From an uncultured Bacilli bacterium (GTDB lineage Bacteria; Bacillota_I; Bacilli_A; RF39; UBA660): a DNA stretch of 64,000 nucleotides. The stretch is from NCBI GenBank assembly GCA_934086815.1, contig CAKOIM010000001.1, positions 14,366 through 78,365 on the forward strand. The letters are read 5' to 3'. Positions 1 to 64,000 of this stretch are shown here, one piece after another; within the stretch, counting starts at the first letter, position 1, and the number at the start of each line of letters is the position of its first letter. A model generated the notes under the pieces. That model searched no databases. It saw nothing but the letters and a program-made list of their open reading frames with translations, and was not told the DNA's origin. The translations under genes were made by a program, and so were the position numbers.

Positions 1-2
1 TA

Positions 3-284
3 AAACCTATATTAAGTGTTTTTGACTTTAATTTATATTTAAATAAAGAAAAAGAAGTAGTAAAAAAAGAAAAAAAATATACTAAAGAAGAGGCACTGGA
101 TATGGCTATAAATAAGGCTTTAGAAAATGTAGAAAAGAAATTGAATGAAAAAGATGAGATAATTGATAAAAAAGTTTTGAAAAAAAACATAAATGATAGT
201 AAAATGGATATAGATGTATTTGTAGTTGTGAAAAAAATAATAAGTACACAAGAAGAAATAACAATAGAAAAAGGAATTGATTAG
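3..284 (+). CDS. 3' end of a CDS that begins upstream of the window; possibly a YqfD-like sporulation protein C-terminus
   Basis: Frame 3 is open from nt 3 to the TAG at 282-284; the track only shows the part after the Met at 102. The tail is Lys/Glu-rich. Its position just upstream of the ybeY-dgkA-era-recO block matches yqfD in Bacillus-type gene order. The assignment rests on context only. Confidence 0.3.
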   Translation, partial: KPILSVFDFNLYLNKEKEVVKKEKKYTKEEALDMAINKALENVEKKLNEKDEIIDKKVLKKNINDSKMDIDVFVVVKKIISTQEEITIEKGID

Positions 285-286
285 AT

Positions 287-904
287 ATGTTTTTAAATAC
301 AATTAAAGCCGTTTTAAATGATAATTGGCCAATACTAGTGATATTTATTGTAACCATTGTATGTTTGCGTTTCTTTTATATAAGAGCAAATAGGGAAAAG
401 ACTTGTTTTTATAAAGAGTTTTTACAAATATTATCCATTGTATACATATTTTTATTGTTTCAACTTTTAACTAAAGTAGAATTAAATCAAGGAAGTGGTT
501 ATAACTTAGTGCCATTTACGGAAATGTTTAGGTATGAAGTTGGTAGTAAATTATTTGTATTTAATGTTGGAGGTAATATTTTAGCTTTCGTAATATTTGG
601 TTTAATTGTATCTGCCTATATAAAGCCTAAGACTATTTTAGCTCCATTTTTAATTTCTTTGATTACATCATCGACAGTGGAATTTGTTCAACTAAATATT
701 GGCCGAAGTTTTGATGTTGATGACATTATTTTAAATGTCGTAGGTTGTATTTTAGGATATTTACTATATATTGGAGGTAGTGCTATTCATAATCATTTAC
801 CAAAAGCCTTGCAAAAAGAAGGAATTCTTAATATAATATGTTTAATTATTTTTATTTTGTTAGTTGTATATGTTTTACAATTAATGGGGGTGTTAAATAT
901 TTAA
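287..904 (+). CDS. VanZ-like family membrane protein
   Basis: Multi-TM protein with NLVPFTEMF, GGNILAFVIFGL and DVDDIILNVVGCILGY motifs, which are typical of VanZ-like proteins. Confidence 0.65.
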   Translation: MFLNTIKAVLNDNWPILVIFIVTIVCLRFFYIRANREKTCFYKEFLQILSIVYIFLLFQLLTKVELNQGSGYNLVPFTEMFRYEVGSKLFVFNVGGNILAFVIFGLIVSAYIKPKTILAPFLISLITSSTVEFVQLNIGRSFDVDDIILNVVGCILGYLLYIGGSAIHNHLPKALQKEGILNIICLIIFILLVVYVLQLMGVLNI

Positions 905-1350
905 TGAATGATTATGAAATAATTAATGAATATAGTGCTTTTAATTATGATTATTTGCCTAAAATAATAGATAAAACATTAGAAATGGAAAATGTAGTTA
1001 ATGCTGTATTTAGTATAATTTTTATAGATGATGAAAAGATGCATGAATTAAATAAAAGTTATCGGGGAATTGATCGTACGACGGATGTGTTATCATTTGC
1101 TTATGAAGATAATCAAGAGTACGAAACTAATTTACGTATTTTAGGTGAAATATTTGTAAGTATTCCGAAAATGAAAGAGCAAGCGTTAGTTTATGGTCAT
1201 AGTGAAACTAGAGAATTATCTTTTTTAGTGGTTCATGGAATATTACATTTACTAGGTTACGATCATACACTAGGTAAAAAAGAGGAAGAGGATATGTTTA
1301 GACGTCAGGAGTTGGTATTAAATGAGTTCGAAGAAACAAAAAGAAACTAA
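904..1350 (+). CDS. ybeY: rRNA maturation endoribonuclease YbeY
   Basis: HGILHLLGYDH zinc-binding motif. The start is taken at ATG 904 (MNDYEII), because the track ORF from 838 overlaps the VanZ-like gene. Confidence 0.9.
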   Translation: MNDYEIINEYSAFNYDYLPKIIDKTLEMENVVNAVFSIIFIDDEKMHELNKSYRGIDRTTDVLSFAYEDNQEYETNLRILGEIFVSIPKMKEQALVYGHSETRELSFLVVHGILHLLGYDHTLGKKEEEDMFRRQELVLNEFEETKRN

Positions 1351-1720
1351 AAAAATGAGCTTTAAAAGATTTTTAAATAGTATAAAATATTCAATAGAAG
1401 GACTAGCACATGCTTATAAAAATGAACAAAGTTTATGGTTACATGCTATGTGTACAGTACTTGCTATTATATTAGGTATTATCTTGAGAATATCTTTTAT
1501 ACAATGGACAATTATATTAATTGCTTTAGTAGTAGTACTTGCAGTAGAATTAGTAAATACCGCAATTGAAGCAACGGTTGATTTAATTACAGAAGATATT
1601 CATCCCCTTGCTAAGGTAGCTAAGGATTGTGGGAGTGCTGCGGCATTTGTAAGTAGTATAGTAGCTTTAATTATATCTTTATTTATTTTTATTCCGAAGG
1701 TAATATTAATTTTTGGGTGA
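1322..1720 (+). CDS. dgkA: diacylglycerol/undecaprenol kinase
   Basis: Three-TM protein of about 130 aa with ELVNTAIEATVDLI and the conserved N-terminal FKRF..S..YSIEGL. A GGAG lies 9 nt before ATG 1322; the alternative start is 1355. Confidence 0.85.
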   Translation: MSSKKQKETKKMSFKRFLNSIKYSIEGLAHAYKNEQSLWLHAMCTVLAIILGIILRISFIQWTIILIALVVVLAVELVNTAIEATVDLITEDIHPLAKVAKDCGSAAAFVSSIVALIISLFIFIPKVILIFG

Positions 1721-1724
1721 TATT

Positions 1725-2612
1725 ATGCGTAGTGGTTTTGTAAGTATTATAGGTAGGCCTAATGTTGGAAAAAGTACACTCGTAAATACCATTATAAATA
1801 GAAAAGTTGCTATAACTAGTGATGTATCTGGTACAACTAGAAATATTATTCAAGGAATATATAATGATGTAGATTCACAAATAGTCTTTGTTGATACTCC
1901 AGGTATACATAAACCAATTAATAAGTTAGGAAAAGTTTTGAATAAAGAAGCTTTAGCTTTAACGAAAGATGTAGATTTAATGCTTTTTGTTGTCGATGTT
2001 GCCGGTGGTATAGGAAAGGGCGATATGTATATTTTAGATATGCTTAAAGCTAGTCAAGTACCAGTAATATTAGTGTTAAACAAAATAGATGAAATATCTC
2101 AAGAAAAGTTATTTAAAATTATTTTAGAATATAAAGATATATATCCGTTTGTAGAAGTAGTACCTATATCAGCTTTAAAAAATGATAATGTGAAACATTT
2201 AATTGAAGTAATAAAAAATTACTTGCATGATGAAGTAAAATATTTTCCAGATGAATATTATACGAGTAGTAGTTTAAAATTTATGGTAAGTGAAATAGTA
2301 AGAGAAAAACTATTACATGTAACTGAGGATGAAGTACCACATAGTATAACGTGTTATACAACTTTTTTTGAAGAAAAAAAAGATATAGTTAATATAAGTG
2401 TCGATATAATTGTTGATAGAGATAATTTAAAGGGAATGATTATTGGCAAAAATGGCAGTCGCTTAAAGGTCGTGGGAACCCTTGCTAGAAATGAAATAGA
2501 AAAAGAATTAGTAGATAAAAAGGTTTATTTAGAGCTATATGTGAAGACTATAAAAAACTGGAAAGAAAAAGAAAAATATTTATTAGAATTAGGTTTTATA
2601 GATAGTGAATAA
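1725..2612 (+). CDS. era: GTPase Era
   Basis: G1 GRPNVGKST, G3 DTPG and G4 NKID motifs plus a C-terminal KH domain. The start is at ATG 1725 (MRSGFVSIIG). Confidence 0.95.
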   Translation: MRSGFVSIIGRPNVGKSTLVNTIINRKVAITSDVSGTTRNIIQGIYNDVDSQIVFVDTPGIHKPINKLGKVLNKEALALTKDVDLMLFVVDVAGGIGKGDMYILDMLKASQVPVILVLNKIDEISQEKLFKIILEYKDIYPFVEVVPISALKNDNVKHLIEVIKNYLHDEVKYFPDEYYTSSSLKFMVSEIVREKLLHVTEDEVPHSITCYTTFFEEKKDIVNISVDIIVDRDNLKGMIIGKNGSRLKVVGTLARNEIEKELVDKKVYLELYVKTIKNWKEKEKYLLELGFIDSE

Positions 2613-2652
2613 AAAGAAAGAAAGTACACCAATATATAATTAGGTGATCAAA

Positions 2653-2742
2653 ATGAATAAAAAGGAAGCATGGAAAAAATTTCAAAAATCTGGGAAAGTG
2701 GAAGACTACCTAGAATATAAAAAAGAGGAAAAGAAGGATTAG
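2653..2742 (+). CDS. YqzL-like small protein (29 aa)
   Basis: Not in the ORF track because it is too short. It reads MNKKEAWKKFQKSGKVEDYLEYKKEEKKD, with an aggtga SD-like sequence upstream. It occupies the exact era-recO interval where yqzL lies in Bacillus, and has a similar W..F..tG....YL.yK pattern. Confidence 0.5.
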   Translation: MNKKEAWKKFQKSGKVEDYLEYKKEEKKD

Positions 2743-2744
2743 AA

Positions 2745-3473
2745 GTGTTAATTGAAGTAGATGGGTTTATATTAAGTGAAATAGCTTATGGTGAAACAAG
2801 TAAAATTATTAATGTTTTTACGGAAAATTATGGAATAATAGGGATTATTTGTAAGAATGCTAAAAGCTTAAAAAATAAAAATAGGGTAGCAACAATGAAA
2901 CTTACCTATGCTAGATTTAATATAAAGTATAAAAAAGATAAACTATCTACTTTAATTAGTGCCGATATAATTAATCCTTTAAAACTAATCAAGAGTGATA
3001 TTATCTTGATTAGTTTTTTAGCTTATATAAGTGATTTAACTTATCAAGTGCTTAAACAATCAAGTAGTTATAAAGATATTTATTATGATTTAATCGGAGT
3101 TGTAAAGAAATTGGAAAGTGGCCTAGATCCAATCGTATTAACAAATATATTGGAAATTAAATATTTAAAGTATTTAGGTATATTATTTGATCTTAATACT
3201 TGTGTAGTATGTAATAGTAATACTAATATTATAACTATTGATGCTTACAAAGGGGGATTCATTTGTAAAAATTGTTTAGGTAATGAATTTGTTGTGAATG
3301 AAAAGGTTATTAAACTACTAAAAATGTATTATTATGTAGATGTAAATAGTTTAAAAGATATTAAAATTGAATCAAGTATAAAAAAAACTATCAATACTTT
3401 TTTAGATATGTATTATGATAGATATACCGGGTTATATTTAAATAGTAAAGAATTTTTGAAGAAAATGTTGTAG
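2745..3473 (+). CDS. recO: DNA repair protein RecO
   Basis: GTG start, an N-terminal OB-fold-like region and the zinc motif CVVC-x17-CKNC. It follows era, as is usual. Confidence 0.85.
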   Translation: MLIEVDGFILSEIAYGETSKIINVFTENYGIIGIICKNAKSLKNKNRVATMKLTYARFNIKYKKDKLSTLISADIINPLKLIKSDIILISFLAYISDLTYQVLKQSSSYKDIYYDLIGVVKKLESGLDPIVLTNILEIKYLKYLGILFDLNTCVVCNSNTNIITIDAYKGGFICKNCLGNEFVVNEKVIKLLKMYYYVDVNSLKDIKIESSIKKTINTFLDMYYDRYTGLYLNSKEFLKKML

Positions 3474-3481
3474 GTGGTATT

Positions 3482-4078
3482 ATGGCAAATTTAACTTTTT
3501 ATTATGGGACAATGGCAGTAGGTAAAACTACTAAATTATTGCAAGATCATTATAATTATTCTAAATATTTAATTAACTTAGTATTAATGAAACCTAAGGT
3601 AGATACTAAGGGAAATGATACTGTTGTAAATCGAGTAGGCGAAAATGTTCGCGTAGATGTTTTAATTCCTAAAAGTGCTAATTTATTAAGTAAGAAATAT
3701 AAAAATAAGTATATGTATGCGGAATTTATTTTAGTAGATGAAGCCCAATTTTTATCAAAGGAACAAGTTAATCAATTATGGTTTATTGCTCATAAGTATA
3801 ATATTTCAGTTATTTGTTATGGACTTAAGAGTAATTTTAAAGGTGATTTATTTACGGGTTCTATGCAACTATTTGCAAGAAGTGATGAAAAACACGAACT
3901 AACAGTTAATTGTGTATGTGGAAAGCCTGCGATGTTTAATGCGAGGCGTGTTAATGGTAAATATAGTATGAGTGGAAAAGAAATAGTTATTGATGGAGAG
4001 AAAACATCAATTGAATATGTACCATTATGTGCGGATCATTACCTAGAATATGTTTTAAAAAATAGTTATAAAGATTAA
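3482..4078 (+). CDS. tdk: thymidine kinase
   Basis: P-loop GTMAVGKTT, VDEAQFL, and a C-terminal zinc ribbon (CVCG ... LCADHY). Confidence 0.9.
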   Translation: MANLTFYYGTMAVGKTTKLLQDHYNYSKYLINLVLMKPKVDTKGNDTVVNRVGENVRVDVLIPKSANLLSKKYKNKYMYAEFILVDEAQFLSKEQVNQLWFIAHKYNISVICYGLKSNFKGDLFTGSMQLFARSDEKHELTVNCVCGKPAMFNARRVNGKYSMSGKEIVIDGEKTSIEYVPLCADHYLEYVLKNSYKD

Positions 4079-4596
4079 TTGTTATAGTGCTTGTTTATGC
4101 GTATAAGTTTTTGTTCAAAAGTTTCATTACAATTATAGTTTGGAGGATAAAAACCAAGTTTATTATTTAAAATATTTATAGAGGGTATAATATGCTCTTT
4201 TTTTAAGCCATTATATAAATCTAAATATACTTGGTGGTTTTTCAAACTTTTAAATATATAATCATCATCTATTATTAAAAAATGTGTTATATTTGGGTTA
4301 GCCTTTAAATACATTAGTATTTCTTCTTCTCTATTTTTTCCAAGAGGTGTTACATCATATATATCTATACCATATTCTTTTAAGCCTTTTACATATTTAT
4401 AATAGTTTGAACGCTCTATTTCACATAGACCGGTTTGAAATGAGCGTTTATTAGAAGTTGTTGCAACTATTTTGGCTTTAGTAATATCAATAATTTTTTT
4501 TAATACTAAAACATTTTCATAATCTACTTTTATATCTTTTGGAGTGTACCAATTATTAATAACTCCGTCAAAGTCTAGAAAAATAATTTTTTTCAT
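4075..4596 (-). CDS. HAD-superfamily phosphatase-like protein
   Basis: N-terminal FLDFDGVINN (DxDG motif I) and a later IIDDD motif. About 170 aa. Confidence 0.55.
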   Translation of the reverse strand: MKKIIFLDFDGVINNWYTPKDIKVDYENVLVLKKIIDITKAKIVATTSNKRSFQTGLCEIERSNYYKYVKGLKEYGIDIYDVTPLGKNREEEILMYLKANPNITHFLIIDDDYIFKSLKNHQVYLDLYNGLKKEHIIPSINILNNKLGFYPPNYNCNETFEQKLIRINKHYNN

Positions 4597-4634
4597 CGTT
4601 TTCCTCCTTAAGAATTAATTTATATATTACTGTA

Positions 4635-4683
4635 ATAATCAATAAAAAGCAAGTAATCATATAATCAATAAAAAGCAAGTAAT
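4635..4683. repeat. two tandem 23-bp direct repeats (ataatcaataaaaagcaagtaat) separated by 3 nt
   Basis: Exact copies at 4635-4657 and 4661-4683. They lie in the divergent intergenic region, immediately upstream of the -35 of the promoter for 4738..5577. Confidence 0.9.
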
Positions 4684-4687
4684 TATA

Positions 4688-4715
4688 TTGACTTAAAAAT
4701 TAAGTATGGTAATAT
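4688..4715 (+). promoter_or_regulatory. sigma-A-type promoter (TTGACT-16-TGgTAATAT)
   Basis: TTGACT at 4688-4693, and an extended -10 with TG at 4707-4708 plus TAATAT at 4710-4715. Confidence 0.5.
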
Positions 4716-4737
4716 ATTTAAGAAAGGAAGTGAGTTT

Positions 4738-5577
4738 ATGGATTGGAATAAGGAGGTTACACTTTTACCATATGATCCAAGTTTGGAAAACTTAAAATGT
4801 CAAAATACATATCATAAAATGTGGGGAGGAGCTTGTGCTGTTACTGATTTTGCAATTTTGCTAGGAGCAGCTGTACCTGTTGATTATGCTAAATATTATA
4901 GATTTTTAAAGAATAGACCTGGTAAGTGGTATTTATCTTCTTTTAGTAAAGATAATTGTATAGAATATATTAATCATAGAAACCATGCATATGAAAGTAA
5001 TGGCGATAATCGTAGTATATGTGTTCGTCCGGCGATAATGTATTCTAATATTGAAGAAATTTCCCCAGATAGACTATGGAGTGAGGAAGGCCTTTATGGA
5101 ATTGAATATGGAGAGTACCCACAATATGTAGTTGATATAAATCTTGCAGAAATACTTGAAGCAAATTATTTAGCTGGTAATGTTAAAGAAACTGGAAAAA
5201 CGTATACAACAGACACTGGAAGTAAAGAATGTTCTAATTTTACGCCTCTAATACATCCAGAGTATGAATTTAATGGGAAAAAATACGTAAGAACAAAATA
5301 TTTTAATGAAGAGCGAATTGAACTTTCAAATGATAAAACCTATGAAAAAGGAGATACGGTTTGGGTTGAAGTAAAACCTATAAAATGGATTATATTTGCA
5401 GAACAAAGCTGTATTGTAGCTAAAGATTTATTATTATCAGGATTAAAAATCTACAATTATGATCAAAACAATGTTGATTTTAGAAAAACGGGACTTTACT
5501 TATATTTAAATAATTATTTTGTTAAAGATATAGTTCCTAGTAAGCAAAAGAAAGTTGCATTAACAAGAAAAAAATAA
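4738..5577 (+). CDS. hypothetical protein; the N-terminal part resembles the W..LSS ... VRPA domain type seen in the C-termini of 23785..25311 and 30900..32117
   Basis: GGAAG SD before the ATG and no signal peptide. Contains CAVTDFAILLGA, GKWYLSS and RSICVRPAIMY motifs. Function unknown. Confidence 0.55.
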   Translation: MDWNKEVTLLPYDPSLENLKCQNTYHKMWGGACAVTDFAILLGAAVPVDYAKYYRFLKNRPGKWYLSSFSKDNCIEYINHRNHAYESNGDNRSICVRPAIMYSNIEEISPDRLWSEEGLYGIEYGEYPQYVVDINLAEILEANYLAGNVKETGKTYTTDTGSKECSNFTPLIHPEYEFNGKKYVRTKYFNEERIELSNDKTYEKGDTVWVEVKPIKWIIFAEQSCIVAKDLLLSGLKIYNYDQNNVDFRKTGLYLYLNNYFVKDIVPSKQKKVALTRKK

Positions 5578-5710
5578 AAAATGATAATTGATGCCGTTTC
5601 AAAATTTCATCAGTAAATTAGAATAAGTTTTATTGTTTTAAATTAACAGTAAAAAGATGCAAAAATTTTTTGAAAAATCAAAGTATAATATGTAAATTTC
5701 TATCAAAATA

Positions 5711-5738
5711 TTGAAAAACTAAAATGGTATGGTATAAT
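5711..5738 (+). promoter_or_regulatory. sigma-A-type promoter for glyQS (TTGAAA-16-TGgTATAAT)
   Basis: TTGAAA at 5711-5716 and TATAAT at 5733-5738, preceded by TGg. Confidence 0.5.
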
Positions 5739-5759
5739 TAGGACTTAGGAAGTGATAAA

Positions 5760-7133
5760 ATGAAAATAACTATGGAAGAGTTAGTAAATTACTGTAAGCA
5801 ATATGGAATTATATTTCAAGGAAGTGAAATATATGGTGGTTTATCTAACACTTGGGATTACGGTCCAGTTGGAACTAACATTAAGGAAAATTTAAGAAGT
5901 GCTTGGAAGAAAAAATTTATTCAAGAAAACCCATATAATGTTGGCTTAGATGCTGCAATATTGATGAATCCAAATGTATGGGTAGCATCAGGTCATGTTG
6001 CATCATTTACAGATCCATTAATTGATTGCAAACATTGTAAAAGTAGACATAGAGCTGATAAGTTAGTCGAAGAATTTACACACGGAGAAATTACTGGAGA
6101 TGGATGGAGTAATGAAAAATTAGAAAAATATATTAATGAAAATAATATTGCTTGTCCAGTATGTGGTAAAGTTGATTACACAGCAATAAGAAAATTTAAT
6201 TTGTTATTTGAAACTTCTATTGGGGTAACTGATGATAGTAAAAATAAAGTTTATTTAAGAGGAGAAACTGCACAAGGGATATTTGTAAACTTTAAAAATG
6301 TTGAAAGAAGTATGCGTTTAAAAGTTCCTTTCGGTATTGCTCAAAGTGGTAAAGCTTTTAGAAATGAAATAACTCCGGGTAACTTTATTTTTAGAACAAG
6401 AGAATTTGAACAAATGGAATTAGAATTTTTCTGTAAACCAAGTGATGATTTAGAATGGTTTGGTTATTGGAAAAGCTTCTGCCTAGACTTTTTAAAAAGT
6501 ATTGGTATTAAAGCAGAAAACTTAAGATATAGAGATCATGAAAAAGAAGAATTATCACATTATAGTAAAGCTACAACTGATATTGAATATAATTATCCGA
6601 TGGGTTGGGGTGAACTATGGGGTGTAGCTGATAGAACAGATTATGACTTAAGTGTTCATCAAAACCATAGTAAAGTAGATTTAAGATATTTAGATCCGGA
6701 AACAAATGAAAAATATTTACCATATGTTATTGAACCATCAGTTGGTTTAGATAGATTATTTTTAGCAGTGTTAGCTGATGCTTATACTAAAGAAATTGTG
6801 GAAAATGAAGAAAGAATAGTATTAAAGATTAGTCCTGTACTAGCACCTTATAAAATTACTATCCTACCTTTAATTAAAAAAGCCCATAGTGAAAAAGCTA
6901 ATGATATTTATGCTAGATTATGTAAATATTTTGCTTGTTATTATGATGAATCTGGTTCTATTGGTAAGAGATATAGAAGAAGTGATGCAATAGGGGTTCC
7001 TTATGCAATAACTATAGATGATAATACTTTAGAAAATAATACTGTAACTTTACGTGATAGAGATACAATGGAACAAATAACTTTAAATATCGATGAATTA
7101 GTTGATTATTTAAATAAAAAATTAGAATTTTAA
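5760..7133 (+). CDS. glyQS: glycine--tRNA ligase (homodimeric class II type)
   Basis: 457 aa. Contains YGG..N.WDYGP, FRNEITPGNFIFRTREFEQMELEFF (motif 2) and GLDRL (motif 3), plus a C-terminal anticodon-binding domain. Confidence 0.95.
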   Translation: MKITMEELVNYCKQYGIIFQGSEIYGGLSNTWDYGPVGTNIKENLRSAWKKKFIQENPYNVGLDAAILMNPNVWVASGHVASFTDPLIDCKHCKSRHRADKLVEEFTHGEITGDGWSNEKLEKYINENNIACPVCGKVDYTAIRKFNLLFETSIGVTDDSKNKVYLRGETAQGIFVNFKNVERSMRLKVPFGIAQSGKAFRNEITPGNFIFRTREFEQMELEFFCKPSDDLEWFGYWKSFCLDFLKSIGIKAENLRYRDHEKEELSHYSKATTDIEYNYPMGWGELWGVADRTDYDLSVHQNHSKVDLRYLDPETNEKYLPYVIEPSVGLDRLFLAVLADAYTKEIVENEERIVLKISPVLAPYKITILPLIKKAHSEKANDIYARLCKYFACYYDESGSIGKRYRRSDAIGVPYAITIDDNTLENNTVTLRDRDTMEQITLNIDELVDYLNKKLEF

Positions 7134-7157
7134 TATACCTTAGGGTATATTTTTTTC
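7133..7157 (+). terminator. intrinsic terminator after glyQS
   Basis: Stem atatacc/ggtatat with loop ttag, followed by a T-run. Confidence 0.6.
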
Positions 7158-7312
7158 TTAAAATATCTAATCTTCTTTGATAGAACTTTAAGTATTAATA
7201 ATTTTAAACAAGGAAAATAAATAAAGAAATTGTGATTTAATTTCTAATTATTACTACGATATTATAATGCATATGACAAATAACATTAAAGTGAAGATGT
7301 AAAACTAAATAT

Positions 7313-8029
7313 ATGGGTTTAGCAGAAAAAAATGCTATATTCATAAAAAATAATTTAATATACAAAAAATTAGATTTTATTATAAAAAAAGAAAAAGATA
7401 TAAGGATAGAATTTTTTAATGGTTATCCATTAAAAGATTTGGAACAAATGAAATCTAATAAAGAAAAAAGAGGATTAAGTAAAGATATACAGGATATAAC
7501 TTTAATAGATAATTATAAGAGGAGGATGAAAAAAATGGGAGAATATACTGATTTATATGATGAAAACAAAAATTTAACAGGGGAAAAAATATTTAGAAAG
7601 AAAGGTGAAAAATCGGAAACACCTGAAGGAAGATATACTATAGTTGTTTTAGCAATAATAGAAAATGAAAATAATGAAATTTTAGTTCAAAAAACATCTG
7701 CTAGAAAAAAAGGCGTATGGGCATTACCTGGTGGACATGTAAAAAGTGGACAAAATAGCTATGAAGCAATTCAAGAAGAATTATTAGAAGAAATGGATAT
7801 TAATGTTAATATTGATGAAATAAAATTGTTTAAAACTTATAAATATGAAAATGCATTTAAGGATGTCTTTTATATCAGAAAAAAATATGATTTGAATAAG
7901 ATTAAAGTAGAAGAAGATGAAGTAGAAAAAGTTGTATATCTTTCAAAAAAAGATATATTAAAATTAGTAGAAGAAGATAAATTTAGAAAAACAAATTTAG
8001 ATACATTAAATGATTTTTTTAAAAAATAA
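7313..8029 (+). CDS. NUDIX hydrolase with a possible 74-aa N-terminal extension
   Basis: Nudix box GGHVKSGQNSYEAIQEELLEEMDI. The frame is open from ATG 7313, which has no SD. A strong AGGAGG precedes an internal ATG at 7535 (MGEYTDLY), which would give a 164-aa canonical-size Nudix protein. Confidence 0.8.
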   Translation: MGLAEKNAIFIKNNLIYKKLDFIIKKEKDIRIEFFNGYPLKDLEQMKSNKEKRGLSKDIQDITLIDNYKRRMKKMGEYTDLYDENKNLTGEKIFRKKGEKSETPEGRYTIVVLAIIENENNEILVQKTSARKKGVWALPGGHVKSGQNSYEAIQEELLEEMDINVNIDEIKLFKTYKYENAFKDVFYIRKKYDLNKIKVEEDEVEKVVYLSKKDILKLVEEDKFRKTNLDTLNDFFKK

Positions 8030-8080
8030 TTTTAATAAATTATTGGACACTTATTTAGAAATTGATTTATTACTAAAAGC

Positions 8081-8114
8081 AAGGTATCATTCTTATTCAG
8101 GTATGATACCTTTT
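8081..8114 (+). terminator. intrinsic terminator after the NUDIX gene
   Basis: 10-bp stem aaggtatcat/atgatacctt with a 12-nt loop, then tttt. Confidence 0.55.
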
Positions 8115-8313
8115 GTATGTAAATAATTGTTAATAATATATTGCAATTTAGTATGCACTGTCCAAAAAAAATCATAATTTAAAAATTTAGCAGAGAAAAT
8201 TGAATATTCTCTTATTTCTACTTGATTCTGATTTTTTCTATTGTTCTATATTTTTTCTTGTCAAAAAACTAAATATATGTTACTTTTAAATAGGATAATA
8301 CAAGGAGGATGAA

Positions 8314-9777
8314 ATGAAAAGAAAGATATTATCTTTAATGTTAGTGGGTGTGTTATGGTTTGGTTTTCTAAGCTCTGCAAAAGCAGATGAATATAGTGAA
8401 ACATTTAACAAAGTGTTTCCAAATGGCAAGTATTATACAAATAGTGTCGAGGTGAAAGATGAAAGTGATTTAGACGTTTTGGTTTACGGAAGAATATATA
8501 ATACGATATTTCCAAAATTAAATATGGATGATTATGGTGTCATGATAGATAATTGTAATTCTAATTATACTTTGTGTGATGTTGAATTAACTAAAACAGC
8601 TAATAATGCCATTGTATTTCGTGAAAAACATCAAGTAGAATTTATTTATTCATTTAAACAAAATGTTGCAGATGAAATTAATAAATATCTTGAAATTGCT
8701 AAAAAAGGAGCTAATTCATCGCAAGACTTTGCCAAGTTTTATATACTTGAAGATATAGATTTAATTAATTATTATTCAAGTTTAAAAAGTGAAGAACAAA
8801 TAATAGATTTTAATAACACTATTAATTATGTTTCTAGTTTGAAAAAAGAATTTAATAATTCTAATATAACATACACCATGGATAATAGAGCCGGAGATAT
8901 TATGCCTATGCAATCCCTTGCTTTTGGGTATTTTGTAGCATATTATGATAATGTTATTTATGGTTATGTTGATGGAATAGGGGTTAAGAAAAAACATATT
9001 ATTTATATTCCAAGTAATACAGAAAATACTAAAGATGCTTATATAAAAGCAGCCAAAGAAAGACTAGAAAAATATTTAGGTAATGATGTAAATATTACTG
9101 CTTTAAATAAAAGAAGTGATTATGATTTTAGTGAGTATTTAGCGTATAATCCAAATTATCAATATGATTGGAATACATTAGGTGATGAAAATCTAATGGG
9201 AGATTATTACTATAATGTTAAAATAAATAATATGAATTATGAATTTGTTATTATAAGAGATTCTAGTAAAGTAAAGGATTTTGAATATTTATCAAGAGAT
9301 TTAAATACAAATATAACTGTATCATCTAAAAGTATGATACCATTAGATACTTTAATAAATGCTAAAAGTATAGAAGATAATAAATTTTATCAAGATAAGT
9401 TAAATAAAAATAATTTATATACATTTGATATCAAATTAAATTCTAAATCAAGTAATCAAAGTATTATTAAGCTTGATAACGGAAAATTTTTAGTAGGTGT
9501 TCCAATTCCACAAAATTTATTAAATAAAGAATTAATTGTTCAATATATTAATGAAGATGGAAGTTTCGAAAATCATAATGTAAAAATAGAAGGCAATATG
9601 GCTTATTTTGAAACAGACCATTTTAGTACATACTCTTTAGGCGAATTAAATAATACTAGTATAGAAAATCCTAAGACTGGTGATAAAATATATAACTACG
9701 TATTTCTTGCCGGTGCCTCTTTAATAGGGACTTTAGCATTAATAGTTTATATAAGAAAAACAAATAAAAAAATATAG
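8314..9777 (+). CDS. secreted cell-wall-anchored surface protein (NPKTG sorting-signal variant)
   Basis: AGGAGG SD and an N-terminal signal peptide (MKRKILSLMLVGVLWFGFLSSAKA). The C-terminus has NPKTGD, a hydrophobic helix and an RKTNKKI tail. Confidence 0.7.
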   Translation: MKRKILSLMLVGVLWFGFLSSAKADEYSETFNKVFPNGKYYTNSVEVKDESDLDVLVYGRIYNTIFPKLNMDDYGVMIDNCNSNYTLCDVELTKTANNAIVFREKHQVEFIYSFKQNVADEINKYLEIAKKGANSSQDFAKFYILEDIDLINYYSSLKSEEQIIDFNNTINYVSSLKKEFNNSNITYTMDNRAGDIMPMQSLAFGYFVAYYDNVIYGYVDGIGVKKKHIIYIPSNTENTKDAYIKAAKERLEKYLGNDVNITALNKRSDYDFSEYLAYNPNYQYDWNTLGDENLMGDYYYNVKINNMNYEFVIIRDSSKVKDFEYLSRDLNTNITVSSKSMIPLDTLINAKSIEDNKFYQDKLNKNNLYTFDIKLNSKSSNQSIIKLDNGKFLVGVPIPQNLLNKELIVQYINEDGSFENHNVKIEGNMAYFETDHFSTYSLGELNNTSIENPKTGDKIYNYVFLAGASLIGTLALIVYIRKTNKKI

Positions 9778-9836
9778 TACTTGTAAATGCTTTGAAAATT
9801 TGATAGAATAAAAAAGTAGACTAGGAGGAATCACAA

Positions 9837-10250
9837 ATGGGATTTAACTTAAAACAAATTTTTAAAGATGATGATGAAGATATATTAAATGGTACGGAAG
9901 ATGGATACTATAATTTAAGTGAAGAAGAAGCAATAAAAGAAGCTGATAAAACTGGTAATAAAATGATTTTATTAGAACCTCGGGCTTATTCTGAAGCACA
10001 ACAAATAGCTGAACACCTAAAAAATAGAAATAGTGTAGTAGTTAATTTAAAAAGGGTAACATCTGATCAAGCTAAAAGAATCATTGACTTTCTAAGTGGA
10101 GTTGTATATGCTATTGGTGGTTCAATGCAAAAAATAGGCGTGGGAATATATCTTGTTGCTCCGAAGAATGTTAATGTTCAAGGAAAAATAAGTGATGATA
10201 ATGAAAAAACTAATAATAAACGCAATGCAGATGAAGAGTTAGATTGGTAA
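9837..10250 (+). CDS. sepF: cell division protein SepF
   Basis: The DUF552 core reads LLEPRAYSEAQQIAEHLKNRNSVVVNL..DQAKRIIDFLSGVVYAIGG. AGGAGG SD. Confidence 0.9.
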   Translation: MGFNLKQIFKDDDEDILNGTEDGYYNLSEEEAIKEADKTGNKMILLEPRAYSEAQQIAEHLKNRNSVVVNLKRVTSDQAKRIIDFLSGVVYAIGGSMQKIGVGIYLVAPKNVNVQGKISDDNEKTNNKRNADEELDW

Positions 10251-10267
10251 TTTTGTGAGGTGGCCTT

Positions 10268-10696
10268 ATGATAAATAAATTTAATACTAGTATTCAAGGC
10301 TATAAAAAAGAAGAAGTAAATGAGTTTGTTAAGGAAGTAACAAATGAGTATGAGAATATGTTGCATAAACTTAAAAATAGCTGTGAAATGATTGAAACTT
10401 TAAAAAATGAATTGAAACATTATAAAAGTATAGAAGCGACTTTGAATCGTGCAATTTTAGTAGCTGAAGAATCGACAAGTAATATAAAAAAAGCAGCTTA
10501 TGATGAATCAAAAGTAATAATAGAAGATGCCAAAAGAAATGCTACCAAGGTTATAAATAATGCCCTTCAAAAAGCTGAAAGAATTGAATCTGATGCTGAA
10601 AGTTTAAGAAGAAAAATAACCATATACAAAAGAAGGTTTAGAGATTTAGTAGAACAACAATTAGATGAAATAGAACAATTTGATGATAGATTATAA
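10268..10696 (+). CDS. divIVA: DivIVA-domain cell division protein
   Basis: N-terminal F..SIQGYKKEEVNEFV followed by coiled coil. It follows sepF. Confidence 0.8.
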   Translation: MINKFNTSIQGYKKEEVNEFVKEVTNEYENMLHKLKNSCEMIETLKNELKHYKSIEATLNRAILVAEESTSNIKKAAYDESKVIIEDAKRNATKVINNALQKAERIESDAESLRRKITIYKRRFRDLVEQQLDEIEQFDDRL

Positions 10697-10713
10697 TCTA
10701 TCATCAGACTGTT

Positions 10714-10748
10714 GACAAATAAGTAGAAATTTTACTTATTTGTCTTTT
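10714..10748 (+). terminator. intrinsic terminator after divIVA
   Basis: 12-bp stem gacaaataagta/tacttatttgtc with a 7-nt loop, then tttt. Confidence 0.7.
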
Positions 10749-10888
10749 ATTTTATCTAAAAATAACATATGATTATGAGTTTATCTAATAAAGATTTTAA
10801 CGGTTTATTTGGTTATATTTTTTTAAAAACGATTTTGAAAAAATCAGTCATCGAATATAACATTTATCATTTAAATTTCTGTACTTGA

Positions 10889-10912
10889 TAAAAAAAATAC
10901 CACGAGGGTATT
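10889..10912 (-). terminator. intrinsic terminator for 10911..11204 (minus strand)
   Basis: Stem aatacc/ggtatt with loop acgag. An A-run on the + strand gives a T-run on the - strand. Confidence 0.5.
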
Positions 10913-11204
10913 ACTTTTTTACAATAAAATTATTAATATTTTCTAAATAAATTTTGTATCTTCCTATTAAGAAAATAATTGCCATTACAAATAAAGATAT
11001 ACCATAAATATAATTATAGAATGCATCATCATTTATAATAGCACTTATAACTATATAGATTGCAAACATAGTAAGTAATATACTATATAAAAATAGGCGG
11101 TCAAATCTTTTTTTTAAGTTTTTACCATTGTCAGTTTGATAAAAATCATTTTTAGCTTTTTGTTTTTCTTCCTTTGTTAATGTTTGATACTTATATTTTT
11201 TCAT
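10911..11204 (-). CDS. hypothetical small membrane protein
   Basis: 97 aa with two predicted TM helices (LFLYSILLTMFAIYIVISAII and ISLFVMAIIFLIG). I recognised no motif. Confidence 0.5.
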   Translation of the reverse strand: MKKYKYQTLTKEEKQKAKNDFYQTDNGKNLKKRFDRLFLYSILLTMFAIYIVISAIINDDAFYNYIYGISLFVMAIIFLIGRYKIYLENINNFIVKK

Positions 11205-11299
11205 TATGAATCACCAAAAAAATTATATCATATAAAGTAAAATAGTACTAGAAAAATGTCGAATTTTTGATATAATAAATTTAGACTAGGAGTGGTATT

Positions 11300-11920
11300 T
11301 TGAAAAAGTTATTAATTATTTTTGTAATTATTTTGGTAATTGGGGGATCGTATTTTGGATATAAAACATTTAATTCTAAAAAAAGTGCCTCAGCTATTGC
11401 GGAAATAAAAAAGGGCTGGTATATTGAAGTTAAAAATGAAACAGTAAAAATTAGAAAAGAAGCTGATAGAAATAGTGCTATATTAAGTGAAGCTAAAAAG
11501 GGCGAAGTATATAAAGTTGATGAAATGACTGGAAAAAATAATCATTGGTATCACATAGAATATGAAAAAGGTAAATATGGATGGATTGCTAATCCTAAAA
11601 ATAGTAATTATTTATTAGATGTAAATAATCCGGAAGATATTGCTAGTCCTACGATTAAATTTAATGAAAAAACTTACTTTGTAGATTCTATTGATAAAAT
11701 AAATTATGATCAAATAACAGTAACTGACGATAAACCTGGGGTAAAAGTTGAACATCAAGTTTATCATGAAGTAAATAATTTAGATAATAAAGATCAATAT
11801 TGGATACTTTATACCGCTACTGATGCAGTTGGTAAAAAAACTACTAAACTTCAAAAAATTGAATTTAATAAAAAGCCTGCTGAAAGTGAAGTTTTAGATT
11901 TTTCTAAACTAAACAGATAA
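11300..11920 (+). CDS. membrane-anchored SH3b-domain protein
   Basis: TTG start after AGGAG and an N-terminal TM helix. The SH3_3-like segment reads VKIRKEADRNSAILSEAKKGEVYKVDE...WYHIEYEKGKYGWI. The C-terminus has an Ig-like repeat pattern. Confidence 0.6.
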   Translation: MKKLLIIFVIILVIGGSYFGYKTFNSKKSASAIAEIKKGWYIEVKNETVKIRKEADRNSAILSEAKKGEVYKVDEMTGKNNHWYHIEYEKGKYGWIANPKNSNYLLDVNNPEDIASPTIKFNEKTYFVDSIDKINYDQITVTDDKPGVKVEHQVYHEVNNLDNKDQYWILYTATDAVGKKTTKLQKIEFNKKPAESEVLDFSKLNR

Positions 11921-11935
11921 TTTTAAACAAATTAA

Positions 11936-11965
11936 AAGCCCGTAAAATCGGGCTTAATTTTCTTT
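11936..11965 (+). terminator. hairpin terminator between 11300..11920 and the convergent tRNA-Lys
   Basis: Stem aagcccg/cgggctt with loop taaaat, followed by aattttctttt. It could serve both strands. Confidence 0.5.
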
Positions 11966-12041
11966 TGGTGTCCTCTCAGGGATTCGAACCCTGGACCCAC
12001 TGATTAAGAGTCAGTTGCTCTACCAACTGAGCTAAGAAGAC
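11966..12041 (-). tRNA. tRNA-Lys (anticodon CUU), CCA encoded
   Basis: The reverse complement GTCTTCTTAGCTCAGTTGGTAGAGCAACTGACTCTTAATCAGTGGGTCCAGGGTTCGAATCCCTGAGAGGACACCA folds as a full cloverleaf. It has a 7-bp acceptor stem (one G-U pair), anticodon loop CTCTTAA and T-loop TTCGAAT. Confidence 0.9.
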
Positions 12042-12058
12042 ATTTTTTTGACAAATTG

Positions 12059-12087
12059 ATTATATCAAATTGCTGGAAATAATGCAA
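12059..12087 (-). promoter_or_regulatory. sigma-A-type promoter for tRNA-Lys (TTGCAT-17-TATAAT on the minus strand)
   Basis: The -10 is at 12059-12064 and the -35 at 12082-12087, both read on the minus strand. Confidence 0.5.
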
Positions 12088-12185
12088 GCTCTGTTTAATA
12101 AAAATTTTTAAATATAATAAATAAAGTTTAATAGCGTTATATTTTATATTGTGGTATACTAAGGTTAAATAAAGAGGTGAATGTT

Positions 12186-12620
12186 TTGAAAAAAGAAGAA
12201 ATGTTACATTTCTGTAACATTTATGCAATTAGCATAAGAAAGTTTATAAGAGAAAATTATTCCTTAATGGAAAACATTAGTGAAAATGAAATGGCAGGCA
12301 AAGGTAAATTAAAACATATTTATTTAAAAGAATTACCTTGTGTGGTAGGTGTTCCTTTACCTTTTGCTATTCGTAATAAAGAACTAGTGGCGAATGGAAC
12401 CTTATTAATAGTAAAAGATGATTATAAAATTAATCGTGCTTATTTAAATCCTCGTATTTTAACTGTTGATTATGAATTAAGTGGAAGTGCTGATGTGGAA
12501 AGATTAATTTATGGGTTGCATGGTGAAGAGGCTTTAGAAGAAGGAAATAGAATTCAAGAGCTTATTGATTATACCCATTGTGAAAGATTATTAAAGACTA
12601 AAACTAGGAGAAAATTATGA
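12186..12620 (+). CDS. hypothetical protein, translationally coupled to deoC
   Basis: The start is probably TTG 12186, 8 nt after AGAGG; the GTG at 12177 used by the track overlaps the SD. Its stop overlaps the deoC ATG (ATGA). I recognised no motif. Confidence 0.55.
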   Translation: MKKEEMLHFCNIYAISIRKFIRENYSLMENISENEMAGKGKLKHIYLKELPCVVGVPLPFAIRNKELVANGTLLIVKDDYKINRAYLNPRILTVDYELSGSADVERLIYGLHGEEALEEGNRIQELIDYTHCERLLKTKTRRKL

Positions 12621-13294
12621 AAATTGAAAAATATATAGATCATACAAATTTAAAAATGGAAGCAGGGAAACAAGATATTGTTAAACTATGTGAAGAAGCT
12701 AAAAAATATAATTTTAAAACAGTATGTGTTAATCCTTATTATGTTTCATTTGCTAAATCTTTATTAACTGATACTGAAGTTGAAGTATGTACTGTAATAG
12801 GATTTCCACTTGGTATGAATACAACTGCTTGTAAAGTATATGAAGCAAAAGATGCTATTAAAAATGGTGCTGATGAAATAGATATGGTTATAAATGTTGG
12901 GGCTCTAAAAGATAAAGAATATGATTATGTGAAAGAAGAAATTGTAAAAATAAAAGAAAGTATAGAAGATAAACTTTTAAAAGTAATTGTTGAAACATCT
13001 TTGCTTACTGAAGATGAAATAATAATGATGACAAAAATATGTAGCGAAGCTAAAGTTCATTTTATTAAGACAAATACTGGTTTTGGTAAAAGAGGTGTAA
13101 CTGTGGATGATGTTAAAATAATGAATGCTCATAAATCTAAATCTTTAGAAATAAAAGCTAGTGGAGGCATTAAAAATTACGAACAAGCTAAAGAGTTAAT
13201 AGATTATGGAGCAACAAGATTAGGCACAAGTAGTGGCGTTTTAATAGTAAAAGGGTCAAAATGTAATTGCGAAGAATGCAATTGTTCTAAATAA
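12617..13294 (+). CDS. deoC: deoxyribose-phosphate aldolase
   Basis: Contains IDHTNLK, VCVNP, TVIGFPLG, DMVINVGALK and FIKTNTGF (Schiff-base Lys). It has an unusual Cys-rich C-terminal tail, KCNCEECNCSK. Confidence 0.9.
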   Translation: MKIEKYIDHTNLKMEAGKQDIVKLCEEAKKYNFKTVCVNPYYVSFAKSLLTDTEVEVCTVIGFPLGMNTTACKVYEAKDAIKNGADEIDMVINVGALKDKEYDYVKEEIVKIKESIEDKLLKVIVETSLLTEDEIIMMTKICSEAKVHFIKTNTGFGKRGVTVDDVKIMNAHKSKSLEIKASGGIKNYEQAKELIDYGATRLGTSSGVLIVKGSKCNCEECNCSK

Positions 13295-13297
13295 GTC

Positions 13298-13326
13298 TTG
13301 ATTGTAAATGACATTTGTGTTACAAT
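13298..13326 (+). promoter_or_regulatory. sigma-A-type promoter for the thrS leader (TTGATT-17-TGtTACAAT)
   Basis: The -35 is at 13298-13303 and the -10 at 13321-13326, with an upstream TG. Confidence 0.5.
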
Positions 13327-13332
13327 CTATTT

Positions 13333-13527
13333 GTAAATCGATGAGGAAAGACAAGATTTCTAATATTAATTGCAAAGAGAATTAGTGGTAGGTGGAAACT
13401 AATGAATTGTATTAAAAGTTACTACTTTCTAAGAGGGTTAATAAACTCCGGCTAAAACCGTTATCATAATTAAGTTAAATAAAGGATGGTACCGTCATTA
13501 TGACTCCTTAAGTATCATTCTTTTTTT
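13333..13527 (+). promoter_or_regulatory. T-box riboswitch leader (Thr specifier candidates ACU ACU at 13421-13426) with terminator
   Basis: Stem I AGAGA ... GGTAGGTGGAAAC, the T-box sequence AAAGGATGGTACCGTC, and the terminator ggatggtac/gtatcattc (13484-13520) plus T7. The 3' half is closely similar to the ileS leader at 48028-48077. Confidence 0.8.
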
Positions 13528-13540
13528 ATTGGGAGGTATC

Positions 13541-13741
13541 ATGAGTGAAGATGAAAAAAGATGGCTACGATGCAATGCAGAAATAAGGGACGTCATTCTA
13601 GAGATTGCTTTTTTAAATTTGAAAGAAGCTAAAAAGCCCCAATTAAGGAGGCAATTACAAAAAAAACTTGATGCATTACGAGAAGAAGAAAAACAAATTT
13701 ATAAAAGAATATTACAAAGTGAAAACGAGGGAGGAAGATAA
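13541..13741 (+). CDS. small (66 aa) predicted helical protein encoded between the T-box terminator and thrS
   Basis: GGGAGG lies 5 nt before ATG 13541. Its stop TAA (13739-13741) is 1 nt before the thrS ATG. The sequence MSEDEKRWLRCNAEIRDVILEIAFLNLKEAKKPQLRRQLQKKLDALREEEKQIYKRILQSENEGGR matches no family I recognise. Confidence 0.45.
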   Translation: MSEDEKRWLRCNAEIRDVILEIAFLNLKEAKKPQLRRQLQKKLDALREEEKQIYKRILQSENEGGR

Positions 13742-13742
13742 T

Positions 13743-15497
13743 ATGATAAATATTAAAGAAGATGAAAAATTAAATGTTTTAAACCATTCATGTGCTCATT
13801 TAATGGCTAATGCTGTTAAAAAACTATATCCAAATGCAAAATTTTGGGTAGGCCCAGTAATAGAAGAAGGCTTTTATTATGACATTGATTTAGAAGGTGC
13901 TACAGTTACAGAAGAGGATTTAGTAAAAATTGAAAAAGAAATGAAAAAACTATCAAAAGATGGTAAAAGAATAATTAGAAAAGAAGTTACTAAAGAAGAA
14001 GCTTTAGAAATGTTTAAAGACGATCCATATAAAATTGATTTAATTAATAATATGGAAGATAATGCTGTAATTAGTTGTTACACACAAGGTGACTTTACTG
14101 ATCTTTGTCGTGGGCCACATGTTGAAACTACTAAAGAAATTAAGTATTTTAAATTACTTAAAGTAAGTGGTGCTTATTGGAAAAATGATGCTAATAATAA
14201 AGTACTGCAAAGAATATATGGTGTTTGTTTTGATTCAGAAGAAGCCTTAAATAATCATTTACAAGAATTAGAAGAAGCAAAACTTAGAGATCATAGAAAA
14301 ATTGGAAAAGATTTAGGTATCTTTATGTTTGCCGATTTAGTTGGAAAAGGGTTACCTTTATGGTTGCCTAATGGATTTATATTAAGACGTACTTTAGTAG
14401 ATTATATTACTGATAAGGAATTAAAACTTGGATATAAACATGTTATGACTCCATCTTTAGGAAATGTTGATTTATATAAAACTAGTGGACATTGGGATCA
14501 TTATAAAGAAGATATGTTTCCTGCAATGCAATTAGATGAAGAAGCATATGTCTTAAGACCAATGAATTGTCCTCATCATATGATGATTTATAAAAATTTC
14601 TTACATTCATATAGAGATTTACCATTAAGAATGGCTGAAGTAGCTAATGACTTTAGATATGAAGCAAGTGGTGCTTGTTGTGGTATTGAAAGAACTAGAG
14701 CATTTACGCAAAATGATTCTCATATTTTCTGTACACCTGAACAAATTGCTAGTGAAGTACAAGGAGTTATTGATTTAACACTTGATGTTTATAAAGATTT
14801 TGGATTTAAAGATTATAAATTCAGATTATCATTAAGAGATAAAAATAACACAGATAAATATTTTGGTAATGATGAGTTATGGGAAAAAAGTGAAAGTGCT
14901 TTAAGAGAAATTTTAAAAAATTCTAATTCAGAATATTATGAAGCTGAAGGCGAAGCAGCATTTTATGGACCTAAGATTGACGTTCAAGTTAAAAGTGCTA
15001 TCGGTCATGATGTTACACTTTCTACGGTTCAATTAGATTATCAATTACCGGAAAGATTTGAACTTGAATATATTGATGAAGCTGGTAAAAAAGAAAGACC
15101 AGTTGTTATTCATAGAGCTATTTTAGGTTCATTAGATAGATTTACAGCATTTTTACTTGAAGAAACTAAAGGATATTTACCAGTTTGGTTAGCACCTGTT
15201 CAAGTTAATATTATACCAGTTAATAATGAATATCATTTAGACTATGCTAAAGAAATATATAATTTACTAAGTAATAATAATATTAGAGTAAACTTAGATG
15301 ATAGAAATGAAAAATTATCTTATAAAATGCGTGAAAGCCAAATGAATAAGTATCCAATAAGTATTATTCTAGGGCAAAAAGAAGTTGATAATAAACAAAT
15401 AAGTTATCGTCTTAGCCAAAGTGAAGATACTATTACAGTTTCTAAAGATGAATTTATTAATTTTATAAATAAAAAAATAGAAAATAAAGAAAATTAG
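13743..15497 (+). CDS. thrS: threonine--tRNA ligase lacking the N-terminal TGS domain
   Basis: GGGAGG SD before ATG 13743. The protein starts about 10 aa before the editing-domain HSCAHLMA motif. Class II motifs are present (FRYE, GIERTRAFTQNDSHIF), as is the anticodon-binding domain. Confidence 0.95.
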   Translation: MINIKEDEKLNVLNHSCAHLMANAVKKLYPNAKFWVGPVIEEGFYYDIDLEGATVTEEDLVKIEKEMKKLSKDGKRIIRKEVTKEEALEMFKDDPYKIDLINNMEDNAVISCYTQGDFTDLCRGPHVETTKEIKYFKLLKVSGAYWKNDANNKVLQRIYGVCFDSEEALNNHLQELEEAKLRDHRKIGKDLGIFMFADLVGKGLPLWLPNGFILRRTLVDYITDKELKLGYKHVMTPSLGNVDLYKTSGHWDHYKEDMFPAMQLDEEAYVLRPMNCPHHMMIYKNFLHSYRDLPLRMAEVANDFRYEASGACCGIERTRAFTQNDSHIFCTPEQIASEVQGVIDLTLDVYKDFGFKDYKFRLSLRDKNNTDKYFGNDELWEKSESALREILKNSNSEYYEAEGEAAFYGPKIDVQVKSAIGHDVTLSTVQLDYQLPERFELEYIDEAGKKERPVVIHRAILGSLDRFTAFLLEETKGYLPVWLAPVQVNIIPVNNEYHLDYAKEIYNLLSNNNIRVNLDDRNEKLSYKMRESQMNKYPISIILGQKEVDNKQISYRLSQSEDTITVSKDEFINFINKKIENKEN

Positions 15498-15569
15498 AGA
15501 TTTCTCTAGTTTTTTTTAGACTTGAAATTAAATAATAAATATGTATAATAATTTCATGGAGTGATTTAA

Positions 15570-16205
15570 ATGGAATTTGAAAATAAGGATCTTTGTGCAA
15601 AATGTCAAGGAAAATGTTGTAAAAAATGTGGTTGTGATTATTTTATTAATGATTTTGTAGAAATAAATAAAAACAGTATTTTAAAAATATTAGAAACGAA
15701 TAACGTTTCCATTGTATCTGCTCTTAAGAGTGAATATTTACCCAATGGAAAAAAAGTATTAGAGCCATTTTTATATTTAAGAGCGAGAAATGTCGATCGA
15801 GGAGTAGTGGATTTATTATCATTAAAAAAACGTTGTTCACTTTTAACTGATACTGGTTGTCTTTATAGTTTAGAAAAACGTCCGAGCGGTGGGGTGAATT
15901 TAATTCCTGATGAAAATGGATGTTATCAATTAGTAAATCAAAAAGAAGCTATTTTAAAATGGGGACCATATCAAAATTTACTAAGTAAGATTGTAAAAAG
16001 ATTAACGGGAAAAACAGTTGTGGAAGTATTTGAAAATGATATTGAAAATATGCTTTATGAATTTATAAATAAAAAATTTGAAAATGTTTCGGAAACAGAA
16101 ATTGAAGAAGTAATTCCTCTTATTAAAGACTTAGCTAATCTTTATCCTCATCTTTTATATAATGCTAATATTAGATCTGGAAGAAAATTAAAATTAAAAA
16201 AATAA
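15570..16205 (+). CDS. YkgJ-family (CxxCxxCC) putative zinc/iron-chelating protein
   Basis: N-terminal CAKCQGKCCKKCGC cluster and a later C-rich segment (RCSLLTDTGCLY). Confidence 0.55.
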   Translation: MEFENKDLCAKCQGKCCKKCGCDYFINDFVEINKNSILKILETNNVSIVSALKSEYLPNGKKVLEPFLYLRARNVDRGVVDLLSLKKRCSLLTDTGCLYSLEKRPSGGVNLIPDENGCYQLVNQKEAILKWGPYQNLLSKIVKRLTGKTVVEVFENDIENMLYEFINKKFENVSETEIEEVIPLIKDLANLYPHLLYNANIRSGRKLKLKK

Positions 16206-16224
16206 TCAAAATCATAAAAAAGGT

Positions 16225-16253
16225 TTGACAAACATATAATATTAGTATAAAAT
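16225..16253 (+). promoter_or_regulatory. sigma-A-type promoter of the infC-rpmI-rplT operon (TTGACA-17-TAAAAT)
   Basis: TTGACA at 16225-16230 and TAAAAT at 16248-16253. Confidence 0.45.
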
Positions 16254-16259
16254 AAAATT

Positions 16260-16398
16260 GTTGTTGAAAAAGGAAAGAGATTTAGTATCCACCTGATTGC
16301 GAATAAGCAATAGGTATAATGCCGAATAAAATATTTTGTTTGTCATGTAATGGATACTATAAATGTATCCATTTTTTATAACATTGGAGGTGCTTACA
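16260..16398 (+). promoter_or_regulatory. probable L20-responsive leader of the infC operon
   Basis: An untranslated leader of about 140 nt that ends in an intrinsic terminator just before the infC SD. This is the arrangement known for Bacillus infC-rpmI-rplT attenuation. I did not verify the L20-mimic helices. Confidence 0.5.
16350..16377 (+). terminator. leader attenuator hairpin upstream of infC
   Basis: Stem atggatac/gtatccat with loop tataaat, then tttttt. Confidence 0.65.
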
Positions 16399-16938
16399 AT
16401 AGCAAATAATAATAGTAATGAACAATTAGTAAATGAAAACATCAAAATACCTGAAGTAATGGTAATTGGCCCAAATGGCGAAAAGATGGGGCTAAAAAAA
16501 ATAGCTGATGCTTTGACACTTGCAAATTATGCTGGGCTTGATCTAGTATTAATGAATGCAAATGGCAATCCTGCAGTAGCTAAAATAATGGATTATAATA
16601 AATTCCGTTATGAAAAACAAAAGAAATTAAAAGAAACACAAAAGAAACAAAGAGAAGCAAATAAAGATATAAAAGAATATCGTTTATCTGTGACAATTGA
16701 CATTGGTGATTTTGAAACAAGAAAGAAAAATGCCCAAACTTACTTAGAAAAAGGGCATAAAATAAAAGCTTTTATTCGTTTTAAAGGTCGTCAAATGGCA
16801 AGACCAGAATTAGGTAAAGATGTATTGCTTAGATTTGCAGAAGCATTAAATGAGTATTCTGTTATTGAAACAGAACCTAAATTAGAAGGGCGTCAAATGT
16901 TTCTAATATTAGCACCAAAAAAAGGAGAAGGGAAATAG
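16399..16938 (+). CDS. infC: translation initiation factor IF-3, probable non-AUG (AUA) start
   Basis: Contains INENIKIPEVMVIGPNGEKMG and LDLVLMN..NPAVAKIMDYNKFRYE. GGAGGTG (16386-16392) lies 6 nt before ATA 16399. The ATG at 16363 used by the track lies inside the attenuator hairpin. Confidence 0.85.
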   Translation: MANNNSNEQLVNENIKIPEVMVIGPNGEKMGLKKIADALTLANYAGLDLVLMNANGNPAVAKIMDYNKFRYEKQKKLKETQKKQREANKDIKEYRLSVTIDIGDFETRKKNAQTYLEKGHKIKAFIRFKGRQMARPELGKDVLLRFAEALNEYSVIETEPKLEGRQMFLILAPKKGEGK

Positions 16939-16942
16939 TATT

Positions 16943-17137
16943 ATGGCAAAATGTAAACAAAAAACACACAAATCAAGTGCAAAAGTATTTAACAAAAAGA
17001 AAAATGGTAGTCTTACATACATGAAATCTGGAAGTAACCATAAAACTGGAAAAGATTCAGCTAAAGAAGTAAGACAAAGACGTAACAAAGGTACGCTTTC
17101 AAAAGGAGATAGTAGCAGATTAAAATCTGTTATCTAG
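16943..17137 (+). CDS. rpmI: 50S ribosomal protein L35
   Basis: 64 aa, basic, with the pattern MAK.K.KTHKSSAK.F. It sits between infC and rplT. Confidence 0.9.
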   Translation: MAKCKQKTHKSSAKVFNKKKNGSLTYMKSGSNHKTGKDSAKEVRQRRNKGTLSKGDSSRLKSVI

Positions 17138-17156
17138 GAAGTTGAGGTGAAGAAAA

Positions 17157-17702
17157 ATGGCAAGAGTTAAAGGCGGAAATGTATCAAAAAATAGAAGAAG
17201 AAAAGTATTAAAAGAAGCAAAGGGTTATTTTGGAAGTAAACATAGACTATATAAAACTGCTCAAGAACAAGTATTCCATAGTGGAGCTTATGCTTATAGA
17301 GATAGAAAGCAAAATAAAAGAAATTTCAGAAAATTATGGATTACAAGAATAAATGCAGCATGTCGTATGAATGATATTAGTTATTCTAAATTTATAAATG
17401 GTTTAACAAAAGCTGGAATTGAAATTAACAGAAAAATGTTATCAGAAATGGCAATTGATGATGAAAAATCATTTACAGCATTAGTAGAAGTTGTTAAAAA
17501 AGCTTTAAATGGAGAAGTGAGTACTACTAAAAAAGAAGCTAAAAAAGTAGAAAAGAAAGAAGTTAAAAAGGAAGTTAAAGAAGAAGTTGTTGAAGATTTA
17601 AGTAAAAAGACTTTAGCTGAATTAAAAGCATTAGCTAAAGAAGCTGGAATTAAAGGTTATTCAACAATGAAAAAAGATGAATTATTAAGTGCTTTAAAAT
17701 AA
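17157..17702 (+). CDS. rplT: 50S ribosomal protein L20 with a roughly 60-aa C-terminal extension ending in a Rho_N/SAP-like module
   Basis: The core begins MARVKGG...RRRKVLK.AKGYFG (about 118 aa). It is followed by a Lys/Glu-rich linker and [29 protein letters not shown]. Confidence 0.9.
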
Positions 17703-17709
17703 TTTATTC

Positions 17710-17738
17710 TTGAAAAAGTGTGAGTTTTAAAATATAAT
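17710..17738 (+). promoter_or_regulatory. sigma-A-type promoter for rpsO (TTGAAA-17-TATAAT)
   Basis: TTGAAA at 17710-17715 and TATAAT at 17733-17738. Confidence 0.55.
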
Positions 17739-17815
17739 ATAGATGAAGTTTATTCTTGGTTTAGATATCTCCAAATCAATACTAGGATTAAACCAATTAC
17801 AAATAAGGAGGAAAA

Positions 17816-18085
17816 ATGGCTTTACAAAAAGAAGAAAAAGCAAAAATTATTAAAGAATTTGCTAAAAATGAAAAGGATTGTGGAAGTGCAGAAGTACAAG
17901 TTGCAATTTTAACTAAAGAAATTAATACTTTAACTGAACATTTAAAAGAACACAAACATGATTTTCATTCTAAAAGAGGTCTACTTATGAAAGTTGGACG
18001 TCGTAAAAAATTACTTGAATACTTAAAGAAAAACGATGTTGTAAGTTATAGAGAAGTAATTAAAAAATTAAATTTAAGAAAATAG
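17816..18085 (+). CDS. rpsO: 30S ribosomal protein S15
   Basis: 89 aa. Contains GSAEVQVAILT..I..LTEHLK.HKHD.HS.RGLL..VGRR. Confidence 0.95.
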   Translation: MALQKEEKAKIIKEFAKNEKDCGSAEVQVAILTKEINTLTEHLKEHKHDFHSKRGLLMKVGRRKKLLEYLKKNDVVSYREVIKKLNLRK

Positions 18086-18131
18086 AGGCACTTGTTTTTA
18101 GTGTCCTTTTTTGTATTAGAAAAGAGGTTAT

Positions 18132-20291
18132 ATGAAGAAAGTATTTAATTTAGAATTTAATGGTAGAAATATATCTGTTGAAACTGGAGAACTTGCTAAA
18201 CAAACAAATGGAGCAGTTTTAGTAAGATATGGAGATACGGCAGTATTATCTGTATGTGTAATGGGTAAAAATCCGGTTTCGCAAGATTTCTTTCCATTGC
18301 AAGTTTTATATCAAGAAAGATTATATTCTGTTGGAAAAATCCCAGGTGGATTTATTAAAAGAGAAGGTAGACCAAGTGAAGCTGCGACACTTGCTGCAAG
18401 GTTAATTGATAGACCAATAAGACCAATGTTTGATGAAAATCTAAGAAATGAAATTCAAGTAATTAATACAGTTTTATCAGTAGATCAAGACAATTCTCCG
18501 GAAATGGCTGCTATGTTAGGATCTTCTTTATGTTTAGGTATAAGTGATATACCGTTTGATGGTCCAGTTGCTGGAGTTGTAGTGGGCTTAATAGATGATA
18601 AGTTTATAATTAATCCAACTAGTGAAGAAAGTGAAAAAAGTTCATTACATTTAACTGTTGCGGGAACTAAAGATGCTATTTGTATGGTTGAAGCTGGAGC
18701 TAAAGAATTACCGGAAGACATTATGTTAGAAGCTCTAATGTTTGCTCATGAAAATATTAAAAAACTATGTGTTTTTCAAGAATCTATTATAAAAGAAATA
18801 GGTAAAGAAAAAGTAGAATTAGAAAAAGCAATTATACCTAAAGAAATAGAAGTGAGTGTTAGAGAATATGCTACAAAAGATATGCTTAAAGCTATTCAAA
18901 TAAAAGAAAAATTAGCAAAATACGCTGCTATAGATAAAGTAAAAGAAGATACGATAAAACATTTTGAAAGTGTTTATCAAGATGATGAAGATTTAAATAG
19001 TAAATTACAACAAGTTAAAAAGGTATTAACAAATATTGAAGCCGGAGAAGTAAGAAGATTAATTACGGAAGAACATGTAAGATCAGATGGTAGAAAAATG
19101 GATGAAATTAGACCACTTTTTGCTGGTGTTGATTTATTAGCTCGTACTCATGGTTCAGCATTATTTCAAAGAGGTGAAACTCAAGTATTAGCAACAACTA
19201 CTTTAGGGGCTTTAGGAGAACATCAAATATTAGATGGGTTAGGTATTGAAGATACTAAAAGATTTATGCTTCATTATAATTTTCCTCAATTTTCTGTTGG
19301 TGAAGTAGGAAGATATGGATCTCCCGGAAGAAGAGAGATTGGGCATGGAGCTTTAGGAGAAAGAGCATTAGCTCAAGTTATTCCTAGTGAAGAAGAATTT
19401 CCTTATACTATAAGAGTTGTAAGTGAAGTTTTAGAAAGTAATGGTTCATCTAGCCAAGCTACTATTTGTTCAGGTTGCTTAAGTTTAATGGCCGCGGGAG
19501 TTCCGATAAAAGCTCCAGTTGCAGGTATTGCCATGGGACTTATAACAAGTGAAGATGAAAGTAAATATACAATTTTAACTGATATTCAAGGATTAGAAGA
19601 TCATATGGGAGATATGGACTTTAAAGTAGCGGGTACACGTACTGGTATTACAGCCTTACAAATGGATATTAAAATAAAAGGTGTTACAAAAGAAATTTTA
19701 GGTGAAGCATTAGCTCAAGCTCATAAAGCTCGTTTAGAAATACTTGATGTTATGGAAAGTGCTATTTCTAAACCACGTGAAGAAGTAAGTAAATATGCTC
19801 CAAAGATTGAAACATTTAATGTTGATCCTGAAAAAATTAGAGATATTATTGGGCGTGGTGGAGAAATGATTACAAAAATTATTTTAGAAGCGTCTAATGT
19901 TTCTACAGTAAATGATAAAGACGCAGTTAAAGTAGATCTTGAAGATGATGGAAGAGTAATAATTTATCACACTGATAAAGAAATAATTTCTAAAACTAAA
20001 GAAATGATTTTAAATGTCATAAGAGAAGTAGAAAAAGATAAGGTTTATACAGGAATAGTTACAAAAGTAGAAGACTTTGGCTGTTTTGTTGAACTTTGGC
20101 CAGGTTGTGAAGGCTTAGTTCATGTTTCACAACTTGCTTGGGAAAGAATTGATAAACCAAGTTCTCTAGTTACCGTAGGTGATGAAATAATGGTTAAATC
20201 ACTAGGCTATGATAATCGTGGAAGATTAAATTTATCACGGAAAGAATGCTTGCCTAAACCTGAAAAAAAAGAAAAAGAATCAGAAAAATAG
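18132..20291 (+). CDS. pnp: polyribonucleotide nucleotidyltransferase (PNPase)
   Basis: Two RNase PH domains (the second contains [11 protein letters not shown]), followed by KH and S1 domains. It follows rpsO. Confidence 0.95.
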
Positions 20292-20310
20292 GATTAAATG
20301 CCTATTTTTT
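20287..20310 (+). terminator. intrinsic terminator after pnp
   Basis: Stem aatagg/cctatt with an 8-nt loop, then a T-run. It overlaps the stop codon. Confidence 0.5.
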
Positions 20311-20318
20311 ATTATGGA

Positions 20319-20347
20319 TTGACATTTGCTAGAAAAAATTATATAAT
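20319..20347 (+). promoter_or_regulatory. consensus sigma-A promoter (TTGACA-17-TATAAT)
   Basis: Perfect hexamers at 20319-20324 and 20342-20347. Confidence 0.6.
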
Positions 20348-20417
20348 GTTATAAAGAAATGGGAAAAACATTATAAATTAATAAAAAGATAACATAATAT
20401 CTAAGGAGGTACTTATT

Positions 20418-21071
20418 ATGAATTATAATGAGTGTTTGATAAATTATATTAATAAATGTCCATATGACGAACCTATTTTTATAGAAGAAATTAAAGATTA
20501 TTTTAAAAAAATAATTAAAGATAATTTTGAAACTACATTTAAAAATATTTATGTATATATAAATAGACTGGTAAAAGAAAATAAGCTTTCTCAGTTTATA
20601 AAAGGTATTTATTACAAACCAATAAAAGGAAAATTTGGTAATAAGTTATTAAATGTTAATAAAGTTATTGAAAAAAAATATATTTGTGATGAAAAAGGGC
20701 AAAAGGGATATTTTACAGGAGCATATTTATTTAATAAAATTGGTTTAACGACACAGATTCCCAAGAAAATTATAATAGTAACAAATGAATGTCCAAATGC
20801 TAATGAATATAACAACAAAAATTTGGGTGTTGCTATAAGAAAACCTAAAATTGAAATAAATGAAGACAATTATAAATACCTTCAACTTTTAGATATATTA
20901 ATTAATAAAGATGATATAAAAATAGAAGTAGATAATGAAAAAGAAATTATATATAAATTTATTGAGGATAATAAATTAGATTTTAGAAAAATATTTGAAT
21001 ATGCTAATAAAATCAATAATATAAAACCAATAATTAAACTATACGAATTAGGAGGTAAAAGTGTTAAGTAA
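20418..21071 (+). CDS. AbiEi_4/DUF6088-like protein (type IV toxin-antitoxin antitoxin family), apparently orphan
   Basis: About 217 aa. The pattern INRLVKENKLSQFIKGIYYKP...YFTGAYLFNKIGLTTQIPKKIIIVTN matches, from my memory of the family, the signature GlYy.p ... sGa.alN.lGLstQvP. I could not run a profile search. Confidence 0.5.
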   Translation: MNYNECLINYINKCPYDEPIFIEEIKDYFKKIIKDNFETTFKNIYVYINRLVKENKLSQFIKGIYYKPIKGKFGNKLLNVNKVIEKKYICDEKGQKGYFTGAYLFNKIGLTTQIPKKIIIVTNECPNANEYNNKNLGVAIRKPKIEINEDNYKYLQLLDILINKDDIKIEVDNEKEIIYKFIEDNKLDFRKIFEYANKINNIKPIIKLYELGGKSVK

Positions 21072-21127
21072 TGAATTGTTAGAGGAGCTTATAGTTGTTA
21101 AATATTAAATTTTTAAGAATAATCCCA

Positions 21128-22474
21128 TTAGTTGGCGGCTATTCTTTTTAATTCCTTGATAAATTGAGATTTCTTAAAAAGTGGTATGAGTAAGTAAACT
21201 TTATTTTTGCTTCTTGTTAAAGCAACATAAAATAATCTTCTTTCTTCTGCATATAAATAACTAATGTCACTTGGGTGTAATTCTTCTATAAGTTTTGAAT
21301 TTTTAAGTTTATTTGGTAAACCATATAAATCATTAGTTAAGTTTATAATAATTACATTTTCAGCTTCAAGGCCTTTTGATGCATGAATTGTTAAATATTC
21401 ATTTATCTTTTTATGACTAAATTTTTTAATATCAAAGTTATTTCTTCCTAAAACGAGTAAATTTTGGTTAGATAATTTATTATATAATTTTAAGAAAGTT
21501 TTATACGGATTTATGTAGTAAATATATTCAATTGGTTTATCTAAATGTTTATTGCTTATTAAAGATTTTCTTATTTGCTTATTATTTTTCATAATAAATT
21601 TTGTGCTTATGTTAATTAATTCTTGGCTATTTCGATAAGTGTATTTTAGCTTTAAAATTTTTGAATTAGGTATTAGCTTATTAAAGTCTAAAAATAGATT
21701 AATGTTACATCCGGAAAAATGATATATAGATTGGTAGTCATCTCCGACACAAAATAAAGTAGCATTGTTTATATCTTTTATTTTTTTTATTAAATTAAAA
21801 CGAATTAGGGAAGTATCTTGAAATTCATCAACAATAATATATTTATATTTAGTAGTTTTATTAACTATTTGAGTAGCTTTTATTATTAAATCATCTAAGT
21901 CTAAGGAATTGTTGCTTGCAAGTTCATTTTCATAAATACAAAAAATTATATAGGTATATTTAGCTAAAAAGTTATTTATTTTAAACAGAGCTTTAAAGTT
22001 ATCTTTGGTGTAGTTATTAGTCTTGTAAAGTTTAATTAAGTTTGTAATAAGCTTTTGAAAACTATTAAATTTATAGCTTTTTAAAAATTTAAAGTAGTTA
22101 CTCTCTTTAAAGTAATTTAATATTTCTTTTTTGTATTCATCATTATTTAAACTTTGAAAAAATTCATTTATAATGTAATTTAAATATTTATCACTTACTA
22201 AATTGTAATTTATCTTATTAAGATCAAGTATTTCTATGGCTAGTTTGTGAAACGTAGTAATATTTACGTTAGAAGTTATTTTTTTCTTTAAATCATTTAC
22301 ACTTTTGTTTGTAAAAGATAAGACTAATATTTCTTTCGGATTAACGTAATTATTTTCGATTAAATATTTAATTTTTTGAACAATAGTAAATGTTTTACCC
22401 GCTCCAGCACCGGCGATAAGTAATATATTAGAACTATCCTTTATTGCTTTTAATTGATATTTATCTGGTTTCAT
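21128..22474 (-). CDS. compact UvrD/Rep-family (SF1) helicase
   Basis: Walker A AGAGAGKT, motif II VDEFQDTS, TIHASKGLEAENVIIIN and RRLFYVALTRSKNKVYL. At 448 aa it is much shorter than PcrA/UvrD. Confidence 0.8.
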   Translation of the reverse strand: MKPDKYQLKAIKDSSNILLIAGAGAGKTFTIVQKIKYLIENNYVNPKEILVLSFTNKSVNDLKKKITSNVNITTFHKLAIEILDLNKINYNLVSDKYLNYIINEFFQSLNNDEYKKEILNYFKESNYFKFLKSYKFNSFQKLITNLIKLYKTNNYTKDNFKALFKINNFLAKYTYIIFCIYENELASNNSLDLDDLIIKATQIVNKTTKYKYIIVDEFQDTSLIRFNLIKKIKDINNATLFCVGDDYQSIYHFSGCNINLFLDFNKLIPNSKILKLKYTYRNSQELINISTKFIMKNNKQIRKSLISNKHLDKPIEYIYYINPYKTFLKLYNKLSNQNLLVLGRNNFDIKKFSHKKINEYLTIHASKGLEAENVIIINLTNDLYGLPNKLKNSKLIEELHPSDISYLYAEERRLFYVALTRSKNKVYLLIPLFKKSQFIKELKRIAAN

Positions 22475-22561
22475 AATGTGTTTTTTGTTTTATCCCAACT
22501 CCATTTTATCATATTGCAAAACAAAATAGAATATTTTATAATAAGTAAACGAGGGATAAAA

Positions 22562-23704
22562 ATGAAATATGAAACTAAATTAGAAATAGATTTAAGAAAA
22601 ATTAAAAATAATACAAAGCTATTATGTAAAAGTTATAGCGATTATACATATAAAATGGTAGATTTAAGAGATAATGCCCATGGACTAGGTTTTAAAATAA
22701 TTAATACAATGAATGATAATGGCATTAATTATTGTTTAGTTGGTTCGATTAAAGATGCTTTAGAAATACGAAAATTTAATAAAAAAATAAATATTTTAGT
22801 TAATTATTATGTAGATGAAGAAGAAATTTATGATTGTATAAATAATAATATAACTATCACTATTTTTAATGAACAATGTTTAGATTTATTGCTTAAATTA
22901 AATATTAAAGATAAATTAAAAGTTCATGTATTAGTTAATAATGGGTCTAATCTTTTAGGGGTTAATGATAATTTAGAATTAAAAAATATAGTTGATAAAA
23001 TTAATGCTCATAATTATATAGAATTAGAGGGAATATATACGGATATTACTACTCTTGGCATAGAAGATGAATATTTCTATAATCAAGTTAATGCTTTTTA
23101 TCAAATTGCTAATAATTATTTTGATTGTAATTTAATAATTCATTTTAATGAATCTTTAATGTATCACCATAAAATAAGTTATGTAAATGGTATTCGTTTT
23201 GATTTATCTATCTTAGGTATAGAAGAAAATATTGAAGATGACTTTTTTACTAATATGAAAATTAAAAATATTCAAAAAAAATATAATGATTTAGAATTTC
23301 CTAATATAGATTTAGAATTAGTTTTTAATATAACTAGTGAAGTAATGGATGTAAAAAAAGTTACAAAAGGTTCTATTGTGGGTAGAAGTTATGTAGCAAA
23401 AGATGATATGTATGTAGCTATTATTCCAATTGGCCATAAAGATGGTATTACAAAAGCTATTAAATATGTTGGTATTAATAATTATAAAAGAAATATTTTA
23501 GCGGATGAAATAGATAAAATTATTGTTGAAGTATCTAATGATGTTCGAATAAAAGATAAAGTGTACATCTTAAATGAAGAAAGAGGAATATATGACTTTT
23601 TATCACTTTTAAAAACTAATAGATATTATTTAATGAGTGTTTTAAATAGAAATTTAAAAAGAATATATATAAATGAAGAAGAAAATAGTGATTCAATTCT
23701 TTAG
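22562..23704 (+). CDS. alanine racemase-fold protein with substituted catalytic residues
   Basis: The overall pattern resembles Alr (EIDL..I..N, DNAHGLG in place of ANAYGHG, EGIYT, IRFD, IPIGHKDG). By hand alignment, the PLP Lys position reads R and the catalytic Tyr position in the VSYG motif reads R. The start is ATG 22562. Confidence 0.65.
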   Translation: MKYETKLEIDLRKIKNNTKLLCKSYSDYTYKMVDLRDNAHGLGFKIINTMNDNGINYCLVGSIKDALEIRKFNKKINILVNYYVDEEEIYDCINNNITITIFNEQCLDLLLKLNIKDKLKVHVLVNNGSNLLGVNDNLELKNIVDKINAHNYIELEGIYTDITTLGIEDEYFYNQVNAFYQIANNYFDCNLIIHFNESLMYHHKISYVNGIRFDLSILGIEENIEDDFFTNMKIKNIQKKYNDLEFPNIDLELVFNITSEVMDVKKVTKGSIVGRSYVAKDDMYVAIIPIGHKDGITKAIKYVGINNYKRNILADEIDKIIVEVSNDVRIKDKVYILNEERGIYDFLSLLKTNRYYLMSVLNRNLKRIYINEEENSDSIL

Positions 23705-23726
23705 TTAGTGTATACTAACTTTTTTT
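23704..23726 (+). terminator. intrinsic terminator
   Basis: Stem gttagt/actaac with loop gtat, then T7. Confidence 0.65.
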
Positions 23727-23784
23727 GATTTTAATTGTTTGTGATTTAAAAGTATGCTACAATAAAAAAGAATAGAGGTTGCAA

Positions 23785-25311
23785 ATGAAAAATAAAAAAA
23801 CTTATTTAATTATAATTGTAATTTTACTTGCCTTAGTTGTCGTTGGAGTTACTTTTGCATTTTTTCAAGCTCAAGGGGATAAAAATGCAAGTGCTAATGT
23901 AAATGTTAAAACTGAAGATATGGACTCTTTAGTATTTTCTGTTGGAGATAAAATAAATGTATCAGCTAACCAATTTGATTTCGGTAGTAAAGCAGGAAAT
24001 AAAGTTGGTTCAACTTATGCAAAAGCTACATTAAAAACAAGCAAAAGTGCGACGGCTAATTATTATGTTTATTTAAATATAGAAACTAATGATTTTGAGT
24101 ATACAACAGATAATAAAACTGCGGAATTAATATTAACTGTAACAGATCCATCTGGTAATGAATTAACAGAGATAAATGGTCTAAATTATGTTACTGTAAA
24201 TGATATAAAGGGGTTTGATGTAACAGAAGCAAGTGGATTAATAAAACTTGTGAATAATCGTGAAATAACTTCGACCGGTATAAAAGAAGAAACTTGGAAT
24301 GTTACATTAACTTTCATAAATTTAGATAGTGATCAAGCTAAAAATGCTAAAAAAACTTTTAAAGCTACTTTAGATATTACAAAAGAAGTAAAAAGAGAAA
24401 GTGTTGCAACTTTATGTAAAAATAGAACTTTAAGTGACTGTGTTATCGCTTTATATGAACAAGGAGATAATAATATTTATTATCATAATAGCGCCTTAAA
24501 TAATGGGGCAGGTGATAATTCTTATAGATTTTCTGGTTCAAGTGACACCACAAATAACTTTGTATGTTTCGGATATGATTCAACGGATGGTACATGTCCA
24601 ACAGATAATTTGTATAGAATAATTGGTGTATTTGATGGAGAAGTAAAACTTATAAAGTATGATTATGCTAAATCAACATTGCTCGGAACAGATGGGGATT
24701 ATGGACAAACATATCAAGCAGCTGGATATGGCGGAACTAATGAAGGTCAAAATTCTACATCTGAAATTGGGGGATATTATTGGAATAGAAATGGTACAAA
24801 TACATGGAGTGAAAGCCAACTAAATACGGTTAATTTAAATAAGAATTATATAAATAATATCGGAACAAAATGGTCAGAAAAAATATCAGACCATATATGG
24901 AAAGTTGGAGGAAACACTTGGGATAATATATATAACCAAACAGCTCCAACTGCATATCAAAATGAAATAAATAATTCAGACCCAAATAAAACTGTAAATG
25001 CAAAAGTAGGATTAATGTATGTTAGTGACTATGGATATGCAGCATCATCTAGTTCATGGTCTACATTATTAAAAAGTTATAATAATGTTATAACAAATAA
25101 TTGGATGTATATGGGACTTATTGAATGGACATTGGTGCCACGGACGGACTATTCGAATCGTGCTTTCGGTGTGGATCCCACAGGCTACTTGAATAGCTAT
25201 ATTGTTCGTTCTTACACGGTCGGCGTGCGCCCAGTTTTTTACTTAACAACTGATACATCATATAAAACTGGAAATGGGACAATTTCTTCACCAATAATTA
25301 TAAATCTTTAA
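23785..25311 (+). CDS. secreted protein, paralog 1: SipW-type-like signal/TasA-like N-terminal region plus the shared C-terminal lectin-like domain with a hypervariable block
   Basis: AGAGG lies 7 nt before ATG 23785. The N-terminus reads KKTYLIIIVILLALVVVGVTFAFFQAQGD. The C-terminal 280 aa or so are roughly 85-90% identical to 30900..32117, except for the block at 25126-25245. Confidence 0.7.
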   Translation: MKNKKTYLIIIVILLALVVVGVTFAFFQAQGDKNASANVNVKTEDMDSLVFSVGDKINVSANQFDFGSKAGNKVGSTYAKATLKTSKSATANYYVYLNIETNDFEYTTDNKTAELILTVTDPSGNELTEINGLNYVTVNDIKGFDVTEASGLIKLVNNREITSTGIKEETWNVTLTFINLDSDQAKNAKKTFKATLDITKEVKRESVATLCKNRTLSDCVIALYEQGDNNIYYHNSALNNGAGDNSYRFSGSSDTTNNFVCFGYDSTDGTCPTDNLYRIIGVFDGEVKLIKYDYAKSTLLGTDGDYGQTYQAAGYGGTNEGQNSTSEIGGYYWNRNGTNTWSESQLNTVNLNKNYINNIGTKWSEKISDHIWKVGGNTWDNIYNQTAPTAYQNEINNSDPNKTVNAKVGLMYVSDYGYAASSSSWSTLLKSYNNVITNNWMYMGLIEWTLVPRTDYSNRAFGVDPTGYLNSYIVRSYTVGVRPVFYLTTDTSYKTGNGTISSPIIINL

Positions 25312-25353
25312 ATATTTTAAATAAATTAAGCATATAATAAATAAAAAGTAAGT

Positions 25354-25382
25354 AAAGCACTTGTAAAATGAGTGCTTTTTTG
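25354..25382 (+). terminator. intrinsic terminator after paralog 1
   Basis: Stem aaagcact/agtgcttt with a 9-nt loop, then a T-run. Confidence 0.7.
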
Positions 25383-25505
25383 GTAGAATTTAAAGTGCTG
25401 TAAATGCAAAAAAATAATCATTGTTATGGATTAGTTTAACGAGTGCCGAAGAGGTGTTAAATTAAGTTGAAGTAGCAAGAAGATAAACGAAGGAGGGAAT
25501 AATTT

Positions 25506-26429
25506 ATGGCAGTAGTTTCTATGAGTTATTTATTAGAAGCTGGAGTTCATTTTGGACATCAAACTAAAAGATGGAATCCAAAAATGAAAGAATACATTTT
25601 TACATCTAGAGATGATATTTACATTATCGACTTAGAAAAAACAAAAGCATGTTTAGAAGTTGCTTATGAAGCAGCTAAAAATATTGCAAGTAATGGAGGA
25701 AAGTTCTTATTTGTTGGAACTAGAAAACATGCTCAAGAAGTATGTTTAGAAGAAGCAACAAGAAGTAATTCTTACTATGTTACTGAAAGATGGTTAGGTG
25801 GAACACTTACAAACTTTAGAACAATTAGAAGAAGAGTTAAAAGACTTGAAGAAATTGAAGAAATGGAAAAAAATGGAACTTTTGATTTACTTCCTAAAAA
25901 AGAAGTTATTGGTCTTAAAAAAGAATATGAAAAATTAAATAAAGTTCTATGTGGAATTCGTGCGATGGATAAACTTCCTCAAGCATTAATTATTGTAGAT
26001 CCTAAAAAGGAATATAATGCTATTAAGGAAGCAAGAAAGTTAAATATTCCAGTATTTGGAGTAGTTGATACTAATTGTGATCCTGACGACGTTGATTATG
26101 TAATTCCAGGAAATGATGATGCTGTACGTTCAATTAAAGTAATGCTTGGTGTATTAACAAATGCTATTTGTGAAGCACAAGAACTACCTTTAGAAGATTA
26201 TGTTACTGAAGAAGATAAAAAAGATACAGTAAAGGAATCTAAAAAAGAAGAAGTTAAAGAAACAGTTAAAGTTGATGAAACTGTATTAGAAGAATTAAAA
26301 GAAATGGAAAAAGCTGATGAGTTAGAAAGTAAAACATTAGCAGACCTTAAAAAAATGGCTAAAGAAGCTGGAATTAAAGGTTATTCAACTATGAAAAAAG
26401 ATGAATTAGTTGCAAAACTAAGTGAATAA
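25506..26429 (+). CDS. rpsB: 30S ribosomal protein S2 with a roughly 75-aa C-terminal extension ending in a Rho_N/SAP-like module
   Basis: The core contains [18 protein letters not shown] and WLGG.LTNF. The tail has a Lys/Glu-rich linker and [30 protein letters not shown]. Confidence 0.95.
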
Positions 26430-26439
26430 GGAGGATATT

Positions 26440-27318
26440 ATGGAAGTTACTGCAAGTATGGTTAAAGACCTAAGAGAACAAACTGGAGCAGGGATGTTAG
26501 ATTGTAAAAAAGCTTTAACAGAAACCAATGGTAATATGGAAGAAGCGATTAATTATTTAAGAGAAAAAGGTATTGCTAAATCTGCTAAAAAAGAATCTAG
26601 AATTGCTGCGGAAGGTCTTGCAAATATTTATGTTGAAGGAAATAAAGCTGTTATACTAGAAGTTAATAGTGAAACAGATTTCGTTAGTAAAAATGAAGAA
26701 TTTAGAAAAATGCTTGATACAATTGGAAACGCTTTAGTAAAAAGTGATGTTAAAACAGTTGATGAAGCAAAAGAATTAGAAACTGATGGATGTACTATTG
26801 GTGAATTAATAATTAATAAAACAGCTACAATTGGTGAAAAATTATCTTTAAGAAGATTTGAAATTTTAGAAAAACAAGATGATGAAGCATTCGGAGCGTA
26901 TATTCATATGGGTGGAAAAATTGCTGCCTTAACTCTTGTTAAGGGTGCAAATGCTGAGGTAGCTAAAGATGTATCAATGCAAGCTGCAGCTATGAAACCA
27001 TTATATGTTTTTCCTAGTGAAGTTCCAGCAGATGTTTTAGAAAACGAAAGAACTGTTTTAAAAGAACAAGCTATGAATGAAGGAAAACCTCAAGATATAG
27101 CTGAAAAAATGGTTGAAGGAAGAATTAAAAAATTCTATAAAGAAATTTGTCTTGCTGAACAACCATTCATTAAAGATGGAGATATAAGTGTTTCTAAATT
27201 TGTTGAAAACAATGGTGGTGAAATAATTAAGATGGTTCGTTATGAAGTTGGTGAAGGTATGGAAAAAAGAAATGATAACTTTGCTGAAGAAGTAATGAAT
27301 CAAGTAAATGGAAACTAA
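26440..27318 (+). CDS. tsf: elongation factor Ts
   Basis: GGAGG SD before ATG 26440. The sequence begins VKDLREQTGAGMLDCKKAL (UBA-like N-terminus). It follows rpsB. Confidence 0.95.
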   Translation: MEVTASMVKDLREQTGAGMLDCKKALTETNGNMEEAINYLREKGIAKSAKKESRIAAEGLANIYVEGNKAVILEVNSETDFVSKNEEFRKMLDTIGNALVKSDVKTVDEAKELETDGCTIGELIINKTATIGEKLSLRRFEILEKQDDEAFGAYIHMGGKIAALTLVKGANAEVAKDVSMQAAAMKPLYVFPSEVPADVLENERTVLKEQAMNEGKPQDIAEKMVEGRIKKFYKEICLAEQPFIKDGDISVSKFVENNGGEIIKMVRYEVGEGMEKRNDNFAEEVMNQVNGN

Positions 27319-27341
27319 GCAACTAAATTGTTGCTTTTTTT
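27318..27341 (+). terminator. intrinsic terminator after tsf
   Basis: Stem agcaac/gttgct with loop taaatt, then T7. Confidence 0.7.
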
Positions 27342-27382
27342 CATGCTTTTTGTTATTCTTGATATAGAATAGGAGTGATAAA

Positions 27383-28126
27383 ATGAATAGAGGTAAGTCA
27401 ATATTAGGTGTATTAATTGTTATTTTATTAGTTGTACTAACTTGTGGAGGAAGTTATTATTTAGGAACAAAGATGAATAAATCTTCATGTGAAATAGAAA
27501 AAGAAGATAAAATTAGTGAGAAAGAAGAAGATATAAAAGAATTTTTTATACCAGAAAAGAATTGGGATTTAAATACAGTTTTATATAATTATATTAATAG
27601 TAATAGTAAAAACTTTGAAAAATATATAAAGAATATGCCTAATAGTCATAAAGTACTTCTTGGGGGAGCAGGTACTCTAACGGAAATAAAACAAAACTTA
27701 ATCAAGCTTTTTGGTAGTGATTTAAATGTTGTTGGTGAAGATTTTAATACTAGTGGTGGATTACATTATAAATATGATTCTAGTACAGAAAGTTTTTCTT
27801 TAGTAGATGAATTTGGAAACGATTCTAATGAACTCGGGAGTGTATCAGTTTATAATTATAAGTTAGATAGTTTAAAACAAACAAAAGATAATGTAGTACT
27901 TACTTATTATGGTTTGTACTTAGATAGTAGTGCATTAGGAAACGATCTTTTAACAAACAATAAAAATATTAAACGTTATAGCCACGATTTTGAAGAAGAT
28001 GGAATATCAGATGAAATATATTTTGAAAATATTTTTCATAAAAATAAAAATAATTTCTTTAAATTTGTTTACACTTACAAGCTAGCAAATGGTAAATATG
28101 TGTTAGTTGATTTTAAACAAGAATAA
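27383..28126 (+). CDS. hypothetical membrane-anchored protein
   Basis: N-terminal TM helix (ILGVLIVILLVVLTCGG) and then a soluble domain. I recognised no motif. Confidence 0.55.
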   Translation: MNRGKSILGVLIVILLVVLTCGGSYYLGTKMNKSSCEIEKEDKISEKEEDIKEFFIPEKNWDLNTVLYNYINSNSKNFEKYIKNMPNSHKVLLGGAGTLTEIKQNLIKLFGSDLNVVGEDFNTSGGLHYKYDSSTESFSLVDEFGNDSNELGSVSVYNYKLDSLKQTKDNVVLTYYGLYLDSSALGNDLLTNNKNIKRYSHDFEEDGISDEIYFENIFHKNKNNFFKFVYTYKLANGKYVLVDFKQE

Positions 28127-28178
28127 TAATATTTCTAAAATACAAATATTATGATAGAATTAAATTAAGGAGGATATT

Positions 28179-28730
28179 ATGAAGTGGTGGATTATATTAA
28201 TTATAGTAGTAGTTCTTATTGTACTTTGGGGTGTTAGTGTTTATAACTCATTAAAAATACTTAAAAATAGAGTTAAAAATCAATGGGCTCAAATAGATGT
28301 TCAATTAAAAAGAAGATTTGATTTAATACCAAATTTAGTAGAAACTGTAAAAGGCTATACTAAACATGAATCTGAAACATTAGAAGCTGTAATTAAAGCT
28401 AGAAATAGTTATGTTTCTGCAAACGTACCGGAAGAACAAATGAAAGCTTGCGGAGAATTATCTCAAGCAATATCAAAATTATTTGCTTTGACTGAAAGTT
28501 ATCCGGATTTAAAAGCTAATACTAATTTTCAAGATTTACAAAAAGAATTAACAGAAACTGAAAGTAAAATAGCTAGTGCAAGACAATTTTATAATGATAC
28601 AGTTATGATTTATAATAATAAAATAGAAACTGTGCCAAGTAATATAATTGCAGGGCTATTTAAATTTAAACCAGAAGCATTTTTTGAAGCTTTAGAAACT
28701 GAAAGAAATAATGTTGAAGTTAAGTTTTAA
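28179..28730 (+). CDS. lemA: LemA family protein
   Basis: N-terminal TM helix, then YNSL...[30 protein letters not shown] and ARQFYND.V..YN. Confidence 0.85.
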
Positions 28731-28787
28731 GACGTGTTAAACGTCTTTTTCTATAAAAATGTTATATATATGAGAGGATTTGAGAAA

Positions 28788-30674
28788 ATGAAAAAGATTT
28801 TAACAATAATAATTACTTTTTTTGTTGTTCCTTTTGTAGCCTTAGCCGCGGATTATGATGTTGATCATTTTTATATTGATGCTACAATAAAAAATAATGG
28901 TGATATGGATGTTTCTGAGTTAATTGTTTTAAATGGAACATTCAATGGTTATGAAAGAGATATATTATATAAATCAGCATATGAAGATTATAATGCTTCA
29001 CAAATTACTAATTTAAGAGTTTATGGAAGTTATGTTGATGATGTATCTATAAATAGTTTTAATGATAATTACGAAGAATTTAATGAAGTAGAATATGCAA
29101 ATAATGGTGAGAAAAATAAATATATAGTAAGTTCTTTAGATAATGGAATAAGAATTAGAATGTATTATAATACAAATAATAAAAGTACAGCCTTTTTAAT
29201 AAAGTATACATTAAAAAATGTAGGTATAATGCATGAGGATGTTGCAGAATTTTATTGGAATTTCTTTGGTATGGACTTTGAAGATAATATTAATGATATA
29301 AAGATTAAAGTTAATTATCCGAGTAATTTAAATAAAGAAGATTTTAATTGGTGGTTTCATGGTGATCTTTCTGGTAATTCAGAAATTTATGAAGAAAATG
29401 ATGGGGTTATTCATGTTTTGGCAACATTAAATTTTTTAAAGAAGAACACTCCGATTGATTTTAGAACGCTTATTCCTAAGAATGTTTTTAGTAATATTAA
29501 TTTCATGAAATATGATAATGAATATGTAAAAGAAGATATTATAAAAAAAGAAGATGAAATAGTAAGAAAAGATAATGAGTTAAGAAGAAAAAATAAAATT
29601 GTATTTAAAACTTTTCAAGGAATGTGCGTAGCATTTTATGTAATTTTAATTATTACGTGGGTATATGTTTATAAAAAATACGATAAAGAAAGAAAACCAA
29701 AATTTATTCATAAATACAATAGAGAATTTATTGATGACTACAATGTCGAAGTAATAGATTATTTGTTTAATAATGATATTACTCCGAATGCTTTAAGTGC
29801 TTCAATAATGAATTTAATTTATAAAAAGAATATAAGTATTGATAAGACTAATTATGATAAAGAGGGGTATAGATTTATATTAAATAATCGTGATAATTTG
29901 AATGATACGGAAAATTATTTAGTAGATTTTTTGTTTAACACAGTGGGTAAAAATAGTGAAAACTATTCAAGTCAATTAACATTTACAACGAAAGATTTAA
30001 AATCTTATGCAAAATCTACGAAAACTTGTAATAGTTTTATGTCTAGCTATACTAACTGGAAAAATAAAGTTATTGAAGATGGTAAAAGGGAAGGTTTTTA
30101 TGATAATTTAAATGATAGATATAAATATGGTATATTTATTTTAATACTTGCATTTTTGATTTATTTTGTTGGAGTAGCTATTTATCATGTTAGCTTTTTA
30201 CTTATACATACTATTATTTTTGCATCCATTGCATTTATTATATATATTGGGTGTATTAAAAGAAAAAGTGAAAAGGGAATAGAGGATTATGCAAAATGGA
30301 AAGCTTTCAAAAACTTTTTAAATGATTTTGCTTCATTTGAAACTAAAGAATTGCCGGAAGTTGTGTTATGGGAAAGGTATTTAGTGTATGCGACTATATT
30401 TGGCTTAGCTAAAAAACTCGAAAAAGAAATGAATGTTAGAATAAAAGAAATAATGATTGATGATACATATTATGGAGATACTTACTTTTTTGTTAATAAT
30501 ATGAATTTAACTAGTGATATTAATGCTTCAATATCTATGGCTTATCGTGAAGCTCAAGAAACTATTACTCGTGAAAGTCTTTCATCATCTGATGGAACAT
30601 TTGGAGGAAGCGGGGGAGGATTTTCTTCTGGCGGAGGTTTTGGTGGCGGAGGCGGTGGTGGCCGAGGCTTTTAA
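28788..30674 (+). CDS. DUF2207-family membrane protein with a Gly-rich C-terminal tail
   Basis: Signal/TM sequence at MKKILTIIITFFVVPFVALA, a large extracytoplasmic domain, multiple TM helices and a GGSGGGFSSGGGFGGGGGGGRGF tail. Pairing with lemA is common. Confidence 0.8.
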   Translation: MKKILTIIITFFVVPFVALAADYDVDHFYIDATIKNNGDMDVSELIVLNGTFNGYERDILYKSAYEDYNASQITNLRVYGSYVDDVSINSFNDNYEEFNEVEYANNGEKNKYIVSSLDNGIRIRMYYNTNNKSTAFLIKYTLKNVGIMHEDVAEFYWNFFGMDFEDNINDIKIKVNYPSNLNKEDFNWWFHGDLSGNSEIYEENDGVIHVLATLNFLKKNTPIDFRTLIPKNVFSNINFMKYDNEYVKEDIIKKEDEIVRKDNELRRKNKIVFKTFQGMCVAFYVILIITWVYVYKKYDKERKPKFIHKYNREFIDDYNVEVIDYLFNNDITPNALSASIMNLIYKKNISIDKTNYDKEGYRFILNNRDNLNDTENYLVDFLFNTVGKNSENYSSQLTFTTKDLKSYAKSTKTCNSFMSSYTNWKNKVIEDGKREGFYDNLNDRYKYGIFILILAFLIYFVGVAIYHVSFLLIHTIIFASIAFIIYIGCIKRKSEKGIEDYAKWKAFKNFLNDFASFETKELPEVVLWERYLVYATIFGLAKKLEKEMNVRIKEIMIDDTYYGDTYFFVNNMNLTSDINASISMAYREAQETITRESLSSSDGTFGGSGGGFSSGGGFGGGGGGGRGF

Positions 30675-30755
30675 AACTTTAAGCTTTGATTTTCTATAAA
30701 GAAAATTAAGGCTTTTTATATAGGTGTAACTTATAATAAATGATACGAAAAGTAC

Positions 30756-30784
30756 TTGACAAGCATAGTAGAATATCTTATCAT
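30756..30784 (+). promoter_or_regulatory. sigma-A-type promoter for paralog 2 (TTGACA-17-TATCAT)
   Basis: TTGACA at 30756-30761 and TATCAT at 30779-30784. This places the transcription start a few nt before the tandem repeat array. Confidence 0.5.
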
Positions 30785-30794
30785 TTTTATAGTA

Positions 30795-30880
30795 GAGGCT
30801 TCGGGATAAGAGGCTTCGGGATAAGAGGCTTCGGGATAAGAGGCTTCGGGATAAGAGGCTTCGGGATAAGAGGCTTCGGA
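30795..30880 (+). repeat. perfect tandem repeat: 15-nt unit gaggcttcgggataa x5, plus an 11-nt partial sixth copy
   Basis: Exact copies start at 30795, 30810, 30825, 30840 and 30855; the partial copy spans 30870-30880. The array lies between the predicted promoter and ATG 30900. Confidence 0.95.
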
Positions 30881-30899
30881 AAGGGAAAGTCTTTTTGTT

Positions 30900-32117
30900 A
30901 TGAGAAAATTTATTGTGATAGTAGTTGTGGCTTTGGTAGTGTTATCCGGGTCAGGATTTTATGTTTATAAGATAAATGGTATGAGTACAACATATGAAAA
31001 TAAAGAAATTAAAAATAATAGTAATATGTTAAGTATGATGTTAGAAACTGAAGCTGGATCAGGAAAATATCAAGAAACTACGACAAGTTCATGGCCAACG
31101 GAAGGATATACATTTAATGAAAACTTATCTAAATGTGAAAAAGGGAGTAGTTTAAGTTGGGATAGTACTAAGAATACTGTAGTCATGATGGGAAATAATT
31201 CTGATAAGTGTTATGTTTATTTTGATTTAATACCGCCAGTATATTTAGCTGATCATATTAAAAGTTTATATACATCTCAAGGTGCGAATAATTTGTATTT
31301 ACATGATAATAGTCTAACAAATGGAGCTAAAGATAACTCATATCGTTATGCAGGTCCAAGTGACACCACAAATAACTTTGTATGTTTTGGATATGACTCA
31401 ACTGATGGAACATGCCCAACAGATAATTTATATAGAATCATCGGAGTATTTGATGGTGAAGTAAAACTAATAAAGTATGATTATGCAAAATCAACATTAT
31501 TAGGAACAGATGGGAATTATTATGGTGCTTATTCTTATAGCGGAACAAATAAAGGCCAAAATTCCAAAACAGAAATAGGTGTATATTATTGGAATAAAAA
31601 TACAAGTAATAATACGTGGAGTGAAAGTCAATTAAATACAGTAAATTTAAATACAAATTATTTAAAAAATATTGGCGATGAATGGTCAAAAAAAATATCA
31701 GACCATACATGGAAAGTTGGGGGAAATACTTGGAGTAATATAGCTAAACAAACAGCTCCAACAGCATATCAAAATGAAATAAATAGTCCAGCAACAAATA
31801 AAACGGTAAATGCAAAAGTAGGATTAATGTATGTAAGTGACTATGGATATGCAGCATCATCTAGTTCTTGGTCTACAACGCTTCAAAATTACAAGAATGT
31901 TATAGCAAATAATTGGATGTATATGGGTCTTTATGATTGGACATTGGCGCCTTCGACGGACGTTTCGGACCGTGCTTTCTGTGTGCACTTTGGCGGTATT
32001 GTCGGCTACTACATTGTCAACTCTAGCAGTGCGGTGCGCCCAGTCCTTTATCTGAAGTCAACAATAGGCTATGGCGGTGGAAGCGGCACGGCCGCGAAAC
32101 CGATTTTGGTGAAATAG
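30900..32117 (+). CDS. membrane-anchored/secreted protein, paralog 2: N-terminal TM and Cys-containing module plus the shared C-terminal lectin-like domain with a hypervariable block
   Basis: The N-terminus reads MRKFIVIVVVALVVLSGSG. The shared domain runs from about NNLYLHDNSLTNGAKDNSYRY to the end. The 3' end (31938 onward) is sharply GC-rich and A-poor. Confidence 0.7.
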   Translation: MRKFIVIVVVALVVLSGSGFYVYKINGMSTTYENKEIKNNSNMLSMMLETEAGSGKYQETTTSSWPTEGYTFNENLSKCEKGSSLSWDSTKNTVVMMGNNSDKCYVYFDLIPPVYLADHIKSLYTSQGANNLYLHDNSLTNGAKDNSYRYAGPSDTTNNFVCFGYDSTDGTCPTDNLYRIIGVFDGEVKLIKYDYAKSTLLGTDGNYYGAYSYSGTNKGQNSKTEIGVYYWNKNTSNNTWSESQLNTVNLNTNYLKNIGDEWSKKISDHTWKVGGNTWSNIAKQTAPTAYQNEINSPATNKTVNAKVGLMYVSDYGYAASSSSWSTTLQNYKNVIANNWMYMGLYDWTLAPSTDVSDRAFCVHFGGIVGYYIVNSSSAVRPVLYLKSTIGYGGGSGTAAKPILVK

Positions 32118-32342
32118 TGACGGAGTAAGGCGAAATCTTCGCACCCTTGATGGGACATGGTGAGCCACGAAAAAAATAAGCGAAGCGAAAAAGATTTAGA
32201 GGTTCGAAAAACTATTGCTTTATCTGGAGCAGGCTGTAAGCGTGTGCCAGTGGCATTTTTGAAAAAATATAGAACGCGGTGAAAAGAAGCAAGACACTAA
32301 AAGCGCGCTATGTATATGAAGCCCTGTATGGGCAGGGCTTCC

Positions 32343-32365
32343 AAAATTAGGCGAAGCCTAATTTT
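32343..32365 (+). other. 10-bp hairpin at the end of the GC-rich island (aaaattaggc-gaa-gcctaatttt)
   Basis: Perfect inverted repeat with a 3-nt loop. It may act as a terminator in either direction. Confidence 0.4.
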
Positions 32366-32404
32366 GTTGATAAAAATAAAATATGCTATAAATGTTATTA
32401 TAAA

Positions 32405-32455
32405 AACTGATAGAAATGTCAATGTTAAAAGGTGATAATTTTCTGTCAGTTTTTT
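32405..32455 (+). terminator. intrinsic terminator downstream of paralog 2 and the GC-rich island
   Basis: 12-bp stem aactgatagaaa/tttctgtcagtt (one G-U pair) with a 23-nt loop, then T6. Confidence 0.6.
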
Positions 32456-32496
32456 GTATTTTTGATATACTTATATTATCTCAGTGAATAAGTAAA

Positions 32497-32524
32497 TAAA
32501 AAAAGAATTATATTTCTATAATTC
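32497..32524 (-). terminator. intrinsic terminator for 32549..33088 (minus strand)
   Basis: Stem gaattata/tataattc with loop tttc. An A-run on the + strand gives a T-run on the - strand. Confidence 0.45.
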
Positions 32525-32548
32525 AAATTATATAAATTTTATTAATTT

Positions 32549-33088
32549 TTATCTTTTTCGCGTTAACTTTAAAACTTCTTGGTTATCCATTTCTACTTCA
32601 ATATCTTGTTTGCTAGCTTGTGGATATTCATATAATAATTGTTCATAGATATTTAAAGCATCTGAGTATAGTTGTAATCTTTCGGTATCTTTATTTTCTA
32701 TTAATTGGTCGGTGTTTTCTTTAATAACTTCTTGATTATCTAAAAGTGTAGAAGCAAGTGGTTGTAATTCTTCTTCCTTTTTTATTATTTCTCTTTGAAG
32801 TAATAAGTTTTTTTGTTCATTATCTTTTTTAATTGATTTAATGTTCTTTTGATACTTATTTATGTTAAATATTGCCTTTTTTAATTCATTTGCACTAAAT
32901 AACATAATGGTCATTATAAAAACTCCTTCAATTGTTGTAATTATTGGTAAAAGATGAGCTATTACTGGTAATGCTACTAATACAGCACTATTATTAATTG
33001 CATTTATTTTAGATTTTTTAATTCTTTCTTCTATTTCTTTTACATCTTTTTCTATTTCTTTTGAATATTTTTTTGTATTTCTTTTCAT
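32549..33088 (-). CDS. hypothetical coiled-coil protein with central hydrophobic helices
   Basis: 179 aa with Lys/Glu-rich coiled-coil segments flanking AVLVALPVIAHLLPIITTIEGVFIMTIMLF. Confidence 0.5.
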   Translation of the reverse strand: MKRNTKKYSKEIEKDVKEIEERIKKSKINAINNSAVLVALPVIAHLLPIITTIEGVFIMTIMLFSANELKKAIFNINKYQKNIKSIKKDNEQKNLLLQREIIKKEEELQPLASTLLDNQEVIKENTDQLIENKDTERLQLYSDALNIYEQLLYEYPQASKQDIEVEMDNQEVLKLTRKR

Positions 33089-33167
33089 TTTTTAAAACCC
33101 CTTTTCTTATTGCAGAATATATTCTAATACAAAAAAATGATTTTGTCTAGGGGTAAATTTAATATTT

Positions 33168-33194
33168 TTAGCACTTTTGATTGACAAGTGCTAA
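33168..33194. promoter_or_regulatory. CIRCE-like HrcA operator (TTAGCACTT-N9-AAGTGCTAA)
   Basis: Perfect 9-bp inverted repeat with a 9-nt spacer. It differs from the consensus TTAGCACTC-N9-GAGTGCTAA only at the innermost symmetric position, and it overlaps the -35 of the clpB promoter. Confidence 0.8.
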
Positions 33195-33209
33195 AAATAG
33201 GTTTATAAT
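33181..33209 (+). promoter_or_regulatory. consensus sigma-A promoter for clpB (TTGACA-17-TATAAT)
   Basis: TTGACA at 33181-33186 and TATAAT at 33204-33209. Confidence 0.6.
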
Positions 33210-33238
33210 GATATTGGAAATTGAAAGGGTGAAGAAAA

Positions 33239-35344
33239 ATGAATAATGAATTTGAAGAAATTAAAGATGTTTTAAATAAATTTGGTCGAGACATTACAAA
33301 AAATGTGCGTGATAATAAAGTTGATCCAATAATTGGTAGAGATGAAGAAATAAGAAACGTAATTAGAATTTTATCTCGTAAAAGTAAAAATAATCCCGTA
33401 CTAATTGGTGATCCGGGCGTAGGTAAAACCGCTATTGTCGAAGGCCTTGCTCAAAGAATAATAAAGGGTGATGTTCCAAGCTCTTTAAAAAATAAAACTA
33501 TTTGGGAGCTTGATTTAGGTTCTTTAGTAGCTGGGGCTAAATATCGTGGAGAATTTGAAGAAAGATTAAAAGCTGTTTTAAAAGAAATTAAAAATTCTAA
33601 CGGTGAAATCATTATGTTTATAGATGAAATTCATATGATTGTAGGTGCCGGTGGTGATGGAGCTATGGATGTATCTAATATGTTAAAACCTATGCTTGCA
33701 CGTGGAGAAATAAAAGTTATCGGAGCTACGACATTAAATGAATATCGTAAATATATTGAAAAAGATGGTGCCTTAGAAAGAAGATTTCAAAAAGTAATAG
33801 TTAGTGAACCTAATGTAGAAGATACAATAACAATACTAAGGGGATTAAAAGAAAGATTTGAAATATATCATGGAGTAAGTATTAAAGATAGTGCTTTAGT
33901 ATCCGCGGCATTATTATCTGATCGTTATATTACGGATAGATATTTACCAGATAAAGCTATTGATTTAATAGATGAAGCTTGTGCTACTATAAAGATGCAA
34001 TTAGATTCTGTGCCTGTTAATATTGATACATTAATGCGAAAAATTATGAGTTTAGAAATTGAACAAAGAGCATTAAAAAAAGAAAAAGATGATATTTCTT
34101 GCAAGAGAAAGGAAGAAATAGAAAAGGAATTAATTACATTAAAAGAAGAAGAAAGTAAATTAAAAGATGCTTGGGAAAAAGAAAAAGCTATTAAAAATGA
34201 TATTAAAAATAAAAAGGAAGAATTAGATAAAGCTCGTTTTGATTTAAGTGTAGCTGAAAATAATTATGATTTAGAATTAAGTGCTAGACTAAGACATGGC
34301 GTTATACCTAGTTTAGAACAAGAACTTAAAAGAATGCAAGAAAATAATAATTCCAATATATTATCTGATGTGGTCGATGAAGAAAGTATTGCTGAAATTA
34401 TATCTAAATGGACAAAGATACCGACTTCTAAATTAATAAGTAGTGAAAAAGATAAATTATTACATTTATTTGATCGTTTAAAACAAAGAGTTATAGGACA
34501 AGATGATGCCCTAAAATTAGTAAGTGATGCTGTTATTAGAGCTAGAAGTGGAATTAAAGATCCAACTAAGCCTATTGGTTCATTTATATTTTTAGGACCT
34601 ACTGGGGTAGGTAAAACAGAAGTTGCAAAAAGCCTTGCTTATGAATTGTTTGATGATGAAAAACATATGGTTAGAATAGATTGTTCAGAATATATGGAAA
34701 GTTTTAATGTTTCTAGATTAATTGGAGCTCCGCCAGGATATGTTGGTTATGATGAAGGTGGTGTACTAACCGAAGCTATAAGAAGAAATCCATATAGTAT
34801 AGTTTTATTTGATGAAATAGAAAAAGCTCATAAAGATGTATTTAATATATTATTGCAAATACTAGATGATGGAAGACTTACTGATAGTCAAGGAAGAACT
34901 GTAGACTTTAAAAATACAATTATAATTATGACAAGTAATTTAGGTAGTGAATATATATTAAATAACGAAGAAAATGCTAAAGAATTAATTAATAATGAAC
35001 TTAAAAATACATTTAGACCAGAATTATTAAATAGAATAGATGAAATAATAATTTTTAATGCATTAAAGAAAGATATAGTTGGGGATATTACTGATAAAAT
35101 AATTGCAGATTTAAATAATAGACTTAAAAATAGTTATTTGCATGTTGAACTTACACAAGAAGCTAAAGATAAGATTGTAGATGAAGCTTACGATGAAAGA
35201 TATGGGGCTAGACCAATAAAAAGATATATTACTAAGAATATTGAAAATTTAATTGCTCATACATTAATTGAGAAAAATATTGAAGCTTCAAAAACTATAA
35301 AAATTGTTGTCAAAGATAATCAATTTGCTTTAGAAATATTATAA
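33239..35344 (+). CDS. clpB: ClpB-type AAA+ disaggregase lacking the N-terminal domain
   Basis: 701 aa. It begins directly at [28 protein letters not shown]. It has two Walker A motifs (GDPGVGKT and GPTGVGKT) and a long coiled-coil middle domain between the NBDs. There is no ClpP-binding loop, so I call it ClpB rather than ClpC. Confidence 0.9.
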
Positions 35345-35366
35345 AATATGCGTCAACTAAAAAAGG

Positions 35367-35395
35367 TTGACACATATTTTTTATTATGATAATAT
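35367..35395 (+). promoter_or_regulatory. sigma-A-type promoter for rpsP (TTGACA-17-TGaTAATAT)
   Basis: TTGACA at 35367-35372 and TAATAT at 35390-35395 with an upstream TG. The hairpin gtcaac/gttgac (35352-35371) may terminate clpB. Confidence 0.55.
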
Positions 35396-35422
35396 ATTAT
35401 TGTTATTAAGGAGGAAAGAAAT

Positions 35423-35692
35423 ATGGCTGTTAAATTAAGACTTAAAAGAATGGGTGCTAAACAAAGACCTTTTTATCGTATTGTAGCTGCGGATTCTAAA
35501 AGTCCAAGAGATGGAAAATTTATTGAAACTATTGGTACATATAATCCAGTAAGTAATCCGGCGGAAGTTAAAATCGATAAAGAATTAGCGTTAAAATGGT
35601 TGAATAATGGAGCACAACCAACTGATACAGTAAAAGCTTTATTTAGAAAAGAAGGAATTACTGCATTATACGCTGAACGTAAAGGAAAATAA
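35423..35692 (+). CDS. rpsP: 30S ribosomal protein S16
   Basis: Begins [37 protein letters not shown]. Confidence 0.95.
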
Positions 35693-35693
35693 T

Positions 35694-35927
35694 ATGGGTG
35701 TAGTAGAATATACTGAATTTTTGATTAAGAAAGTAGTTAAAAATAGTGATATGGTTAAAGTAGAAGCTATTTCTGATGATTTAATCGAAGTTTTAGTTCC
35801 AAATGAAGAAATGAAATATGTAATTGGAAAAAATGGCGCTAATATTAAAGCTATTAGAACACTTGTTAATGCATTTACATTTATCCATAATCTAGATAAA
35901 GTAAATATAAATGTGGAAGCATTTTAA
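35694..35927 (+). CDS. khpA: KH-domain RNA-binding protein (KhpA/YlqC type)
   Basis: 77 aa, with the KH GxxG motif in VIGKNGANIKAIRTL. It lies immediately after rpsP. Confidence 0.8.
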   Translation: MGVVEYTEFLIKKVVKNSDMVKVEAISDDLIEVLVPNEEMKYVIGKNGANIKAIRTLVNAFTFIHNLDKVNINVEAF

Positions 35928-36619
35928 TCAATATTTTTATTTTTAATGAATTCAGTGAGCATTTTAGTTAATGCTCTTTTTTCTATTCTTGAAACATAAC
36001 TTCTAGAAATATGAAGACTATCAGCTATTTCTTTTTGAGTCATTGCATTTTTATTGTTTAAACCATATCTTTTTATTATTATTTCCATCTCTCTTTTATT
36101 AAGTAAATTTAAATATTTTTTTAATAAAGATATATTATTTTTTAATTCTATTTCTTGAAATAAATCAATATTTTTATCTTTAATTACATCAATTAAGTTA
36201 ATTTCGTTTCCTTCTTTATCATGACCAATAGCATCGTTTAAACTTATCGTGGGACCATATTTTTTGTTATTTCGAAAATGCATTAGTATTTCGTTTTGTA
36301 TACATCTTGCCGCATAAGTGGTTATTTTAGTTTTTTTATTATTTTTATAAGTATCAATTCCTTTAATTAGACCAATTGTACCAATACTAATTAAATCATC
36401 GTTGTCATTTTCTTTTGTTTCAAATTTTTTAACTATATGGGCAACTAATCTTAAGTTATGTTCAATTAACTTATTGCGGGCATCTTTATTTCCCTTTAGC
36501 ATTTCTTGGATACACTTATCTTCCTCTTCATTACTTAAGGGTTCGGGAAAAACATTGTTGGAATAAGAACCAGTAAAAAAAATCATATCTTTAATAATAT
36601 TTAATAAATTTAAAAACAT
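35924..36619 (-). CDS. sigK: sporulation sigma factor, SigK-like, with a pro-sequence
   Basis: Contains FPEPLSNEEE, ARNKLIEHNLRLVAHIVKKFE, DDLISIGTIGLIKGIDTY and TYAARCIQNEILMHFRN, plus a region 4 HTH (QKEIADSLHISRSYVSRIEKRAL). It is closest to SigK in my recollection, but SigE is not excluded. Confidence 0.75.
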   Translation of the reverse strand: MFLNLLNIIKDMIFFTGSYSNNVFPEPLSNEEEDKCIQEMLKGNKDARNKLIEHNLRLVAHIVKKFETKENDNDDLISIGTIGLIKGIDTYKNNKKTKITTYAARCIQNEILMHFRNNKKYGPTISLNDAIGHDKEGNEINLIDVIKDKNIDLFQEIELKNNISLLKKYLNLLNKREMEIIIKRYGLNNKNAMTQKEIADSLHISRSYVSRIEKRALTKMLTEFIKNKNID

Positions 36620-36738
36620 ATAATTACCTCATTAAAATATATTTAAATTAAAAATAAAATATGTTAATTTAGAGATTTTTTGAAATTGACATCTAACTAT
36701 TTATATGCTAGAATAACAGGCAAAAAAGGACGGTATTT

Positions 36739-38154
36739 ATGAAAATAATATTAGATACGGATGGAACAATGACTGATTTTAATTATTTTATTTCTAATGA
36801 GGCAATACCATATTTTAAAAATAAGTATAATATGGAAGTAATTAACTATAGTAGTTTAGAAATTCAAGATATTTTTGATATGGATAATTTTTTTGCGAAA
36901 AGATATAATATTTCATTAGATGAAGCTAAAAAATATACTAAAAAAGCATTAGATGAATTTTGGGTTCATCCTCGGTTTTTAAAATATTCACCATTTAATA
37001 AATTTAGAAATGGGTTAAGTGTATATATAAAAGAAATGATTAAAGAGGGACATGTAGTTGAAGTCCACACATCTCGAGATAAAACTACGGAAAATACTTC
37101 TGTTGGTAAAATTTCAAGATTTTTAATAAAAATTCAATATTTGTTAAATGGAATACGTATACCTGATGATAAGTTTTATTTTTACGAAAATGATGATGAA
37201 AAGATAAAAAATATTATTGCAGCAAAACCGGATATTGTATTTGAAGATAAAGCCGAAGTTATTAAGAGTTTAAATGAATCCAGAATAAAATGCATATGTG
37301 TCGAAGGAAAGCATAATATTGATGTAATAAATGATAAAAATGTTTTTAAAGATACTTGTGAATCCTATGATAATGTTGTAACTAGTGTTGATAAATTATT
37401 AGGAAAAAAGAAAGTAGTCTATTTTAAAAAGGCAGCTAAATCTGATTTGTTTTATGCTAAAATATCTTTTGTAAAACATTTGATTTTAAAGTGTTTTGAA
37501 CCCATAATATTAAATGGTGAAAATATCGTCGTTGATGATAAGCCGTTGATATATGCTCCGAATCATAGAAGTACACTAGATCCATTAATTATCAACTCTG
37601 TAATTGATAAACATATTCATTGGGCTGCATTATTAAGATTTTTTGAAGGAAATGATAGTATTTTTAATAATAGTAAAAATCCATTTTTGTGTAATATTAC
37701 AGCGACTTCTTTTAAAAAATTAGAGTATATACCAATTGATAGAAAAAAAGATAATCCTAATGCTAATAATTTAAATTCTATAAAAGATATGTTAGGTTTT
37801 TTACAAGCTAATAAAAAGCTTGGTATATTTCCAGAAGGGACAACTAATAGACCTGATGGGGCTGATTTTGGAGTATTTGATCCATCTTTTATATTAATGG
37901 CTACTAAAACAAATGCTAATATTGTACCAATTACTATGTATTGGTTTAGGGATATTTCGGATAAAAAAAGAGTAATATTAAATTTTGGAAAAGAGATTAA
38001 TGTAAGTGGAAAAACTAAGGAACAAATATATGATGAATATTTAAATGTTCAAAAAAAACAATTAGAAGAAAACAAAAAAGTGAGTGAACTTTATTTAAAT
38101 GACAAAAAATTAAAGAAAACACTTTTAAAATCTAGTAAATTTTATTATAATTAG
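36739..38154 (+). CDS. fusion protein: N-terminal HAD-like (5'-nucleotidase-type) domain plus a C-terminal lysophospholipid acyltransferase (PlsC-family) domain
   Basis: N-terminal DTDGTMTDF (DxDxT). The C-terminal half has NHRSTLDP (HX4D) and FPEGTTNR motifs. Confidence 0.7.
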   Translation: MKIILDTDGTMTDFNYFISNEAIPYFKNKYNMEVINYSSLEIQDIFDMDNFFAKRYNISLDEAKKYTKKALDEFWVHPRFLKYSPFNKFRNGLSVYIKEMIKEGHVVEVHTSRDKTTENTSVGKISRFLIKIQYLLNGIRIPDDKFYFYENDDEKIKNIIAAKPDIVFEDKAEVIKSLNESRIKCICVEGKHNIDVINDKNVFKDTCESYDNVVTSVDKLLGKKKVVYFKKAAKSDLFYAKISFVKHLILKCFEPIILNGENIVVDDKPLIYAPNHRSTLDPLIINSVIDKHIHWAALLRFFEGNDSIFNNSKNPFLCNITATSFKKLEYIPIDRKKDNPNANNLNSIKDMLGFLQANKKLGIFPEGTTNRPDGADFGVFDPSFILMATKTNANIVPITMYWFRDISDKKRVILNFGKEINVSGKTKEQIYDEYLNVQKKQLEENKKVSELYLNDKKLKKTLLKSSKFYYN

Positions 38155-38190
38155 AAAGAAGATAAGTTCTTATTTTGGTGAGGTGTTATT

Positions 38191-40095
38191 GTGCATTTAA
38201 GTGTTCCTTTATTGTTGTTAAGTTTAATTTATACCGTTTTTATAACAATATTATTTATAAAAAAAAGAAAGTTATTTAATGTCGAAATATCAATATTTTT
38301 AGTGTTATTATTTGTAACAATTGTTGGTATCGTTTTAGATTTACTAGGCATATATGCTAATATGTATTTACCAGATGATAGTTTAATTAGGTGGTTAATT
38401 GTAAAGGTATATTTGTTGTTTTTAATAACGTTTACTGGGTTGTTAACTATATATTTATATTCTATAACTAAAGAAAGTGGAACATTCAAATCGTTAGGGG
38501 ATATATTAATAAAGAAGAAATTTATATTAGTCGTATATCTTTTATTAACTATTATTTTATTTGTTTTACCATTTACATATTATAATGATGGACATGTTAT
38601 ATATGTTTATGGACTGTGTTGTACTTATGTATATATGATAACTGCATTAAATATTATTTCTTGGATATATATAATTATTAAAAAGCATGATACTATTGAA
38701 AAAAGAAAAATAGCTCCTATAGTTACATTTATTATCATAACTATTCCTGTAATTTTAATTCAAAAGAATTATCCGGAATATTTACTTGTGACAGTTTTAG
38801 CCGCATTTATTACACTTTTTATGTATCATACTATTGAGAATCCGGATGTAGTAATGATTAGTCAATTACAATTAGCAAAAGAAAAAGCTGAAAGCGCTAA
38901 TAGGGCTAAATCTGATTTTTTATCCAGTATGTCACATGAAATTAGAACACCATTAAATGCTATTGTTGGGCTTTCTATGGATAATTTAACTTATAAAGAT
39001 AAAATGCCTAAGGAAGTGCTAGAAAATTCTTTAGATATAGTTAATGCATCACAAACCCTTTTAGAAATAGTAGGACATATATTAGATATAAATAAAATTG
39101 AAGCTGATAAAGTGGAAATTATAGAAGATTCTTATAACTTTAAAGAAGAAATTACTAATTTATGTAGAGTTACAGCGACGCGTATAGGAGAAAAGAATGT
39201 TACATTAAATATAAACTTTGCCGAAGATATACCATATTTGATTATTGGAGATAAAGGTAAAGTAAAAGAAATAATTAATAATATTTTGGTTAATGCTATT
39301 AAATATACGGATGAGGGGAAAATAGACTTAGATTTTACTTGTCAAAATGATTTTATTAAAAATATTACTAATATAATTATTACATGTAAAGATACAGGTA
39401 AAGGTATTAAAGAAGATCAATTAAATAGGCTGTTTATTAAATTTGATAGATTAGATGTCGAAAAAAATACCAATGTTGAAGGAACTGGATTAGGGCTTCC
39501 CATAGCTAAGTCTTTAGTTGAATTAATGGATGGAAAAATAAGTGTTGAATCTAAGTATAATGTGGGATCAAAATTTATAGTTGAAATACCCCAAAAAATA
39601 TGTGAATTAAAACAAAAAGAAAATATAAGCAACACTGATAAGGAATTGAAAGAGGAATTTAATTATAAAAATAAAAAAATATTAATTGTTGATGATAATA
39701 AATTAAATATTAAAGTAGCTCAAAGAGCATTAAAAGATTTTGAGTTTATTATTGATGAGTGTTATGACGGGGAAGAGTGTTTAGAAAAAATAAGCCAAGG
39801 AAATACATATGATTTAATATTAATGGATATTATGATGCCTAATATGAATGGTGAGGAATGTTTAAAAAAATTACAACAAAATGAGTTTTTTTCGACCCCA
39901 GTTATTGCGTTAACTGCGGATGCCGTCTCAGGAGCTAAAGAAAAATATTTAAGCGAAGGTTTTTGTGAGTATATTTCTAAACCTTTTACTAAAGAACAAA
40001 TACAAGAAAAATTAGATATAGTTTTTAATTATAAAGAGACTGTAAATAGTAAAATAGATTGGGATAAAGTTCCAAAACATTGTATTGAAGATTAA
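38191..40095 (+). CDS. hybrid sensor histidine kinase (multi-TM sensor, HisKA, HATPase, receiver)
   Basis: GTG start and about 6-7 TM helices. H-box [12 protein letters not shown]-box [30 protein letters not shown]. The receiver reads ILIVDDN...[14 protein letters not shown]...ALTADA. Confidence 0.85.
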
Positions 40096-40115
40096 CTCTG
40101 CTTTGCAGAGTTTTT
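40094..40115 (+). terminator. intrinsic terminator after the kinase gene
   Basis: Stem aactctg/cagagtt with loop ctttg, then ttt. Confidence 0.55.
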
Positions 40116-40177
40116 AGTATGAGAATAAAATTATGTTTATTTAGAGAATATGTGGTATACTTTTAAAGGTGGTATAT

Positions 40178-42724
40178 ATGAAAAAACTTATTTTAATTGA
40201 TGGTAATAACTTAATGTTTAGAAGTTACTATGCTACGGCTTACTCTGGAAATATGATGAAAAATTCTAAGGGTTTACCTACGAATGCCTTGTATGGTTTT
40301 GTTTCTATGATTAATAAGATAATACATGAAGAAAAACCCGAATATATGGCTGTTGCGTTTGATATAGGTAAAAATTTTCGTCGGGAAGAGTATTCTTTTT
40401 ATAAAGAGGGAAGAATATCTACGCCGGATGAGTTAAAAGTTCAAATGCCAATTGCCCGAGATATTTTAGATAAAATGGGAATAAAACATTTTGAACTTGC
40501 TCCATATGAAGCTGATGATATAGTAGGAACAATTGTTAAAATGACGGAAGCTGATAAAGACTTTTCCTCTGTAATAATATCTAGTGATAAAGATTTGCTT
40601 CAATTAATTAGTTTTGAAACTGAAGTGAAACTTTTAAAACAAACAGGTTTTATAAGGTATAATTACGAAAAGTTTATGGAAGATTATGGGTTTGAACCGA
40701 TAAAGATGATTGATTTAAAAGCACTTATGGGGGATCAATCGGATAATATTCCTGGGGTAAAAGGAATTGGTGAAAAAACCGCTACAAAACTTTTACAAGA
40801 ATATTCTTCGCTAGAAAATTTATATAATAATATTGACAATATAAAAGGAAAAACAAAAGAAAAACTAGAAGTTGATAAAGAAATGGCTTTTATAAGTAAA
40901 AAGATTGCAACTATTTATCGTGATGTTCCTTTAAATATAGAACTTGAAGATTTAAAATATAATCCCCAAGATAATGAAGGATTAATTGAATTGTTTAAAG
41001 AATTAGAGTTTTTTTCTCTTTTAAAAAATATGTTATTTAATACAAAAAAAACGGAAATTGAATATAGTTATTTAACTGATGAGGCAAAACTTGGTGAAAA
41101 TTTAGCAATTGAATTAATGTTAGATAATGAAAACTATCATGTTGCTAATATAGTTGGGCTTTCTATAAGTGATGAAGAGAATAACTATTATGTTGCGAGG
41201 GAAAATGTTTTAAAAATTTTAGAGAAAATAAAAAATCGGCATATAATTGCTTATGATGTAAAAAAAATATTATGTAATACAAAAATAGATTTAAATAATT
41301 TTCATGACATTATGATTATGGCTTATTTATTGAATATGAATATTAAAGATGATTTAGCATACTTGGCTAACCAATATAATGAAGAACTATTATATTATGA
41401 TAATATGAAAAAAAATGGCTTTATAAATATTGAAAAAGAAATGGTTAAAAGAAGCAGATTTTTATTTAATATTTTAAAAAAATATCAAGATAAAATAAAA
41501 GAAGAAAATTGTGAAAATCTATATTTAAATATTGAACTTCCTTTAGTAAAAGTTTTAAGGGATATGGAAAGTACAGGTATAATATGTAAGAAAGATATCT
41601 TAGATAATATGGCCTTAGAAATAGATGCGAGTATTAAAAAAATATCTCAAGAAATATATGATTTAGCTGGACTTGAATTTAATATTGGAAGTCCTAAACA
41701 ACTTGGGGAAATTTTATTTGAAAAGTTAGAAATAGCTAAGGGTAAAAAAAATAAAACTGGATATAAAACTGATGTTAAAGTGTTAGAAAAGCTAGTAGAT
41801 AAACATCCTATAGTAAACAAAATATTGGAATATCGTAATTTAACTAAACTTAAAAGTACATATATTGAAGGCTTATCTAATTATATTTTAAGTGATGGAA
41901 AAATTCATACTATATATAAGCAAACGCTTACAAGAACTGGAAGACTTTCATCAGTAGATCCAAATTTACAAAATATTCCTGTAAGAGAAGAACTGGGAAG
42001 AAGTATTCGTAAAGCTTTTGTACCGGAAAATGATTGTTTTTTAAGTGCTGATTACTCGCAAGTAGAACTAAGAGTTATGGCATCACTTTCAAATTGTCAA
42101 AGCTTAATTGAAGCCTTTAATCATGGCGAAGATATACATACCCATGTAGCTAGTGAAATATTTAAAGTAAGTGATGAAGAAGTTACTAAAAATATGCGTA
42201 GATGTGCAAAAGCTGTTATTTTTGGTATTATTTATGGAATAAGTAGTTTTGGTTTAGGAGAGAATTTAAATATAACTCGAAAAGAAGCGGAACTATATAT
42301 TGAAAAGTTTTATACATTATATCCAGAAATTAAAGTATTTACAAATAAGTTACAGGAACAAGCAAGAAATACAGGAGCAGTAAAAACTTTGTTTGGTAGA
42401 AAAAGAATAATTGATGAAATAAATAATCCTAATTATTTAATTAGACAAATGGGAGAACGTATGGCTATGAATACGCCCATACAAGGGACAAGTGCTGATA
42501 TAATGAAAATGGCAATGATTAATGTTTATAAAAGATTTAAAGAAGAAAATATAACTAGTAAAATATTATTACAAGTACATGATGAAATTATTATAGATTG
42601 TAAAAATAGTGAATTAGAAAAGGTAAAAATAATAGTAAAAGAAGAAATGGAAAATGTTTATGACTTAGGTGTTCCTTTAAAAATAGAAATAGACACAGGT
42701 CTTAATTGGTATGAAGCAAAGTAG
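40178..42724 (+). CDS. polA: DNA polymerase I
   Basis: 5'-nuclease N-terminus LILIDGNNLMFRSYYA. Polymerase motifs are DYSQVELRV (A), RRCAKAVIFGIIYG (B) and QVHDE (C). The start is ATG 40178. Confidence 0.95.
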   Translation: MKKLILIDGNNLMFRSYYATAYSGNMMKNSKGLPTNALYGFVSMINKIIHEEKPEYMAVAFDIGKNFRREEYSFYKEGRISTPDELKVQMPIARDILDKMGIKHFELAPYEADDIVGTIVKMTEADKDFSSVIISSDKDLLQLISFETEVKLLKQTGFIRYNYEKFMEDYGFEPIKMIDLKALMGDQSDNIPGVKGIGEKTATKLLQEYSSLENLYNNIDNIKGKTKEKLEVDKEMAFISKKIATIYRDVPLNIELEDLKYNPQDNEGLIELFKELEFFSLLKNMLFNTKKTEIEYSYLTDEAKLGENLAIELMLDNENYHVANIVGLSISDEENNYYVARENVLKILEKIKNRHIIAYDVKKILCNTKIDLNNFHDIMIMAYLLNMNIKDDLAYLANQYNEELLYYDNMKKNGFINIEKEMVKRSRFLFNILKKYQDKIKEENCENLYLNIELPLVKVLRDMESTGIICKKDILDNMALEIDASIKKISQEIYDLAGLEFNIGSPKQLGEILFEKLEIAKGKKNKTGYKTDVKVLEKLVDKHPIVNKILEYRNLTKLKSTYIEGLSNYILSDGKIHTIYKQTLTRTGRLSSVDPNLQNIPVREELGRSIRKAFVPENDCFLSADYSQVELRVMASLSNCQSLIEAFNHGEDIHTHVASEIFKVSDEEVTKNMRRCAKAVIFGIIYGISSFGLGENLNITRKEAELYIEKFYTLYPEIKVFTNKLQEQARNTGAVKTLFGRKRIIDEINNPNYLIRQMGERMAMNTPIQGTSADIMKMAMINVYKRFKEENITSKILLQVHDEIIIDCKNSELEKVKIIVKEEMENVYDLGVPLKIEIDTGLNWYEAK

Positions 42725-42732
42725 GTGATAAT

Positions 42733-43551
42733 ATGCCAGAAATAGCCGAAGTTGAAACAGTAAGAAATACTTTGAAAAATATGATTTTAAATAAAGAAAT
42801 AATTGATGTAAATATTATTTATCCCAAAATGATAGAAAGTGATGTCTTAGAGTTTAAAAAGATACTAAAATCTAGAAAGTTCATTGATATAAAGCGTATA
42901 GGTAAATGGTTATTGTTTGATTTAAGTGATTATTATTTGTTAACGCATCTTAGGATGGAAGGTAAATTTTTTGTTAAAAATCATGATGAACCAATAGAAA
43001 AACATGAACATGTTATAATTTCTTTTAAAGATTATACTGATTTAAGATATCATGATACAAGAAAATTTGGACGAATGAATTTAGTTAAAAAAGAAAATAT
43101 TAATTCTGTCGAAGCCATAAAAAAACAAGGGATTGAACCAAATGATAAAAGACTTACAAAAGAATATTTATATAATGCTATAAAAAAGAAAAATATACCA
43201 ATTAAAACAGTATTACTAGATCAAACAATTATTAGTGGTCTTGGAAATATTTATGCTAATGAGGTTTTGTTTCAAGCTCGTATTAACCCCTTAATGAAAG
43301 CTCGAGATTTAACAATAAAAAATTGTGAAGATATTATTGAATCTAGTAATGAAATTATAAAAAAGGCAATAGAAATGGGCGGAACTACGATAAAAAGTTA
43401 TACTTCATCATTGGGAGTAACTGGAAAATTTCAAAATTATTTAATGGTTCATAAAAGAAATGGTCTTCCTTGTAAAAGGTGTAATACAAATATTGAAATT
43501 ATTAAAATAGGGGGAAGAAGTACATATTATTGTCCAAGATGTCAAAAGTAA
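42733..43551 (+). CDS. mutM: formamidopyrimidine-DNA glycosylase
   Basis: N-terminal MPEIAEVE (catalytic Pro2/Glu3), an H2TH region, and a C-terminal zinc finger CKRC-x16-CPRC. It follows polA, as in Bacillus. Confidence 0.9.
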   Translation: MPEIAEVETVRNTLKNMILNKEIIDVNIIYPKMIESDVLEFKKILKSRKFIDIKRIGKWLLFDLSDYYLLTHLRMEGKFFVKNHDEPIEKHEHVIISFKDYTDLRYHDTRKFGRMNLVKKENINSVEAIKKQGIEPNDKRLTKEYLYNAIKKKNIPIKTVLLDQTIISGLGNIYANEVLFQARINPLMKARDLTIKNCEDIIESSNEIIKKAIEMGGTTIKSYTSSLGVTGKFQNYLMVHKRNGLPCKRCNTNIEIIKIGGRSTYYCPRCQK

Positions 43552-43598
43552 AAAATATTATTGTTTTTTAAATATATTAATTTTAGTATAAATATAGG

Positions 43599-45185
43599 AT
43601 GGTAGATATGAAGAAGAAAAATATTATAACATTTATTATTGTAGTGGTTGTGGTTGTAGCTATTGGTGTGCCTATTGTACTTTGGAAAAATAAAAAAGAT
43701 AACAGTATTAATACTAATACTAGTGTAGAAAAAACTAAGTCTTTATATCATTTATCAGGAAATGATTTAGAAGATTTTGATCTTTATTTTTTGGGGTTAG
43801 AAAATAAAAAAACTAATACAATTTATAGTCCTTTATCAATAAAGTATGCCTTAGAGATGCTTATGGATGGAACTAGTGGTGAATCTAAAAAGCAAATTGA
43901 AAATATTATTGGGGATTATGAAGCAAAAAAATATGATAATAATGCCAATATGTCTTTTGCTAATGCATTATTTATTCAAAATAATTTTAAAAGTAAAATA
44001 AAATCTAATTATATAAATAATTTAAAAAACAAATATAATGCTAGTGTAATCTATGATACATTTAGTAGTGCAGATAATATTAATTCATGGATTAGTGATA
44101 AAACTTTAGGTCTATTAAAAAATGTTTTAGATGATGTAAATGATAAAGACTTCCTTTTGGTTAATGCCTTAGGTATTGATATGGAATGGAAAAATGTCAT
44201 TCAACCAGTTCCTGGTGGTATCCCATATGATAAATTACACAGTGATTATGATGGTGAGTTTGTAGTTTCTTATCCTCATGAAACAGAAACAGATGGTGAT
44301 TTAACATATCGTGTTGGTGTAAGTCTATTAGATAGTAATAGTTTTCCAAATATAAAATTTAATGGTAGTGATATAAAAGGCTTAGATTTTGCTGCTTCAA
44401 TAAACAATTATGATATTATTAATACTTTAGGAAGAGAAAATATTGAAAATAATATAAAAAAAGAATATGAAAAGTTTGTGGCTAAAAAAACATGTGGTGA
44501 TGGTCCTTACGAAAGTACGGAAGAAGTAGTTAACAAGTATATGAGTGAAATTGGTGCTAATTATAAAGACGTAGCATCTTCAACTGATTTTCGTTATTTA
44601 GATAATGATGATGTCAAAGTATTTGCTAAAGAATTAAAAAAATATAATAATACGACTTTAGAATATATTGGTATAATGCCCAAAAAACAAATTTTAAGTG
44701 ATTATATTAAAAACATGAAAGCAAAGGACATTAACCAAATTATTAATGATTTAGTACCAATCACTTTAGAAGCTAGTGAAAAAAATGTTGTTACGAAAAT
44801 TGAAGGAAAAGTACCGATTTTTAAATTCGATTATGAATTAAATTTACAAAAAGATTTAGAAACTTTAGGTGTTAAAGATGTTTTCAATATTGATAAAGCT
44901 GATTTATCTAATTTAACTACGGTGCAAAAAGCTTATATAGATGAGATTAAACATAAAGCTAGTATAGAATTTTCTAATGAAGGAATAAAAGCTGCAGCTG
45001 CAACAACTGTTGGTGGAAAAGGAGATATGGATTGTTCTTTTGACTACCTTTATAAAGTACCAGTTAAAAAAATTGATTTAACTTTCGATAAACCATTTAT
45101 GTTCATAATAAGGGATAAAAATAGTGGGGAAGTTTGGTTTGCAGGTAGTGTTTATGAAGGAATTGCCCAAGATTTTAAATATTAA
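43599..45185 (+). CDS. serpin-family protease inhibitor with an N-terminal membrane anchor/signal and insertions
   Basis: Contains YSPLSIKYALEMLMDGTSGESKKQI, the hinge and reactive-centre loop EFSNEGIKAAAATTVGG, and the C-terminal FDKPFMFIIRDKNSGEVWFAGSVYEG. The N-terminus has a TM helix, IITFIIVVVVVVAIGVPIVLW. Confidence 0.8.
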   Translation: MVDMKKKNIITFIIVVVVVVAIGVPIVLWKNKKDNSINTNTSVEKTKSLYHLSGNDLEDFDLYFLGLENKKTNTIYSPLSIKYALEMLMDGTSGESKKQIENIIGDYEAKKYDNNANMSFANALFIQNNFKSKIKSNYINNLKNKYNASVIYDTFSSADNINSWISDKTLGLLKNVLDDVNDKDFLLVNALGIDMEWKNVIQPVPGGIPYDKLHSDYDGEFVVSYPHETETDGDLTYRVGVSLLDSNSFPNIKFNGSDIKGLDFAASINNYDIINTLGRENIENNIKKEYEKFVAKKTCGDGPYESTEEVVNKYMSEIGANYKDVASSTDFRYLDNDDVKVFAKELKKYNNTTLEYIGIMPKKQILSDYIKNMKAKDINQIINDLVPITLEASEKNVVTKIEGKVPIFKFDYELNLQKDLETLGVKDVFNIDKADLSNLTTVQKAYIDEIKHKASIEFSNEGIKAAAATTVGGKGDMDCSFDYLYKVPVKKIDLTFDKPFMFIIRDKNSGEVWFAGSVYEGIAQDFKY

Positions 45186-45189
45186 ATAT

Positions 45190-45229
45190 GTAAAGAGTAA
45201 TGCTTTTAAATTAAGTCTTTACTTTTTTT
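45190..45229 (+). terminator. intrinsic terminator after the serpin gene
   Basis: Stem gtaaaga/tctttac with a long loop, then T7. Confidence 0.45.
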
Positions 45230-45301
45230 ATTAGAAAAACTAGACCTATAGGTTAATAGATGGTATAATAAATTGGCAAATAAAACTGAAGGAGTATTAA
45301 T

Positions 45302-46876
45302 ATGAGTGCAGTATTTAGTAAGTATTACAATTATTTATTTTTGATATCGATTATTTTTTATAATTTATTTCCTAAAAAATTAAGACCTATTTATTTATTA
45401 TTATTTAGTTTATTGTTTTTTTATCTAATTAGTTCTAATTTAGTTATATGTATAATTACTACGGTTGTTTTAATATACTTATTTGCTTTATTGCTTGATA
45501 AAATAGAAAATGAAAAAAATGAGGCATTAAAAAAAGATAATGTAGATAAAAAAGAGATTAAAAGAAAATATAATAGTAAGAAAAAAGCGGCTTTAATAAT
45601 AGGTATTATCGTAAATGTCATATTTTTGTTTATCTTTAAATATTTGAAATTTTTTACTATTAATATTAATTATTTATTGGATATATTTAATGTAAATTAT
45701 GAAATAAGTATTTTAAAATTAATAGCTCCGATTGGGATATCTTTTTATACTTTGCAAGCTTTATCATATTTATTTGATGTTTATAATGGTGTAATTAAAG
45801 CAGAAAAAAATATATTTAAAGTAGGTTTATTTATATGCTTTTTCCCAACTATAATGGAAGGACCTATTGTAAGATATAATGATACCGCGGAAGCCTTATA
45901 TGAAGGTAAAAAAATAACTTATGCATCCCTTACTTTGGGTTTACAAAGAATAATGTGGGGACTTTTTAAAAAGATTATTATAGCAGATAGATTAAATGTT
46001 TTAGTAAAAACTGTATTTAATCATTATGATAATTATGGAAGTATTATTGTTTTTTTAGGGGCACTAGCTTATACTATAATGCTTTATATGGACTTTTCAG
46101 GAGCAATGGATGTAGTAATTGGTATTGGAGAAATATTTAACGTTAAAATACCAGAAAACTTCAATCAACCATTTTTCTCTAAAAATATTTCTGAGTTTTG
46201 GACAAGATGGCATATTAGTTTAGGTAAATGGTTTAAAGACTATATTTATTATCCTATTTCTCTTACTAAGAATTTAAAAAAATTAACATTAAAATTGCGG
46301 AAAAAAATTGGTAATAAATATGCTCCTTTAATAAGTGGAACAATAGCCTTGTTTGTAGTTTGGTCACTTAATGGACTTTGGCATGGAGCGGGATGGACAT
46401 TTTTATTGTTTGGGATGTATCACTTTGTATTAATATCTTTAGGTAATATTACAAAACCAATTTTTAATGATTTATATACTAAATTTAATATTCAAAATAG
46501 TAAAATACTTAAGGTATTACAAATAATAAAAACAACCTTTTTAGTTATTATTGGCGAATTAATATTTAGAGCTACTAGTGTAACTGATGCCTTTAAAATG
46601 ATTAAAATAATGTTTACAAATGTAGAGGTATCTAAGAATCAATTTTTAAGTTTAGGTTTAGATTTTCCAGATGTATTAGTTTTAATAGTTGCATTAACTA
46701 TAATATTCGTTGTAGGTCTTTTAAAAGAGAGAAAAGTTGATATAAGAAAATGGATAATGGGTAAGAACATTATAGTTAGATGGCTTATATATTATGCATT
46801 AATATTTGCTATAATAATTTTTGGGGCATATGGACCTGGGTATCAACCGGTGGATCCATTATATGCGGATTTTTAA
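45302..46876 (+). CDS. MBOAT-family membrane O-acyltransferase (AlgI/DltB/PatA-like)
   Basis: Multi-TM protein with FWTRWHISLGKWFKDYIYYP and the conserved His in NGLWHGAGW. Confidence 0.85.
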   Translation: MSAVFSKYYNYLFLISIIFYNLFPKKLRPIYLLLFSLLFFYLISSNLVICIITTVVLIYLFALLLDKIENEKNEALKKDNVDKKEIKRKYNSKKKAALIIGIIVNVIFLFIFKYLKFFTININYLLDIFNVNYEISILKLIAPIGISFYTLQALSYLFDVYNGVIKAEKNIFKVGLFICFFPTIMEGPIVRYNDTAEALYEGKKITYASLTLGLQRIMWGLFKKIIIADRLNVLVKTVFNHYDNYGSIIVFLGALAYTIMLYMDFSGAMDVVIGIGEIFNVKIPENFNQPFFSKNISEFWTRWHISLGKWFKDYIYYPISLTKNLKKLTLKLRKKIGNKYAPLISGTIALFVVWSLNGLWHGAGWTFLLFGMYHFVLISLGNITKPIFNDLYTKFNIQNSKILKVLQIIKTTFLVIIGELIFRATSVTDAFKMIKIMFTNVEVSKNQFLSLGLDFPDVLVLIVALTIIFVVGLLKERKVDIRKWIMGKNIIVRWLIYYALIFAIIIFGAYGPGYQPVDPLYADF

Positions 46877-46885
46877 GGAGGTTTT

Positions 46886-47818
46886 ATGAAAAATTTGATT
46901 AAAAGTATTGTTTTTATATCTATTTTCGTAATCCTTTATTGTGGCTTATCATATATGGTTTTACCGAAAGAAAATATAAAAGATTTTGGCCTTTATAAAA
47001 CTTCGATGTATGAAATATTAGGGGAGAAGAATAATTCAATTGATGTTGTAGCTCTTGGTGATAGTTTAGTATATTCATCTATAATACCAATGGAAATATA
47101 TAATAAGTATGGTTATACAGTATTTGATTGTTCTCATCCGGCTATAACTATGAAAGAAGCTTATAAGTACTTTGAAGTCGCAGTAAAATCACAAAAGCCT
47201 AAGGTTGCCATAATCGGAGCAAATATGTTCTTTCGTAATGCCAAAAATAAACCTTGGCATTATAAATATACCAATGCTTTAAAAAATGTTTTGCCACTTT
47301 TTACATATCATAATAATTGGAAAAATATTATGTTTTCAGAGACAGGTTTAATGAATATTGATAAAGGATATAAATTAAATAAAACAAGAAGAGGTAGTGA
47401 AAACTTTGATTATATGGTTATTTCTAAAAAGAAATATGAAATTAATCAAGAAAACATTATGTATTTGGAAAAAATAATTGAATTAGCTAAGGAATATAAT
47501 GTTAAAATAACTATAATGGGCTTTCCTTCACAAACTTCTTGGAATTTAACAAAAGATAACTTAACTAAAAATATTGCCCAAAAATATGGTTTTGATTATA
47601 TAAATATTAATCATAAAAATGAACTTGATTTTGATTGGACTAAAGAAACAAAGGATAAAGGAAGTCATTTAAATTATTATGGGGCTTTAAAAGCTACGGA
47701 TTATGTTGGAAAGTATTTAGAAAAATTAAATATATTAGAAGACCATCGTAAAGATGAGAACTATGAAGATTGGGATTTAGCTTATAAACAACATAAATTA
47801 GACTTAGAAAAAAATTAA
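46886..47818 (+). CDS. extracytoplasmic SGNH/AlgX-like partner of the MBOAT protein (putative O-acetyltransferase)
   Basis: AGGAGG SD and an N-terminal TM helix. Contains VVALGDSLVYSS (GDS block) and KGSHLNYYGALKATDYVG. The assignment rests on motif and adjacency only. Confidence 0.5.
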   Translation: MKNLIKSIVFISIFVILYCGLSYMVLPKENIKDFGLYKTSMYEILGEKNNSIDVVALGDSLVYSSIIPMEIYNKYGYTVFDCSHPAITMKEAYKYFEVAVKSQKPKVAIIGANMFFRNAKNKPWHYKYTNALKNVLPLFTYHNNWKNIMFSETGLMNIDKGYKLNKTRRGSENFDYMVISKKKYEINQENIMYLEKIIELAKEYNVKITIMGFPSQTSWNLTKDNLTKNIAQKYGFDYININHKNELDFDWTKETKDKGSHLNYYGALKATDYVGKYLEKLNILEDHRKDENYEDWDLAYKQHKLDLEKN

Positions 47819-47826
47819 AAAAGCTA

Positions 47827-47856
47827 TTGACTAAAACAATTTGTTTGTATTATAAT
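47827..47856 (+). promoter_or_regulatory. sigma-A-type promoter for the ileS leader (TTGACT-18-TATAAT)
   Basis: TTGACT at 47827-47832 and TATAAT at 47851-47856. Confidence 0.5.
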
Positions 47857-47862
47857 TAATGC

Positions 47863-48077
47863 ATTCAAGAAAAGTTATGATTGGGACAAGTATTTATTTA
47901 ATACTTTTTAGAGAGCCTTTGGTTGGTGAAAAAAGGTAAAGTTAAAATAAATATATCACCCATGAACTGAATAACTGAATATAGTAAGTTATTACGTTAT
48001 TTCGCGTTAAGAATAATTAAGATAATTAAAGGATGGTACCGTCATATATTGACTCCTTGGGTACCATTCTTTTTTTT
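47863..48077 (+). promoter_or_regulatory. T-box riboswitch leader (Ile; AUC specifier candidate at 47955-47957) with terminator
   Basis: Stem I AGAGAGCCTTTGGTTGGTGAAAAAAGG, the T-box AAAGGATGGTACCGTC, and a 10-bp terminator ggatggtacc/ggtaccattc (48031-48069) plus T8. Confidence 0.75.
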
Positions 48078-48093
48078 GAAAGGAAAGAGGAAA

Positions 48094-51000
48094 ATGGAAA
48101 AATTTAAAAGTTTAAGTAAAGAATCAGTAGATGTAACTGAAAGTAAAAGATTAGAAAAATGGAAAAAAGATGATATTTTAAACAAGTGTATTGAAAACAG
48201 AAAAGATGCTCCTTATTTTGTCTTTTATGATGGACCTGCGACTGCTAATGGACACCCAGGGCTTCATCATATGGTAGCAAAGTTTTTAAAAGATACAATT
48301 TGTAAATACAAGACTATGCAAGGTTATAAAGTCTTAAGAAAAGTAGGTTGGGATACACATGGTCTACCGGTTGAGTTGCAAGTAGAAAAAGAACTAGGCT
48401 TTACTGGTAAAAAAGATATTGAAAAATATGGTATTGAAGAATTTAATCAAAAATGTAGAGAAAGTGTATGGAAAAATGAAAGTACATTTACAGATTTAAC
48501 TGAAAAAATGGGACAATTCATTGATTTAAAACATCCATATGTTACATACGATAATGATTACATTGAAACAGAATGGTGGATATTAAAAAAATTCTTTGAT
48601 GAAGGTTTATTTTATCAAGGAGCTAAAATACTTCCATATTGCCCTAGATGTGGAACAGGTCTTGCATCTCATGAAGTAGCGCAAGGATATGAAGAAATGA
48701 GTGTTGATACAGTATATGTTCCATTTAAGAAAAAAGATAGTGATGAATATTTCTTAGTTTGGACAACAACACCATGGACTTTAATTTCTAATATCGCATT
48801 ATGTGTAAATCCAGATTATGATTATTCGCTAGTAGAATCTAAAGGGACTAAATTTATATTAGCAACAAGTTTAGTTAATAAATGTTTAGGTGATGACGTT
48901 AAAATACTTGATACATTTAAAGGTAGTACTTTAGAAAATCAAGAATATGAACAATTAATACCTTCTTTAAAAGTAGATAAAAAAGCATTTTATGTAACAG
49001 TAGACTCTTATGTAACGGCGGAAGATGGAACTGGTGTAGTTCATATGGCACCGGCTTTTGGAGCAGATGATGCAAGAGTTGGAAAAAAATATGATTTACC
49101 ATATTTAAATCCAGTTGGTGAAGATGGAAAATACACGGAAGGATTATGGGAAGGTATAAATGTATTTGATGCTGATAAAGAAATAATTAAGTATTTAAAA
49201 GAAAATGGTAAACTTTTAAGAAAAGAAAGAATAGTGCATAACTATCCGCATTGTTGGAGATGCCATTCGCCACTTATTTATTATTCAAAGCCAAGTTATT
49301 ATTTAGAAGTTACGAAAATAAAAGATAAAATAGTAGAAAATAATAAAACCGTAAATTGGTATCCATCATATGTTGGAGAAAAACGTTTTGGTAATTGGCT
49401 TGAAAATTTAAATGATTGGGCAATTTCTCGTTCAAGATATTGGGGAACACCACTTCCTTATTGGACATGTTCTTGTGGACATGCAGAAATGATTGGATCA
49501 CGTGAAGAACTAATTGAAAAAGCCGTAGAAAAAATTGATAAATCAATAGAATTACATCGTCCTTTTATTGATGAAGTTCATTTGAAATGTCCTAAATGTG
49601 GCGGAGTTATGAATAGGGTTACTGATGTTATAGATTGTTGGTTTGATTCTGGGGCTATGCCATTTGCTCAATATCATTATCCATTTGAAAATCAAGAATT
49701 ATTTGAAACTCAATTTCCCGCAGATTATATTTGTGAAGGAATAGATCAAACAAGAGGATGGTTTTATACACTAATGGTTATATCTACATTTGTAAAAGGT
49801 GTAAGTCCATATAAAAATGTATTAGTTAATGACTTATTATTAGATGCTCATGGTAAAAAAATGAGTAAAAGTAAAGGAAATATTGTCGAACCATTTAGCA
49901 CAATGAAAGAATATGGCGCAGATACAGTTAGATTCTATTTGCCATATGTTTCACCAGTGTGGGTTCCATTAAAATTTGATTTCAATGGTTTAAAAGAAGT
50001 ACATTCAAAATTTTTTAATCCTTTAAAAAATACATATAATTTCTTTTCAATGTATGCAAATATTGATAATATTGATATAAATGAATGTAATATTGCTTTA
50101 AATAAACGTGAAGAAATAGATAGATGGCTAATAAGTAAATATAATAAGTTACTTAAATATGTAACAGAATCTTATGATAAATATGATTTAAATTTAGTTG
50201 TAAGAGCCTTAACAGATTTTGTTTCTGAAGATTTATCAAATTGGTATATTAGAAGAAATAGAAATAGATTTTGGGCTAAAGATTTAGATGATTCTAAAAA
50301 AGCTGTTTATATGACAACTTACGAAGTATTAGTAGGTCTATCTAAAATGATGGCTCCGGTAGTGCCTTATTTATCTGATGAAATTTATACTAATTTAACT
50401 TGCGAATATTCTGTACATACTGCAGATTTTCCAAAATATGATGAATCTTTAATAGATGAATCTTTAGAAGAAAAAATGGATTTAGTTAGAAATTTAATAA
50501 GTATAGGTAGAAATATTCGTGAAGAAAATAAACTTAGAGTTCGTCAACCTCTACAAGAAATATTAATTGATGGTAAAAATGAAAGCATTTTAAGTGATTT
50601 AACACAATTAATTAAAGAAGAATTAAATGTAAAACAAGTTGTATTTGTAACAGATACATCAAAATATATGAACTATGTTTTAAAACCTAACTTTAAAGTC
50701 GTAGGTAAAGTATTTGGAAGTAATCTAAAAGAATATCAAGAAAAATTATTAAGTTTATCACTTGAAGATGTTAAACACCTAGAAAATAATGAAACAATTA
50801 AAATGGATGTAAATGGTGATGACTATGAAGTTACAAGTGATATGGTAGATATAAGAATATCTGCTAAAGAAGGATTCAATGTAGGCATGGAAAATAATAA
50901 TTTTGTTATTTTAAATGCGACATTAACTGATGAACTTGTAAAAGAAGGTATTGCTAGAGAAGTAGTATCAAAAGTACAATTAATGAGAAAAAATAATGGC

Positions 51001-51186
51001 TTAGAATTAACTGATAGAATTGTTATTAAATATAGTGCTGATGAATTGATATGTAATGCTATCGAAGAATTTAGTGATTATATTAAACATGAAACTTTAG
51101 CAGATGAATTAATAAATAGTGAAGTATCACAAAATGAATTTGTTATAGATGATAAAAAAATAGCGATTGAAATTTCTAAAAAATAA
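48094..51186 (+). CDS. ileS: isoleucine--tRNA ligase, long type-2 (eukaryote-like) form
   Basis: About 1030 aa. Contains FYDGPATANGHPGLHH (HIGH region) and KMSKSKGN, with zinc-binding Cys pairs in the CP1/editing region. The start is ATG 48094, after AAGAGG. Confidence 0.95.
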   Translation: MEKFKSLSKESVDVTESKRLEKWKKDDILNKCIENRKDAPYFVFYDGPATANGHPGLHHMVAKFLKDTICKYKTMQGYKVLRKVGWDTHGLPVELQVEKELGFTGKKDIEKYGIEEFNQKCRESVWKNESTFTDLTEKMGQFIDLKHPYVTYDNDYIETEWWILKKFFDEGLFYQGAKILPYCPRCGTGLASHEVAQGYEEMSVDTVYVPFKKKDSDEYFLVWTTTPWTLISNIALCVNPDYDYSLVESKGTKFILATSLVNKCLGDDVKILDTFKGSTLENQEYEQLIPSLKVDKKAFYVTVDSYVTAEDGTGVVHMAPAFGADDARVGKKYDLPYLNPVGEDGKYTEGLWEGINVFDADKEIIKYLKENGKLLRKERIVHNYPHCWRCHSPLIYYSKPSYYLEVTKIKDKIVENNKTVNWYPSYVGEKRFGNWLENLNDWAISRSRYWGTPLPYWTCSCGHAEMIGSREELIEKAVEKIDKSIELHRPFIDEVHLKCPKCGGVMNRVTDVIDCWFDSGAMPFAQYHYPFENQELFETQFPADYICEGIDQTRGWFYTLMVISTFVKGVSPYKNVLVNDLLLDAHGKKMSKSKGNIVEPFSTMKEYGADTVRFYLPYVSPVWVPLKFDFNGLKEVHSKFFNPLKNTYNFFSMYANIDNIDINECNIALNKREEIDRWLISKYNKLLKYVTESYDKYDLNLVVRALTDFVSEDLSNWYIRRNRNRFWAKDLDDSKKAVYMTTYEVLVGLSKMMAPVVPYLSDEIYTNLTCEYSVHTADFPKYDESLIDESLEEKMDLVRNLISIGRNIREENKLRVRQPLQEILIDGKNESILSDLTQLIKEELNVKQVVFVTDTSKYMNYVLKPNFKVVGKVFGSNLKEYQEKLLSLSLEDVKHLENNETIKMDVNGDDYEVTSDMVDIRISAKEGFNVGMENNNFVILNATLTDELVKEGIAREVVSKVQLMRKNNGLELTDRIVIKYSADELICNAIEEFSDYIKHETLADELINSEVSQNEFVIDDKKIAIEISKK

Positions 51187-51203
51187 TGATAATATTTATG
51201 TGT

Positions 51204-51280
51204 GTTCTCGTAGCTCAGTAGGATAGAGCGAATGCCTCCGACGCATTAGGTCGCAAGTTCGATTCTTGTCGAGAACACCA
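51204..51280 (+). tRNA. tRNA-Arg (anticodon CCG), CCA encoded
   Basis: GTTCTCGTAGCTCAGTAGGATAGAGCGAATGCCTCCGACGCATTAGGTCGCAAGTTCGATTCTTGTCGAGAACACCA folds as a complete cloverleaf, with anticodon loop CTCCGAC. Confidence 0.9.
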
Positions 51281-51292
51281 TAAGTTAAATTT

Positions 51293-51319
51293 ACTTAGGA
51301 TTATTCCCTAAGTTTTTTA
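51293..51319 (+). terminator. intrinsic terminator after ileS and tRNA-Arg
   Basis: Stem acttagg/cctaagt with a 7-nt loop, then T6. Confidence 0.7.
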
Positions 51320-51405
51320 TAATTTTAATTGTAAATAAAAAAGATAAAATTTACATTGAATTACAAATGATTGTAAGTTATTATGTTTTTAGGAGGTTTT
51401 TAATT

Positions 51406-51897
51406 ATGAACAAAAAAATGGATTTTGCAACATGGTTTTATTTATTTTGTTTAAATTTAAAAGTAGAGAAACATGAACAAGTCGAAGATGTAAAGAAAAA
51501 AATAACTTTTAGTTTTGATAATGTGAAGAGTTCAAATAATATATATGTATTTAAAGATTATAAAGAGTTTAAAAATTTCTTTTTAATGTATTTAGATAAC
51601 GTAAATGAAGATATTTTGAAAAGCTTAATATTTAGTAAAAGTAAATCAGGTCATATAATTGCTTTTAAAAGTTTATGCCAATATTATATAGTTGAATCAT
51701 TAATAAGAAAATTATGCGAAGAAAATTGTATTCCTAATTTAGAAATAGAACAAATAATAGAAAATAAAGAATTTTTTGTAAGTTCTAATATATGTTCTTT
51801 TGAAATGCCATTAAATATCAATCCAGAAGGTAAAGGCTATGTAATTGTTGATTCTTTTAATAACTTTGAAAAAAATAATAGAGTCTTAAAAAAATAA
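51406..51897 (+). CDS. hypothetical protein
   Basis: AGGAGG lies 7 nt before ATG 51406. 163 aa. I recognised no motif. Confidence 0.5.
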   Translation: MNKKMDFATWFYLFCLNLKVEKHEQVEDVKKKITFSFDNVKSSNNIYVFKDYKEFKNFFLMYLDNVNEDILKSLIFSKSKSGHIIAFKSLCQYYIVESLIRKLCEENCIPNLEIEQIIENKEFFVSSNICSFEMPLNINPEGKGYVIVDSFNNFEKNNRVLKK

Positions 51898-52049
51898 TTG
51901 TAATATTTAAAATGGTGTGTTAAAATTAATTTAGCAACAAGTTTACGCAATAATTTAGAGTTGTCCAATATAAAATTATTGATGTGGATTTTGTTGTTTT
52001 TTTTTTATTTAATAAATGATATAATTTATAAATAATGAAAGGAGGAAAT

Positions 52050-52571
52050 ATGCTAGATTTATTCATACCAGATATATATGCTCAAAGTGTATATACGATT
52101 AATTATAAAAAGTTAAAGAAAAATGGTATTAAATGTTTACTCTTTGATTTAGATAATACATTAGCTCCAAATAATGTGTCTGAACCGAGTATTAGTGTTA
52201 AAGAGTTATTTGCTCGATTAGAATGTGATTTTAAAGTAATTATAATATCTAATAGTGGGAAAAATAGACTTAGACCTTTTAAGGAAAAATTAAATGTAGA
52301 TGTAGCCTTTAGTAGTAAAAAACCTTTAAAGGGAAAATATAAAAAAATATTAGAACTATATAAATATAATATAAATGAAATAGCGGCGATCGGAGATCAA
52401 TTAATGACCGATATTCTTGGGGCTAATAGAATGGGATTTACATCAATTTTAATTAATAGATTAGCTAAAGAAGAAATAGCATTTACTAAAATAAATAGAG
52501 TTTTTGAAAAATTTATTATGAAAAGATTAGGAAAGAAAAATATCTTAGTGTATGGTGAGTACTATGACTAA
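52050..52571 (+). CDS. yqeG: YqeG-family HAD phosphatase
   Basis: AGGAGG before ATG 52050. Contains LLFDLDNTL and IGDQLMTDILGANRMGFTSILI. It is followed by yqeH, as in Bacillus. Confidence 0.8.
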   Translation: MLDLFIPDIYAQSVYTINYKKLKKNGIKCLLFDLDNTLAPNNVSEPSISVKELFARLECDFKVIIISNSGKNRLRPFKEKLNVDVAFSSKKPLKGKYKKILELYKYNINEIAAIGDQLMTDILGANRMGFTSILINRLAKEEIAFTKINRVFEKFIMKRLGKKNILVYGEYYD

Positions 52572-53478
52572 GTGTAAGGGATGTGGAATCACTATTCAAA
52601 ATAGTGATATAAAAAAAGAAGGATATACGACTAATTTAGATAATAAACTATGTGTAAGATGTTTTAAACTTAAAAATTATAATGTCTTAATTAGTAAAGG
52701 TGTGAAAATAGATAATAATAAAATACTTGCAACAATTAATAAAAAAAATATATTTGTTCTATATTTAGTTGACTTTTTAAATCTTGATTTAGAAGTAATA
52801 AATATGTTTAAAGCTATAAAATCAAAAAAAGCATTAATTATTACTAAAAGTGATACTATACCTAAAAATATTATCAAAGAAAGATTGGTTCTTAATATTA
52901 AGAAAGTATATGATATAAAAGAAGAAGTTATTTTATGTAGTAGTAAATTAAAGAAAAATATTAATGAAATAAATAATATTTGTTTAAAAGAAGAAAAAGT
53001 TTTACTTGCAGGTTTTACAAACGCCGGTAAAAGTAGCCTAATAAATACATTACTAAAAAGTGATATAACTGTAAGTAAAAAAGAAAATACTACCCAAGAT
53101 TTTATAACAATTAAAAATGAAAATTTAACAATTGTTGATGCTCCGGGGTTTATGAGTGATGTAAAAAGAGACTCAATACCTAAAAACTTTATTAAACCAA
53201 GGACATACCAATTAAAATGTAAGTACTATTTAAATATATTGGATATAAAACTAAATTGTAAAAGTGATGCTAATATAACCATATATATAAATAATGATAT
53301 AATTGTAGAAAGAAGAAAAGAAAGAGAAAATGTAAATTGTAATGTTTTAGTAAAGAAAAATTGTGACTTAGTATTAAAAGGAATTGGGTTTATTAAATTT
53401 AGTACGGATACATATGTATCAATAAATACTAAAAATTATGAAATAAGAAACTCAATTATAGGTGGTAGCAATGAGTAA
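52552..53478 (+). CDS. yqeH: ribosome biogenesis GTPase YqeH (circularly permuted)
   Basis: N-terminal zinc motif CKGCG...CVRCF, then a permuted GTPase (TKSD before GFTNAGKSSLIN, with DAPG). The alternative start is ATG 52564. It is shorter than Bacillus YqeH. Confidence 0.8.
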   Translation: MVSTMTKCKGCGITIQNSDIKKEGYTTNLDNKLCVRCFKLKNYNVLISKGVKIDNNKILATINKKNIFVLYLVDFLNLDLEVINMFKAIKSKKALIITKSDTIPKNIIKERLVLNIKKVYDIKEEVILCSSKLKKNINEINNICLKEEKVLLAGFTNAGKSSLINTLLKSDITVSKKENTTQDFITIKNENLTIVDAPGFMSDVKRDSIPKNFIKPRTYQLKCKYYLNILDIKLNCKSDANITIYINNDIIVERRKERENVNCNVLVKKNCDLVLKGIGFIKFSTDTYVSINTKNYEIRNSIIGGSNE

Positions 53479-55192
53479 AATAAGAGTAATGAGTGAAAAC
53501 TTAGCTAATAAAATAGCTGCCGGAGAAGTTGTCGAAAAGTGTGCATCTGTTTTAAAAGAATTAGTTGAAAATTCTATTGATGCAGAATCTACAAGTATTA
53601 AAGTTAATTTAAAAAATGGTGGTTTAGAAGAAATAAAGGTGACTGATAATGGTATTGGCATGGATAAAGAAGATGCAACAATGGCTTTCTTAAGACATGC
53701 AACAAGTAAAATATATAAAGATGATGACTTATATTTTATTGAAACTCTAGGATTTAGAGGGGAAGCTTTAGCAAGTATAGCAAGTGTATCTGAAGTAGAT
53801 TTAATCACTTGTAATAAATTAGTAGGTACTCATGTTCATCTTAAAGGAGGAAGTGTTTTAAGTGTTTTAGATGCTCCATTAAAAGAGGGAACACAAATAA
53901 CAATTAGTAATTTATTTTATAATACTCCGGCAAGATTAAAGTATTTAAAAAGTGAGACTACCGAACTTAATAATTGTATTAAATATATTGAAAATTTAGC
54001 TCTTTCTAACCCAGATATTTCTTTTAGTTTATTTAATAATGAACGTTTAATTTTAAAAACTAGTGGCAAAGGAAATTTACTTAAAACAATTCATGAAATA
54101 TATGGTTTAAATGTATCTAGTAATATGCTAGAAATAAAGGCAAGTAATGATGATTTTTTAATCGAAGGATATGTATCTAAACCAAGTGTTTTAAAGAAAA
54201 ATAGAAATCACCTAAATATTTTTGTTAATAATAGAGTAATAAAAAATATTGAAATAAATAGAGCAATTAATGATGCTTATAATACATATAAACATGAAGG
54301 ATTTTATCCAATAACAGTTATAAATATTGAAACTGATCCAACTCTTGTTGATGTAAATATACATCCGACTAAACAAGATATAAAATTTAGTAAAATGGAT
54401 GAATTGATTGAATTGCTTTATAAAACTATAAAGAAAGTTTTATACAATAATTTGCTTATTCCTGATGCTAATTTAAAAGATGTGGAAGATAATAAGTATA
54501 TAGAACCTTTAAAAAATGATATATATTTAGAAAAAAAAGAAGAAGTTATTGTGCAAAAGACAATGGACTTTCAAGATACTTTAGAACCTGTTAAAAATGA
54601 AGAATTTAAAAAGTTATCTTTATATCCGGTAGGTCAAGTTCATGGGACATTCATTATAGCCGAAGATAGTGAGAATATGTATATTATAGATCAGCACGCG
54701 GCTCATGAAAGAGTCAATTATGAAATGATTACTAAAAGATTTTTAGAAAGTGAAATAACTATTACAGATATGATAGTTCCCTTATCGATAGAATTATCTA
54801 AAAGTGATTATGAATTATTTACAGAAAAAAAATATGTTTTAGAAGATTTAGGATTTAAAATAGAAGAATTTGGAATAAACACAATTATAATTAAGGCTCA
54901 TCCAACATGGCTTAAAAGTAATTATGAAGGAGATAATATAAAATATATCGTAGACTTAGTTATATCTGAAAGCAAAAACTTTAATAAAGAAAAATTTTTA
55001 GATAGTTTAGCCAAAATGGTTAGTTGTAAAATGAGTGTTAAAGCTAATGAACATTTAAGTTTATTACAAATGGAAGAACTATTAAAAGATTTAGTAAAAT
55101 GTGATAATCCGTATAATTGTTGTCATGGAAGACCATCAATTATGAAATATAGTAACTATGAATTAGAAAAAATGTTTAAGAGGGTGATATAA
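53471..55192 (+). CDS. mutL: DNA mismatch repair endonuclease MutL
   Basis: The GHKL N-terminus reads LANKIAAGEVVE....KELVENSIDA, DNGIGM, GFRGEAL. The C-terminus carries the endonuclease motif DQHAAHERVNYE. No mutS is adjacent. Confidence 0.9.
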   Translation: MSKIRVMSENLANKIAAGEVVEKCASVLKELVENSIDAESTSIKVNLKNGGLEEIKVTDNGIGMDKEDATMAFLRHATSKIYKDDDLYFIETLGFRGEALASIASVSEVDLITCNKLVGTHVHLKGGSVLSVLDAPLKEGTQITISNLFYNTPARLKYLKSETTELNNCIKYIENLALSNPDISFSLFNNERLILKTSGKGNLLKTIHEIYGLNVSSNMLEIKASNDDFLIEGYVSKPSVLKKNRNHLNIFVNNRVIKNIEINRAINDAYNTYKHEGFYPITVINIETDPTLVDVNIHPTKQDIKFSKMDELIELLYKTIKKVLYNNLLIPDANLKDVEDNKYIEPLKNDIYLEKKEEVIVQKTMDFQDTLEPVKNEEFKKLSLYPVGQVHGTFIIAEDSENMYIIDQHAAHERVNYEMITKRFLESEITITDMIVPLSIELSKSDYELFTEKKYVLEDLGFKIEEFGINTIIIKAHPTWLKSNYEGDNIKYIVDLVISESKNFNKEKFLDSLAKMVSCKMSVKANEHLSLLQMEELLKDLVKCDNPYNCCHGRPSIMKYSNYELEKMFKRVI

Positions 55193-56157
55193 TGCTACCA
55201 GATAATAGAAAAAAATTAATCATAGGTATAGTCGCAATTATTGTAAGTATAATTGTAATTATCTTGATTGCTAGCTTAAGTAATTTTATTAAAAGTAGAT
55301 CAAATTTAGAGAAAAAAAGGGTTGATGGAGATTATTCAAGTAAGTATGCTTATTATGGTTTTGTAAAAGATGACTATAATGTCTATAAATTATATGGAAT
55401 AAATGAAGAAGAAAAATATTTAGATTTAAAAACATTTTATGAAGTAAAAGATGTTCTTGTTAAAAATAAAAAATTAATTGTATACACGGATGCTTTAAAT
55501 GAAATTAGATATGATACAGATAATAATGAGTTTTATTTTTATGAGCTTAATTCTTTTTACAGTAATAAATTAAATATTAGATTAAGTAATAATTACTTGA
55601 TTGATGTTTCTGATAATGTAACGTATTGGGGTAATGATACGGATAATAGTGAGAATAAAAAAATAGATAATAATATAAAAGATTATGTTATTAGTAATAA
55701 TACTTTTTATTATATAAAGGATAATAAATTATATGTATATGATTTATCACAAGGTTTAAAAGATACTATAGAAAATGTAACATCGAGTGATGAATTAATA
55801 GATGCTAATGAAAATTATTTATATTTAAAAAATGAACGTGATATATTTGTTTATAACATAAAAAATAAAACAATGACAAATGTAACTGATGTATTAAAAG
55901 AAGAAATTTACTACTTAGGTAGTACAAAAAAAGGATTTTTATATTTAACAGAAAATAGTGTTAAAGAATATGATCATTCATTATTCCAAAGTAAATTATT
56001 AGAAAATAATTTTAATGAAAAAGTAAGTTATTCTAAAGCTTTAAAGAATAATGTATATTACATGGAAAATGAAGAAGAAAGTTTTATATATGACTTTACT
56101 AAAAATGAAAAGATAAAACTAGAAAATAAATATATAGATATAGAGGTTGTACAATGA
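55192..56157 (+). CDS. hypothetical membrane-anchored protein with repetitive beta-rich segments
   Basis: N-terminal TM helix (LIIGIVAIIVSIIVIILIASL). It has recurring N..(F/L)YY(I/L)K....(L/I)(Y/F)VY(D/N) repeats. Confidence 0.5.
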   Translation: MLPDNRKKLIIGIVAIIVSIIVIILIASLSNFIKSRSNLEKKRVDGDYSSKYAYYGFVKDDYNVYKLYGINEEEKYLDLKTFYEVKDVLVKNKKLIVYTDALNEIRYDTDNNEFYFYELNSFYSNKLNIRLSNNYLIDVSDNVTYWGNDTDNSENKKIDNNIKDYVISNNTFYYIKDNKLYVYDLSQGLKDTIENVTSSDELIDANENYLYLKNERDIFVYNIKNKTMTNVTDVLKEEIYYLGSTKKGFLYLTENSVKEYDHSLFQSKLLENNFNEKVSYSKALKNNVYYMENEEESFIYDFTKNEKIKLENKYIDIEVVQ

Positions 56158-56624
56158 TAATAAATTTAAATAAATTGCCCGTAGAAATTGATACGAATAT
56201 AGAAATTCCTAAAAGTTTTTTAGATAAAACTGATATTATGGATATAAAACCAGTAAAGGTAAAAGGAATTATAAAGTATAATGCGATTGACGAAATTGTT
56301 ATTAGCTTAGATGTATCTGGGGTATTAGTTCTAAAAGATGCTATTACAAATGAATTAATAGATTATCCTTATCAGATTGAAATAGAAGAAGAAATAGCTG
56401 AAAATGATCAAGAATTAAGAAAATATTATGAAAAAAAGCAAAATACACTTGATATAATTGAGTTTTTATGGGAAAATATTATATTGGAAGTACCCATTAG
56501 TTTTACTAAAGCCGATGATACATCACATCATGGTGATGGGTGGCAGTTAAATTGTTGGGATGACTTAGAGCAAACAGATACGAGATTTGCAAAATTAGAT
56601 GATATTTTTAAAGGTGGTGAATAA
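56154..56624 (+). CDS. yceD: YceD-family (DUF177) protein
   Basis: An acidic protein of about 156 aa immediately upstream of rpmF. The C-terminus reads DTRFAKLDDIFKG. Confidence 0.8.
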   Translation: MIINLNKLPVEIDTNIEIPKSFLDKTDIMDIKPVKVKGIIKYNAIDEIVISLDVSGVLVLKDAITNELIDYPYQIEIEEEIAENDQELRKYYEKKQNTLDIIEFLWENIILEVPISFTKADDTSHHGDGWQLNCWDDLEQTDTRFAKLDDIFKGGE

Positions 56625-56626
56625 AT

Positions 56627-56815
56627 ATGGCAGTTCCTTTTAGAAGAACTAGTAAAACTAAAAAAAGAATGCGTAGAACTCATTTAAAGAAAGAAGTTGG
56701 AGCATTAACTACTTGTTCAAAATGTGGGGCAACATTAAGACCTCATAGAGCTTGTGTTAAATGTGGAAATTACAATGGTAAAACTGTAATTGAAGTTAAA
56801 AATGATGAAGAATAG
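56627..56815 (+). CDS. rpmF: 50S ribosomal protein L32 (zinc-ribbon form)
   Basis: Begins MAVPFRRTSKTKKRMRRTH and has CSKCG...CVKCG. Confidence 0.95.
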   Translation: MAVPFRRTSKTKKRMRRTHLKKEVGALTTCSKCGATLRPHRACVKCGNYNGKTVIEVKNDEE

Positions 56816-56895
56816 ACCTTGCGAGGTTTTTTTCTTTTGGTAATTGATTTAGGAAAAAAAATATGCTAATATATATACTAGAGAGGGATTAAGAT

Positions 56896-58719
56896 ATGAC
56901 ACAAGAAGAATTACAAAAATTATATTTAGATTTAAGAAAATGTTTAGAACTAGGATTAGTGCCTGATGAAGTTTTACAAGAAGATTTTAGAAATGCCAGA
57001 GCTAATGGAACTTTGGATATTGTTTTAGATGAAATAAATGAAAAGAGACAAGAAAATGTGGATATAGTAGATTTTGCTAAAGATATGTTTTCAAGTGTTT
57101 CTGATATAGAAAAAATAATTGATGAAAATTATACTAAAAGCAATTTCAAGATTAGTGATTTACTTAAAGAACTTAATAATAAATTTGGAGATGCTAAGGA
57201 ATATTTAAATATTCAAAATAGATTAGAATATTCTAACGAAAGTATTAATGAATGTGAAAAGAAAATAGCTGATTTAAGAAAAGAACGTTCTAAAATTAAG
57301 TTAAGTAGAGATTTAAGTGAATTAAGTAAAATAACAAAAATTACTATAATGGATGCTGAAATAGCTAAGCTTGTTTCACGTAATAAAGAATTACAAGAAG
57401 CTAAAAGGAGAGATCAACAATTACTTGAAGCATCACTTAATAATTTAAAAAGTAAAAAATTAAGTTCAGTGCATGGTTTAATAAGTGAAGTTTTAGGTGT
57501 AGTTAGTAAATTGGATGTCGAATATCGTAATTTAGAATTAAATCCTGAAGCAAAGGAACAATTAGGTAAAGCAATATGGGATGCTAGAGATAAAGTTGTA
57601 GTTTTTACTAAATATATTAATAAAGAAGAATCTAAGATTAATGAAAGAATAAGTGAGGTAGGACTTACTAAAACAAATGCTACTTCTGAAGAAATAAATG
57701 AAATGTTAAAAGAATATGACGAAGAGATTAAAAAATTGTCGAGTGAACCTGTTCAAAGTGGTGATAGAATTGATGACATATTAAGTGGTGTTGATGAAAC
57801 TTTTGAACAAGAAGAAATAAAAGAAACAAAAATTGAAGAAGTAGACAAACTAGAAATTAAAAATGTTAGTGATTTAGTTTCTGAATTAAAAAAATTAAAT
57901 CCAGGATTAGAAGTATCTATGAATGAATATAATCAACCATCAATAAGTGTTGAAAAACCAGAAGATATTAAATTACCAAATGGATTTAAATATGATGAAA
58001 ATTTAGGAATTAATAATAAAGTAAATGATGTAACACCTTTTATGAGTGTTGAAGTAAAACCATTTGAAAGAAAAAATACAGCTGATTTAAGTCAAGAAGA
58101 AAAATTAGATGTAATAGAAAGTGAACCTCTAAAAAAAGATGAACAAGTAAAAATTAATACATCTAGTAAAGTAAAATCTGGAAAGCAAAAAGTTAAGAAG
58201 ACACGTCATGCGATTATTGCACCATATGTAAAAACTGCTTTAATGTTTGGTGGAATTGGAGCGGGAATTGCTTTACTTGGAGGATTACCAGTTGTAACAG
58301 CTGCTGCAACAGTTGGGGGAATAGTTACAGTTTTACAAAAATGTTATACTAAAGCATGTGATGCAGGACTTGTAAATTTACCGCAATTTAAAGACACAGT
58401 ATATAAAGACCATCCGGAAGAAGTTATGGCTCCGGTAGCAATAGGTTACATGGTTTCTAATAAAGCTAAAGCTTTATTAAATGGAATTAAAGAATATAAA
58501 TATTTAAGACAATATGGATCATCTAAAGAAGAACCTATAGAAAAGAGGGATGTTCAACCTGAAGAAGTTGAAGAAGTAGCTCCTCTTGAAGCGCAACCTA
58601 CATTAAGTGAAATAGAAGCAAAGAGAATTCAAAATGAAACAGCAAATGATTTATTTAACAGGGCTTTAAGTTCACAAGTTGATGAAGAATTAGACAATTT
58701 AAGTATGGGAGGAAGATAA
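56896..58719 (+). CDS. hypothetical large coiled-coil protein with two C-proximal TM helices
   Basis: 607 aa with long Lys/Glu-rich coiled coils. The hydrophobic hairpin reads VKTALMFGGIGAGIALLGGLPVVTAAATVGGIVTVL, and the tail is acidic. Confidence 0.55.
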   Translation: MTQEELQKLYLDLRKCLELGLVPDEVLQEDFRNARANGTLDIVLDEINEKRQENVDIVDFAKDMFSSVSDIEKIIDENYTKSNFKISDLLKELNNKFGDAKEYLNIQNRLEYSNESINECEKKIADLRKERSKIKLSRDLSELSKITKITIMDAEIAKLVSRNKELQEAKRRDQQLLEASLNNLKSKKLSSVHGLISEVLGVVSKLDVEYRNLELNPEAKEQLGKAIWDARDKVVVFTKYINKEESKINERISEVGLTKTNATSEEINEMLKEYDEEIKKLSSEPVQSGDRIDDILSGVDETFEQEEIKETKIEEVDKLEIKNVSDLVSELKKLNPGLEVSMNEYNQPSISVEKPEDIKLPNGFKYDENLGINNKVNDVTPFMSVEVKPFERKNTADLSQEEKLDVIESEPLKKDEQVKINTSSKVKSGKQKVKKTRHAIIAPYVKTALMFGGIGAGIALLGGLPVVTAAATVGGIVTVLQKCYTKACDAGLVNLPQFKDTVYKDHPEEVMAPVAIGYMVSNKAKALLNGIKEYKYLRQYGSSKEEPIEKRDVQPEEVEEVAPLEAQPTLSEIEAKRIQNETANDLFNRALSSQVDEELDNLSMGGR

Positions 58720-58720
58720 T

Positions 58721-58990
58721 ATGAAAGTTGATAGTGTGATTACTTTAGAAAATGATGTAAATTGTTTATTGCTTGAAAAAGTAGAATATGAAAATAATAA
58801 CTACTTTATGGCCGTAGTTTTAAATGAAGAAGAAGAACCAAGTGATGAATATGTTATTTTTAAGGAAATAATTGAAAATAATGAAAATTATGTGGAAAAA
58901 GTAGAAGATGCTGAACTATTTTCTTCGTTAATACAATTGTTTACAACTAAAATCGATGAATTTGTAGATAATTTACCAAATAATATATAA
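58721..58990 (+). CDS. DUF1292-family small acidic protein
   Basis: 89 aa. The pattern VEYENNNYFMAVVLNEEEE...EYVIFKEI......VEKVEDAELFSSLIQLF is typical of DUF1292. Confidence 0.65.
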   Translation: MKVDSVITLENDVNCLLLEKVEYENNNYFMAVVLNEEEEPSDEYVIFKEIIENNENYVEKVEDAELFSSLIQLFTTKIDEFVDNLPNNI

Positions 58991-59060
58991 GGGTGTTAAG
59001 AAGCACTCTTTTTTTCTGGGTTAAAATGTGTTAATATAGTATATCAAAAGAGGTGATTGC

Positions 59061-59837
59061 ATGGAATCTCAAGTTAATAAGAGTAAGGAAATTAATGATA
59101 TTTTGGTTAATTTTATAAAAGTAATGGAAGAAAATTTTCCTGAGGAATATTTAGAGAATATGTATAATAATTTGTTGACTTTGAAAATTTTGCCCAAAAA
59201 AGATAATTTTAAAGATAACTTTTTTTCGTTGTATGTTTTAGGGCGTTATTATTGTAAAAAAAATAAAATTAAGTTGTATACAGAAAATGTTGATTGTGTA
59301 TTAAATCATGAACTTTTACACATGAGTAGTTATTCAAAAGGCAATAAGTTAAGATTCAAAGGGCTAGATGAAGCTTATACACAATTTTTAGCTAATTATT
59401 ATTTTCATGAAAATACTTTAAGTTATCATATATTATTTGTTGAATGTTTAGATAAAATAATAGGTCATAATATACTGAGTAAATTATATTTGAGTGGCAA
59501 TTTAATAGGTGTAGTTAATTTTTTAAAAAAAATAGCATCGGAGGAAGAAATATATTGTTTTATAAAAAATATGAATAATCTTTATAATAAAAGTTACTAT
59601 GATTTTGAAAAAATTCAAAAATATATTGATGAAGTATATGACTTTATAGTTACTTTATATGCTAGAAGGCAGTATAAAAAATTTAATAATAATGAAATAA
59701 ATAATGAAGAATGTTATTACACTATTATATTTTATGCAGATCAGTTAAGAAAAAATATTAAATCATTATTTGAAAGTAATAAAAGGTATTTAGAAAATGA
59801 TGAGTGTGATTTAGGACTAAGATTAGAATTAAAATAA
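59061..59837 (+). CDS. hypothetical protein with an HExxH motif (putative zinc metallopeptidase), paralog A
   Basis: NHELLHMSS followed 21 residues later by GLDEAYT, a possible third ligand Glu. There is no signal peptide. It shares NMYNNLLTLKI and other blocks with the next gene. Confidence 0.5.
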   Translation: MESQVNKSKEINDILVNFIKVMEENFPEEYLENMYNNLLTLKILPKKDNFKDNFFSLYVLGRYYCKKNKIKLYTENVDCVLNHELLHMSSYSKGNKLRFKGLDEAYTQFLANYYFHENTLSYHILFVECLDKIIGHNILSKLYLSGNLIGVVNFLKKIASEEEIYCFIKNMNNLYNKSYYDFEKIQKYIDEVYDFIVTLYARRQYKKFNNNEINNEECYYTIIFYADQLRKNIKSLFESNKRYLENDECDLGLRLELK

Positions 59838-60721
59838 TGGGGATAGGTATGAATAATTTAAGAGAGATTAAAAAAATTGAGTTGGTAGAAAAAGAATTAA
59901 AAAGAGATTGGGATAAAATATTCCCTTATATGTTTAGAAATTGTGTAAATGAATTTGTAAAAGTTTTAGAAAGTCATTTTAATAAAGATGATTTAGTAAA
60001 TATGTATAATAATATTTTAACATTAAAAATTAGTTTTATTGAAGTTAAGTCATTAAGAACACTTTGGTGGTTACTTACAGGAAGCGGAGGATACAGTATA
60101 GAAAAAAATGAAATATTATTAAATAAAATGTTTTTTGAAAAAACGATGGACCGAGAATTATTACATATGAGTATTTGTGGTAAGTATAAAGATATTTATT
60201 ATGATGGATTTAGTCAGTTTTATTATTGGGGAGTAAAGCCTTTAGAATATTTGTTTAGTGCTGGAGATGGTATAAACGATGGTTATACAAGAGTACTAGA
60301 AAAAAGGTATTTTACTAGTGATTATGATATATCTATTAATGAGATTTTAATGAGTAATTTAGAAAAAATATTTGGGGAAGAGATAATTGCTAAACACTAT
60401 TTTAAAGGAGATCTTTATGGTCTGGTATTGCTTTTGCAATTATTTATGAATGATGATGATATTAAAGCATTTATTAATGATACGGATTATATAGAAGAAC
60501 ATGACTTATTAAAACTAGGAATTATTAAAGAGGTACGAAGAAGCTTTAATTTTTTAATTACAGTATATGCAAAATATGAATTTGCCTTATATAAGGCAGG
60601 CTATATAACTCGTGATGAATGCCATAACAATATAGTAAGTTATATTAAGAATTTCGAGTATGATATCAATTATTATTTAAGATATAAAGCTATAGATTTA
60701 AAATTGGCTAAAATGTTATAG
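59837..60721 (+). CDS. paralog B of the preceding gene with a degenerate motif (RELLH; DGYT in place of EAYT)
   Basis: The start overlaps the preceding stop (TAATG); the alternative start is ATG 59849. Shared blocks are NMYNNILTLKI, ELLHMS, GINDGYT and GDLYGLV. Confidence 0.5.
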   Translation: MGIGMNNLREIKKIELVEKELKRDWDKIFPYMFRNCVNEFVKVLESHFNKDDLVNMYNNILTLKISFIEVKSLRTLWWLLTGSGGYSIEKNEILLNKMFFEKTMDRELLHMSICGKYKDIYYDGFSQFYYWGVKPLEYLFSAGDGINDGYTRVLEKRYFTSDYDISINEILMSNLEKIFGEEIIAKHYFKGDLYGLVLLLQLFMNDDDIKAFINDTDYIEEHDLLKLGIIKEVRRSFNFLITVYAKYEFALYKAGYITRDECHNNIVSYIKNFEYDINYYLRYKAIDLKLAKML

Positions 60722-60789
60722 AAAATAAAAAAATAAATTCTTCTTATTTTATTCTTTTTATAGTATAATGAAATTAGAAAGGATGTATT

Positions 60790-61212
60790 ATGAATTGGAT
60801 TTTTTGGTTAGTATTAGTTGTGGTTTTATCATTTATTGAAGCATTAACAATTAATTTAGTTTCAATTTGGTTTGTATTAAGTGGTATAGTAGCCTTGGTA
60901 TTATCATTTTTTATAAGTGATGTTGCTATTTTATCAAGTGTGTTTGTTATATTAGGTGCTATATTTTTATTTTTATCAAGACCAATTGTTAAGAAATTAA
61001 GAACGTGTACAAAGGAATGTAAGACAAATTTAGAACGTATTATTGGCCTTCATGGTATAGTAACCGAAGAAATTAAGAAAAATGAATTAGGTGAAGTTAA
61101 AGTTGATGGGAAAAGATGGAGTGCCATATCAAAAGAAAATATTAAGAAAGATGAAGAAATAATTGTCGATGCAATTGATGGCGTAAAGCTAATTGTTAGA
61201 AAGGAGTGCTAA
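60790..61212 (+). CDS. nfeD: NfeD-family membrane protein
   Basis: Three TM helices, then the C-terminal OB-like segment GLHGIVTEEIKKNELGEVKVDGKRWSAIS...I..DEEIIVDAIDGVKLIV. It is paired with the SPFH gene. Confidence 0.8.
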   Translation: MNWIFWLVLVVVLSFIEALTINLVSIWFVLSGIVALVLSFFISDVAILSSVFVILGAIFLFLSRPIVKKLRTCTKECKTNLERIIGLHGIVTEEIKKNELGEVKVDGKRWSAISKENIKKDEEIIVDAIDGVKLIVRKEC

Positions 61213-61215
61213 ATT

Positions 61216-62121
61216 ATGTCAGGAATATTAATTGCAATTTTGGTTATAATAGTTATTATTATAATACCAAATATTAAGATTGTACCTCAATCAATGTGTT
61301 ATGTTATAGAAAGGTTGGGATCATATTATACAACATGGCAACATGGGCCACATTTTAAAATACCTTTTATAGATAGTATATCTAATAAAGTTACATTAAA
61401 AGAAATTGTAAAAGATTTTGCTCCTCAACCAGTTATTACAAAAGATAATGTTACAATGCAAATTGATACAGTTGTCTATTTTCAAATAACTGATGCAAAA
61501 TTATATACTTATGGTGTTGAATATCCGATAAGTGCTATTGAAAATTTAACGGCAACAACACTTAGAAATATAATTGGTGAACTTGAACTTGATCAAACAC
61601 TGACGAGTAGAGATATTATAAATACTAAGATGAGAGCTATTTTAGATGAAGCAACTGACCCATGGGGAATTAAAGTAAATAGAGTAGAAGTAAAAAATAT
61701 TTTGCCACCTCGAGATATTCAAGAAGCTATGGAAAAACAAATGCGTGCAGAAAGAGAACGTCGTGAGAAAATACTTCAAGCTGAAGGGGAAAAGAAATCA
61801 AGTATTTTAATTGCTGAAGGGGAAAAAGAAAGTGCTATATTAAGAGCGGAAGCACAAATGATGAGTCAAATTAAAATTGCCGAAGGGGAAGCCGAAGCAT
61901 TACTTAAAATAAAGAAAGCCGAAGCTGATGGAATAAAGTTATTAAAAGATGCTCAAGCGGATGATGCAGTTTTGCGTTTAAAATCGTTTGAAACATTAGA
62001 AAGTGTTGCAAATGGTAAATCTACAAAAATAATTGTTCCGGCAGAACTACAAGGTATAGCTACGTTTGGAACAACATTAAAAGAAGTTATGCAAGAAGAT
62101 AAAAAAAACAAAAATAAATAA
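61216..62121 (+). CDS. SPFH/band-7 (stomatin-like) protein
   Basis: N-terminal TM helix, the SPFH core (VIERLG.Y......GPHF.IPFID, TKDNV...D.VVYFQI.D), and C-terminal Ala/Glu-rich repeats. Confidence 0.9.
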   Translation: MSGILIAILVIIVIIIIPNIKIVPQSMCYVIERLGSYYTTWQHGPHFKIPFIDSISNKVTLKEIVKDFAPQPVITKDNVTMQIDTVVYFQITDAKLYTYGVEYPISAIENLTATTLRNIIGELELDQTLTSRDIINTKMRAILDEATDPWGIKVNRVEVKNILPPRDIQEAMEKQMRAERERREKILQAEGEKKSSILIAEGEKESAILRAEAQMMSQIKIAEGEAEALLKIKKAEADGIKLLKDAQADDAVLRLKSFETLESVANGKSTKIIVPAELQGIATFGTTLKEVMQEDKKNKNK

Positions 62122-62152
62122 TTTTGTAAACAAATGTAAAAATTACTAAGAA

Positions 62153-62181
62153 AAGTAAATACTTAATATTTACTTTTTTTT
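62153..62181 (+). terminator. intrinsic terminator after the SPFH gene
   Basis: Stem aagtaaata/tatttactt with loop cttaa, then a T-run. Confidence 0.7.
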
Positions 62182-62208
62182 GTTTGTTTGATAACATAAA
62201 TGTAGACA

Positions 62209-62234
62209 GTGGGGTATTGTGGTAGAAAGTGGGG
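62209..62234 (+). promoter_or_regulatory. three direct GTGG(G/T)(G/A) repeats with exact 10-bp spacing: candidate MraZ operator
   Basis: GTGGGG at 62209, GTGGTA at 62219 and GTGGGG at 62229, directly upstream of mraZ. MraZ is known to bind arrays of GTGGG-type direct repeats with 10-bp periodicity. Confidence 0.6.
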
Positions 62235-62240
62235 GATATT

Positions 62241-62672
62241 ATGTTGCTTGGTGAATTTCATCATAATATTGATGAAAAAGGCAGATTAGTAATTCCTACA
62301 AAATTTCGGGAAGAGTTACAAAATAATTTCATTATTACAAAAGGATTAGAAAAGTGTTTGTGCATATATACACAAGATAGTTTTAATAATTTAGTAAGAC
62401 AAATTGATGCTTTAAGTTTTACTAAAAAAGACGTAAGAACATTTACTAGATTCTTTTATTCGAGTGCTAATGAGTGTGAGATGGATAAAAATGGACGAAT
62501 AAATATAGTTAATAATTTAAAATCTTATGCTGAGTTAGAAAAAGAGTGTATAATAGTCGGGGTAAATGATCATGCAGAAATTTGGAATGAAAATTTATAT
62601 AATGATTTTATGAAAGAAAATAGTGAAATTATATGTGATATTACGGAAAATTTATTTGAGGGAGAAAATTAA
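62241..62672 (+). CDS. mraZ: transcriptional regulator MraZ
   Basis: Begins MLLGEFHHNIDEKGRLVIP, with a second DxxxR-type repeat (MDKNGRINI). The start is ATG 62241. Confidence 0.9.
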   Translation: MLLGEFHHNIDEKGRLVIPTKFREELQNNFIITKGLEKCLCIYTQDSFNNLVRQIDALSFTKKDVRTFTRFFYSSANECEMDKNGRINIVNNLKSYAELEKECIIVGVNDHAEIWNENLYNDFMKENSEIICDITENLFEGEN

Positions 62673-63586
62673 TGATTCATTATAGTGTTTTGAAAAAAGA
62701 AGCAATAGAGGGATTGAATATTAAAAGTGATGGTATTTATGTTGATGCTACAATAGGTTATGCTGGGCATTCTAAAGAAATACTTAAAAATATACCTAAT
62801 GGATATTTATACGGTTTTGACCAAGATGAAAATGCTGTTAAATATTCCGAGGAACTTTTAGGCAATATTAATAATAACTTTAAAATATTTAATACTAATT
62901 TTGTTTCCTTAAATGAGTGCTTAGATAGTGATAATGTATCTTTAGTAGATGGTATATTATTTGATTTAGGTTTTTCATCTCCGCAAGTAGATGATGCTAA
63001 AAGAGGTTTTTCCTTTATGAGAGAAGGAGCTTTAGATATGCGGATGTCAAACTCGGGTAAAAGTGCAAAAGATATAATAGATACTTATAGTGAAGATGAG
63101 TTAGTGAAGATATTTTTTAAATATGGTGAAGAACAAAGAAGTAGAATTATTGCTAAAAAAATATTTGATAATCATGAAAATATTAATACAACTTTAGAGC
63201 TTGTTGAAACGATAAAAAATGCTGTCGGGGCTAATTACTTTTATAAGAAACACCCAGAAAGACAAATATTTCAAGCTTTAAGAATAGAGGTAAATAATGA
63301 ACTTGGAGTTTTAGAAAAAGTTTTACCAGAAGCTATAAATAGGTTAAAAAAAGGGGGAAGAATAGCAGTTATAACATTTCATTCCCTAGAAGATAGAATA
63401 GTTAAAAATATTTTTAGAGAATATAGTGAAATTGATGAAATGGTAAAGGGATTAATAGATATACCAGAGGAATATTTACCTAAAATAAAATTAATAAATA
63501 AAAAACCTATTATTGCAAGTGAAGAAGAATTAAAAGAAAATCCACGAAGTAAAAGTGCAAAATTAAGAATAATTGAAAGGATCTGA
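62672..63586 (+). CDS. rsmH: 16S rRNA (cytosine1402-N4)-methyltransferase
   Basis: Contains HYSVLKKEAIEGL, DATIGYAGHS, DLGFSSPQVD and FHSLEDRIVK. Confidence 0.95.
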   Translation: MIHYSVLKKEAIEGLNIKSDGIYVDATIGYAGHSKEILKNIPNGYLYGFDQDENAVKYSEELLGNINNNFKIFNTNFVSLNECLDSDNVSLVDGILFDLGFSSPQVDDAKRGFSFMREGALDMRMSNSGKSAKDIIDTYSEDELVKIFFKYGEEQRSRIIAKKIFDNHENINTTLELVETIKNAVGANYFYKKHPERQIFQALRIEVNNELGVLEKVLPEAINRLKKGGRIAVITFHSLEDRIVKNIFREYSEIDEMVKGLIDIPEEYLPKIKLINKKPIIASEEELKENPRSKSAKLRIIERI

Positions 63587-63590
63587 TTAG

Positions 63591-63887
63591 ATGGCTAAAA
63601 AGGGAAAAAAAGTAAAATTATTAAAGGGTGAAAAGATGATGTATTTTCTATTACTTTTTTTAATAATTGCTATACCTATGTTTAATGTTTATACAAGTTC
63701 AATGTTATCTGAAACTAATAATGAACTTGAAAAAGTAAAAAGAAATATTGAAAAGCAAGAATTGGCAAATCAAAGTCTAAATATGCAAATAGATGAGCTT
63801 GCTAGTTTAGAAAATATTCAAAGTATTGCACAAGAATATGGATTGTCGTATAATAATAGTAATATAAAGTCTGTTGGAGGAAATTAA
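63591..63887 (+). CDS. ftsL: FtsL-like cell division protein
   Basis: 98 aa with a single TM helix (MMYFLLLFLIIAIPMFNVY) followed by coiled coil. It sits after rsmH. Confidence 0.6.
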   Translation: MAKKGKKVKLLKGEKMMYFLLLFLIIAIPMFNVYTSSMLSETNNELEKVKRNIEKQELANQSLNMQIDELASLENIQSIAQEYGLSYNNSNIKSVGGN

Positions 63888-63890
63888 TAT

Positions 63891-64000
63891 ATGAAAAGAA
63901 GAGCTACGGTTAAAATATCTGCATTTATTATTTTATTAGTAGCTCTTTTATTTGTTTTAATAATTATGAAGTTATCTTATGTTGTTTTAAGTGATAAGGT
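63891..64000 (+). CDS. 5' end of a probable penicillin-binding protein (FtsI/PBP2B position); continues beyond the window
   Basis: ATG 63891 begins MKRRATVKISAFIILLVALLFVLIIMKLSYVVLSDK, an N-terminal TM anchor. It follows ftsL in dcw-cluster order. Assigned from context only. Confidence 0.45.
   Translation, partial: MKRRATVKISAFIILLVALLFVLIIMKLSYVVLSDK

Follow-up and report, generated by a model that had tools for sequence, protein, structure and literature searches.

Described retroelements and the locus studied here

Diversity-generating retroelements (DGRs) diversify a target gene by adenine mutagenesis, with a cDNA of a template repeat (TR) replacing the variable region (VR) of the target, and the same well-established route would apply to the gene described here. 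In the DGR of Bordetella phage BPP-1 (mtd VR, TR, avd, brt), the VR lies at the 3' end of the target, TR and VR differ specifically at adenines, and a GC-rich IMH, with an IMH* in the TR, closes the homology. All of these traits recur in the system that we describe, together with Avd and a reverse transcriptase (RT) whose closest structure is 8ub7, which we take to be bRT, the RT of the Bordetella DGR. Unlike the phage-borne element, ours is chromosomal and has the order target-TR-MSL-avd-RT, its target domain is DUF6273-like instead of Mtd, its randomised codons are mostly AAT and AAC mixed, and no convincing GC-rich inverted repeat directly follows the IMH.

The cellular DGRs of Treponema denticola and Legionella (Wu et al. 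2018, PMC5758913) offer further parallels, as they too have dispersed chromosomal target paralogs, a small MutS-like gene beside avd, and occasional non-adenine differences and indels in their VRs. They differ from the present system in that its host is an uncultured gut Bacilli bacterium of 26% GC, its remote copies carry part of the target-TR spacer, and its activity in trans is putative. DUF6273 domains are known as C-lectin-like DGR targets in phages, among them the 'tentaclins' and the Mtd-like targets of Faecalibacterium phages (PMC10743442). Structurally, our target belongs to this domain family (Foldseek E = 8e-6) and is similarly C-type-lectin-like, with a VR forming surface beta hairpins; unlike the phage receptor-binding DUF6273 proteins (PMC10743442), it is a bacterial protein anchored in the membrane, is encoded among housekeeping genes and carries its VR at the C-terminus. 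The IgA peptidase of Thomasclavelia ramosa (PDB 9qa6, PMC12402451) likewise has an N-terminal domain annotated as DUF6273, but the protein studied here has no peptidase domain, and the T. ramosa protein is not known as DGR-diversified.

Every element of the system is already known in kind, i.e. adenine mutagenesis, IMH/IMH*, Avd, MSL, cellular remote targets (PMC5758913) and the DUF6273 target domain. Specific to this case are the lineage of the host, how large and dispersed the target family is, the piece of spacer left on remote copies, and the different turnover of remote and cassette-adjacent copies. Since the DGR is mechanistically standard, the gain lies in cataloguing and method, not in new biology. 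Large metagenome surveys of DGRs state that remote targets are undetectable, with RT and VR on different contigs (PMC8144416). Here, a remote VR was recognisable from sequence alone, by its A-depletion and by a TR predicted from invariant bases, and could then be traced to a cassette. This adds a multi-copy diversified surface-protein family for a little-known human gut lineage present in Hadza and other cohorts; we found no paper in the literature that connects DGRs with this lineage.

An adenine-poor block at the 3' end of the gene

The window, i.e. the whole 64-kb stretch of DNA analysed, consists of 40% A and has a GC content of 26%. Within it, positions 31944-32054 hold 14 A in 111 nt and 61 G+C (55%), confirming the A-depleted, GC-rich block that the initial annotation had placed at the 3' end of the target gene (Table 1). 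It is the A-poorest 111-nt stretch in the 64 kb and the sole region with <=18 A per 111 nt; equally A-poor 111-nt windows make up 0.0016%. The raised GC content extends past the stop codon to ~32350, and a block of paralog B (25113-25248) is likewise GC-rich. Residue identity between the two proteins is 38/45 upstream and falls to 20/41 in the block, close to the earlier estimate of 38/45 and ~22/40. The same annotation had seen neither RT nor TR in the window, and this held in ORF, blastn and motif searches: apart from housekeeping genes there was no ORF with YxDD, word-7 blastn with the VR as query returned no TR-like repeat, and the TR motif described below had no match at <=3 mismatches. 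An Rfam scan gave nothing near the block and, window-wide, only a T-box and two tRNAs.

Table 1. Features of the target locus and its paralog (positions in the 64-kb window)
Feature	Position	Strand	Description
Paralog B	23779..25311	+	510 aa; VR-like block 25132-25242 degenerate
15-nt tandem repeat AGAGGCTTCGGGATA	30794..30884	+	6 copies, between promoter-like site (30756-30784) and start codon
Target gene	30900..32117	+	405 aa; from ORF listing
DUF6273-like (C-type-lectin-like) C-terminal domain	31572..32117	+	residues 225-405; predicted from Pfam, model and Foldseek
Variable region (VR)	31944..32051	+	108 nt, gapless against the 108-nt TRs of related cassettes
IMH equivalent GCGGTGCGCCCAGTCCTTTAT	32031..32051	+	GC-rich end of TR/VR homology
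Conserved GC-rich 3' tail KSTIGYGGGSGTAAKPILVK*	32052..32117	+	outside TR homology; contains 32073-32096
Target-to-TR spacer remnant	32118..32257	+	140 nt; homology with cassette spacers
Downstream module, two hairpins	32263..32387	+	common only to remote copies at unrelated loci

Retroelement cassettes retrieved with a predicted template

A TR was predicted from six compared VRs by keeping the invariant bases and placing A at the variable positions. The resulting motif AATTCGNACAATGCTTTCAATGT (AAT TCG NAC AAT GCT TTC AAT GT) has 22 specified bases, with ~0.07 chance matches expected in 596 Gb and, although derived from VRs alone, it retrieved genuine cassettes both from the genome collection (L012) and from metagenomes (L033). 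The former belongs to a Hadza MAG of an uncultured Bacilli bacterium, where the TR lies downstream of a 654-aa homolog of the target. Behind the TR come two ORFs of 128 and 120 aa and then an RT of 365 aa that carries IGNMTSQ and YMDD motifs; 13/14 TR/VR mismatches fall on TR adenines. The RT family comprises 2437 members at E <= 1e-30. For one RT (P0129, L014-L021), the TR is identical in seven samples and the adjacent VR, read by eye, is different in every sample, at TR adenines. The same pattern of a constant TR and an adenine-specific VR was present in L036, L037, L039 and L042. Such a constant TR beside VRs that vary at its adenines shows that DGRs actively diversify homologs of the target gene.

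The metagenomic contig L033 starts with 120 nt that are homologous to the sequence just past the stop codon of the window gene. It continues into the TR, which precedes a MutS-like ORF, Avd and the beginning of an RT of cluster P0234. P0234 is encoded on contig L035 of sample ERZ4561110 (coverage 23.6), a Hadza sample in which an exact copy of the window gene (L001, coverage 15.9) is present along with the sister paralog P0117 (L008, coverage 19.7); L035 is putatively tied to the genome of the window by the common sample and similar coverage. Further members of the RT cluster are L036-L041 and L042. The last of these belongs to MAG GCA_977040285.1, which carries the remote paralog P0017 on a separate contig (L009). 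An identical P0017 with the same gene neighbourhood was also present in GCA_977041565.1 (L010), the MAG containing the ortholog of the window gene (L004), where the flanks are 97.3% identical to the window over 10 kb.

The cassettes share the order target, ~250-nt spacer, 108-nt TR, 123-aa MutS_I-like ORF (MSL), 115-aa Avd, 359-aa RT and 83-aa ORF, with scores of 1.8e-21 for RVT_1, 2.9e-5 for bAvd, 2.5e-8 for DivGenRetAVD and 6.8e-4 for MutS_I. Their RT carries the motifs LPIGNMTSQ and YMDD, and its best PDB match is the 328-aa RT 8ub7 (E = 3e-19, vs 1e-7 for a group II intron RT). The same-species cassette adjoins another paralog, upstream of rpsF-ssb-rpsR. As the cassette lies outside the window and next to another paralog in the same species, the window gene is very probably a remote (trans) target.

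Several other candidates were set aside. Matches of the TR motif in Leptonemataceae (L013, L034) lack a run of AAY codons and are no TRs. In L012, L014 and L022, the TR keeps the register of the window VR, but 11-14 non-adenine mismatches mark these TRs as homologous, not cognate. The TR of the P0231 cassette (L027-L032) is unrelated to this VR.

Correspondence between variable region and templates

The mutagenised part of the VR spans 31953-32030 (codons 352-377). From the TR of L036 (TR_L036), the VR differs at 22/36 adenines and at 4/72 other bases (Fisher p = 5.9e-10). Among the four non-adenine differences, C/T at alignment position 101 (32044) distinguishes all TRs from all VRs; C>T changes at alignment positions 10, 81 and 92 make up the remainder, and one of these is present in TR_L033. 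Cassette-adjacent VRs (L036, L037, L039, L042) differ from their own TRs at 17-19 adenines and otherwise only at position 101. The gapless TRs, the adenine-specific differences, the cassettes both in the same sample and in a species ~97% identical to the window, and the DUF6273-like domain all speak for what had been proposed from the window alone, namely a present or former DGR target whose TR and RT are located elsewhere. We therefore consider it very probable that the A-poor block is a genuine DGR-written VR, with RT and template elsewhere in the genome.

The protein family points to the same positions. Gut metagenomes contain >8000 homologs of the target protein, with many copies per genome; MAG EGR52 alone has at least 7 paralogs (EGR52_ locus tags) plus an RT (EGR52_12650). 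The C-terminal flanks NNWMYMGLxEWTLAP and A(A/V)RPVLYLKSTIGYGGGSGTAAKPILVK are conserved across homologs, and between them lie ~30 hypervariable residues in which N, Y, D and S abound. Among 121 homologs, entropy exceeded 2.7 bits at residues 352, 355, 357, 358, 361, 363-365, 367, 369-372 and 374-377, peaks that coincide with the AAY codons of the TR, and stayed at <=1.5 bits at S356, A359, F360, V362, G366, V368, V373, A378, R380 and P381. The invariant codons are GCG, TCG, ACG, GTG and GGC, so that A, otherwise favoured in this genome, is avoided.

A block without any retroelement history, whether a laterally acquired GC-rich segment or an ordinary hotspot of positive selection, would fit a composition foreign to the genome and a window devoid of RT and TR. 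This origin is nevertheless highly improbable: the positions that vary coincide with adenines in the templates of real cassettes (p = 6e-10), A is avoided in scaffold codons, block and TR are equal in length, and both IMH and spacer are common to its flank and the cassettes. In the DGR reading that we prefer, the 108-nt TR would be transcribed, and RT, Avd and the MutS-like accessory protein would copy it into cDNA with random bases opposite template adenines. This cDNA would then replace the VR in any target with a matching IMH. Fifteen AAY and 4 single-A codons would be randomised, giving ~1e20 possible proteins, and the A-free scaffold codons would remain fixed.

The identity of the template that wrote the present allele is less clear-cut. 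TRs differ from strain to strain at 6-8 non-adenine sites, and VRs show matching fingerprints. The window VR is L036-like at 7/8 of the TR-variable non-adenine sites and L033-like at the eighth, and the remote VR of P0017 (L009) has TCT356, GTC362, GTG368 and CGG380 in common with TR_L042 of its own MAG. The same-sample TR (TR_L035) shows 10 non-adenine mismatches to the window VR counting position 101 and 9 without it; hence TR_L035 did not write the present window allele. The initial annotation had envisaged a template matching at every non-A position. Searches of genomes and metagenomes did yield cassettes with DGR RT, Avd and TR in relatives and in the same sample, but none of the TRs found matched the VR at all non-adenine positions, the best having three C>T differences besides the fixed IMH/IMH* site. 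Within one genome, paralog VRs are 108, 111 and 123 nt long, so that one TR cannot have written all of them as they now stand.

Organisation of the 3' end and probable origin of the remote copy

The TRs read TTGGCGCCT...GCGGCGCGCCCAGCCCTTTAT, the latter standing against GCGGTGCGCCCAGTCCTTTAT in the window, and then diverge from the VRs; in L035, L036 and L042 the divergence sets in directly after TTTAT. At 32044, GCC in the TR vs GTC in the VR represents the IMH vs IMH* difference that is fixed between VRs and TRs. As TR and VR part after ...CCAG(T/C)CCTTTAT, the counterpart of the IMH is 32031-32051 and not the G/C run ggcggtggaagcggcacggccgcg at 32073-32096 that was initially suggested, which lies beyond the end of TR homology. 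Over the 21 nt of the IMH, the window has 1-2 differences to cassette-adjacent VRs: at 32035 in all of them, a C>T inside the GC core, and also at 32039 in L035 and L042. IMH and tail together (32031-32117, 87 nt) show 3 differences to actively diversified cassette-adjacent targets, and 32055-32114 of the tail is 100% identical in the ortholog L004 despite a different VR. A search of viral contigs with the conserved tail gave no match.

Hairpins had been noted past the stop codon, and small ones do exist, but the region is a remnant of the target-TR spacer of the cassettes and not simply a set of hairpins. A 5-bp inverted repeat (GCGGC-ACG-GCCGC, 32083-32095) is located 32 nt past the IMH, a second small hairpin lies at 32130-32142, and shuffled versions of 32030-32160 fold just as well (z = -0.17). 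GC-rich inverted repeats downstream of the IMH occur in only ~1/3 of DGRs (PMC5758913). Positions 32139-32257 are 90.8% identical to 1-120 of L033, and the same spacer was present in L035, L036 and L042, with none in the ortholog L004 and shorter pieces than the window's in other remote copies. The remnant probably constitutes a 3' UTR with a terminator-like hairpin (TGCCA-G-TGGCA followed by T5, 32245-32260). A decayed TR, considered for the GC-rich stretch after the stop codon, could be ruled out: the stretch is spacer from upstream of a TR, and its homology ends ~55 nt short of the would-be TR start.

The window gene probably arose by duplication of a cassette-adjacent target, as it retains the IMH and the conserved tail along with 140 nt of spacer from between target and TR. 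More generally, remote targets would have arisen by copying of the cassette-adjacent gene plus its 3' flank. The downstream module (32263-32387) is 90-93% identical to sequences downstream of L004, L006 and L011 and has no match in L035-L042. A simple internal deletion was also considered, and the module was sought at the far end of the cassettes, where it is absent.

Present activity of the window copy

Variation confined to the block, as anticipated in the initial annotation, was not seen among the assemblies carrying the window copy: the VR is identical in all three others with this allele (L001-L003), of which L002 has 0 differences to the window over 11.3 kb, and at least one of L001-L003 is probably the same clone. 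For two other remote copies (P0117/P0243 and P0007/P0245), all differences between variants lie outside the VR. Three cassette-adjacent proteins, on the other hand, differ at 13-15 residues, all within 362-387. With remote-copy variants only outside the VR and adjacent-copy variants only inside it, we regard the chances that the window copy is still rewritten as evenly balanced; the intact TR length, an IMH off by one base, the conserved tail and an A content of 13% in the block are pointers to competence. If the window copy is still rewritten, this would happen much less often than in the cassette-adjacent copy.

Alternatively, and with somewhat below an even chance in our judgement, a DGR wrote the VR formerly and rewrites it no longer, after remote retrohoming stopped or the TR became mismatched, and the A-poor composition is a frozen imprint. 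The three non-adenine C>T differences to the closest TR and the nine to the same-sample TR (fixed IMH/IMH* site excluded) fit such a history; the three could equally come from an unseen cognate TR, given that TRs of different strains differ at 6-8 such sites and that one of the changes occurs in TR_L033. Similarly, the VR is identical in all assemblies with the allele, but these may represent a single clone. The C>T at 32035 affects the GC core of the IMH, and the variants of both other remote copies are confined to the outside of the VR. On the other side, IMH, tail and TR-length register are intact, and the block still has 55% GC and 13% A in a genome of 26% GC. Decay of this kind is exemplified within the family by paralog B, whose block (25132-25242) aligns with 3 gaps, mismatches known TRs at 17-21 non-adenine positions and comes with an AT-rich tail, and whose 87-nt 3' element differs from that of the target gene at 44 positions. 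By its sequence, it looks like an old, decayed VR.

Comparison with the ortholog L004 brings in recombination. The window gene is a mosaic with divergent patches at 30915-31150, 31575-31700 and 31815-32054, and 22/60 VR positions differ between the two. Just upstream of the VR, 31845-31925 exists as discrete alternative alleles among copies. The different VR of the ortholog was therefore dropped as proof of rewriting since the strains diverged, as the whole 3' half of the gene is mosaic, and with mosaicism over much of the gene the difference cannot confidently be credited to retrohoming. Strain differences at this locus might then mainly reflect gene conversion among paralogs, with the DGR having written the donor VRs elsewhere, a scenario that we find unlikely. 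The mosaic structure between flanks of 97.3% identity, the discrete alleles at 31845-31925, and the 3' modules common to copies at unrelated loci are in line with it; a tail that is 100% identical beside a VR differing at 22/60 positions fits VR-limited rewriting equally well. Moreover, paralog recombination leaves the adenine-specific pattern unexplained and complements the DGR explanation without replacing it.

Returning to a retroelement that acts in trans, we tentatively suggest, as possible rather than probable, that one chromosomal DGR acts on a whole family of surface-anchored DUF6273 proteins encoded at scattered loci, of which this strain has at least 3 copies and EGR52 at least 7, with frequent rewriting of the adjacent copy and rare rewriting of remote ones. 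The TR would drift, so that each remote VR would keep a non-adenine 'fingerprint' of the TR that wrote it last. If true, these fingerprints would date retrohoming events, and the co-duplicated spacer would mark the birth of remote targets.

Target protein

The gene product is a membrane-anchored surface protein: residues 1-24 at the N-terminus form the anchor, a beta-rich region follows, and the conserved C-terminal part has the VR at its end; members of the target family are candidate adhesins or receptors. The AlphaFold model of the whole protein reached a pLDDT of 88.8, with residues 1-41 of low confidence (disordered or anchor), and that of residues 225-405 a pLDDT of 89. In the predicted structure, the VR encodes the last beta strands of the C-terminal domain. 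The Pfam profile DUF6273 (PF19789) matched the target at E = 0.0019 and 18.5 bits, under the cut-off of 23.5, covering 149/172 profile positions. Foldseek searches of BFVD with the domain model retrieved phage DUF6273 proteins (E = 8e-6 to 1e-2, TM 0.5-0.6), and the phage matches at E = 8e-6 to 1e-3 include a receptor-binding protein and a tail-collar fibre protein. The only significant match among solved structures was 9qa6 (E = 9e-8 for the whole protein, 6e-4 for the domain). Canonical C-type lectins and Legionella Lcl/DUF1566 appeared only as non-significant matches (E ~0.6 or higher), structure searches with the target model gave no match to Mtd, TvpA or FGE, and the family profile had no sequence match in the PDB. 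According to its model, the C-terminal domain is DUF6273-like, i.e. of a family already reported as a DGR target (PMC10743442).

Genomic context

The gene neighbourhood is housekeeping in nature, with DUF2207/LemA upstream of the target gene, ClpB and rpsP downstream, and rpsB near paralog B. The copy number of the AGAGGCTTCGGGATA repeat varies by assembly: the window and L003 have 6 copies, L002 has at least 8 and L004 at least 7. Several assemblies break at this tandem repeat.

Sequence modules flanking the target gene

Directly 5′ of the variable region (VR), the remote DGR target gene carries a segment that exists across homologs as a few discrete alternative alleles, including AASSSSWSTxL.., AVEPSAWGTTL.. 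and AVPQDKWTLYGYNN.., a pattern that suggests cassette-like recombination among paralogs, independent of the DGR. The 5′ leader is variable in length, with six copies of the tandem repeat AGAGGCTTCGGGATA in the window and in L003, an assembly with the same VR allele, at least seven in the orthologous locus L004 and at least eight in L002, which shares the VR allele and is 100% identical to the window apart from this copy number. Several assemblies break at this repeat. It could act as a length-variable expression switch.

On the 3′ side, remote copies of the target at unrelated loci are followed by a shared module, whose two hairpins are AGCCCTG..CAGGGCT and AAAATTAGGC-GAA-GCCTAATTTT; the loci with DGR cassettes lack it. 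One Hadza strain has this module interrupted, directly 3′ of the orthologous target gene, by a Transposase_mut (IS256-like) element.

Coordinates of sequence features in the window and at homologous loci
Feature	Location	Context
Segment upstream of VR	window 31845-31925	
15-nt tandem repeat	window 30794-30884	target gene leader, between promoter-like site and start codon
125-nt two-hairpin module	window 32263-32387; L006 11638-11755; L011 11608-11726; L004 1379-1497	3′ of remote copies
Transposase_mut element	L005 1489-3500	
FQAQ-type N-terminal start	window 23779-23880; L012 4500-4588(-)	paralog B; cassette-adjacent long form
81-83-aa ORF	L014 7082-7327; L022 3642-3890; L035 3079-3330; L036 5070-5321	overlaps RT gene end
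Second GC-rich patch	window 30544-30701	Gly-rich tail GGSGGGFSSGGGFGGGGGGGRGF of DUF2207 membrane protein
94-nt repeat	window 26315-26408; 17591-17684	S2 gene (25506-26429); end of ORF 17157-17702

N-terminal anchors, cassette ORFs and other features

The N-terminal start ...G(V/A)T(F/Y)A(F/Y)FQAQ, common to paralog B and to the cassette-adjacent long forms, resembles SipW-type (TasA/camelysin-like) signal peptides. The target gene has a different anchor. The small ORF at the RT gene end, for which Pfam gave no match, recurs in the cassettes of different species and is possibly a further accessory gene.

The second GC-rich patch owes its composition to Gly codons and has no relation to the DGR. 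Elsewhere in the window, the two copies of the 94-nt repeat share 81% identity; ribosomal protein S2 has a C-terminal Rho_N-like module that is encoded by the first.

What the first reader, a model, noticed from the sequence alone, without database searches (positions are those of the whole stretch)
32118..32366. GC-rich, ORF-free, hairpin-rich island of about 250 nt directly downstream of paralog 2: a decayed DGR template/accessory region, or an unrecognised structured RNA
**Seen in the sequence.** After the TAG at 32115-32117 the sequence stays GC-rich. By hand count it is about 44% GC over 32121-32340, well above the rest of the window. It has no ORF of 60 aa or more on either strand; the best is a 41-codon ATG frame at 32156-32281. 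Several stable hairpins are present: gcgaa-atc-ttcgc (32130-32142), gaagccctg-tatggg-cagggcttc (32318-32341, a 9-bp GC-rich stem) and aaaattaggc-gaa-gcctaatttt (32343-32365). A gcgaag motif recurs three times. A strong intrinsic terminator follows at 32405-32455, so the island is probably transcribed with the upstream gene or as its own RNA. Its first 37 nt (tgggacatggtgagccacgaaaaaaataagcgaagcg, 32151-32187) align, with gaps, to the start of the hypervariable block of paralog 1 (tggacattggtgccacggacggactattcgaatcg), and most mismatches place an A in the island. A later stretch, gcgtgtgccagt (32240-32251), resembles gcgtgcgcccagt at the end of the block. The spacing between these two anchors (about 100 nt) is close to the block length. 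**Caveat.** The central part does not align, indels are needed, and any A-rich sequence will show A-type mismatches by chance. I therefore do not call it a functional template repeat.
Basis: partly seen in the sequence, partly recalled or inferred. Interest (0 to 1): 0.6.

Follow-up and report, generated by a model that had tools for sequence, protein, structure and literature searches.

The report
Repeated 3' flank of hypermutated genes
The GC-rich patch is not a decayed template but one of eight copies of the non-coding tail behind genes rewritten by a mutagenic retroelement: a worn copy of a two-hairpin element conserved across the genus, plus a terminator.

Summary
Window 32118-32366 is 44% G+C against 26% for the window, it has no conserved ORF, and the hairpins lie at the stated coordinates.

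The suggested likeness to a template repeat (TR) does not hold. Alignment to both variable blocks and to the real TR is no better than shuffled controls. A profile of the genus TR/spacer region finds nothing in any island copy. The real TR, with MutS-like, Avd-like and RT genes, lies on another contig (C19).

The island is a repeat. Eight copies in this genome each follow the stop codon of a gene with a DGR variable region, and three more lie on metagenome contigs.

It has two parts:
- **Part A (32118-32257)** is homologous to the spacer between target stop and TR in the master cassette. It descends from a two-hairpin module (HP1, HP2) that I found in 43 of 55 genomes of the genus. Both hairpins are more stable on the sense strand; compensatory changes were measured for HP1. 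50 of 54 testable HP1 copies sit just after such a target gene. HP1 is not in Rfam. In the window's copy HP1 is broken and HP2 is weakened.
- **Part B (32258-32375)** was found only in this genome and ends in a twin hairpin that looks like a terminator.

The scan has already noted other copies of this patch in this genome.

The parts
30900..32117 (+). Paralog 2, a 405-aa surface-protein gene and remote DGR target. Its last ~840 nt (from about 31279) are shared at 75-95% identity with seven other genes whose N-terminal parts do not align.
   Evidence: ORF list; weak DUF6273 match; sliding identity among the 8 paralogs.
31938..32046 (+). Variable region: A-poor, 58% G+C, the most divergent block among the paralogs (64% mean identity).
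   Evidence: Alignment to the TR and to the other VRs; identity and G+C by segment.
32047..32117 (+). Coding tail after the VR. It holds an IMH-like sequence (ccagtcctttatctgaag begins at 32040) and a short G+C hairpin, GCGGC-ACG-GCCGC, at 32083-32095. It is 90-96% identical among the 8 copies and 98.6% identical to the master target's tail.
   Evidence: The same hairpin, with varying loops, occurs in relatives' tails.
32118..32205 (+). Part A1, the remnant of hairpin HP1. The 5' arm TCTTCGCACC (32136-32145) is kept. The 3' arm has changed from CGGGGCGAGG (master copy) to ATGGGACATGG. A small substitute hairpin, GCGAA-ATC-TTCGC (32130-32142), uses the old 5' arm.
   Evidence: Alignment of copies. 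The HP1 covariance model scores 2.1 bits (E = 2.9) here against 37.9 bits for the master copy. Fold z = +0.42.
32206..32257 (+). Part A2, holding hairpin HP2 at 32224-32250 (CTGGAGCAGGC-TGTAA-GCGTGTGCCAG). A2 is deleted in 3 of the 8 genome copies, between short direct repeats (yGAAAAAyTA).
   Evidence: HP2 here folds at -12.1 kcal/mol, z = -3.07. Homologous hairpins occur in relatives.
32258..32375 (+). Part B, found only in this genome's lineage among those searched. It has a weak stem (AACGCG..CGCGCT), a 9-10-bp G+C hairpin at 32318-32341, a terminator-like hairpin with a T-run at 32343-32369, and GTTGATAA. Homology among the copies ends here.
   Evidence: Fold z = -6.5. Present in 6 of 8 copies and absent from the master C19 and C18 copies. 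No match in relatives. Identity drops from 0.90 to 0.50 after 32375.

Best explanation
The island is the non-coding 3' flank, most likely the 3' untranslated region plus terminator, of a remote target gene of a diversity-generating retroelement (DGR). It is one of eight copies of a roughly 1.1-kb module. The module consists of the C-terminal lectin-like domain, the variable region, an IMH-like tail and this flank, and it has spread among surface-protein genes of this genome.

Part A is a copy of the leader that, in the master cassette on contig C19, lies between the target's stop codon and the template repeat. It descends from a genus-wide pair of sense-strand hairpins, HP1 and HP2, that follow the stop codon of such target genes. 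In this lineage HP1 has lost its 3' arm and HP2 is weakened or deleted in some copies, so part A is mostly a relic. Part B is a newer addition, and its twin hairpin with a T-run ends the transcript.

The copies stay about 90% alike through recent duplication and exchange between copies.

**Shown:** the copy number, the homology to the master leader, the absence of any template-repeat remnant, the conservation and covariation of HP1, the conservation of HP2 as a hairpin across the genus, the sense-strand bias of both, and their link to target genes.

**Inferred:** transcription as a 3' UTR, termination at part B, and whatever HP1/HP2 do for the retroelement or the mRNA.
For: **Copies and homology to the master leader**
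- blastn finds copies at 87-93% identity behind VR-like blocks on C1 (two), C2, C4, C8, C13, C18 and C19.
- The C19 locus reads: 868-aa target, VR, tail, island part A, TR (AAC-rich, differing from its VR at adenines), MutS_I-like ORF, bAvd-like ORF, RT.
- Three more copies lie on metagenome contigs, including a master-locus variant.

**No TR remnant:**

**Module boundaries and identities**
- Codon position 3: 0.80. Coding tail: 0.90-0.96 by codon position. A1: 0.92. A2: 0.92. B: 0.90. Downstream: 0.50.

**Genus-wide hairpins**
- RT homologues occur in 47 of 55 other genomes of the genus, and the spacers of about 25 master loci show HP1 and HP2.
- HP1: 92.8% of cells paired and 7 of 14 pairs with changes on both sides; 0 of 500 shuffles reach this, and slid controls pair at 36-54%.
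- On 61 distinct sequences: 90.7% paired and 8 of 14 pairs with two-sided changes.
- The HP1 model hits 43 of 55 other genus genomes and 0 of 149 genomes of other genera in the class.
- 50 of 54 hits with enough upstream sequence lie 8-64 nt after a homologue of this gene's C-terminus.
- The sense strand is more stable than the antisense strand: HP1 -19.0 against -14.8 kcal/mol (54 of 60), HP2 -19.2 against -13.6 kcal/mol (26 of 26).

**State of the window's copy**
- HP1 scores 2.1 bits, and part A folds at z = +0.21, against -6.5 for part B.

**Exchange between copies**
- C1b and C2a share the same A2 deletion junction, and their A1 is 98.8% identical, while their codon position 3 is 76% identical.
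- The orthologous C2a locus in other strains (L023, L024) keeps A2. L024's island is closest to C1b, not to C2a.
Against: - The 3' UTR and terminator roles are therefore inferred.
- The simple terminator scan did not call the 32343-32369 hairpin.
- The flank is more alike among paralogs (0.90-0.92) than codon position 3 (0.80). That could reflect purifying selection rather than exchange between copies.
- G+C of 41-46% in a 26% G+C genome would decay if the sequence were truly neutral. This argues for some retained function of part A, or for very recent spread.
- The broken HP1 form is shared by every remote copy and by another strain's master locus (L022). It may be a working variant rather than decay.
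Confidence: 0.6

Rival explanations
1. The island is an active target-side recognition element of the DGR. Its hairpins form on the sense strand of the DNA, or on the mRNA, just 3' of the variable region and help the retroelement find or prime at this gene end. It would be an enlarged version of the hairpin/cruciform needed downstream of VR in Bordetella phage BPP-1.
For: - All 8 copies with the intact IMH-like tail carry the island, while VR-like paralogs with diverged tails lack it (C21, C32, C18b, paralog 1, C1c, C2b).
- Across the genus, HP1 sits right after target stop codons in 50 of 54 cases and was not found in other genera searched.
- Sequence as well as structure is conserved across cassettes whose RTs are only 45-65% identical.
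- Sense-strand bias fits the strand-specific loop requirement reported for BPP-1 (PMC3240598).
- The flank is more conserved than codon position 3.
Against: - HP1 is broken in this copy and in every remote copy, and HP2 is deleted in 3 of the 8.
- In relative G004, a remote VR (L012) that appears, by my reading of the sequences, to differ from that genome's TR only at adenines has no HP1 or HP2 behind it, only a plain terminator.
- HP1 lies about 95 nt from the VR end. Stems are 11-15 bp with 3-6-nt loops that do not fit GRNA. BPP-1-type hairpins lie 4-34 bp away, with 7-10-bp stems and 4-nt GRNA loops.
- A nearer, shorter hairpin in the coding tail (32083-32095) is the better positional analogue.
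Confidence: 0.25
2. The island is a decayed template repeat with its downstream spacer, left from a duplicated DGR cassette.
For: - In relatives, many target genes are followed by HP1, HP2, then a full, truncated or decayed TR and spacer. Duplicated cassettes that lose their TR do therefore exist in the genus.
- Short shared words: GTGTGAGATA in part B and in the C19 spacer, and AGCCCTGTATGG against AGCCCTTTATGG at the TR end.
Against: - Alignments are no better than shuffles: z from -0.9 to 2.0, and consensus part B against the C19 spacer z = 1.07.
- The two short words lie in opposite order in part B and in the master, so they cannot both be collinear homology.
- The profile search finds nothing in any island copy.
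- The pre-TR motif GGGTAATCTT is absent from the island.
Confidence: 0.04
3. The island encodes an independent small RNA, or is the end of a mobile or recombining gene cassette, with hairpins acting as recombination sites.
For: - Sharp module boundaries and unrelated N-terminal gene parts.
- At the orthologous C2a locus, two strains differ by about 20% in the coding part but by a few percent in the island and the next gene.
- A recurring TTATCAACA motif sits at the module's end in relatives, and its reverse complement at the end of part B.
- HP2 has conserved ends and a variable but complementary interior.
Against: - No promoter-like site inside the island.
- No recombinase gene nearby.
- No copy of the island away from a target gene in this genome.
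- The motif evidence is post hoc.
Confidence: 0.08

Closest known systems
Hairpin/cruciform downstream of VR in DGR targets (Bordetella phage BPP-1 and other phage DGRs; Guo et al. 2011, PMC3240598)
   Same: G+C-rich inverted repeats lie 3' of a DGR variable region, structure is conserved more than sequence, and there is evidence for strand-specific action.
   Different: Here there are two long hairpins (11-15 bp) starting about 95 nt from the VR end, after the stop codon. Loops are 3-6 nt and do not fit GRNA. HP1 carries conserved G.U wobbles. The element is also found at orphan loci. In this window HP1 is broken. Its requirement for homing is untested.
Non-coding RNA parts of DGR cassettes (spacer between TR and RT; Rfam RT-10 motif; about 300 nt upstream of TR needed for retrohoming in BPP-1, PMC6182149, PMC5737381)
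   Same: In the master cassette the island's part A lies in the 150-300 nt just upstream of the TR. In BPP-1 that is the region needed for retrohoming but not for cDNA synthesis.
   Different: The element also follows remote targets that have no TR nearby. No Rfam family matches it. In BPP-1 the upstream region is avd coding sequence.
Remote (non-adjacent) DGR target genes, such as those of Treponema denticola (Wu et al. 2018, PMC5758913)
   Same: Several target genes are scattered around the genome and served in trans by one RT/TR cassette.
   Different: Here at least seven remote targets share not only the VR and IMH but also a roughly 250-nt non-coding flank. Their VRs show non-adenine differences from the present TR, and the TR itself differs between strains.
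Rho-independent terminator
   Same: Part B ends with a hairpin (TTAGGC-GAA-GCCTAA, flanked by an A-run and a T-run) followed by TTTTGTTG.
   Different: It is preceded by a second perfect 9-10-bp hairpin. The tool's scan did not call it. HP1 and HP2 in relatives mostly lack a T-run.

Membership tests
DGR template repeat (TR) | A repeat of the VR, about 100-130 nt long, that differs from it almost only at TR adenines | tested here: not met
   Local alignments against both VR blocks and against the true TR give z = -0.8 to 2.0. The nhmmer profile finds no hit in any island copy.
DGR template repeat (TR) | Lies beside the RT and accessory genes, followed by the conserved spacer RNA | tested here: not met
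   There is no RT in the window. The RT, Avd-like and MutS-like genes and the TR lie on C19 and C5. The spacer motif AAGGACAAAG and the pre-TR motif GGGTAATCTT are absent from the island.
DGR target hairpin/cruciform (BPP-1 type) | G+C-rich stem of 7-10 bp with a 4-nt GRNA loop on the sense strand | tested here: not met
   Island hairpins have loops ATC, TGTAA, TATGGG and GAA. The 9-bp stem at 32318-32341 has a 6-nt loop.
DGR target hairpin/cruciform (BPP-1 type) | Located 4-34 bp downstream of the VR | tested here: not met
   The island starts about 70 nt after the VR end. The HP1 remnant lies about 95 nt away and the strong hairpins about 270 nt away. The tail hairpin at 32083-32095 lies about 40 nt away but has only 5 bp.
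DGR target hairpin/cruciform (BPP-1 type) | Needed for efficient retrohoming | not testable with these tools
   This needs a homing assay.
Genus-wide HP1-HP2 target-flank module (defined here) | Starts within about 10-60 nt after the stop codon of a gene with this C-terminal domain and VR | tested here: met
   The island begins at the stop codon. Across the genus, 50 of 54 HP1 copies are placed this way.
Genus-wide HP1-HP2 target-flank module (defined here) | HP1 hairpin matching covariance model R1 | tested here: not met
   2.1 bits, E = 2.9 at 32126-32169. The master copy scores 37.9 bits. Homology to that master copy is nonetheless clear by sequence: 87% over 140 nt.
Genus-wide HP1-HP2 target-flank module (defined here) | HP2 hairpin with CTGSC...GSCAG ends, downstream of HP1 (about 55 nt after the HP1 remnant in this copy) | tested here: met
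   32224-32250, CTGGA...GCCAG, 10 bp, -12.1 kcal/mol, z = -3.07.
Rho-independent terminator | Stable hairpin followed directly by a T-run at the end of a transcription unit | tested here: inconclusive
   The hairpin at 32343-32365 with TTTTGTTG is evident by eye and by folding, but the consensus scan found no site. There is no transcript data.
Any Rfam 15 family | Match at or near the gathering score | tested here: not met
   There are no matches apart from chance-level ones (E >= 1.4) in 31900-32520, and none in the master locus.

The most novel reading that the evidence does not exclude
HP1 and HP2 are a previously undescribed licensing element of this DGR lineage. They would be sense-strand hairpins, as single-stranded DNA or RNA, whose conserved G.T/G.U pairs are read by the cassette's MutS-domain-I-like accessory protein or by RT-Avd. 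That reading would mark a gene end as a retrohoming target. The eight-copy island in this genome would then be a working variant that lets one cassette serve many remote genes.
Probability: 0.12. Interest if true: 0.8.

Novelty: new variant of a known kind. Interest (0 to 1): 0.45.

Why it matters
DGR studies have defined only a short hairpin next to the variable region as the target-side signal, and about 300 nt upstream of the TR as needed for homing for unknown reasons.

This genus offers a natural data set bearing on both points:
- A conserved two-hairpin non-coding element, with covariation measured in HP1, that travels with target genes. It occurs next to the TR and also far from it.
- One genome in which that element has been copied eight times and is partly worn down.

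The data set could show whether DGRs use longer structured flanks to choose remote targets, and how target families expand.

For the window itself the practical result is simpler. The patch is explained: it is not a hidden template, not foreign DNA and not a gene.

Tried and rejected
- **TR resemblance.** Formal local alignments with shuffles and a profile search found no support.
- **Coding potential.** The 41-codon ORF is broken in the other copies.
- **Rfam.** Searches at the gathering and E-value thresholds on the window and the master locus found nothing.
- **Phage origin.** A distant blastn of the tail plus island against 50,697 phage records found no match.
- **Exact-pattern scans.** Two scans of 185,579 species genomes, for an A1 word and for the part B hairpin, found none.
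- **blastn in relatives.** Among 60 relatives only a weak tail match in G004 appeared. This first suggested a species-specific element. It was overturned when the master loci of relatives were read directly and HP1/HP2 were found through structure.
- **Part B as a decayed spacer.** The shared 10-mer GTGTGAGATA is not significant (z = 1.07) and is out of order with the other short match.
- **HP1 as a plain terminator.** Most copies have GGGG followed by an A-rich or mixed stretch, not a T-run.
- **Symmetric DNA cruciform.** This is unlikely for HP1 and HP2 because the antisense strand folds 4-6 kcal/mol worse.

Full report
**1. The observation**

The sequence after the TAG at 32115-32117 is as described.
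- G+C is 0.445 over 32121-32340 against 0.262 for the window. The only 249-nt windows above 0.42 lie in 31801-32126, over the variable region and the island.
- The three hairpins are at the stated coordinates.
- The longest ORF is 41 codons at 32157-32282.
- GCGAAG occurs twice, not three times.
- Excess folding energy is real for the whole stretch (z = -4.1) but equal on the opposite strand (z = -4.0).
- That excess comes from part B alone. Region 32258-32375 has z = -6.5, while 32118-32257 has z = +0.21.

**2. It is not a template repeat**

The genome holding the window (1.10 Mb, 37 contigs, about 26% G+C) has three RT matches.

The RT on contig C19 is part of a full diversity-generating retroelement (DGR). 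In order, the cassette holds:
- an 868-aa target gene with a variable region (VR);
- a non-coding spacer;
- an AAC-rich template repeat (TR) that differs from the adjacent VR at adenines;
- a MutS-domain-I-like ORF (Pfam E = 7e-4);
- a bAvd-like ORF (E = 3e-5);
- a 359-aa RT.

A second DGR lies on C5. Its RT frame carries an in-frame TGA.

- Region 32140-32270 against the paralog-1 block gives z = 2.0 (p = 0.06).
- The same region against the paralog-2 block gives z = -0.8.
- The island against the true TR gives z = 1.6.
- A profile HMM of 21 pre-TR/TR/spacer regions from the genus finds the C19 TR (E = 2e-62), the C5 TR (E = 8e-16) and several VRs. It finds nothing in any island copy with filters off at E <= 10.

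**3. It is a repeat tied to target genes**

blastn of the island against its own genome finds copies at 87-93% identity on C1 (this one and a second), C2, C4, C8, C13, C18 and C19. Each follows a VR-like block and a stop codon. A pattern scan of metagenome contigs found three more from the same species.

Aligned, the copies define these parts:
- **Coding tail, 32047-32117.** IMH-like sequence and a short hairpin, GCGGC-ACG-GCCGC.
- **A1, 32118-32205.**
- **A2, 32206-32257.** Missing in three copies, through deletion between short direct repeats.
- **B, 32258-32375.** Missing in the C19 and C18 copies.

In the C19 cassette, parts A1 and A2 are the first 140 nt of the spacer between the target's stop codon and the TR.

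Homology among the eight genes begins about 840 nt before the stop, near 31279. It ends sharply after 32375, and the N-terminal parts do not align.

Mean pairwise identity by segment:

| Segment | Identity |
|---|---|
| Codon position 3 | 0.80 |
| Codon positions 1 and 2 | 0.89 |
| VR | 0.64 |
| Coding tail | 0.90-0.96 |
| A1 | 0.92 |
| A2 | 0.92 |
| B | 0.90 |
| Downstream of 32375 | 0.50 |

The 41-codon ORF is not kept in the other copies.

**4. Part A descends from a genus-wide structured element**

blastn found almost nothing in 36 genomes of the genus. The RT, however, has homologues at 45-65% identity in 47 of 55 other genomes of the genus.

Reading 1.5 kb upstream of those RTs shows a common order:
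- target stop codon;
- a G+C-rich hairpin, HP1;
- a second hairpin, HP2;
- the motif GGGTAATCTTGTG;
- the TR;
- a conserved spacer containing GATAAAGGACAAAGATTATCC;
- the MutS-like, Avd-like and RT genes.

RNAfold finds both hairpins in most of these loci.

*HP1*
- On an alignment of 16 master loci, HP1 (14 pairs) has 92.8% of cells paired and 7 pairs with changes on both sides.
- None of 500 shuffles reaches these values, and slid controls pair at 36-54%.
- A covariance model built from the alignment hits 43 of 55 other genomes of the genus, with 1-5 copies each.
- The same model hits none of 149 genomes from other genera of the class.
- On 61 distinct hits, pairing is 90.7% with 8 of 14 pairs changed on both sides. 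Two wobble pairs are conserved: U.G in 53 of 61 and G.U in 42 of 61. That alignment was fitted to the model, so it leans towards the structure.

*HP2*
- HP2 has conserved ends (CTGSC...GSCAG) and an interior that varies in sequence and length but stays complementary.
- 24 distinct sequences plus the window's own have a mean z of -5.05.
- The regex used to pick them fixes the five end pairs, so only the interior is independent evidence.
- No alignment-based covariation count was made for HP2.

*Strand bias*
- HP1 folds at -19.0 kcal/mol on the sense strand against -14.8 on the antisense strand (54 of 60 sequences).
- HP2 folds at -19.2 against -13.6 kcal/mol (26 of 26 sequences).
- This points to RNA, or to the sense DNA strand, and not to a symmetric cruciform. 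The sequences are related, so the p-values overstate the case.

**5. The module goes with target genes, not with the TR**

- Of 54 HP1 hits with at least 300 nt of upstream sequence, 50 lie 8-64 nt (mostly 12-16 nt) after a homologue of this gene's C-terminus.
- By my count from that table, about 25 such loci have no TR motif within 450 nt. Others are followed by a full, truncated or decayed TR and spacer.
- Six genomes without an RT hit still have HP1; several of them are incomplete.
- A few orphan copies have no target gene upstream.
- In G004, by my reading of the sequences, one remote VR differs from that genome's TR only at adenines, and it has no HP1 or HP2 behind it. The module is therefore not strictly needed at a target.

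**6. State of the window's copy**

- The master copy on C19 keeps HP1 (TCTTCGCACC-CTTG-CGGGGCGAGG; 37.9 bits).
- All remote copies, the window's included, and another strain's master locus (L022) have the 3' arm changed to ATGGGACATGG. They fail the model: 2.1 bits, E = 2.9 at 32126-32169 with filters off.
- HP2 is present at 32224-32250 with one arm mismatch (-12.1 kcal/mol, z = -3.07).
- Part B has no counterpart in the relatives searched.
- The twin hairpin of part B is very stable. Its second hairpin, with flanking A- and T-runs, has the form of an intrinsic terminator, although the consensus scan did not call it.

**7. How the copies stay alike**

- C1b and C2a share the same A2 deletion junction, and their A1 is 98.8% identical. 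Their codon position 3 is only 76% identical.
- At the orthologous C2a locus in two other samples, A2 is intact. There the coding part differs by about 20%, while the island and the next gene differ by only a few percent.
- The island of L024 is closest to C1b (0.961), not to its orthologue C2a (0.916).
- These patterns fit exchange between copies. They do not exclude selection.

**8. Reading**

The best-supported account is as follows.
- The island is the 3' flank of a remote DGR target gene, probably transcribed as its 3' UTR.
- Part A is a worn copy of the HP1-HP2 leader.
- Part B supplies the terminator.

What HP1 and HP2 do where they are intact is open.
- *For a DGR-specific role:* their tight link to target genes, their restriction to the genus among genomes searched, and their sequence conservation across cassettes whose RTs are only about 60% identical.
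- *For either RNA or the sense DNA strand:* the sense-strand bias fits both. The BPP-1 hairpin also acts in a strand-specific way (PMC3240598).
- *Possible parallel:* in BPP-1, about 300 nt upstream of the TR are needed for retrohoming but not for cDNA synthesis (PMC6182149). In the master cassettes here, that region is the one HP1 and HP2 occupy.
- *Against a strict requirement:* the broken HP1 in this species and the G004 target without the module.

**9. Limits**

- The genomes are metagenome bins, so the master cassette and the remote loci may come from slightly different strains.
- The VR-to-TR history was not pursued. Remote VRs show non-adenine differences from the C19 TR, and the TR differs between strains.
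- Earlier notes of this scan had already identified this VR, and two other copies of the patch, as DGR target ends.

Noticed in passing
L025-L054 and L087-L121 (relatives' DGR cassettes); G000 C19:16083-16210: The motif GGGTAATCTT just upstream of the TR is complementary to AAGATTATCC in the spacer after the TR. Two loci carry compensatory variants (GGGTAAGCTT with AAGCTTATCC; GGGTAGTCTT with AAGACTATCC), and two more carry G.U-compatible changes. This suggests a long-range helix that closes the TR into a loop in the DGR RNA.
   Followed up: partly
window 30794-30894: Six tandem copies of a 15-nt unit (AGAGGCTTCGGGATA) lie just upstream of the start codon of paralog 2, in its likely promoter or leader region.
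   Followed up: no
window 32376-32475; G000 C2:88312-88400; also L012 (G004), L079 (G010), L110 (G001): This is a second conserved non-coding element: AAACTGATAGAAATGTCAATGTTAAAAGGTGATAATTTTCTGTCAGTTTTTT, an inverted repeat around a promoter-like core. It is 97% identical at a second locus, where it precedes a gene start, and it is recognisable in three other species.
   Followed up: partly
G000 C5:44600-49500 (L003): A second DGR has the TR downstream of an RT whose frame is interrupted by one TGA. Two target genes that are 95% identical flank it, and their sequences over the TR-matching stretch are identical. Only a short hairpin follows their stop codons, with no HP1 or HP2.
   Followed up: partly
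G000 C2:40400-40425 compared with window 32318-32341: In the C2 copy the loop of the 9-bp hairpin is the reverse complement (CCCATA instead of TATGGG) with the stem unchanged. The hairpin has been inverted in place.
   Followed up: no
L022 (metagenome contig) compared with G000 C19:16083-16194: The TR differs between strains at non-adenine positions (for example ctcagacgg against ctcgtacgg, gcgcgcccag against gcgcggccag). The remote VRs of this genome, including the window's, carry non-adenine mismatches to the C19 TR. Either the TR evolves or the remote VRs were written by other TR versions.
   Followed up: partly
L067, L086, L093, L095, L099, L101, L111 and L005 (relatives): Many target genes in the genus are followed by their own truncated or decayed TR and spacer without RT genes. 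The duplicating unit there appears to be target plus leader plus TR, and orphan TRs are common.
   Followed up: partly
L065, L077, L080, L083, L084, L095, L104; window 32366-32374: The motif (G)TTATCAACA, one mismatch from the DnaA-box consensus as I recall it, recurs after HP2 and again just before the next gene's ribosome-binding site in relatives. Its reverse complement, TGTTGATAA, ends part B in this genome.
   Followed up: no
window 23779-25311 (paralog 1), block 25127-25237: Paralog 1 has a G+C-rich VR-like block, but its tail after ccagtt has diverged to AT-rich sequence. It has no island and ends with a plain terminator. It looks like a former target that is no longer served.
   Followed up: partly
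G000 C19:15544-15915: The accessory ORF keeps the GxFY motif of MutS domain I (GKFYNAF, with Asn where I recall MutS having the mismatch-contacting Glu), while HP1 keeps two G.T/G.U pairs. This may be coincidence or a lead.
   Followed up: no
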